From a virus (lineage: Duplodnaviria > Caudoviricetes): 29,612 bases of DNA. Positions 1-29,612 of this stretch are shown here, in pieces. Under the pieces are notes generated by a model. That model made no database searches, had not been told where the DNA came from, and saw only the letters and a program-made list of their open reading frames with translations. The DNA lies in IMG/VR virus record IMGVR_UViG_3300017912_001229, positions 1 through 29,612 of that record. One strand, 5' to 3'. Both the position numbers and the translations under genes were made by a program. Numbering within the stretch: the stretch's first letter is position 1; each line of letters starts with the position of its first letter.

Positions 1-141
1 ATAGATTACTTGCTTTGTGACCCGCAATTCATTCACACATCAAAGTGATCGACTGCCGCATAACTAGGGGGATCTATGGAAAAACACGAATTTACAAAAC
101 TGTACTCGCAATGGTTCGCACTTCATCCGTTTAAAAAAAGA
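1..141. repeat. Terminal direct repeat (circular assembly overlap), copy 1
   Basis: 1-141 identical to 29472-29612; 141 nt matches a common assembler k-mer, so it signals circular closure rather than a biological LTR. Confidence 0.95.
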
Positions 142-540
142 GACTGGGAGGAACTCGGAAAGGTGCATTACCAAGCCTTCGGCAAAGAAAGCGTTGCGCT
201 GATGACCGAGGCGTTAGGTCAATTGACCGAGGAACTCGATCGCTTCCCGCTACCGAAGGACATACGGTCGAAACTTAACAAGCTGTCATCAAGCAAAACC
301 GAGGGTGGTGGAGAGAAAACCAATACCACGTCTGAGAGCGAGGAGATAGCCACCAGACTGCTAGAACATAGGCATGGTGTGCAATACGATGGGGTGACAG
401 TAAAACGCCCTGAGAACGTCCCTGCGTGGATTGAGCAGCTAGTTGATCGTATAGACAATGAACTGGGTGTCCAGTACCCACTGAAAGCCAAACTAGGTAC
501 TTTAGGATTCATGGTCGTGCAGACTGAGGGCAGACGATGA
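76..540 (+). CDS. Putative replication protein, helicase loader/inhibitor-like (lambda P / SPP1 G39P-like N-terminal helical domain)
   Basis: SD GGGGGA before ATG; N-terminal pattern (EF..LY..WFALHP...L..AL..L.EE.DRFP.PKDIR) resembles loader/G39P-type domains; follows SSB-like gene across the junction. Confidence 0.45.
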   Translation: MEKHEFTKLYSQWFALHPFKKRDWEELGKVHYQAFGKESVALMTEALGQLTEELDRFPLPKDIRSKLNKLSSSKTEGGGEKTNTTSESEEIATRLLEHRHGVQYDGVTVKRPENVPAWIEQLVDRIDNELGVQYPLKAKLGTLGFMVVQTEGRR

Positions 541-758
541 ATGATGCCGTCAAGAAATTTCTTGAAGAGGGTGGGAAGATTCAGCAGCTAGACCCTGGGA
601 TCAAACGAGACCTTAATATCTGCATGAACTGCAAGGGTGTCTTTCCATCAGAAGATCTCACGAAGGGGAGCCAGAGAAGATGCAAGAAGTGCTTGAAGAG
701 ACATACGGGTTTCAAGGAGACAGGTTCTACAGGGCCATCAAGGCGCAAGAAAAACTGA
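537..758 (+). CDS. Small zinc-finger protein (CxxC...CxxC)
   Basis: ATGA overlap with upstream stop; CMNC and CKKC motifs; FLEEGGKIQQL N-terminus typical of small phage proteins. Confidence 0.7.
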   Translation: MNDAVKKFLEEGGKIQQLDPGIKRDLNICMNCKGVFPSEDLTKGSQRRCKKCLKRHTGFKETGSTGPSRRKKN

Positions 759-952
759 GAGAGAAGTACCTGGCCTATCGGTTGGCTGAGATCACTGCGC
801 CATTTTCTGAAGCTACAAAACGGCAGATATGGGAATGGCAAAAAGAAGGTTATGGCACTCGTCGAATCGCTGACAAGCTGGGGGTGACTCAGTACAAGGT
901 CAAAGCTCTCGTTAACCGTGTTAGCTGGCCTGCCCCCACCAATCTATCTTGA
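680..952 (+). CDS. Helix-turn-helix DNA-binding protein, candidate late regulator
   Basis: GGGGAG 9 nt before ATG; C-terminal EGYGTRRIADKLGVTQYKVK is an HTH signature. Confidence 0.65.
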   Translation: MQEVLEETYGFQGDRFYRAIKAQEKLREKYLAYRLAEITAPFSEATKRQIWEWQKEGYGTRRIADKLGVTQYKVKALVNRVSWPAPTNLS

Positions 953-968
953 TGTTCCACGTGGAACT
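953..968. promoter_or_regulatory. parS: parS-like palindrome TGTTCCACGTGGAACT
   Basis: 15/16 match to the bacterial parS consensus TGTTCCACGTGGAACA; perfect 14-bp palindromic core; fills the gap between two convergent genes. Confidence 0.75.
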
Positions 969-1167
969 ATTCGCCCTCTTCGCTATCCCCGCCCTCCATC
1001 TCTTCCTTAATTTGCTGGGCATGGAACATAATGTTCTGCTCTGTCTCTTGCTGGGCAAGAATTAGTCTGACAACCTCAGACCGTAACTCCATGATCCTGT
1101 TTGCTCGGATCTTAGAATCTGCGCTCAACTCCTCTTCCGTATATTCCACACCATCAATCGTTATCAT
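967..1167 (-). CDS. Small acidic coiled-coil hypothetical protein, last gene of late operon
   Basis: SD GAGGTG; ITIDGVEY motif typical of small proteins after marine phage fibre genes. Confidence 0.75.
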   Translation of the reverse strand: MITIDGVEYTEEELSADSKIRANRIMELRSEVVRLILAQQETEQNIMFHAQQIKEEMEGGDSEEGE

Positions 1168-1179
1168 TCTTCACCTCTA

Positions 1180-1890
1180 TTAGTTTATCACTTGTACTGC
1201 TTCAACAAATACAGCGACTTCATTGGTACTACTACTCGATTTCGCTTGAAACTGAAAGTCAGTTTTCTCCGCTATCTTGAACGGAACCTGACGGTCGTAT
1301 GATACCTGACTGACTGCAAATGTCGCCTCTGCTACATGCAAGATACGACCAGTGTCTGTCGCTAATTTATTACGAACTGTGACGTACTTGCTGCCGTTGG
1401 TGGTCGCGCTGTTGAGGTCAATGCGGAACAGGTAGAGAGAGTGCCCCGCTGGTACAGTGTAAATACAGGCTTGAGTTGTGCCTAGATTCGCACCGATAAA
1501 CCCGTATGTCGTGCCACCGTTGCTGATTGAGATGTCGCCAGCATTACTGCCCGACAGAATGATCGCTGAGTTGATTCTGAGGAAACTGGCAGAGGTGGTG
1601 ACTGCAACCGTACCTGTTAGCGTGACGGTCTCACTGATCTCGTTATAGTTTGCATCCAGACCCCTCACCAAGACGCTCATAGTGTCGCTGGCGCTCGTTG
1701 AAACGAGATCCATAGTCACAGCAGAGGTGGGGAAAACGTAGTCTCCTCCGTCGTTCCAAAGCGTCTCAAACGATGTGCCGACAGTAGTATTAAAGCCAAA
1801 GATGTTGACCGCCTCGCTGTCGTACATCTTGCCTTGAGCAATATCAAACAATAGGTGGGGAGTCGGGCGCTGATAGTGATATTGATACAT
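1180..1890 (-). CDS. Hypothetical beta-rich protein, probably virion-associated
   Basis: 236 aa, SD GAGGT, Thr/Ser/Val-rich, located in tail region. Confidence 0.7.
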   Translation of the reverse strand: MYQYHYQRPTPHLLFDIAQGKMYDSEAVNIFGFNTTVGTSFETLWNDGGDYVFPTSAVTMDLVSTSASDTMSVLVRGLDANYNEISETVTLTGTVAVTTSASFLRINSAIILSGSNAGDISISNGGTTYGFIGANLGTTQACIYTVPAGHSLYLFRIDLNSATTNGSKYVTVRNKLATDTGRILHVAEATFAVSQVSYDRQVPFKIAEKTDFQFQAKSSSSTNEVAVFVEAVQVIN

Positions 1891-1897
1891 GCTTACC

Positions 1898-2362
1898 TCA
1901 AGCGAATACTTCTATGATTATGAATATAGCCCCGACTGCGATTATAGACCCAGTGATGAGAGTGAGCGTCCCAACGGCTATTTGCTGCATAAGCATCTTG
2001 CGCTGTTTCTTCTTCCTCGCTAGATACGCCATATGCTCTTTTCTCTGCTGCTCTTGGGTGGCTCTCATCTCTCTCCAGGACTGTAATAGTTCAGGATCAA
2101 GCATAGCGAGGCAGTCTTCGATGGACTTCTGCTGCCGCTCGAATGACTTTCTTATCTGCGCCAGTCTGAGCATCTCTCCAGACGATAGGGGAGTGAAGGT
2201 GGATGCCTTCTTATTCGCCTCAAAGTCATCTAGGGCTTGCAGGAAATCGGCGCACATCCCATAGAGTTGTTGGACGCCAGAGCCGGTCTCGTTTACCTTT
2301 GAAACGACCGCATTGATGGCGTTGAGCGCGGCTGAGCACGCCGCCACCGATTCCAGAATCAC
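1898..2362 (-). CDS. Hypothetical protein with coiled coil and C-terminal transmembrane helix
   Basis: Start reassigned to GTG at 2362 (GTGA overlap with upstream stop); C-terminal hydrophobic IAVGTLTLITGSIIAVGAIFIII. Confidence 0.7.
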   Translation of the reverse strand: MILESVAACSAALNAINAVVSKVNETGSGVQQLYGMCADFLQALDDFEANKKASTFTPLSSGEMLRLAQIRKSFERQQKSIEDCLAMLDPELLQSWREMRATQEQQRKEHMAYLARKKKQRKMLMQQIAVGTLTLITGSIIAVGAIFIIIEVFA

Positions 2363-2562
2363 TGGAGGTGACTCATTAAGATGGACACAACAGCAGTCGC
2401 GGCAGAAGCAACCACCAGCCACGCCAGACGCTCCCACCGCGCAGCGTGGGCATCAGTGACCTTTCGTAGCTCTCGAAGTTCAACCAATGCCTCACCCCAG
2501 CGTTGAGCACACTCAGCTTCGTGCTTAGCTATCTTCTCAAGCGCCTGCTCTGCTCTGTCCAT
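2359..2562 (-). CDS. Small coiled-coil plus single TM protein (XhlA/holin-like)
   Basis: HEAECAQRW coiled segment followed by hydrophobic C-terminus. Confidence 0.6.
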   Translation of the reverse strand: MDRAEQALEKIAKHEAECAQRWGEALVELRELRKVTDAHAARWERLAWLVVASAATAVVSILMSHLQ

Positions 2563-2577
2563 CTCTCACCCCCTAGT

Positions 2578-2886
2578 TTACCAAGGCACACCAGTAGCCG
2601 TGGCAGGTGTGATTTGCGCGTCAATGTTAGCTTGTAGTGATGCTTCGATAGCGTCTTGGTCTACTTCTGCTTGAACCCATCCAATCACGTCAGCTTCAGT
2701 TAGGTCATCATAAGCTATGTAATCCTCAGAGGAGGGGTCTGGGGTGAATCCACAAGTTCCATAGCTAGAAGCAGTGTAGGTGTTCTCACCCACAGTTTCA
2801 GTTTCAGTAACTCGCCAGTGGGCTACGATAACCCCTTGGTCTGAGTCTGTGTTTCGTTCTAGTGTTGCAATAGTCCATGTAGCCAT
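2578..2886 (-). CDS. Tail-fibre-associated small protein
   Basis: SD AGGAG; WTIATLER...VIVAHWRV...YDDLTEADVIGWV...GVPW motif set common downstream of marine phage fibres. Confidence 0.75.
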   Translation of the reverse strand: MATWTIATLERNTDSDQGVIVAHWRVTETETVGENTYTASSYGTCGFTPDPSSEDYIAYDDLTEADVIGWVQAEVDQDAIEASLQANIDAQITPATATGVPW

Positions 2887-2897
2887 TTTAGTTCTCC

Positions 2898-4649
2898 TTA
2901 AATTGCTGCGATGATGAAAGCTAGTAAGTTTTCATAACAGATACCCAAACGGGTTTGTTCATTACCATCGTCATCAGTAAATGTGTCTGCACGATAAACT
3001 TGATAGTCGTTAGCGTCTAAACCTTCAGCGGTAAACGCAGCAGCTAGGTCTTGTGCAATAATTCCAAAGTGTATGTTGGCACTGTCGCCTTCTGCGGCTA
3101 CTGTATCTATAAACCTAAACGCCTTTAGTAAGCCTTTAGCTGCAACCGCTACATTGCGTTCTGCGTCCGTTAAGTCACGAATGTCTTGTTTCAGGTTGCG
3201 GTCAGATGTACTGATTGTTGAGCCGCTGCGGTAAAGGTCTTTGAAGCGTCTAGTTGAGTCACCTAAGTCAATAGCCGCATCCCTAGCTGCACCGCTACCA
3301 TCGCAAGGTCTAATTTGGTCTGCTGTTCCGTTGAGTTGTAAGCCTGTATCTCCACCAGCAACGTAAAGCTGACTTGCAACAGCACCAATACTACCGACTA
3401 TGTTGCCTGCCTTATAAAACTCAAGCATGCTTCCGTCAGTGTCTATGCTGTTTAAAGCTAAAGTTGAAGCGTCTCCAGCGTCACTTTGTATCTCCAGCTT
3501 TGCAGTAGTGAAGGCTGAAGTACGATTGACCAACAAGTTGCCGCCAGAGATGCGCATAGCTTCAGAGCCGTTGGTATCAAAAGTTAAAAAGCCATTGCCA
3601 CTCCCGTCCAGCTCGCAAATAATATCTGCTTCAGATGTGCTTCCAGAGAGAAACCGTAATGCTCCTAGTTGAGTTGAGTTGGCTCCAGTCGCTCCTCTCA
3701 GCTCTAACAAGCCTCTATTGGTTCCTGATATAGTTAAAGCACTAGCATTTGCGTCATAACCGCTTACATTAGGACTGCTAGTGCCAATACCCACGTTGCC
3801 GCCATCTTGGTTAAGAATTACATTATTGCCTTGTCGATTAATATGAAGCGGCTTGCTATTAAAACTTTGCAGTTCCGCTATTGATGCGCTGGAATCAAGT
3901 GCTAGGTCTGATGCCGACCCGCCAGAACCTTCCAACTGTAGAGCAAAACCTGAGACATTTGCGGTTTGGCCCAATAAAAAACGCCCAAGGCTGTCGATGC
4001 GCATGGCTTCGGAAGCAGCAGAACCCCCGCCACCACCAGTTAGCACTCTAAATTCACCAGTACCAGCGGATGCACCATAAGCCCTAAGTGTAAAAATGTT
4101 TGACTCATATCCAGCAGTGCCGGCGTTTGTTTGGTGAGTCGCTAAAGAACCTTTAAAAATAACACCGCCGCTTGAGTCGATGGTTACTCTGTCAGCAGTG
4201 TTGTAAAAATTTAAATTATTGCTAGAAGTCTTTTGATAAACATACCAATCATTACCGCTTGTTCCACCACGAAGACGTAAACCAACTTCTCCTTGGGATT
4301 GAGTGCCTCTAGCAATACTTGCGTAGGCATTTCCACTGCTGTCCAGAACGTGTAAAGCATCTGAAGGAATGCTAGTACCAATACCGACCCTGTTATTAGT
4401 TGCATCTACAACCAGTGTGGTGGTGTCTACAAGCAAGCTGGCAGCAGTCAGAGAGCCAGTCGTACTGATGTTGTTCGTCACATTCCAGTTGGAACCATCA
4501 ACCCGCGCCATCTCGAACCCACCTGCCGTGGAGCCGTCATTGACATGCACTGAGTCATTGGTGGTGTTAACGACTATCTCGCCCTCTGCACCTGTGAATG
4601 CGGCTACCTGTGAACTGGTGCCACGTCTGATCTGTAATTGTGTAGCCAT
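2898..4649 (-). CDS. Tail fibre / receptor-binding protein with Mtd_N-like N-terminus and C-terminal S74 intramolecular chaperone
   Basis: N-term LQIRRGT...GAEGEIVVNT; repeated RVGIGTSSP and EAMRIDS fibre motifs; C-term TSDRNLKQDI...HFGIIAQDL...LGICYENL. Confidence 0.88.
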   Translation of the reverse strand: MATQLQIRRGTSSQVAAFTGAEGEIVVNTTNDSVHVNDGSTAGGFEMARVDGSNWNVTNNISTTGSLTAASLLVDTTTLVVDATNNRVGIGTSIPSDALHVLDSSGNAYASIARGTQSQGEVGLRLRGGTSGNDWYVYQKTSSNNLNFYNTADRVTIDSSGGVIFKGSLATHQTNAGTAGYESNIFTLRAYGASAGTGEFRVLTGGGGGSAASEAMRIDSLGRFLLGQTANVSGFALQLEGSGGSASDLALDSSASIAELQSFNSKPLHINRQGNNVILNQDGGNVGIGTSSPNVSGYDANASALTISGTNRGLLELRGATGANSTQLGALRFLSGSTSEADIICELDGSGNGFLTFDTNGSEAMRISGGNLLVNRTSAFTTAKLEIQSDAGDASTLALNSIDTDGSMLEFYKAGNIVGSIGAVASQLYVAGGDTGLQLNGTADQIRPCDGSGAARDAAIDLGDSTRRFKDLYRSGSTISTSDRNLKQDIRDLTDAERNVAVAAKGLLKAFRFIDTVAAEGDSANIHFGIIAQDLAAAFTAEGLDANDYQVYRADTFTDDDGNEQTRLGICYENLLAFIIAAI

Positions 4650-4652
4650 TTT

Positions 4653-7600
4653 TTACCTCTTCAATTCCGTTACGACCATGTGCTGCTCTGTAAGAAACAT
4701 AGTGTTAGCTGTTGAATCTACTCTTGCCTGCAAAGTAATCGTCTTAGTTACAGGGCTGGACGTTGTGTTCTCAACCCGCTCTATGAACGTGCCAACCCCC
4801 TCCAGCGTTGTTCCCACTACAGCATGTTTGACTTGACGTAGTGTGGATGCTCCATCCTTCAACAGTGTCCGGCCTCGTAGCGTACTAGAACTAGCCCTAG
4901 TCAACTCGAACTCATACGAAACCATGATTATAACTGAACCGTTGGCAGGTACTGTGACGCTTTTACTCAATCCAGTGTCGGTGAATGAGGTTGAGGTGAT
5001 TAGGATATTTAAAGCCGTTGCTACAGAGCTGTCAGTGACCGCATTAGTGCTGATCTGGGCTGTATTAACCCCTCCCGTCTTGATGACGAGATTGTCACCG
5101 TCCGTATCGAGCGTGATCCCATCAATTTTGAGCTTGTTGGCCTCAATCGTATCCGCTGAAATTTTACTGCCGGTGATAGCTCCGGCAACGATGTTTGAAC
5201 TTTGGATGAATTCAAACGAACCGATTGCAGAAACGACTGCCGAGGTTGTTATGGATGAGCTTTGAATCGCACCAATGACAGCAGAGTCGGCGAATATCTG
5301 AGACGTGTCGAGTTGGGTTGTGGTAATCGTGTTCGCCGCTATCTCTGATGCCGTCACCGCGTTAGCTGCGATGGCATTTGCAGTCACGGAATCCGCTGCT
5401 AGTTTGACTGCACTGATAGAGCCGCTAGCAATCTTATCAGCGACCACGGCTCCGGCCTGAATGGATGCTGTCGAGATTTGACCCGAATTGATGTTCGTCG
5501 CTTGCACCTGACCAAATACTTGAGTGGCAAGGTTCACTTGGTCATCAAGGTCTGCTGCTGAAATCGCCTTTGTCCACGCCGTCCCACTGTAGCGGTATAG
5601 CTTGGAGTCGGTGGTTAGCATAACCACTCGCCCTGTGGTCAGGTTTGTAGTCGGTAATGTACCCACCCTCTCTATTGGTCTAATCGTATCGCTGAATAGG
5701 TTTTCACCCAAAGTGCCCGATAAGTCAGCGGTGGTTACTAGCGTTGTGAACTCTGGAACCGATGAGTCGTAGCGGTATAGCTTCTTGTCTGTAGTTAAGA
5801 AAACAACCGATGGGCCTGTGTATCCCGTGGGAGACGGCAAACTATTAACCGCCGAAATAGGTTCAACACCAGACGCAAACGAAGCGGCAGTGATGGAGCC
5901 TGGGTCTACTGTTGAGGCTGTAAAGATGTCCTCAGACCAAGCAGAACCTGTCCAGACGAACAAAGTGTTGGTGGTGGTAAGTAGTTTAACTTGTCCCACA
6001 TGGTCGCCAGTAACGCCTGTCAGGGTGCTTACCGGCTCAATACCAAACGCATCACCTGCGGAAAACTGGTCTAGCACTGATTGAGCTAGGTCATCTAATA
6101 CAACCTTTTGAGTTGTAGCACTGAAAGAAGCACTAAAACCCGAAAGGTTGCCTGAGCGGTCAGCACTTCTCAAAAAGTAGTATCGAGTGACGTTATTGCC
6201 TAGCCCTGTGACTGTGTGCTGATCCGACTTGGTACGAACAATCAGGCTTGAGGTGGCAAGGTTGTCTACAGTGTTCTCGAATATCTCGACGTAAGCTAAG
6301 TCGGAATCAGATGGCAGTTCGTAGTCGAGCTTTATCTGTTGGATGCCACCAGTCGCCACAATGCTGCCTGGGATAGCTGGGGCGGTCTGGTCGCCCTGTA
6401 ACACTATCGACGCGGTAATGAAGCCAGACGTTCTGCCGGTTACTGTGACCGCCCTCACCCTAAAGGTGTGTTCTTCTAGCTCTTTCTGGCCTGCGATTGT
6501 CGTGCTGGTTCCGTATACCAGAACAGATGAGAACTCAGCGCCAGGATCAGTGACAGCCTCATTCACACCACCGTAGTTCAGTTCGAGAGTAGTAGCGTCT
6601 GCTACAGAGCCGTAATCAATGGTCGCGGTATAGGAGTCTGTGACTTGCCCATAGTCAATCTGACTGGCAGATGTTCGCTTGAACTCTACCTCGTAGGCGT
6701 TGACATATGTATTGACCACGGGCGCAGTCCAAGCCACACGGACAGCAGGTAGAACCGCGCCATCGTTACCTAGAACCGTTGTCTCTGTGAGCGTGAGGTT
6801 ACTGGGTGCTTCTTGCGCTGGGGTATCGTCAACGATGTCTGAGTAGTCAGGATTGTTAGGCCCAACGGTCTGCACGATGTTTGATGTGTCGTTGTCTGGG
6901 TTTCTGTCCGAGACAATGAATGTGCTGCTTGTGTTCTTATCACCAGCGTAGGCAAAAGCCCTAATCCAGTAGTAACGAGTGTCACCGACCGATACGGGGT
7001 CTATCGGGTTCGCACCATCGTGGAAAAACTGCGTTCCTCTGGTCTCACCGATTAGCTGCGCATTCGACCAAGATGAATCTGCCGAAGCGTAAATAGCTAT
7101 AGTCTCAAACAGTTTGGGGTTGCTGGGATTCGTCCAGTTTAACTCGATGTGCTTGAGACCAGCCGTCGCGGATAAGTTCTGTGGGTCAGGTACACCACGG
7201 AACCCCTGAGTAATAACACCCGATGCAGATATGGTGCTGTACTCTCCCGCAGTAGGGTCTGCATACGAACCAGAGTCATCCTCTAAGAGAGTGAGGTTAA
7301 CAACACCGTCTTGAGTGTCTGAGAATGACCAGCCAGCGCAACGGAATACCTTGTTGCTATAGTTCAATTCCTCGATGGTAACTTGAACCCTGTCCCCAAC
7401 GTCCACACGAAGCCCTGTGAGGTTTGCTGGGAAGGTGATGACCTTCTGCTGGTCTGATAGCTGGATCTGCTTGTGAGCGATTCTCTGGGCCATGAAGCTA
7501 CTGTTTGTAAACGGTAACTGTATGTCCCTTGTTAAAACCTCACCATTATCTCGGCTAACTGCACTTGTAAGCTGTACTTCTGGAGCCTCAACGCTTTTGT

Positions 7601-8744
7601 GTCTTTGGGAGGGGTCAATAAATATCGGGCGCACTGTGTTAAAACGGTCACCGCGCTCCACCGATGTCTTAACCGTGACTGCTCCTGCAAGGTCATCTTC
7701 ATCGAGGCTTTCCGTGGGGGCTTCATAGATTCCTGCTCGAATTGTGTATATACCATTTGAATATACTAGGCTGCCGTTCATCGCAGACAGCAATTTGTTG
7801 ATATTCGTTCTGTGTGTGTCACCAGCGAAGAGCACACCGTTAGCGGTAAATCGCTTCTCTGTTCCACTGTTAGGAACAGTGACTGTCACATCACAAGCGT
7901 CTGCCGCCGTAACCACTGCCGCCCAGTCAATCTTGCTTGCAGGGATGCTCAAACCGAATCTGGTGTCTGTTAGATAGTTAGCAACACACAGAGCGGGGTT
8001 ATCAGTCCATTGCTGGTACACCCCTAGAGTAGGGTTATCGCCTGCCGTATTACCCGCTGCAACGTCCAAGCGTGGGTCATAGATGTCCTTTTTACCCTTA
8101 ACCAGCGCCTTTATGTTGTTTGGCTTGAGTCTGTCCCAAACTTCTTGGGATGAGTCGGTCAGCTTCCATTGCGTGACCACATAAGAGATACCCCTCGCCC
8201 TATGGGATGATGTCCAGTCGTTAAACGTGGATGTGAGTAACGAGCTAGATACTTGAGTGCTTGAGCCGGTCTTGCGCTCAATCAAACAGATATATTCTGA
8301 AGGCGCTTCTGATGTAGGGCCGAACTCCCCCCCCGTCACCTGCGCCAATTGATTAATTTGTGCGTCGGTTATCACCTCATTGTCGAAGTGAATATCCGTG
8401 ATGTCATCAACCTCGTGCCCAGTCAAAGCTACAGCGTGATATAGCGTATTGTTATCCGTGCCCGCAACCCCGACGAAGAATATAGGGCCAGAGACTAGCG
8501 CCTCACCATAGACGAGCTTCTGTGGCTCAATCGTTCCTCGGACGGTCTGCTGTCGTGACCGATCAGTGTCCACTTGCGGCATGGACATATCTGGCAAAAG
8601 CGCCCTCGCCGCAGCAATAGATCCGCCGACAACCACCGCAGTCGCCGCAGCTAATGCAATTGTGCCAGCCGCAGCGCTCCCCACGCCAACCGTCATCAAG
8701 GCGACCTCAATAATGCCAGCGATAAAGCCTATAACTTGTGCCAT
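4653..8744 (-). CDS. Central tail fibre / tip attachment protein (gpJ-like) with FN3 domains and repeat-rich C-terminus
   Basis: 1363 aa after NlpC/P60 gene; YGEALVSG, VKGKK.IYDPR, WTDNPALC.ANYLTD.RFG, VGDRVQVT motifs; FN3-like YYWIRA and FRVRAV segments. Confidence 0.88.
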   Translation of the reverse strand: MAQVIGFIAGIIEVALMTVGVGSAAAGTIALAAATAVVVGGSIAAARALLPDMSMPQVDTDRSRQQTVRGTIEPQKLVYGEALVSGPIFFVGVAGTDNNTLYHAVALTGHEVDDITDIHFDNEVITDAQINQLAQVTGGEFGPTSEAPSEYICLIERKTGSSTQVSSSLLTSTFNDWTSSHRARGISYVVTQWKLTDSSQEVWDRLKPNNIKALVKGKKDIYDPRLDVAAGNTAGDNPTLGVYQQWTDNPALCVANYLTDTRFGLSIPASKIDWAAVVTAADACDVTVTVPNSGTEKRFTANGVLFAGDTHRTNINKLLSAMNGSLVYSNGIYTIRAGIYEAPTESLDEDDLAGAVTVKTSVERGDRFNTVRPIFIDPSQRHKSVEAPEVQLTSAVSRDNGEVLTRDIQLPFTNSSFMAQRIAHKQIQLSDQQKVITFPANLTGLRVDVGDRVQVTIEELNYSNKVFRCAGWSFSDTQDGVVNLTLLEDDSGSYADPTAGEYSTISASGVITQGFRGVPDPQNLSATAGLKHIELNWTNPSNPKLFETIAIYASADSSWSNAQLIGETRGTQFFHDGANPIDPVSVGDTRYYWIRAFAYAGDKNTSSTFIVSDRNPDNDTSNIVQTVGPNNPDYSDIVDDTPAQEAPSNLTLTETTVLGNDGAVLPAVRVAWTAPVVNTYVNAYEVEFKRTSASQIDYGQVTDSYTATIDYGSVADATTLELNYGGVNEAVTDPGAEFSSVLVYGTSTTIAGQKELEEHTFRVRAVTVTGRTSGFITASIVLQGDQTAPAIPGSIVATGGIQQIKLDYELPSDSDLAYVEIFENTVDNLATSSLIVRTKSDQHTVTGLGNNVTRYYFLRSADRSGNLSGFSASFSATTQKVVLDDLAQSVLDQFSAGDAFGIEPVSTLTGVTGDHVGQVKLLTTTNTLFVWTGSAWSEDIFTASTVDPGSITAASFASGVEPISAVNSLPSPTGYTGPSVVFLTTDKKLYRYDSSVPEFTTLVTTADLSGTLGENLFSDTIRPIERVGTLPTTNLTTGRVVMLTTDSKLYRYSGTAWTKAISAADLDDQVNLATQVFGQVQATNINSGQISTASIQAGAVVADKIASGSISAVKLAADSVTANAIAANAVTASEIAANTITTTQLDTSQIFADSAVIGAIQSSSITTSAVVSAIGSFEFIQSSNIVAGAITGSKISADTIEANKLKIDGITLDTDGDNLVIKTGGVNTAQISTNAVTDSSVATALNILITSTSFTDTGLSKSVTVPANGSVIIMVSYEFELTRASSSTLRGRTLLKDGASTLRQVKHAVVGTTLEGVGTFIERVENTTSSPVTKTITLQARVDSTANTMFLTEQHMVVTELKR
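5572..6045 (-). repeat. Three ~50-aa internal repeats in central fibre (I.PV..L...G.V..LTT..LY.Y.G..W)
   Basis: LTTTNTLFVWTGSAW, LTTDKKLYRYDSS, LTTDSKLYRYSGTAW; DNA TAGCGGTATAGCTT shared near 5590 and 5770. Confidence 0.75.
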
Positions 8745-9116
8745 TTATACGCTCCAGCCTGCTAGTAAATAGCGATCTGGTATCCGCACCATCCCCTTCT
8801 CCGTCAGGCACACAATTTTATCGGACAGCTTGATGCCGCAAACTTGACCGGCTATAGGGATGTCTACGACACAAGGATCACCGTCCTTCAGGTCAGAACT
8901 CGCCTTGCCTAACACGCTGGCAATAAAGTCCACTAATTCTCCCTCACGTCCGACGATAAGCTCCGCCTCCGCCTCACTTGTGTATTCAAACTGCGAGGAA
9001 TAGTCCCTGCCGGTCAGTTCTTTAACCACAAAAGCAGTAAATTGGCAGCAGTCTGCGTCGCCATACTTGAACTGACGGCGCTGCCACTTATTAAGTGCTA
9101 AATGAACCCGCATCAC
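8745..9116 (-). CDS. NlpC/P60-like tail assembly protein (DUF6950-like)
   Basis: FKYGDADCCQF motif, LKDGD; position between hub and tip genes. Confidence 0.75.
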   Translation of the reverse strand: MMRVHLALNKWQRRQFKYGDADCCQFTAFVVKELTGRDYSSQFEYTSEAEAELIVGREGELVDFIASVLGKASSDLKDGDPCVVDIPIAGQVCGIKLSDKIVCLTEKGMVRIPDRYLLAGWSV

Positions 9117-9751
9117 ATTCTCGGATTCACGTCGATACGGTCAAAGTTTATGGTGGGTGTAGAAGTTCCACCAGCAACCGAATCAGAGTTAGGGTCGCCC
9201 CAACGAATCTTGGCCCCGTCGATGTCAGCCATGAACTCGAAAGCAACATCACCTGAGAAGTCGGTTTGTAATTGCGTGTCGGTATACTTGAGATTCGATG
9301 CCCTATCGAACCGCGCAAGCTCTGATTCCGCTGTGAGAGAGATCACATCCCCACCACTCGCGCCCACGGAGACATTCATCTGATCCATCGCGCCTTCAAA
9401 GACGATAGTGGGATCAGCGAGCAACACATCGTCTGCGTCCAATACACCCAGATAAACCTTTACAGGGTGCATGTAATAGTCTTCGGTCAGCGCGGCACCT
9501 GAGATGGTCGCGTCCAATCCAGAGAGCGAGAGGGTTATTTTGTAAGGGCTAACGTCTGCGCCTTCCTCAATCTGGCTGATTTCTCCTAAATCACCCACAC
9601 CCAGCCAGTCATGCCCGCCCCATGTGTAAGTGCCGATAGAGTTATGCAGGTACACCGTCCCAGATGGAAACTGCAACTCGGCAAACGTGACCAGTGCAAC
9701 GTGTTGCGATGCAAGCGCAGTCAGGACATTGGCAGGAAAACCACGGCTCAT
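9113..9751 (-). CDS. Tail hub / minor tail protein (gpL/DUF2163-like)
   Basis: YTWGGHDWLGVG, ITLSLSG, FEGAMD, Q...F.GD..FEF motifs; synteny. Confidence 0.75.
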   Translation of the reverse strand: MSRGFPANVLTALASQHVALVTFAELQFPSGTVYLHNSIGTYTWGGHDWLGVGDLGEISQIEEGADVSPYKITLSLSGLDATISGAALTEDYYMHPVKVYLGVLDADDVLLADPTIVFEGAMDQMNVSVGASGGDVISLTAESELARFDRASNLKYTDTQLQTDFSGDVAFEFMADIDGAKIRWGDPNSDSVAGGTSTPTINFDRIDVNPRM

Positions 9752-10347
9752 GCTAGAACGTCCTCGACCGCCTCAATGTTAAAGCTGGACGTTATGTCTG
9801 CCTGCGTGTCCCAGGATGCAGGGCCAGCGAGCATGAATACACCAGTAACCGGAGCTGTGTAGTCCACAATCGTATCGTCTGCTGGCGTTTTGCGTATTGG
9901 AGGTGCAATTGACAAGGTAACATTGCCAGAACCGTCAGAGTTTGCATCAGCGACAACCATGTGAAGTTCGTTGTTAAACGAGATGTAGTCACCGGCTCTG
10001 AGGTAATTATTCACGCTCGCAGTAGCACCATCGCAGACCAAACTGGTACCCGATTGAGTACCACCGTTGACTCTTAAATCGCCACCACCCGCTCCCCTCA
10101 AAGTGTGAGAGTGATCCTGTAATGTGAAGCGATGCTGCTGCCCGTTTAGCTTTACCACGAAGGCTTGCAGAACCTTGCGATCAGCCCCTGATAGGTTGTT
10201 GAACTGAAGACTAGCTCGCCACAAAGAACCCTTGCGCGATGTCGTTTGTATCGCGTTAGTCAGTGGGCTTTGAAACGTCCTGGTGTTAGCAACAAGCTCA
10301 AACGTGTTCGTCGTGGGGGTGATGCTAGGAAATGTGAATGTGGTCAT
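9748..10347 (-). CDS. Distal tail protein
   Basis: Follows tape measure; FQSPLT..IQT...GSLWRASL, LRAGDYISF, I.PPIR motifs. Confidence 0.75.
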   Translation of the reverse strand: MTTFTFPSITPTTNTFELVANTRTFQSPLTNAIQTTSRKGSLWRASLQFNNLSGADRKVLQAFVVKLNGQQHRFTLQDHSHTLRGAGGGDLRVNGGTQSGTSLVCDGATASVNNYLRAGDYISFNNELHMVVADANSDGSGNVTLSIAPPIRKTPADDTIVDYTAPVTGVFMLAGPASWDTQADITSSFNIEAVEDVLA

Positions 10348-12113
10348 ACGAACCGTCTCCGACGCATCAGGTCTTGAATCGTCATTATAGTCTGTTGGCT
10401 AGACTGGGCCATAGCGAATTTAATCTTCTGATCTACATCAGCGCCTGATCCACGAGCATCGACGTTATTGATTACCGTAACGCCCCCGCCCATCTTCTTA
10501 TTTGGAATGATAGAGCCAGACTGATTTGGAACGAACATCTCAGGCCCACGTTCACCCACCATGTAAGGGCTGCCAGCTTGTACTGGCCCACCGATGGCTC
10601 TTGCCGCTGGAGTAGCTACTCCGCCACCACCGCCGCCGGTTACAGCTTTTTTGACACGGAACAGTGCGCTAGCAATGCCGCCCGTCAATCGGTCAATGAT
10701 GTAGAACTGAATGAGTTGAACGATCATGTTCTTTATCATGGCCTTGAAAGCGTCTTTGAGGTTCCCAGTGCCCATTACTGCATTGGTAAGCGCGTCGGAG
10801 AATTGACCAAGCGTGGTGGTCGTGATCTCTTTCATCTTCGTTCTCACATCGTCGTTTGCGCTATTGAACTCCTTGATCGCGTCTGTCGCGCCTTCATAGG
10901 CTTGCTGTAGCTTCGTTATCGGTGCGGCGGGGTCATCACCTTCGGTTGTTGTCAGGCTTACAGGAACCTCTAGCGCAGCAATAGCGTCTTTCAATACTTG
11001 CTGAACACCGAACCCGAACTGGTCAACATTGATCAAGTCAACCATGTTGCCGTCTAACGCTAGCCCAGCGTCTTCCGCCGTCTTTTGCAAAGCTGCAAGC
11101 TCCGCTCTTAATTCTTTCAACCTTCCAGAACGGTTGCGCGCCATCTGGCCTGTGGCATTCTCTACATTCTCAATCGCTTCCTCGATGGCATCCATCTCAC
11201 CGACAATGCCCAGACCGAACATCCGCATAAACTCAATGCGCGCCGCGTTTATCTGATTTAACGCCGTGATGAACCCGTTTGCCATCTGAGCTACGCCACG
11301 AATAATACTCAGCAACGTGCCAAGGATATTCTTCGCAAGATTTCTAGCGAACTCGCGGAACCCTCCCTGTGATGCCGCAACCTCCTTGATCATCTCCGTG
11401 AGCTTTTCGGTGAACCCTCCAATCGCGGGAGCGAGGGCAGCAGTTACTTGGGCTGTAATTCCCGAGAAAACAGTGCCAAGCCTTGTCAGTTCATCCTTGG
11501 TATCTTCTACGCCCTTGGCTGCATCTGTAGACATGACAGCGCCTAAAAGCTCCGCTTCGCTGAACATCTCACGCAACCCAGCAGCACCAGCGTTTAAGGT
11601 CTGGATTAATGCCACACCCTCACTGTCGAAGAGCTTCATGGCAAGCCGAACTTTGTCTGCGTCCGTCTGAACGTCAGCAAAAGCATCAGCCAGCTTAATC
11701 ATCTGCTCGTCTAGGTCTAAACGGAGAAGGTCATTGGCATTCAGGCCAAGCTCGCGGATGGCGTCCTTCGCCTCACCTGTACCACGGGCAGCCTCAGCAG
11801 TTCTGCGAGTGAACCGCTGCATAGCCATGTTCAATGTTTCGGTAGAAACGCCGCTTAGATCGGCAGCAAACTGTAAGCGACTCAACGCCTCAGTGGTTGT
11901 GCCGATACGGTTAGCAGTCTTCGCCAGAGCGTCTGTAGCGTCCAGAGAGCGCGATATGAGCAAACCTATACCGCCAACACCGGCAGCACCTATAAACGCC
12001 GTCTTGAGGTTTATAGCGGCCCCTGCAACCGTCCCCATAGCCTTGGTGATCCCGCGAAAAGCTCCTTTCGTCAGATCAACCGCTTTTATCTTGATTAGGA
12101 CATCGTTAGCCAT
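10344..12113 (-). CDS. Tape measure protein
   Basis: 589 aa, Ala-rich helical; C-terminal RAIGGPV..GSPYMVGERGPEMFVP signature. Confidence 0.92.
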   Translation of the reverse strand: MANDVLIKIKAVDLTKGAFRGITKAMGTVAGAAINLKTAFIGAAGVGGIGLLISRSLDATDALAKTANRIGTTTEALSRLQFAADLSGVSTETLNMAMQRFTRRTAEAARGTGEAKDAIRELGLNANDLLRLDLDEQMIKLADAFADVQTDADKVRLAMKLFDSEGVALIQTLNAGAAGLREMFSEAELLGAVMSTDAAKGVEDTKDELTRLGTVFSGITAQVTAALAPAIGGFTEKLTEMIKEVAASQGGFREFARNLAKNILGTLLSIIRGVAQMANGFITALNQINAARIEFMRMFGLGIVGEMDAIEEAIENVENATGQMARNRSGRLKELRAELAALQKTAEDAGLALDGNMVDLINVDQFGFGVQQVLKDAIAALEVPVSLTTTEGDDPAAPITKLQQAYEGATDAIKEFNSANDDVRTKMKEITTTTLGQFSDALTNAVMGTGNLKDAFKAMIKNMIVQLIQFYIIDRLTGGIASALFRVKKAVTGGGGGGVATPAARAIGGPVQAGSPYMVGERGPEMFVPNQSGSIIPNKKMGGGVTVINNVDARGSGADVDQKIKFAMAQSSQQTIMTIQDLMRRRRFV

Positions 12114-12258
12114 CTTCTTCCTCGCCTCTAATCTTGTAGAAGGCTAGCCACTCGTTGAATTCAGACAACGACATCTGCTCGGCCTCTGCGATGCTCATGT
12201 GTAGCCGATCCGCCAAGGCAACCAGGTTAAACCTTAACGAATCGGCCCTTAGTTTTTT
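12106..12258 (-). CDS. gpT-like extension of tail assembly chaperone, reached by -1 frameshift
   Basis: -1 frame after A AAA AAC reads LRADSLRFNLVALADRLHMSIAEAEQMSLSEFNEWLAFYKIRGEEEDG to TAA at 12106-12108; absent from ORF track. Confidence 0.85.
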   Translation of the reverse strand, partial: KKLRADSLRFNLVALADRLHMSIAEAEQMSLSEFNEWLAFYKIRGEEEDG

Positions 12259-12599
12259 TCCTGATCCTCAACGGACTGGATCTCAGCGAACATCTGCTCT
12301 GCTATTGCCGAGATGACACTGGTTTCCTCACCCATCAAATCCATGCGGTCTTCTGCCGCAGTGAACAACCTATCTCCGCTCTCGTCGCTGGCCTTCATAA
12401 CAATGAGGTCAATCATCGCTGAGATGGTGGTGTTCTCCATGAACTTGGGGTGCTTCTTTTGAAGCTCGCTGATGTCGTAGCAAGTAATCGGGTAGCAGTA
12501 CATGGCAAAGGGCTGTCCATCAGGATCAGCCCATGCCTCTACCTCGATCTTTCGAGCATTCACTTTTCTTCTGTTTCGTAAATCTTTAGCTAGTCCCAT
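12249..12599 (-). CDS. Tail assembly chaperone (gpG-like)
   Basis: Between tail tube and tape measure, ends EKN at slippery site. Confidence 0.85.
   Translation of the reverse strand: MGLAKDLRNRRKVNARKIEVEAWADPDGQPFAMYCYPITCYDISELQKKHPKFMENTTISAMIDLIVMKASDESGDRLFTAAEDRMDLMGEETSVISAIAEQMFAEIQSVEDQEKN
12252..12258 (-). promoter_or_regulatory. -1 ribosomal frameshift slippery heptamer A AAA AAC
   Basis: GAA AAA AAC TAA ends the chaperone gene; canonical lambda G/GT arrangement. Confidence 0.85.
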
Positions 12600-12608
12600 T
12601 AGTATTCC

Positions 12609-13010
12609 TTATGCGGTGGCTTCGGTAATCGCTCCAGACACTTGCAGTGCGAAGCTGCCTTCCACCATACCATCAAAAGAAGCCGTTAGAGACTTGCTAG
12701 TTACGATCCCCCCGCCGCTGTAATACTTCTCACCAGTGCCGGTTCCCGTTGGGTACAGTTCCCAATCTAGGTCTGCGCCAGAATCCATTACCAGCTGGAC
12801 GGTATCTGCATCGTCCCAGTAAACGTCCATAGAAAGCGTTGCAGAGGTGAGAGAGGATAAATAAGTGCGGGCACTATCACCCATCACACTATCTTCAATC
12901 GTGTCTGCCGTTTCATCCAAGGTGAAGCTGCGAACCTCACCCATAGCAGCGACACTGCCGCCGTCTACCGCCAATTTGACTACGCCGCTTGAGCCTTTAG
13001 TCGTTGCCAT
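12609..13010 (-). CDS. Major tail tube protein
   Basis: GEVRSFTLDETADTIEDSVMGD, YYSGGGIVTS, FDGMVEGSF..Q.SGAI motifs; SD GAGGTG. Confidence 0.88.
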   Translation of the reverse strand: MATTKGSSGVVKLAVDGGSVAAMGEVRSFTLDETADTIEDSVMGDSARTYLSSLTSATLSMDVYWDDADTVQLVMDSGADLDWELYPTGTGTGEKYYSGGGIVTSKSLTASFDGMVEGSFALQVSGAITEATA

Positions 13011-13021
13011 GTTTCACCTCT

Positions 13022-13456
13022 TTAGGTTGTGCCACGTGTGTACTGGTACTCAATTCGTACCGTTAAAATCACCCCACCGATGGGGGTAATACTGCCATCG
13101 TCGGTTTCTACGCTGACAATCTGAGTGTCAATTGCGAAGCCACCGCGAGATCTGTCCTCGTCGAGCTTTTCTTCTATAGCCTCAACGATATTATTCCTTG
13201 CTTGGTCTAAGCCTGTCCCTTTCACATAACAGACAAGCTCATAATCAATGGTGCCAAACCGCTGAGTAATGCTCCCACCCACAGTTCCATCTTCTCGGTT
13301 CTCGTTTGTTGTTCTGACTAGCACTGCTGGATATTGCGCGTTGCTTAACTTGTCAAAATCAAACGGCTCCCTGGTAACAAACTTAATATCTGTTGGCGTG
13401 GTCACTGATTGCAGCGTTGTAACCAAGTTGCCTGCAATGCTCTCTCTCACACTCAC
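13022..13456 (-). CDS. Tail terminator / tail completion protein
   Basis: MSVRESI N-terminus, YPAVLV, RGGFAIDT; immediately upstream of tube gene. Confidence 0.75.
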   Translation of the reverse strand: MSVRESIAGNLVTTLQSVTTPTDIKFVTREPFDFDKLSNAQYPAVLVRTTNENREDGTVGGSITQRFGTIDYELVCYVKGTGLDQARNNIVEAIEEKLDEDRSRGGFAIDTQIVSVETDDGSITPIGGVILTVRIEYQYTRGTT

Positions 13457-13941
13457 TTGTCGATCTCCTTACGGAACAAAGCGACAAGACGATTCTCCTC
13501 TCTGCGATTGAACCCAAAAAACGGCCTTGTTCTGTCGTTAAATGCGGCCTTCTTTGCTGCGTCTGGGTTGTCAAAGTAGATGTTTGCAGTTCTGCTATCA
13601 GCCTGCCGAACCTGCATAGACCGAAGCATTTGGCCTGTGGCGTTTAGATTAACCTTCTTTGGGTCAACCTTTTGTAGCTCATATTTTCTGTATGCAAGAT
13701 ACCCAGAACCCTTTTTCTTTTTGTCACCCTTCCAAAACCCTTTGGTAAGGCTTCCAGAATAAGGCTTGAACGGGCCATCAATGCCTCGCCCTTTCTCTGT
13801 GCGCTGAAGGATTATCTGCTTACCTAGCGTGCCCACGCGCCCGATGGCGCGATCAATCCCACGCTTAACGTCCCGCTCCTCCTGCCTTGCAATCTTGGCG
13901 AGGTCTCGCGGCCTGATTGTTAGGCTAAGACCGAAGCTCAT
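13453..13941 (-). CDS. Neck / tail completion protein (virion morphogenesis family)
   Basis: FKPYS, VNLNATGQMLRSM, RPFFG motifs. Confidence 0.75.
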   Translation of the reverse strand: MSFGLSLTIRPRDLAKIARQEERDVKRGIDRAIGRVGTLGKQIILQRTEKGRGIDGPFKPYSGSLTKGFWKGDKKKKGSGYLAYRKYELQKVDPKKVNLNATGQMLRSMQVRQADSRTANIYFDNPDAAKKAAFNDRTRPFFGFNRREENRLVALFRKEIDK

Positions 13942-14351
13942 CTGACAAGCCGTCCATAAGAGACAATGCCGCGCTCGTCGTCTTCAATCGTGCCTGAGTT
14001 GTCGTCGTCGTACTCCACACCGTCAGCAAACACCGCAGTCAGTTCCTCTTGATAGCGCTGCTGGTAGAACTGAATCATGTTCAGAAAGCGATCATCTTGT
14101 ACCCAGTTCGTAAGCTGAGGGAGGGCAAACTTCCACAACACCAGATAGGCATTGCATCGCGTCCACTGGGAATCAGTCAGGTATGCGGGAACCATTTCCC
14201 CAGGAATCTGCTTCTTGTACCACCACTCATTTCTGATGGTGCGAGTCAGGTCGGTCTGCGCTTTCGCGTGTTCAGTCGCAAAAGATGTGATGCCGAAGCC
14301 CAAGATGTCAGGGACAAGGGCCACCAGATCAGAGTCTTGAGAAAATGCCAT
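13938..14351 (-). CDS. Head-tail adaptor protein
   Basis: Start reassigned to ATG at 14351 (TAATG overlap), MAFSQDSDL; position after capsid. Confidence 0.7.
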   Translation of the reverse strand: MAFSQDSDLVALVPDILGFGITSFATEHAKAQTDLTRTIRNEWWYKKQIPGEMVPAYLTDSQWTRCNAYLVLWKFALPQLTNWVQDDRFLNMIQFYQQRYQEELTAVFADGVEYDDDNSGTIEDDERGIVSYGRLVR

Positions 14352-14638
14352 TACCACTTCACCTTGTCGGCCCAATAAGCAGCCGATGCTGTTTTGTCTC
14401 TGCGCCCTGCGGCTATCTGCTTGGCAAACCTAGCCTTAAACGCTCTGCGCTTTGCTTTGTCTGCTTCACTCTCACCCTTGCGAGGGGGCTTGTTATCGGC
14501 ACCCTGCTGCCCAAAGCGTATCAGACGAACCTTGTCGCCTTCCTTAGCCAATACTGCATGGCTCTTCTCTGGGTGCTTAGGTGTGCGCTTAGGCTTGTTG
14601 TAGCCTTCGAACCGCTCGCCTCGGTAAGTTATAGCCAA
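14351..14638 (-). CDS. Conserved basic phage protein (IRFGQQG...RRAFKARF...SAAYWADKVKW)
   Basis: Start reassigned to TTG at 14638 with GGAGG 5 nt upstream; Lys/Arg-rich. Confidence 0.75.
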   Translation of the reverse strand: MAITYRGERFEGYNKPKRTPKHPEKSHAVLAKEGDKVRLIRFGQQGADNKPPRKGESEADKAKRRAFKARFAKQIAAGRRDKTASAAYWADKVKW

Positions 14639-14648
14639 CAGAACCTCC

Positions 14649-14694
14649 AAAAAGGGACAGCCCCACCCCAAGGAGAGAAGGGGCAGGGCCGTCC
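14649..14694 (-). terminator. Rho-independent terminator after major capsid gene
   Basis: 15-bp stem with G-U pairs (GGACGGCCCUGCCCC / GGGGUGGGGCUGUCC), 10-nt loop, followed by CUUUUU. Confidence 0.75.
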
Positions 14695-14701
14695 AAACGC
14701 T

Positions 14702-15535
14702 TTAGATCGTTGCGTCGAACAACATCTCAACGCCATAGCTGTCATCAAGCTCGCCCACACCATAAATGGCGGTAGCGTTAAGCTCGAAGGCGCGTAATGA
14801 CGCGTCGCGTTGTGCTTCGATTTGGAAGTCGCGCTTCATAGCGATAGCCAAAGCCTCGCGTGAGAAGACAGCGCCTTTCGCGTCACCAGAACCATCAACG
14901 GTTACGTTTGCAGACTCGTAAACGTCGATGCCAGCGATGGTGCCTACGTAAGAGTTAACCATAGCCGTGTTCTGCGCGTCACCACCATTGGGGTTAGCGA
15001 AGGTATTGGTTAGGTTAGCTTTCAGTTGGTACGCCTGGAAAGGGTTAACAACCGCGAAGATCTCGCCTTGTGCCTTGTTGTTACGCAAGGTAGCAGCAGC
15101 CTTGAACAGATCAGCAACAGTGATCTCTTGAGCGGCAGCGCCCAGAGCAGTGCTGAATCCGTCAAACAATGCGATCAGGTCTGTGTCCATCTTGGTAGCG
15201 ATAGCGTTACCCAGTACGGTACCCAACTCTTCAGCAGGGTTGCCAGCACCCATGGCAGCCAAGTCAGTCAGAACTACTTGTGCGCCCACCTCACCAACGG
15301 AGATTGAGACAGAAGAAGTTGAGACAGTCGTGCTGCTCATATCGGTGCCTTCGGTCAGGTCAGCGGCAGTGATTGCAGGGTACTTAGGCACCTGAATCGT
15401 CTTGCCAGCTTCGTCGCCGATGTTGTACATAGTAACGAGGCCCATCATTAGGGACTCTTCTTCAGCAGTGAATCGTGCCTGTGCGATGATATTCGCAAAC
15501 AGGTCGTCAAGGGTTGTGCTCGTTGTAGCAGCCAT
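14702..15535 (-). CDS. Major capsid protein (HK97 fold, compact 277 aa)
   Basis: After scaffold; GKTIQVPKY, LTEGTD, GNAIATKMDTD, VGTIAGIDVYES, EAQRDAS, YGVGEL motifs. Confidence 0.9.
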   Translation of the reverse strand: MAATTSTTLDDLFANIIAQARFTAEEESLMMGLVTMYNIGDEAGKTIQVPKYPAITAADLTEGTDMSSTTVSTSSVSISVGEVGAQVVLTDLAAMGAGNPAEELGTVLGNAIATKMDTDLIALFDGFSTALGAAAQEITVADLFKAAATLRNNKAQGEIFAVVNPFQAYQLKANLTNTFANPNGGDAQNTAMVNSYVGTIAGIDVYESANVTVDGSGDAKGAVFSREALAIAMKRDFQIEAQRDASLRAFELNATAIYGVGELDDSYGVEMLFDATI

Positions 15536-15564
15536 GATTTATGTCCTATATCAAAAAAAGTGGT

Positions 15565-16230
15565 TTATTTGTTTGCTTTCTTGTAAGCGCGGAATGCCTC
15601 GGCACCGCCGTCCTTCCAGTTAGCAACCATGTCAGCCACAGATATAGGCTTCTGCGTGGAGCCACCAGCCATCCCTTGTGTGCCAGCACCTCCAGCGGAG
15701 GCTCTGACGAAATGAGGGTTCGCCGTAAGAAAGTCACCCACCGCCTCATCAACTGAGAGGGGGGAGCCTTTATCGTTGTATCTGATAGCTCCGTTATCGT
15801 CTAGGACTTCAACCGAACCATCGTCCGAAAGTCTTACACGATTCCGTAGCAACTGCGATACCTGTTCAGAATCTACAGCATTGTGCCTGCTTGCCGCCGA
15901 CAACAAAGCACCGTCAATTTTGGTGCTTTCTAGGGCCGTTTGCATTGCAGCAATCTGCTGATCCTTCTTTTCGACAGTCTGCTTAAGTACCTGCTCGAAC
16001 TCGCCTTTTTCCTTTTGGCGTTCAATCTGCGCCTGCTCACGCTCAAGCATGATCTGGCGAGCTTCCTCGATGTCGATACCTTCTAGCTTCTTGTCTAGCT
16101 TGCGCCTTTCCCTAGCGACTCGATCCGCAACAATGCGGTCAAGCTCCTCTTGGGTGAACGTTTTAGCTTCCTGAGCTATTTCTTGTGCTGGCTCAGTATC
16201 AGCACTTTCTTCCATGATCTCATCGCTCAT
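15565..16230 (-). CDS. Capsid scaffolding protein
   Basis: KTFTQEELDRIVADRVARER signature, coiled coil, NPHFV; start reassigned to ATG at 16230. Confidence 0.85.
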   Translation of the reverse strand: MSDEIMEESADTEPAQEIAQEAKTFTQEELDRIVADRVARERRKLDKKLEGIDIEEARQIMLEREQAQIERQKEKGEFEQVLKQTVEKKDQQIAAMQTALESTKIDGALLSAASRHNAVDSEQVSQLLRNRVRLSDDGSVEVLDDNGAIRYNDKGSPLSVDEAVGDFLTANPHFVRASAGGAGTQGMAGGSTQKPISVADMVANWKDGGAEAFRAYKKANK

Positions 16231-16255
16231 GTGCGAACCTCTTTCGAGTGGGGGC

Positions 16256-16282
16256 ATTATACCAGCTTCACAGGGATGTCAA
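16256..16282 (-). promoter_or_regulatory. Sigma70-type promoter for scaffold-capsid genes: TTGACA-15 nt-TATAAT with extended TG
   Basis: Perfect hexamers on minus strand at 16282-16277 and 16261-16256; TGGTATAAT. Confidence 0.7.
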
Positions 16283-16292
16283 TAGCTGATGG

Positions 16293-16370
16293 TTATTTTT
16301 TAGTCCTCTTGGGCTTGTTCATTGTCTTTTTCTTCTTCTTGTTCTTGCTGTGTCCGTAATGGCTCGGCAT
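16293..16370 (-). CDS. 25-aa lysine-rich peptide MPSHYGHSKNKKKKKTMNKPKRTKK overlapping the upstream gene
   Basis: GAGGAG 8 nt before ATG; open to TAA at 16293; not in ORF track. Confidence 0.6.
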   Translation of the reverse strand: MPSHYGHSKNKKKKKTMNKPKRTKK

Positions 16371-16554
16371 CTTTCTTGCTCCTCGTTTTTTTAGGTAATG
16401 GCAGCAACTCATCCACGATTGCATATAACTCATCGAAGTCTGGCATTTCGTCTTCCGGTGCAGCCGCTGCCAGTGGCTCCAGTAGTTGACGAATTGCCGG
16501 TGGTATCGGTCGCCTTGCGGTCAGGTTCTTTGCTCGATCTAGCTGTTTGCTCAT
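16300..16554 (-). CDS. Hypothetical protein
   Basis: 84 aa, SD GAGGA, directly after minor head gene. Confidence 0.7.
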   Translation of the reverse strand: MSKQLDRAKNLTARRPIPPAIRQLLEPLAAAAPEDEMPDFDELYAIVDELLPLPKKTRSKKDAEPLRTQQEQEEEKDNEQAQED

Positions 16555-16555
16555 G

Positions 16556-17434
16556 TTATTCCTCTACGATGGGTAGCCATTGATGACGGCAGTTGTAACC
16601 CCCTCTCACTAGGAATGGATCACCTGGGGCTTTGCCTGCCCAGCTTCCAGCCCAGATCCGATCTATTTCCTCCCTTGTGTACTCTTTGCCCACATGCTTT
16701 TTGCAAAACTCGCGGCTGTCTCGAATGACATCACCGTAGTACTCAAAACGGTCGATGCCTTGCTCGTTAGCCGTTGTCGCAGTGAGTGATGCTGAAAATT
16801 GATTGAGCGAGTCTGTTGCGTAAGCTGTCGCATAACGCCTGAGATTATTGCCAAGCCTGTCAGCGCTATAAACTGAATGGAGTCTATCAATCGCCGCCTG
16901 TTGTCTGGCTCCAGTTGCGTTTTGAGCCACTTCAACAAGTTGACGAATCTCCTCTTGATCGCTTGCTTGATAGATTCCATTTATCTGCCCTCGAAGTTCC
17001 TCAATGAAGTCAGCCTTGCTTCTGCCAATCAGCGTGGCTTGATATACACCATTCGCTAACGACTCAAGCTGACTATTCGCAAGTGCCTCGAAGCCTTGAA
17101 ACGATAGCCTCTGAAGCGCTGCAACCGCCTCTGGCGAGACTCTTGTAAATCTGGCATAGGTATTCAGCATTCTGAATTGCTCGTCTGTGACGGCTCTGTA
17201 GTCGCCCAGCATCGCCTGTACTTCTGCTAAATAGTCTTCCTCCAGTATTCGTCGCATCTCTGTTCGCGCATTCACAGCCCACTCTAGGTCAAACAGTGCG
17301 CCCTCAGCCGTGGGAGCGGAGTCGAGTTGCCTAGCAAGGTCAGCCTCAACAACAGTCAAAATATCGGCTATTCTGCGCTGGTGTTGATCTGCTAGCCGCT
17401 CTAAATAGTCGACATAGTCATCGGCTGCTGCCAT
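16556..17434 (-). CDS. Minor head protein (SPP1 gp7 / Mu gpF-like)
   Basis: Follows portal; YYGD..RDSREFC and GGYNCRHQWLP motifs. Confidence 0.85.
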   Translation of the reverse strand: MAAADDYVDYLERLADQHQRRIADILTVVEADLARQLDSAPTAEGALFDLEWAVNARTEMRRILEEDYLAEVQAMLGDYRAVTDEQFRMLNTYARFTRVSPEAVAALQRLSFQGFEALANSQLESLANGVYQATLIGRSKADFIEELRGQINGIYQASDQEEIRQLVEVAQNATGARQQAAIDRLHSVYSADRLGNNLRRYATAYATDSLNQFSASLTATTANEQGIDRFEYYGDVIRDSREFCKKHVGKEYTREEIDRIWAGSWAGKAPGDPFLVRGGYNCRHQWLPIVEE

Positions 17435-18810
17435 TATTCAGGCGCTACCGGAAACTGACCGAGAACCTGCGTTGCACCTTCAATCTCAACGTGAGACTGC
17501 GCCAGCTTGTCATCATCCAGGACAAGGTCTGCGATCTGCTTGTCTATCTCTTGCGCAAGCGTGACCGATCTCACTCCGCTGGCTTTCATCTGTTGTAAAA
17601 ACAAAAGTTCTTTGTCGTAGTCACGGATGTCAAACGAGTCAGGATAGAACACCTCTACATCTGGCATCACATCCAGCCAGTTGCAGAAGTACGTCCACAG
17701 ATGCTCCTCGGCTAGTTCTAAAAGGTCAGCTTTCTCTGACAGCTTCGCATTAAGCATCTGGAATTCAGTCTGCATGGCAATGCCAGACATCGTCTTCGCA
17801 TCGGTTCCACGAACTGCACCCATCTGCGCCATGCGGTTGATTGCCTCCACCTTGTCGCTGATTGAAGCACGTATGCTGTCGATGTTCTGACCAGACGGTT
17901 GTAGCAAGAACGGTGCCATCGTGTCAGCCGCCTCATCAGGTACGTTAATCACGGAGCCTGCACCCGCGCTCGCGTCTGTGTCGTAGGTCTTCACAAGTGA
18001 GGGATGGTTGCTGATACGGATTAACTGCTCAATCTCAGACAGTTCTGAGTAGATAGCCTTCTGCATATAAGCGATGTCGGACAGGTCTGATATGCCCACT
18101 CCCCTCGTCACACTGCGTTGTGCTGGCAGATAAACGGCTGGAATCTTGCCCAGTGGGTTGTCGATCTCGCTAATCATTTGCTCTTTATCGCCGTCAGACT
18201 TCCACTGTTGAATCGTGTCTTTGCGCCAGATTCGGTAATAGCTGATCTTGGTAGTAGCGTTCTCGCGGTCTACAGCCTCACGCAGCTTCAAGTAGGTCAG
18301 TTCGAACCTACCAGATGGTGTGCGCTCCCACTTCCAATCAAACACGTTCTCAGGGGTGAATAGGGACAGATATGGCCTTATTTCCTGCTCTAGCTCTTCG
18401 GCTCTCGTCTTCGCATTGGACTGTGGCTTATCCACAAGAATGTAGACGTGACCATAAACACTCGCCCAGATCTGTGCCTGCTTCATAAAACTGTTGAGGC
18501 TTGCGCCATCTAGGTCAGCGTCTTTGATTAACGCATCCAGAGCGGGATTGCCCGTCAGCGAGTTGAACACGCGAACAGGGGGAGTGCGCCACAAGAACGA
18601 ACTGTAGATGTGAACTACATTTCGGCAGTGGTTATCTACAGGTGTCAACTGAATGCGTCGTGCATACTCGTTCTCTGATTCGTTAAGATACCCCGTCAGA
18701 TAGCTGCCGTTCTGATACTCCTGCCCACCCAAGTACGACCGGATGTAAAACTCCCAGCGTGCCTCATTCGCGTCGTAATCTGGGTGTTGATATTCAATGT
18801 TCGATGCCAC
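17434..18810 (-). CDS. Portal protein (SPP1 gp6-like)
   Basis: Follows TerL; HPDY, YARR, DADLDG, NPLGKIP, GISDLSDIA, SGIAMQ motifs; start GTG 18810 (18819 possible). Confidence 0.9.
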   Translation of the reverse strand: MASNIEYQHPDYDANEARWEFYIRSYLGGQEYQNGSYLTGYLNESENEYARRIQLTPVDNHCRNVVHIYSSFLWRTPPVRVFNSLTGNPALDALIKDADLDGASLNSFMKQAQIWASVYGHVYILVDKPQSNAKTRAEELEQEIRPYLSLFTPENVFDWKWERTPSGRFELTYLKLREAVDRENATTKISYYRIWRKDTIQQWKSDGDKEQMISEIDNPLGKIPAVYLPAQRSVTRGVGISDLSDIAYMQKAIYSELSEIEQLIRISNHPSLVKTYDTDASAGAGSVINVPDEAADTMAPFLLQPSGQNIDSIRASISDKVEAINRMAQMGAVRGTDAKTMSGIAMQTEFQMLNAKLSEKADLLELAEEHLWTYFCNWLDVMPDVEVFYPDSFDIRDYDKELLFLQQMKASGVRSVTLAQEIDKQIADLVLDDDKLAQSHVEIEGATQVLGQFPVAPE

Positions 18811-20039
18811 TAGCTCCACCTCGTTGGTTGTTCAACTTCTCGCTGCTTCCTGATTGGGTACAGATATTCAACCAGATACCCGAGTGCGTCATTCATGTGA
18901 TCGTAGCCGTCGTCCTTGTTGGGCTGGCTAGTTCCTTCCTTGTACGTCTGTCGCTCAAGCGAAGCGATGGTCTGCTTGCACTTAGGATCAACGAACAATG
19001 CCCTCACCCCACTTGTGGAGCGAAGCCTGCTGTTGACGCTGTTGATTCTGTCCCTGATTGCCGGATGACTGTTCCGCACCTTCACCGCGAACCCTGCGTT
19101 CTGGAGTATCGACAGATCCGTCCTCCCTCCCGCACTGGTCTTTCTCTGTTTACTTGCTGGGTCGGGGTAGATAGTGATGCGTCGATCCCCGTACCGCTGC
19201 TTGATCTCGTCCACCATCTCGTCGGTGTTTGAGCCATAAATCACGATCTCATCCATTACTTTGATCTCGTTGCCCTCTCTTACACATACCGCTGCGCTCA
19301 TGGGGTCGAGGTTAAAGTCCATGCCAATGTGTAAATCGTCTCCAGCATCTAGGACTGCTTGCACGCTCTCCTCTCTACTGAAAGAGTAGTAAATGATTCC
19401 GCTGTAATTAACAAAGCGCGCCTCGTATTCTTGCTGGAATGTCCGTTCGTCTAGGTCATTCCGCGCCGCCTCAATCTCTGCCGCCTCAACATTGCCGCCC
19501 TGGATGGTAGTATACTGGAAGGCCTGCCAGCCCTCCTCTTGGTCGACTCCTCGCGTCCATAGGTCATAGAAATGATTGCGCCCCTTAGGTGTGCCAATGA
19601 ACAAAGCTCGCGTAGGATTATCCTCAGTATGCCGATCCGATAGCGATGGACGCAAAACTTCGTACCATGCTTCTTTTCGCATATCGGCGAATTCATCCAT
19701 CACGACAAAATCTAACGCCCTGCCTCGCAAATTATCCGGCTTCTCTGCTCCTTTGAGCGATATACTGGATCCGTTGCGCAAGATAACCGATAAAGCGCTT
19801 TCGTTCTTTTTTACCACATAACCATCGGGAAGAGCGTCGTTAAGCATATCCCAGGCGATCTCTTTTGCCGCCTTATAGGTGGGCGCTACGTACCAGCAGT
19901 TTTTCGACTTGCCACTTAACGCTGCGCGTATCAATTCATGAGTGGACAAGAATGTTTTGCCGAATCTTCTTCCAGCGACCACTGTTCTAAACCGTGAATC
20001 ACTGAAAAAAATATCATCCTGCGGCTTAGTTAGCCTCAC
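18810..20039 (-). CDS. terL: Terminase large subunit
   Basis: Walker A AGRRFGKT, LRG..LDFVVMDE, IGTPKGRNHFY, GMDFN, DHMNDALGY. Confidence 0.95.
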   Translation of the reverse strand: MRLTKPQDDIFFSDSRFRTVVAGRRFGKTFLSTHELIRAALSGKSKNCWYVAPTYKAAKEIAWDMLNDALPDGYVVKKNESALSVILRNGSSISLKGAEKPDNLRGRALDFVVMDEFADMRKEAWYEVLRPSLSDRHTEDNPTRALFIGTPKGRNHFYDLWTRGVDQEEGWQAFQYTTIQGGNVEAAEIEAARNDLDERTFQQEYEARFVNYSGIIYYSFSREESVQAVLDAGDDLHIGMDFNLDPMSAAVCVREGNEIKVMDEIVIYGSNTDEMVDEIKQRYGDRRITIYPDPASKQRKTSAGGRTDLSILQNAGFAVKVRNSHPAIRDRINSVNSRLRSTSGVRALFVDPKCKQTIASLERQTYKEGTSQPNKDDGYDHMNDALGYLVEYLYPIRKQREVEQPTRWS

Positions 20040-20367
20040 TTGCCCGCTCTATCACGATGGGCGGCAGATCCTGGGCCTCAGGTTCTTGTTGATCTGTTTG
20101 CCCTAACCAATTCTTGCCGAGCCATACCAACATTGTGGTATTGCCATCCATCGCAGCAGTGTATTGCTTGCGGCGTAGGCTCATTTTCCCGTGACTGGCC
20201 TTTTGCTTGAAATAATCCGAAAAACCCACCCCCTGCTCTCTTTTACAGGCGCTATTTAGCGTGTCGTAATCCACTCCCAGGATTGATGCCTGCTCCTCTC
20301 CAGTACAGTGAATCGCACACATTTTATCGACTTGATCCCAGTCGATTATCTTCAACGGTCTAGCCAT
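20026..20367 (-). CDS. terS: Terminase small subunit
   Basis: MARP..., CT.EE.A.ILGV HTH, SLRRKQ, MLVWLGKNWLGQTD; overlaps TerL start. Confidence 0.85.
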   Translation of the reverse strand: MARPLKIIDWDQVDKMCAIHCTGEEQASILGVDYDTLNSACKREQGVGFSDYFKQKASHGKMSLRRKQYTAAMDGNTTMLVWLGKNWLGQTDQQEPEAQDLPPIVIERASEAN

Positions 20368-21235
20368 GCTTTTTATAACTCTCGGGCACTATCATTGGGC
20401 AAGCGTGTTTCCAGTTCAGTCGGTGATGTAGTCTCCTAGCTGTTACGCCTAACTCGCTGATTTTCACGCAGGAGGGCGCATACATGACGCTGTAGAAGCT
20501 CTTGACGTATGTACCCAAGTCTAAATAGATGTCGGTCAAGCCGCCGTCATTAGCTTGTGTTTGTTTCTGGTGCAGCCTGATCCTGGGCGCTGTTATAAAA
20601 AGCGATCCTCGTAACCCATTTTCTGCATAAAGGTTCACATCTTCGTTGATCCTGCCCATGAACTTAAAGGGTCTATCAACGCTACAAAAAAAGCTGTTCA
20701 TTACCTTACGGGCAAACTGCCCCCGCTTATGTAGTTTGGCGAGACGTGCCTCTCCACCACCTATGAAGTCCCCTCCCTGAGCCATAGCCAGTGTGGTCGC
20801 TCCGCTGTCTATGAAGTACTGCAGCATGGCTTCTATCACGCCATCGAGGGACTTGATCGTGCATGATTTAGTTATATATTGGCGGTCGTTGTCGAACGCA
20901 TACCGAAAGTCTGTGTAATCGTCATCAAGCTCTAAAAAATAAGTGATGCCAAGCTGTTTTGCCACCGCGAATGTATAGTTCCTGGCGTATACAACGCTGT
21001 TTCGCTTACCGAAATTGTCCCCAGAGTCGGTAATGTCTATTGCCGCTTGCTTATCGAATACCACAACCTGATCTCCGTACATTTCTTTGTACCGCGGAAT
21101 GTCGGCATCCTCGTTATCTACCATCAAGTAGATTCGGCCCGTATAGCCGTGTTTGCGCAGACAATTGTACGTATAGACTTTATCGGCGCGCCCATGCGTT
21201 AGTATAAGTACAGCGAAGTCTTTTCTATTCTTCAT
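20360..21235 (-). CDS. GT-A fold glycosyltransferase, GREB1/TET-associated (TAGT)-like
   Basis: ILTHGRA, YARN, LDDDY (DxD), MNSFF, F.GRINED, QTQANDGGLT motifs. Confidence 0.78.
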   Translation of the reverse strand: MKNRKDFAVLILTHGRADKVYTYNCLRKHGYTGRIYLMVDNEDADIPRYKEMYGDQVVVFDKQAAIDITDSGDNFGKRNSVVYARNYTFAVAKQLGITYFLELDDDYTDFRYAFDNDRQYITKSCTIKSLDGVIEAMLQYFIDSGATTLAMAQGGDFIGGGEARLAKLHKRGQFARKVMNSFFCSVDRPFKFMGRINEDVNLYAENGLRGSLFITAPRIRLHQKQTQANDGGLTDIYLDLGTYVKSFYSVMYAPSCVKISELGVTARRLHHRLNWKHACPMIVPESYKKHG

Positions 21236-22010
21236 CTGGGTACTCTGTTGAATACTGAGACGATAGCTTTTCTGATAACGCTACGTAGCCATTCTCTATT
21301 GCCTTATCAAAGTCAATGATTACCAGGGCGCTGTTTTCCATCAGCTCCTGGCACTCCACGCTTGCGTTTGCGTAGTAGTTGGCGATCTCCTCAAAATTGA
21401 ACACAACGTGCCGATTGGCGGCAGCGAGTAAAAACATCTTCTCGTCTGTGGGTAGATCGGATCTCGTTATCTGCTCACATAACTGCACTGCTTTAGAGTC
21501 GTCAAATAGTGATTGCACCTCTGGCTTTTCCCCAGTTGGCTCGTATACAGGAATCTCTACCTTCTGCGTATACGGGTTTTCAGAATCGGCGGCGACATCA
21601 CTGTCAATCCGAATAGCAGCCAGCAAATCATCGTCCAGTGCCAGTACATCTATATCGAACTCTAGTTCCCGCAGCCTCTCGACTTCGAGGGCTAGAATGT
21701 CCGTATCCCACCCCCCGTTTTCTGAGAGCTTGTTGTCTGCTATCACATACGCTTTCTTTTGTGCCTCGGTAAGTCCTGCCAGAGTTATCGTAGGCACCAA
21801 CTCCATGCCTAACTTCTGCGCCGCTGCAAGCCTGCCATGGCCTGCAATGATTCCATTGTGCTCGTCTAACAGTATCGGGTTGTTAAACCCGAACTCCTTA
21901 ATGCTCGCCGCAACCTGCGCCACCTGTTGCTCACTGTGGGTGCGTGGGTTGTTTGCGTACGGAATAACGTCCGTTGTGGCTATGTATGCCACCTCAAGAT
22001 TCTGATTCAC
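21225..22010 (-). CDS. ParB/Srx N-terminal domain fused to an uncharacterised helical C-terminal domain
   Basis: PYANNPRTH, SIKEFGFNNPIL, IIAGHGRLAAA, IADNK; C-term YTQKVEIPVYEP...RHVVFNFEEIANYYA...SALVIIDFDKAIENGYV. Confidence 0.85.
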   Translation of the reverse strand: MNQNLEVAYIATTDVIPYANNPRTHSEQQVAQVAASIKEFGFNNPILLDEHNGIIAGHGRLAAAQKLGMELVPTITLAGLTEAQKKAYVIADNKLSENGGWDTDILALEVERLRELEFDIDVLALDDDLLAAIRIDSDVAADSENPYTQKVEIPVYEPTGEKPEVQSLFDDSKAVQLCEQITRSDLPTDEKMFLLAAANRHVVFNFEEIANYYANASVECQELMENSALVIIDFDKAIENGYVALSEKLSSQYSTEYPDEE

Positions 22011-22378
22011 TTTTTCGTTGCTCGCCTAACTGCTTTGCGTTCTGCCTCAGTGTATGAAGCCTTGTTTTGGCCCTTCTTGGTAGCTTTGTTTTTTGCTCTC
22101 GAACCCGCTGCCTTCTGTCCAGAAGACAGAGAATCCCGCGCAGCCTTTGGCAGATACCGCCCTTGCCCTTTCTCCCCCACATAATCCCAGTCTTGATCCG
22201 TCCAGCGGCTCAGTGATGTTTCTTTTTTTGGGCCTTCGTACTTCCCACCCATGTCTTTGTAGTATTTGACAGCCAGTTGCGCAGCTCTGCCAGACCAAGT
22301 GCCGCCCATCTTCCTCTTGGCTTTAGCTTTGGCCCTCTCCCATATCTCTGGGTTCTTTCTTTTCGCTGTCTCTGCCAT
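22007..22378 (-). CDS. Basic conserved phage protein (DUF5872-like)
   Basis: WSGRAAQLAVKYYKDMGGKY, SLSRWTDQDW, RYLPKAA motifs. Confidence 0.7.
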   Translation of the reverse strand: MAETAKRKNPEIWERAKAKAKRKMGGTWSGRAAQLAVKYYKDMGGKYEGPKKETSLSRWTDQDWDYVGEKGQGRYLPKAARDSLSSGQKAAGSRAKNKATKKGQNKASYTEAERKAVRRATKK

Positions 22379-22599
22379 CAGTTATTGAAGCTCTGCTTGG
22401 TTCGTCCAGGCGTGTCGTGTCGCTCAATCATACTCTCAAGGGCGCGAATCTTACGCTCTGGCGGTAGCTCGTGATAGAAAAACAGCCTTCGGCTCGATCC
22501 CGTATGCGTTGCACCTGTATGCACCTCGCCATTCGCCATTGTATGAACTTGGCCTGCGTAGATAGTGCCGTCACGGTTGAATAGTAAAACGCCCCTCAT
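22378..22599 (-). CDS. Small His-rich hypothetical protein (DGT.Y.G..H.M..G..HTG..HT)
   Basis: Start reassigned to ATG at 22599 (ATGA overlap with holin stop). Confidence 0.7.
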   Translation of the reverse strand: MRGVLLFNRDGTIYAGQVHTMANGEVHTGATHTGSSRRLFFYHELPPERKIRALESMIERHDTPGRTKQSFNN

Positions 22600-23000
22600 T
22601 TTGACACCTGCTTCGTCTTTTCGTAGGTTCTCATCGCGCCGAGTCCCAGCATCCCCATCAGGACGGGCATCATCGTGTCTAGGGCGACCAGTGGAATGGT
22701 CACATCTATCTCCATCAAAGCGAGGACGAAGTTGGCAAATGGTATGACCATGAAGTTGCCAGCCATCCCCAAGACGCACACCCAGCCGACTGCTGGTCTC
22801 CATCCTGCTACAAAGAGGTTTCTGTTCGCTGCTTCTACCTTGTTGACCTCAAGCTGCGCCTTTGCGTTCTCATTGGCGTGGCGTTCTGCCATGGTCGCTA
22901 TCTCGTGCGCCAGCTTCGCCTTTTGATCTTTGTCCTCGATGAACTCAGACAGTAGCCCAGTGACAGGCCCGACAAGCTCTTTTACGATGCCTAGACTCAT
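22596..23000 (-). CDS. Holin, 3-TM GTA-like family
   Basis: FVAGWRPAVGWVC and LMGMLGLGAMRTYEK signatures. Confidence 0.88.
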   Translation of the reverse strand: MSLGIVKELVGPVTGLLSEFIEDKDQKAKLAHEIATMAERHANENAKAQLEVNKVEAANRNLFVAGWRPAVGWVCVLGMAGNFMVIPFANFVLALMEIDVTIPLVALDTMMPVLMGMLGLGAMRTYEKTKQVSK

Positions 23001-23392
23001 ATCTCAGCCCTCACTCCCTTGATGGTTAGGTAGAACTCTTTTCCGACCACATCGAAGAACTCTGCCAAGGTGTCTTTGCTGTTATATACCGCTGGCTCTA
23101 GCGCATCAGAGACAAAGCTGTTGCCGACTCCAATACACCCCTCCACGTCGTAGGGAAAGTTGGCAACGTGGAACAAGATAAACGTGCGATCTGGCACGTC
23201 CATGATCTGAACAACGTCCTTGAATCTGTTACCACTGAACGGCTGGCAGGTGTAATCGCCTTCGGGGATGCAAGACACGTTTGGCCTGTTGTCTAGCCAC
23301 GGTCTCTCGATAGTGTAGCAGTTCCAGTCACCCGCCCACATGCGACCAAGTGTTCCGCTGTCTAGGTACGCGAATCTTTCTAAATAGACCAT
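22997..23392 (-). CDS. DUF5675-family protein, putative endolysin
   Basis: TIERPW.DN....SCIPEG.Y, VPDRTFILFH.AN...D.EGCI.VG; adjacent to holin; start reassigned to ATG at 23392. Confidence 0.78.
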   Translation of the reverse strand: MVYLERFAYLDSGTLGRMWAGDWNCYTIERPWLDNRPNVSCIPEGDYTCQPFSGNRFKDVVQIMDVPDRTFILFHVANFPYDVEGCIGVGNSFVSDALEPAVYNSKDTLAEFFDVVGKEFYLTIKGVRAEI

Positions 23393-23526
23393 TTGCGATC
23401 CTTGTTTTGAACCTGGACTTGTGCTATGCGCGAATAATACAGCATTTTTTTTGATTTGTGCAAAAAAACCCTTTTTATCTATAAAACTTTCCTTTATGAT
23501 GTACCCATCAACAACGAGGAACGAGC
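23393..23526. promoter_or_regulatory. AT-rich divergent promoter region (late operon leftward, early mini-operon rightward)
   Basis: Minus: TTGCAC-18-TATTAT; plus: TTTTTA-17-TATGAT; inverted repeat TTTTAT-CT-ATAAAA near 23473-23486. Confidence 0.5.
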
Positions 23527-23745
23527 ATGAAAATTGAACTAATCGCAACCTACAGAAACGAAGAAGATGGCTTAGAAGCATTGGTCATGGATGGTAACGA
23601 CAAGTACAACTACCGCGTAGTATTCCGCGACAGCGATGCTGATGAGACCATCTTTGTACGATTCACGCACACCTATCTTGATTGCATGAAGGGAGTCAAA
23701 GAGTTTTTGATGGATGACTTCATACACGTTGAGGGAGCCGCGTAA
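23527..23745 (+). CDS. Small acidic early hypothetical protein
   Basis: SD GAGGA; 72 aa; first gene after promoter. Confidence 0.75.
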   Translation: MKIELIATYRNEEDGLEALVMDGNDKYNYRVVFRDSDADETIFVRFTHTYLDCMKGVKEFLMDDFIHVEGAA

Positions 23746-23761
23746 GCGGCTTGGGGGTTAT

Positions 23762-24088
23762 ATGGAAATTACGCCAAAATTTTACCGAATCGCAATGGAT
23801 ATGCTTGAGTCTATTCGTAAGGACTATGACGATGACGTTGACTTTTTCCAGGCAATGGACGAGGTAGTAGGCAACAGCCAATACGCGATTTATCCCTACT
23901 ATGCTCAACGCCTTATTGTTGACGAGATGTCTTACGCACAACAGGCAGAAACAGAGTGGGAGCTAGCACAGCTCGGAGAATCTTCTAAGACGCTGACTTA
24001 CAACGAATTTGCCTGTCTAATAGCCTGCCATGCCATAAAAATGGTGATCTGCTCTCGAGCAGACGCAGAGGAAGTTGGGGAATATTAA
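23762..24088 (+). CDS. Ocr-like acidic protein, putative DNA-mimic anti-restriction factor
   Basis: 108 aa from ATG 23762, about 21 D/E vs 8 K/R; DDDVDFFQAMDEVVGNSQYAIYPYYA loosely parallels T7 gp0.3 [20 protein letters not shown]. Confidence 0.5.
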   Translation: MEITPKFYRIAMDMLESIRKDYDDDVDFFQAMDEVVGNSQYAIYPYYAQRLIVDEMSYAQQAETEWELAQLGESSKTLTYNEFACLIACHAIKMVICSRADAEEVGEY

Positions 24089-24256
24089 ATGAAACTACGT
24101 TACCCACTCGCCCTTCTGTTACTCGTTCTGATTGCTTGCGTCAGCAATAACGACTTCGAGGATGAGCTACAGCAAGAGCGTATCTATCTCGACGGTGTTT
24201 GCACTGGCATCCACGGGGATTATCTCAACCTTCAACCGACTTGCCCACGAGCTTGA
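24089..24256 (+). CDS. 55-aa exported protein / putative lipoprotein
   Basis: ATG directly after upstream TAA; MKLRYPLALLLLVLIAC signal with LIAC lipobox-like motif; not in ORF track. Confidence 0.7.
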   Translation: MKLRYPLALLLLVLIACVSNNDFEDELQQERIYLDGVCTGIHGDYLNLQPTCPRA

Positions 24257-24386
24257 TGATTTCTGGCTCCACGCCCTCTGGCATCTCTGCTGGGGGGTTG
24301 GGGTCATCTTCCATGTCTATCAATTCAGTAACGACAATCGTGACCTGACAATTTTTGGGTAAATCTTCCACGATCACACTAGGCAT
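24225..24386 (-). CDS. Small acidic hypothetical protein
   Basis: SD GAGGAG before ATG at 24386 (MPSVIVEDL). Confidence 0.6.
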   Translation of the reverse strand: MPSVIVEDLPKNCQVTIVVTELIDMEDDPNPPAEMPEGVEPEIIKLVGKSVEG

Positions 24387-24567
24387 CGGCCCTCTCCTCG
24401 ATAAATCGTTCACGTTGAACCAACTGCGCTAAATCCCTGCAAGCCTCTTCAAGCAACAGAATGTCCTTGGTGTGGCTGTACTCAGTCAGCAGATTAACCA
24501 CCCGCCCACTGAGGTAATTTAGATTGTTTGCGACGATGTATTCCCAAGGCTCAATCTCTTTCATCAT
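24379..24567 (-). CDS. Hypothetical protein
   Basis: ATGA overlap with phosphoesterase stop (MMKEIEPWEY). Confidence 0.65.
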   Translation of the reverse strand: MMKEIEPWEYIVANNLNYLSGRVVNLLTEYSHTKDILLLEEACRDLAQLVQRERFIEERADA

Positions 24568-25532
24568 GGGTAATCTACTTGATGTATCTGGCCCCGCCAC
24601 TCGTACTCGCCAGCTTTATGAACTTTGACAAACTCCGGCATCAGCAAGAAGTTATCACGAATGTTGAGCACAACGAACCCGCTGACCCAGTTTTTTGGGC
24701 CATCCTCAGCGTAATCGAATGTCGGTTGATTTGGGTCTGCCATCGTTCCGCACTGAATCCCGTACCGTTCTCCAGTGTAGTCAGTCCACGACTTGCATTC
24801 CATTTGATGTGTATGCCCCGTGACCATCGTCACGCCACTTTTGAGGGCGTTGTTGTATCCGGCGTGGATTCCGCCATTGTATCTATGCTTAATCACGATT
24901 GGACGCTCTGCGCCCTCCACCCACAAGCTCAGGCAGAATTCCCAGTTGCTGAAATGATCCCGTAAGGTGAATCCTGGAACACCTTTGAACTGCGGCAAAA
25001 GGTCTGCCAGCCGCATATCGAATCGAGCATCGTGATTACCCAAACACCAGTATCGCTCCGCGCCAGGCGCTGCTTTTTCGATTTCCTCCAACCGCTGACG
25101 TACCGTGTTCAGTTCTTGTTCTACGGTGGGCCTTTCCTCCCAACCCAGTGGTGGATGCCTGCTGATACTCGCACCATCGAGCAAGTCACCGTTAAGAATG
25201 ATAACGTCTGGCTGTAGTTCTTTGGCTAGTTCAACGAAGGCAAGGTGGGCAGTGGTGACGCTGTTCGCTTCGTAATGTGCATCCGAGCCGATCATTATGC
25301 ACATCGAGTTATCGACGGTGATCGACTTTCTAATTGTCCTGCGGGGCTTTCCGCTACGATCTAAGTGAGCAGGGACGTTTAACGGTCTGCCCAGTTGCCC
25401 CTCAACAGTCCGGCGCTTCTGGTAGACATTCCTAACACTGATGTCGTATTTAATCGCCATCCCCGACGCGCCTAAGCGCTCAAAGTCGAGTGCGAATACG
25501 TTTGGGTCAGTCGGTAACTTTCTCTTTGCCAT
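24564..25532 (-). CDS. Calcineurin-like metallophosphoesterase with N-terminal HTH-like region
   Basis: SDAH, NGDLLD, GNHD, KH, GHTH motifs; start reassigned to ATG at 25532. Confidence 0.88.
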   Translation of the reverse strand: MAKRKLPTDPNVFALDFERLGASGMAIKYDISVRNVYQKRRTVEGQLGRPLNVPAHLDRSGKPRRTIRKSITVDNSMCIMIGSDAHYEANSVTTAHLAFVELAKELQPDVIILNGDLLDGASISRHPPLGWEERPTVEQELNTVRQRLEEIEKAAPGAERYWCLGNHDARFDMRLADLLPQFKGVPGFTLRDHFSNWEFCLSLWVEGAERPIVIKHRYNGGIHAGYNNALKSGVTMVTGHTHQMECKSWTDYTGERYGIQCGTMADPNQPTFDYAEDGPKNWVSGFVVLNIRDNFLLMPEFVKVHKAGEYEWRGQIHQVDYP

Positions 25533-25689
25533 AGCCCCCTCTGCGAGCGTATGAGTTACAAACGTGGGCAAAAACCAACGTCTTGAGTTTATCGTCCGAT
25601 TCTGTCTTCTGTTCTGCTTCCCAAACCTGCTTGGCTGCTGCGTCCATGGCCCTCACCATATCGACCGCAATAGCCCTGGGGCTTCTCAT
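25507..25689 (-). CDS. Hypothetical protein
   Basis: ATGA overlap with NinG stop; 60 aa. Confidence 0.65.
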   Translation of the reverse strand: MRSPRAIAVDMVRAMDAAAKQVWEAEQKTESDDKLKTLVFAHVCNSYARRGGYGKEKVTD

Positions 25690-26111
25690 CTCCGTTCACC
25701 AATTCTGCGCTCATGCGCTTTGATCTGTTCTTCCCAGTCTGAAATCATCTCACGATAATCGGATGCGTAAAACTTAACTGGGTCTTTCTTTGTGGACAGC
25801 ATGTATTCCACAGTGTCTCGTCCGTACCAATCCATCATCCACATTGTGTACTGAGCTTCTGCGCTGCCATGCTTCATACCATAGCCGTTGCAGCCCTTAC
25901 ATTGCGGGTTCACATTTTGTTCTTCAAGCGCCCACCGCGATGAGGAACCCTTAGGTATGAAATGACCACCGTCCATGTTTTTGTAGTGATCTAACTTGCC
26001 ACAGCTTACGCATTTACAATAACCATTCCCATCGGCGGCGCTAATCCTGCACAGCTTTTGCAACGTTTTCAATGCTTTGGCTCTCAAAGTTTGCGTTGAT
26101 GTTTTTTTCAA
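25686..26111 (-). CDS. ninG: NinG/Rap-family recombination endonuclease
   Basis: CVSCG, MDGGHFI, NVNPQCKGCN motifs. Confidence 0.85.
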   Translation of the reverse strand: MKKTSTQTLRAKALKTLQKLCRISAADGNGYCKCVSCGKLDHYKNMDGGHFIPKGSSSRWALEEQNVNPQCKGCNGYGMKHGSAEAQYTMWMMDWYGRDTVEYMLSTKKDPVKFYASDYREMISDWEEQIKAHERRIGERR

Positions 26112-26703
26112 AATTTCGTACCCGCTCTCTCAACTCCTCCAGGAACACTGAGACCTTTTTTTCCAACTCAGCTATATATTGTTTTGTTGGTTCGAAACGC
26201 ATGATCCACAATTGTTGGTTCTCTGGCAGTCTCGGATCGTACATCACGAAATCACACCAATTACGCTCTGTACATGCGAGTTGCCAGGCCATCTGCGTTT
26301 TGTAATTTTCTGGAATTGTGCCGCGCAATACAGTGTTTACCATTGTGGTGGTATTCGGGCATTTTATCTCGATCAAACCCCTCTCGCCGATTAAGCCGTC
26401 AGGGCTTGCGCTAGATTCTGCAATTCTAGGGTGCGCTATTGTACCTACTTCCTGTACAACACATTTTTTTACGATTTCATATCGTAACCTCGCGAAAGGC
26501 TCTGTATCAATTCCCCACTGCATTGCTGGGCTAACAGCTATTTCTTTATGCTCACCCGTCAATCGCTCGTTGATCAGTTCATCCATCAAGCGTTGGCGTG
26601 ATGCGCTATACCCCGATTTAGTTTCCGCGATCGCGTCGTGACAGCGACTAGCTGTCAAATTCCCCAATCTGAACAAATGCCACTCCGGACTCCCCTGTAT
26701 CAT
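26041..26703 (-). CDS. YqaJ / lambda-exonuclease family protein
   Basis: QGSPEW...R.G.LTAS, AMQWG...EP.AR, ASPDGL, IEIKCP, QM..QL.CT.R.WCDFV.YDPR. Confidence 0.92.
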   Translation of the reverse strand: MIQGSPEWHLFRLGNLTASRCHDAIAETKSGYSASRQRLMDELINERLTGEHKEIAVSPAMQWGIDTEPFARLRYEIVKKCVVQEVGTIAHPRIAESSASPDGLIGERGLIEIKCPNTTTMVNTVLRGTIPENYKTQMAWQLACTERNWCDFVMYDPRLPENQQLWIMRFEPTKQYIAELEKKVSVFLEELRERVRNFEKNINANFESQSIENVAKAVQD

Positions 26704-27020
26704 CAGACAATACCCCGCTGATTAGCCTGTTTTGTTCTTTCTGCATCGAAAGTCAACTGAGCGAGGTTTATCAATTTTTTGGTCAATTCGACCTCTAAGT
26801 TTGCTTCAGCGACTTCTCGGTACCTCTTAGCCCATTCTGTTGTGGATCGAGTCTCTGTTTGCGCTTTAGCAGCACTTGCCCCTGCATCCATGTGCGCTTT
26901 CTGGACAGATGCTTCATAAGACTTGAAAGTTGTTTCTGCTTCAATGGCCTGCCTGCTGGCTCCCTCCCAGTTAGTTATACGATCATTTAGTACAGATAAA
27001 ATGATGTCTAGTCTATCCAC
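26703..27020 (-). CDS. Coiled-coil hypothetical protein (possible recombination mediator)
   Basis: GGGAGG SD before GTG; all-helical, ends RTKQANQR; coupled to exonuclease. Confidence 0.7.
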   Translation of the reverse strand: MDRLDIILSVLNDRITNWEGASRQAIEAETTFKSYEASVQKAHMDAGASAAKAQTETRSTTEWAKRYREVAEANLEVELTKKLINLAQLTFDAERTKQANQRGIV

Positions 27021-27039
27021 TTTTCCTCCCGTATAGATG

Positions 27040-27370
27040 ACATTTAGTGGGGTTAGGTGGCCCCACTATGCTATGCCGATTTATTACCAGTCTGTATTTC
27101 CATCCGACCATTTCCGAGCTGGCCCATACTCCGCCCACCTAACTATCTCAACAGAGAGAGTGAGGATTTTGCCACCATTAACGGATGTTCGATTTGGCGC
27201 TCCCACTAATGCGCCCAGATTCTGGCAAATTGTCTTTGGTCGTTCTGCTCAACGGGTCAACCACCCGCACTGTACGCTTTTCCGTACAAGCCTCTGCCAC
27301 ATAAGTGGAGCGAATAAATGGGCCAGCCCCCAAACAACGGGGAGGGGGTAGGGTATGGGGACTGACCACG
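27040..27370 (-). ncRNA. Putative large structured non-coding RNA (or structured origin) downstream of cro-like gene
   Basis: Multiple nested perfect inverted repeats, a loop pseudoknot and alternative helices; strand suggested by G-U pairs in the 27321-27367 hairpin. Confidence 0.55.
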
Positions 27371-27372
27371 AA

Positions 27373-27591
27373 CTAAATCTTCCATTCCGGCAAAAAAATG
27401 TCCGGCCTAATATCATGCGGCTTTACCTGCCCCCCTGCAAGCCTACAAACCTGTATGACCTTATCCGCTGGTATTCTCGTATTCCTCCAGTGCGTAAGGA
27501 GTTGAGGCGAGACACCTACCAGCCTAGCAAACTGTGATTGATTGCCATTCGCGGCAGTCTGGATCAACTTTTTGTACATTTCTGCATTCAT
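27373..27591 (-). CDS. Cro-like / YdaS-family HTH regulator
   Basis: GNQSQFARLVGVSPQLLTHW...IPA...HDIRPDIF signature; no SD, TAGAGT 6 nt before ATG suggests leaderless mRNA. Confidence 0.88.
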   Translation of the reverse strand: MNAEMYKKLIQTAANGNQSQFARLVGVSPQLLTHWRNTRIPADKVIQVCRLAGGQVKPHDIRPDIFLPEWKI

Positions 27592-27684
27592 GCGTGAACT
27601 CTAACCCAAAACTTTTTGTAAATAAAGGTTTATTTTTATTAAAAATTGGTTTTTAATGTTCTGGCTATCAACAGGGAGACAGCA
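27592..27684. promoter_or_regulatory. Divergent early promoter/operator region
   Basis: AT-rich; palindromes AAATAAA-GG-TTTATTT (27620-27635) and ATTTTTA-T-TAAAAAT (27632-27646); TTTATT-17-TAGAGT leftward and TTTATT-17-TTTAAT rightward. Confidence 0.5.
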
Positions 27685-28056
27685 ATGTATATACCAGAAC
27701 GACCTATCGAAAATGATCCAGAATGGCAACGCCTATGGGGAGACGATGACCACGAACACCTAATGGAGCTACCAAACGACAATGATGTTGAATTCCGATT
27801 GAACTGGTTCGGTGTTGACGAATACAAATCCTTTGACAGTGGACTGATCGCCGAAACTCGAGACGAAATGGATTTATTGGTAGATTTCTGGATTCACGAG
27901 GACGGGCTTGAGATTAAGCAGCACCCTCACAATGGCGAAGAATCCGACATCAATGGAAAATTGGTGACCGCAAACGTTATTACCGGTAACCCTGCAGGAC
28001 AATATTGGATACTTGAGCGCGGACGCATCATTGGCGTAGTCACGGAGGTTCGATAA
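27685..28056 (+). CDS. Acidic early hypothetical protein
   Basis: GGGAG SD before ATG at 27685. Confidence 0.75.
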   Translation: MYIPERPIENDPEWQRLWGDDDHEHLMELPNDNDVEFRLNWFGVDEYKSFDSGLIAETRDEMDLLVDFWIHEDGLEIKQHPHNGEESDINGKLVTANVITGNPAGQYWILERGRIIGVVTEVR

Positions 28057-28244
28057 TGGGTAGGGTCAAATCTGAAATGTTCGAGGATGAGCTTGGCGCT
28101 GATGACGAATTGGTGCCAAAGCGCACAAAAGAACAAATTACGAAAGAAATTGAAGAGTGCGACATTCCAAGAGGAACACAGGAACGACGCGAATTTATGC
28201 ACGAAAGACTGAAGGAGTTACTTGATGAAATCCAACGCGGATGA
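28056..28244 (+). CDS. Small hypothetical protein
   Basis: TAATG overlap, GGAGG SD; MGRVK N-terminus typical of small early phage proteins. Confidence 0.7.
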   Translation: MGRVKSEMFEDELGADDELVPKRTKEQITKEIEECDIPRGTQERREFMHERLKELLDEIQRG

Positions 28245-28806
28245 AATTTACCAGGCGCTAAGTAGACCCTGGCCTCCAGGGCAGGTTAAAGAACGCAAGG
28301 GTCCTGGAAGCAAAATGCTTTCCTATGTCGATGCTCGGCAGGTACAAAATAGGCTAGATGAGGTCGTGGGATCTGGCAACTGGCAAACTCATTTCACCGA
28401 GGTGTGTGGCAATTACTGCTGCACCCTCGCAATAAAAATTGATGGCGAATGGGTTGCCAAGTCTGATGGTGCTGGCGGGACATCAATAGAGGGAGACAAG
28501 GGCGGATTTAGCGATGCTTTTAAACGTGCAGCCGTGTCGTTTGGCGTGGCGCGCTACCTTTATACAGATTCGCAGCTTACGCCAGAACAATTTGACGCAC
28601 GAACCGCTAAAACTCCAACAACAGATCCAGACGATGTACTGACCGCAAAAGATCTGATACGCGCGATTCAAAAAAACGACAAAGCAAAAGCGAATCTCAT
28701 CTGGGAATCGGTATCGACAAGCAAAGAATCATCGCGGTCGATCTGGCGCATACTGAACGAAACCGAGCGCGATTACATAAAATTATTGCGCGAAAAAGAG
28801 GAGTAG
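28222..28806 (+). CDS. Rad52/Rad22-family single-strand annealing protein (Sak-like)
   Basis: LSYVDARQVQNRLDEVVG..NW, KSDGA, KGGFSDAFKRAAV.FGVARYLY. Confidence 0.9.
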   Translation: MMKSNADEIYQALSRPWPPGQVKERKGPGSKMLSYVDARQVQNRLDEVVGSGNWQTHFTEVCGNYCCTLAIKIDGEWVAKSDGAGGTSIEGDKGGFSDAFKRAAVSFGVARYLYTDSQLTPEQFDARTAKTPTTDPDDVLTAKDLIRAIQKNDKAKANLIWESVSTSKESSRSIWRILNETERDYIKLLREKEE

Positions 28807-28810
28807 GTAA

Positions 28811-29107
28811 ATGCAAGAAACACCAGCGTACAAATTGCATCGCCGAGATGCGCCACAAACCTCTGTAGATGCAGCTAATGCCGTAAAAACCACAGAGATG
28901 GAAACCATTGTGCTTGAGACAATAAGACGACTAGGACAAAGCGGCTGTATCCAGGACGATGTTTTAAGGGCTTTATGGGGTTATTCCTACAGCAGTGTGA
29001 CTGCTAGATTCAAGGCGTTGCATGAAAAGGGCTACATTGAATACACCGGCGAAAAGCGGAAAGGGCGCAGTGGTAGAAATCAACGTGTTATGAGGAAAAT
29101 AGCGTGA
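28811..29107 (+). CDS. Winged-HTH DNA-binding protein
   Basis: HRRDAPQTSVDAA, SSVTARFKALHEKGYI, RKGRSGRNQRV motifs. Confidence 0.75.
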   Translation: MQETPAYKLHRRDAPQTSVDAANAVKTTEMETIVLETIRRLGQSGCIQDDVLRALWGYSYSSVTARFKALHEKGYIEYTGEKRKGRSGRNQRVMRKIA

Positions 29108-29403
29108 GCGACATACAATTCGTGAATGGCATTCGAGTCTTCGAACCCAACAAGGAATGGATCAAGGCCGAAGTCAAAATTAACAAAGAAGAGCTAAGGA
29201 ATTGGCTCAATACGGCAACCTTCGACGATGGCGGTCTTGATAAGAACGGCAACATCAAGGCCCAGATCAAGGTTGGCAAAAGCGGCAACTGGTATCTAGC
29301 AGTCAATAAGTGGCAGCCCAAAGGCGGCCAGTCTTCCAAGGCTTATACACCACCCTCTCCACCTCAAACGATGGATGACTTCGAGGACGACATTCCGTTC
29401 TGA
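29104..29403 (+). CDS. Single-stranded DNA-binding protein-like
   Basis: Short beta-rich core, low-complexity linker, acidic C-terminus DDFEDDIPF. Confidence 0.7.
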   Translation: MSDIQFVNGIRVFEPNKEWIKAEVKINKEELRNWLNTATFDDGGLDKNGNIKAQIKVGKSGNWYLAVNKWQPKGGQSSKAYTPPSPPQTMDDFEDDIPF

Positions 29404-29409
29404 TACCAT

Positions 29410-29532
29410 TACCAGGCGGGTGATTCTGGGCAGGCGAGCGGCAGCGTCAGCCTCCCTTCGGGGTTCGAGAGATAGATTACTTGCTTTGTGACCCGCAATT
29501 CATTCACACATCAAAGTGATCGACTGCCGCAT
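29410..29532 (+). ncRNA. Putative structured RNA leader (three-way junction with kissing loops) upstream of loader-like gene
   Basis: GCGGCAG/CTGCCGC closing stem, C(UUCG)G hairpin, long hairpin whose loop CCCGC complements loop GCGGG of a 5' hairpin. Confidence 0.5.
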
Positions 29533-29612
29533 AACTAGGGGGATCTATGGAAAAACACGAATTTACAAAACTGTACTCGCAATGGTTCGCACTTCATCCG
29601 TTTAAAAAAAGA
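29472..29612. repeat. Terminal direct repeat (circular assembly overlap), copy 2
   Basis: Identical to 1-141. Confidence 0.95.

Follow-up and report, generated by a model that had tools for sequence, protein, structure and literature searches.

How can a small tailed phage start its replication when the site of the initiator gene is taken by a stretch without a credible gene? The DNA analyzed here (the window, 29,612 nt) is a complete 29.6-kb phage record, IMGVR_UViG_3300017912_001229, with direct terminal repeats. Its head and tail genes are of the siphovirus type, and its closest isolates by capsid are HTVC111P-type pelagiphages (44-50% identity). Among the 45 ORFs scanned in the window, none was annotated as an initiator, a primase, DnaB or a polymerase. 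The element in question lies between a cro-like gene and orf105, in the following setting.

27373..27591, minus strand: cro-like regulator (phrog_35, E=4e-15)
27312..27367, minus strand: post-cro hairpin (27367-57/27331-21), C-rich in its loop and accompanied by a U-rich run; found in 80 of 100 homologues with flanks
27038..27311, minus strand: core of the predicted structured RNA, about 274 nt, with domain 1 (27311-27238) and domain 2 (27234-27038); 104 distinct homologues
26703..27020, minus strand: orf105, predicted UvsY-like recombination mediator (AF2 model and structural match to T4 UvsY)
24564..26703, minus strand: YqaJ exonuclease, NinG and metallophosphoesterase (nin-like region) downstream of orf105, by annotation
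28222..29403, plus strand: divergent operon with a Rad52/Sak annealing protein, a small wHTH protein and a putative SSB-like protein, by annotation

The orf105 product is predicted to be a UvsY-like recombination mediator. Its AF2 model has a pLDDT of 95, and the top TM-score in the PDB was obtained with T4 UvsY (4zwt; TM 0.82-0.83, rmsd 2.1-2.3), but with E=0.19 and for a simple helical fold. The Atlas lead was 0.89, with UvsY on 11% of the members. The family has no Pfam or PHROG match and is misnamed in sources. The third protein of the divergent operon would be SSB-like judging from its acidic tail alone, and had no profile match. Ahead of the terminase, a glucosyltransferase-like gene and a ParB-domain gene (20360-22010) suggest DNA modification; relatives have Mom-like or PAPS-reductase genes in their place. 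GC skew simply tracks the direction of transcription and is uninformative.

The first-pass annotation had described here a densely structured non-coding element, possibly an undescribed RNA, and had listed a series of inverted repeats, all of which were found in the window. The 331-nt region also folds better than dinucleotide shuffles (z=-3.07 on the plus strand, z=-2.09 on the minus strand). Eighty orf105 loci were sampled, 67 of which extend to cro, and all 67 carry the element in a gap of 340-450 nt. Its DNA identity over these loci is 72-97%, while that of the cro gene frequently drops to about 35%. Scanning viral and metagenome contigs with patterns, over 34 of 64 parts in the last scan, widened the set of homologues and added a divergent subfamily 2 (L160, L135, L296 and others). 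There, a terminator-like hairpin comes after the element, then an SF2 helicase and then an orf105 homologue. In total, 275 complete matches were reduced to 104 distinct cores, with a mean identity of 75%, a minimum of 53% and about 30 effective sequences. Some loci present an optional structured insertion of about 70 nt between the post-cro hairpin and the core (L058:1885-2005, also L016, L028, L034, L047, L054 and L059-L062).

More distant homologues were sought with a covariance model of domain 2, not of the full length, which gave no convincing hit among 100 pattern non-hits and none in 64 relatives; the covariance-model search over 30 records had no positive control within it. Applied to HTVC111P, DSL-LC06 and MEP301, the model found nothing (best score 12.5 bits). 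Phage isolates gave neither a DNA match to the element nor a match to orf105. In the 50 of 64 parts of the bacterial genomes that were scanned, 120 pattern matches were obtained and none was real by HMM; thus, no host or prophage was identified.

The secondary structure was modeled by hand with the help of mutual information, and 56 pairs in 11 helices were counted on a MAFFT alignment. P1-P3 and Pe were omitted from this count, owing to misalignment or variable length, and Pe was judged by eye. Over the 56 modeled pairs, 97.2% of the cells are paired in the 104 cores (29-39% in slid controls), and 25 pairs show compensatory changes on both sides. None of 500 shuffles reached the observed pairing or covariation score; the observed number of double-changed pairs was reached by 22 of 500 and the number of pair types by 490 of 500. 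Double changes recur on the tree in Pc (about 8 and 8 events), P4 (5 and 3), PK0 (4), PK1 (3+1+1), PK2 (3) and PK3 (2+4+2), event counts that recombination may have inflated. The RNA is thus predicted to fold into two domains with four pseudoknots, one of which competes with a hairpin at the 3' end. Its predicted parts, apart from the 3' tail, are as follows.

27238..27311, minus strand: domain 1, four-way junction with a loop-to-3' pseudoknot, from covariation
27311-08/27250-47, minus strand: P1, domain 1
27307-05/27300-298, minus strand: P2, with a UUCG or GNRA loop in many homologues
27292-27269, minus strand: P3, domain 1, variable
27268-63/27257-52, minus strand: P4, whose loop forms PK0
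27262-58/27242-38, minus strand: PK0, changed from G-C to A-U in 22 of 104 cores (about 4 tree events)
27084..27228, minus strand: nested core of domain 2 with an H-type pseudoknot, from covariation
27228-22/27090-84, minus strand: Pb2, domain 2
27219-16/27094-91, minus strand: Pb1, domain 2
27215-11/27200-196, minus strand: Pc, domain 2
27187-83/27105-01, minus strand: Pd, domain 2
about 27167-27137, minus strand: Pe, variable hairpin of domain 2, by eye
27131-29/27118-16, minus strand: Pf, domain 2
27124-20/27110-06, minus strand: PK3, pseudoknot with Pf

Domain 1 contains a conserved GCARA, and domain 2 the invariant motifs GAACA and UGRAAAU, the latter presumably T-loop-like. The strand can be read from the changes themselves. 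Counted on the minus strand, G·U cells number 529 and A·C cells 52, and the P2 and P3 loops are UUCG or GNRA tetraloops only when read on that strand (C(UUCG)G occurs in 29 of 104 cores). The functional strand is therefore the minus strand, in sense with cro, and not the plus strand on which the repeats had been described. We also noticed that a GUGGGC-like word after Pe (27132-27140) covaries in the same sense with a word before PK2' (27056-27065; GGGC, GGGUC or AGGAC), which might point to a base triple or to yet another alternative pairing, the third.

Two ORFs overlap the element in the window, one of 104 aa on the plus strand and one of 63 aa on the minus strand, and could speak for a small protein gene. 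No profile match was obtained for these ORFs, and they are not conserved among 62 distinct cro-to-orf105 spacers: the plus frame attains 100 codons in only 6 of 62, and the spacer lengths are spread over all three frames (18/24/20). Frame-breaking indels, together with the strong covariation, refute both a small protein gene and chance folding, which can practically be dismissed.

The 3' tail of the RNA seems to have two alternative states, deduced from covariation and from a hairpin test.

27038..27068, minus strand: 3' tail with two alternative states
27176-71/27061-56, minus strand: PK2, docked state, 99.4% paired with compensatory changes
27208-02/27051-45, minus strand: PK1, docked state, 98.7% paired with compensatory changes
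27234-32/27041-39, minus strand: Pa, docked state, weak pairing of the 3' tail
27068-61/27052-45, minus strand: local hairpin, undocked state, the 8-bp hairpin of the first-pass annotation

Domain 2 would thus receive the tail twice, through PK2 and PK1. In the undocked state, all 104 cores form a hairpin at this site, at -3 kcal/mol or better; column by column, the 8-bp pairing first proposed is kept in only 1 of 62 spacers, as a result of register shifts. The 5' arm of the hairpin tracks the variable base of the tail (61/63 and 28/31), and none of 200 swapped-arm controls folded equally well. Covariation also links this tail strand to the Pc loop. With two mutually exclusive partners, the tail would constitute a conserved switch.

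The other repeats initially listed had diverse outcomes. CCAC/GTGG and CGGGT/ACCCG are fully paired in 62 of 62 spacers, on the minus strand, and GGCGC/GCGCC pairs in every one of the 104 cores and shows compensatory changes. TGTACG/CGTACA behaves as an optional extension, present in 27 of 62 spacers. The 10-bp long-range inverted repeat (2 of 62) and TTTGCCA/TGGCAAA (7 of 62) are not maintained. The 8-nt pseudoknot TTAGGTGG/CCACCTAA persists at full length in 2 of 62 spacers, with an invariant core of 4-5 bp remaining. The arms of these last three each pair elsewhere with a different, covarying partner.

Database searches gave no known counterpart. With Rfam, the window had no match at E<=1, and the region with 11 homologous loci had only chance matches at E<=10. 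There was no covariance-model match to ARRPOF, PAGEV, GEBRO, GOLLD, ROOL, raiA, tmRNA, RNase P, group I intron or riboswitches, families that we take to be contained in Rfam 15, and none to the Rfam family RNAI. ARAGORN found no tRNA or tmRNA gene. Any tmRNA tag frame is broken by indels, and resemblances to a tmRNA tag, RNase P, a group I intron, glmS or a hammerhead were rejected, as the matching bases pair elsewhere or vary. The element had no match in 72,556 plasmids (pB1067 is not among them). Homology to ColE1 RNA II/ori was also rejected, with no HMM or CM match and local alignments at p>=0.065 (8 homologues, both strands); pAsa1, which has a Rep gene, served poorly as a control. The literature covered, largely without subscription papers, describes neither the element nor an origin of the folded-RNA kind for any tailed phage. 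The motifs are absent from the four supplements of Fremin 2023 (PMC10690425) that were searched; fragments of the phage RNA may be present, unnamed, among that study's candidates of 29-151 nt. Covariation in 104 homologues and the absence of an Rfam match strongly support the existence of an undescribed structured non-coding RNA with a multi-stem fold on one strand.

How could this RNA be transcribed? The post-cro hairpin, present in 80 of 100 homologues with flanks and followed in 65 of them by at least 5 T in 8, is likely a tR1-like terminator or a processing site. Its loop (27332-27356), a long C/U-rich tract kept in both subfamilies and missing from the L065/L074 subgroup, presumably resembles an anti-Shine-Dalgarno or a Rho-loading sequence. 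Downstream of the core, 85 of 100 homologues present an RBS and a start codon within 55 nt, and 7 of 100 a terminator. The core of subfamily 2 is bracketed by terminator-like hairpins, and only this subfamily has an AT-rich tail. No conserved sigma70 promoter was found near the RNA on either strand, and antisense sigma70 sites inside the core occur in at most 6 of 79 homologues, both with a consensus that may not be that of the host. As no sigma70-type promoter is conserved nearer, the RNA is likely made by read-through from the cro promoter; about 550 nt separate the start of cro from the element's 3' end. DnaA boxes were present between -400 and +150 in 1 of 79 homologues, so that nothing points to an iteron/DnaA origin. 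Purine-rich tracts that favor R-loops are seen mostly on the opposite strand.

The content of the slot between cro and orf105 was compared among genomes. The RNA-bearing set consisted of 15 records, 92-100% complete, of siphovirus and podovirus types. None of the 15 has an O-like initiator of the known families (PF13730, phrog_19658), vs. 6 of 6 chosen controls, and phrog_270 gave just two 14-bit matches in the 15. Eight NinG relatives lack the RNA; in six of them, a strong O-like initiator comes straight after cro, in agreement with the earlier view that an initiator would be expected here. The other two (G018, G022) seem to break at the slot and were left out of the initiator, primase and DnaB counts. 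Neither primase nor DnaB was found over the cut-off in the 15 RNA genomes, and since the initiator-bearing controls lack both too, this absence does not discriminate. Among 596 partly redundant loci, 306 have the RNA, 30 have the initiator and none has both. An independent sample of 160 loci, taken by terminase and portal, revealed the other fillings of the slot described below. The initiator-bearing controls share 67-72% capsid identity with the RNA-bearing podoviruses; their GC content is 36-41% vs. about 50% in the RNA phages, so that they probably have different hosts and are no sister group.

In other relatives, the slot is filled by an SF2 helicase with a primase (L768, also L557) or by a primosomal protein (L687), which argues for an exchangeable replication module. 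Also, four close relatives in which cro and orf105 are both retained have a second, unrelated non-coding element of about 378 nt in the slot, and a third was detected in siphoviruses of 42-43% GC.

L648:975-1352, L651:4034-4413, L652:4173-4553 and L656:4447-4825: second slot element, in the cro-to-orf105 gap
L671:3150-3560, L669:1200-1608 and L693:3180-3570: third slot element, about 400 nt, after a cro-like gene

The distal 190 nt of the L648-type element are nearly invariant, with a fold z of about -2.1 (about 0 for the whole gap). Searches of Rfam gave no match to this element and those of plasmids no real one; phrog_270 was not found in the four fragments. In the L671-type element, 10 of 83 predicted pairs are compensatory, among only three sequences; a terminator-like hairpin and a promoter-like site (TTTACA-17-AATACT) lie ahead of it, and it had no Rfam or plasmid match. 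The RNA is thus not obligatory even beside orf105. Where it is absent and the slot was inspected (G032 not included), it contained either a replication gene or a different long non-coding element. The RNA itself is kept while the head module, the annealing protein and downstream genes are exchanged.

One and the same early module can adjoin structural genes of either siphovirus or podovirus type (G000, G001, G002, G007, G013 vs. G003, G004, G008), and close relatives differ by swaps of Sak, Erf and YqaJ. A RadD-like SF2 helicase (L533:6566-8090) is represented by two overlapping ORFs in G001 and is whole (517 aa) in L544. A distant orf105 homologue (L285:2855-3492) is directly preceded by a 99-aa match to phrog_154, "replication initiation protein".

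We hypothesize, with about an even chance of being right, that the element is an RNA-based, R-loop-type replication origin standing in for the missing initiator protein. The element is conserved, covaries on a definite strand, is non-coding, has an alternative pairing at its 3' end and is mutually exclusive with the initiator; from these observations we infer the transcription and priming steps as follows. Host RNA polymerase would start at the cro promoter and read through the post-cro hairpin, and the RNA would fold during synthesis. The exposed Pc loop and the GGUGRC junction would then capture their complement, either the tail of the RNA itself or the displaced non-template DNA strand, which would prevent the tail from closing the local hairpin, the putative off state. 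As the tail-pairing loops are equally complementary to the displaced strand, they would favor an R-loop, and the 3' part of the transcript would thereby be held on the template. RNase H or termination would provide Pol I with a 3'-OH, as outlined for ColE1 (PMC5043065). A host PriA-type primosome would load, before a later switch to a recombination-dependent mode with Sak/Erf, the UvsY-like protein, YqaJ and NinG.

This origin hypothesis is favored by the covarying structure, by the occupancy of the slot in 67 of 67 loci, by the absence of the initiator in 15 of 15 genomes, by the fact that RNA and initiator never occur together, and by the exchangeable nature of the slot. Precedents also exist in ColE1, MRB plasmids, ARRPOF and T4 oriF (PMC5043065, PMC3035462, PMC5737381, PMC12990946, PMC3016281). 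Against it stand the lack of a conserved promoter of its own, of an antisense RNA I promoter and of any similarity to ColE1 or plasmids, the need for read-through imposed by the terminator-like hairpin upstream in most homologues, and the location of R-loop-favoring purine-rich tracts mostly on the opposite strand. The controls also differ in GC and are probably not sisters, G034 has a weak initiator-family match beside a non-coding slot, and T4 R-loop origins do without a folded RNA. It is possible that an unrecognised initiator is encoded among the unannotated small ORFs (e.g., 76-540, 28811-29107).

Among the closest known systems are the ColE1 RNA II pre-primer, a precedent of an RNA-primed replicon, and ARRPOF, with which GEBRO and PAGEV are grouped. 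ColE1 RNA II also works without an initiator protein, through a long folded RNA with alternative pairings (PMC5043065), and the 550 nt or so from the cro start resemble RNA II. Unlike ColE1, the present element is phage-borne, has four predicted pseudoknots, is apparently carried on an mRNA and had no RNA I promoter detected; kinship with ColE1-type replicons found no backing, with no sequence similarity and no conserved antisense promoter. ARRPOF (PMC5737381, PMC12990946) is comparable in its size of about 255 nt, its four pseudoknots, its tie to Rep-independent replication and its alternative pairings. It belongs to a Fusobacterium plasmid, whereas our RNA occurs in aquatic phages and docks back its 3' tail, not its 5' end. 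The Marine RNA-based (MRB) replicons of Vibrionaceae (PMC3035462) have an ORF-free origin of about 500 bp, are marine, and are conserved while flanking genes vary; the phage element had no match in the plasmid set, to which pB1067 does not belong, and no antisense RNA I signal. T4 oriF, or ori(uvsY), is an R-loop origin where priming is followed by recombination-dependent replication, as proposed for the phage RNA, and a UvsY-fold gene adjoins (PMC3016281). In addition, subfamily 2 encodes an SF2 helicase (RadD E=1e-30, UvsW E=1.5e-7). T4 oriF consists of a promoter and an AT-rich unwinding element with no specific sequence and is served by T4's own replisome, whereas the RNA phages encode no detected polymerase, primase or DnaB. 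The UvsY-fold neighbor is thus a parallel with ori(uvsY), not a proof.

Other explanations have to be weighed. The RNA might be a free, trans-acting large RNA processed from the cro transcript, possibly oligomeric or catalytic, with replication by recombination or by an unrecognised protein and a merely incidental position. We regard this as rather unlikely. Like GOLLD, ROOL and raiA, it would be a large multi-pseudoknot RNA of unknown function associated with phages, but it is shorter, has no Rfam match, and this genome has no tRNA genes. A compact 3D fold would fit the four predicted pseudoknots and the invariant bases of the junctions, the terminator-like hairpins bracket the subfamily 2 core, and the long-range pairings could be intermolecular; a trans-acting role nevertheless leaves unexplained the strict exclusion with O-like initiators and the two further unrelated non-coding elements in the slot. 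A cis-acting switch of the downstream recombination and late genes, either a put-like antiterminator or a translational control exerted through the hairpin vs. PK1, had been proposed earlier as a large cis-regulator. It would agree with a bistable 3' end about 10 nt ahead of the orf105 RBS and with the RBS and start codon counts given above. However, the RBS is covered by neither state, the element sits after, not before, the first terminator-like hairpin, and the fold is kept though the downstream signal (an RBS in one subfamily, a terminator in the other) and gene differ; we thus hold this role to be distinctly unlikely.

The structure could also act as single-stranded DNA, as a primosome assembly site or a single-strand origin. 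Covariation cannot tell RNA from single-stranded DNA, as noted for plasmid motifs in PMC5737381, the replication slot is fitted equally well, and GCGAAAGC mini-hairpins are present in P3. Yet the C(UUCG)G and GNRA loops, the G·U cells and the orientation in sense with the cro transcript plead for RNA, which makes a DNA structure improbable, slightly more so than the cis-acting switch.

What emerges is an uncatalogued, strongly covarying RNA family of about 274 nt in the initiator slot of small aquatic phages, for which a function as an origin is plausible. A broader proposal, which we advance only tentatively, is that widespread aquatic tailed phages of about 30 kb swapped a lambda-O-like initiator for a pseudoknotted RNA that would clamp the displaced DNA strand into its own R-loop, and that at least three unrelated RNA families have occupied this slot. 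RNA-only replication modules would then be recurrent and overlooked in phages, and would explain marine phages without detectable replication genes. Even if the origin hypothesis fails, there remains an uncatalogued family of about 270 nt with four predicted pseudoknots and a conserved conformational switch, and two more candidate families in the same slot. Folded-RNA replicons are known from plasmids: ColE1, MRB and probably ARRPOF. Replication genes have not been identified in some abundant marine phages, for example HTVC106P (bioRxiv 10.1101/2019.12.14.876532). A non-coding module in the initiator slot offers a direct test of how such phages could start their replication.
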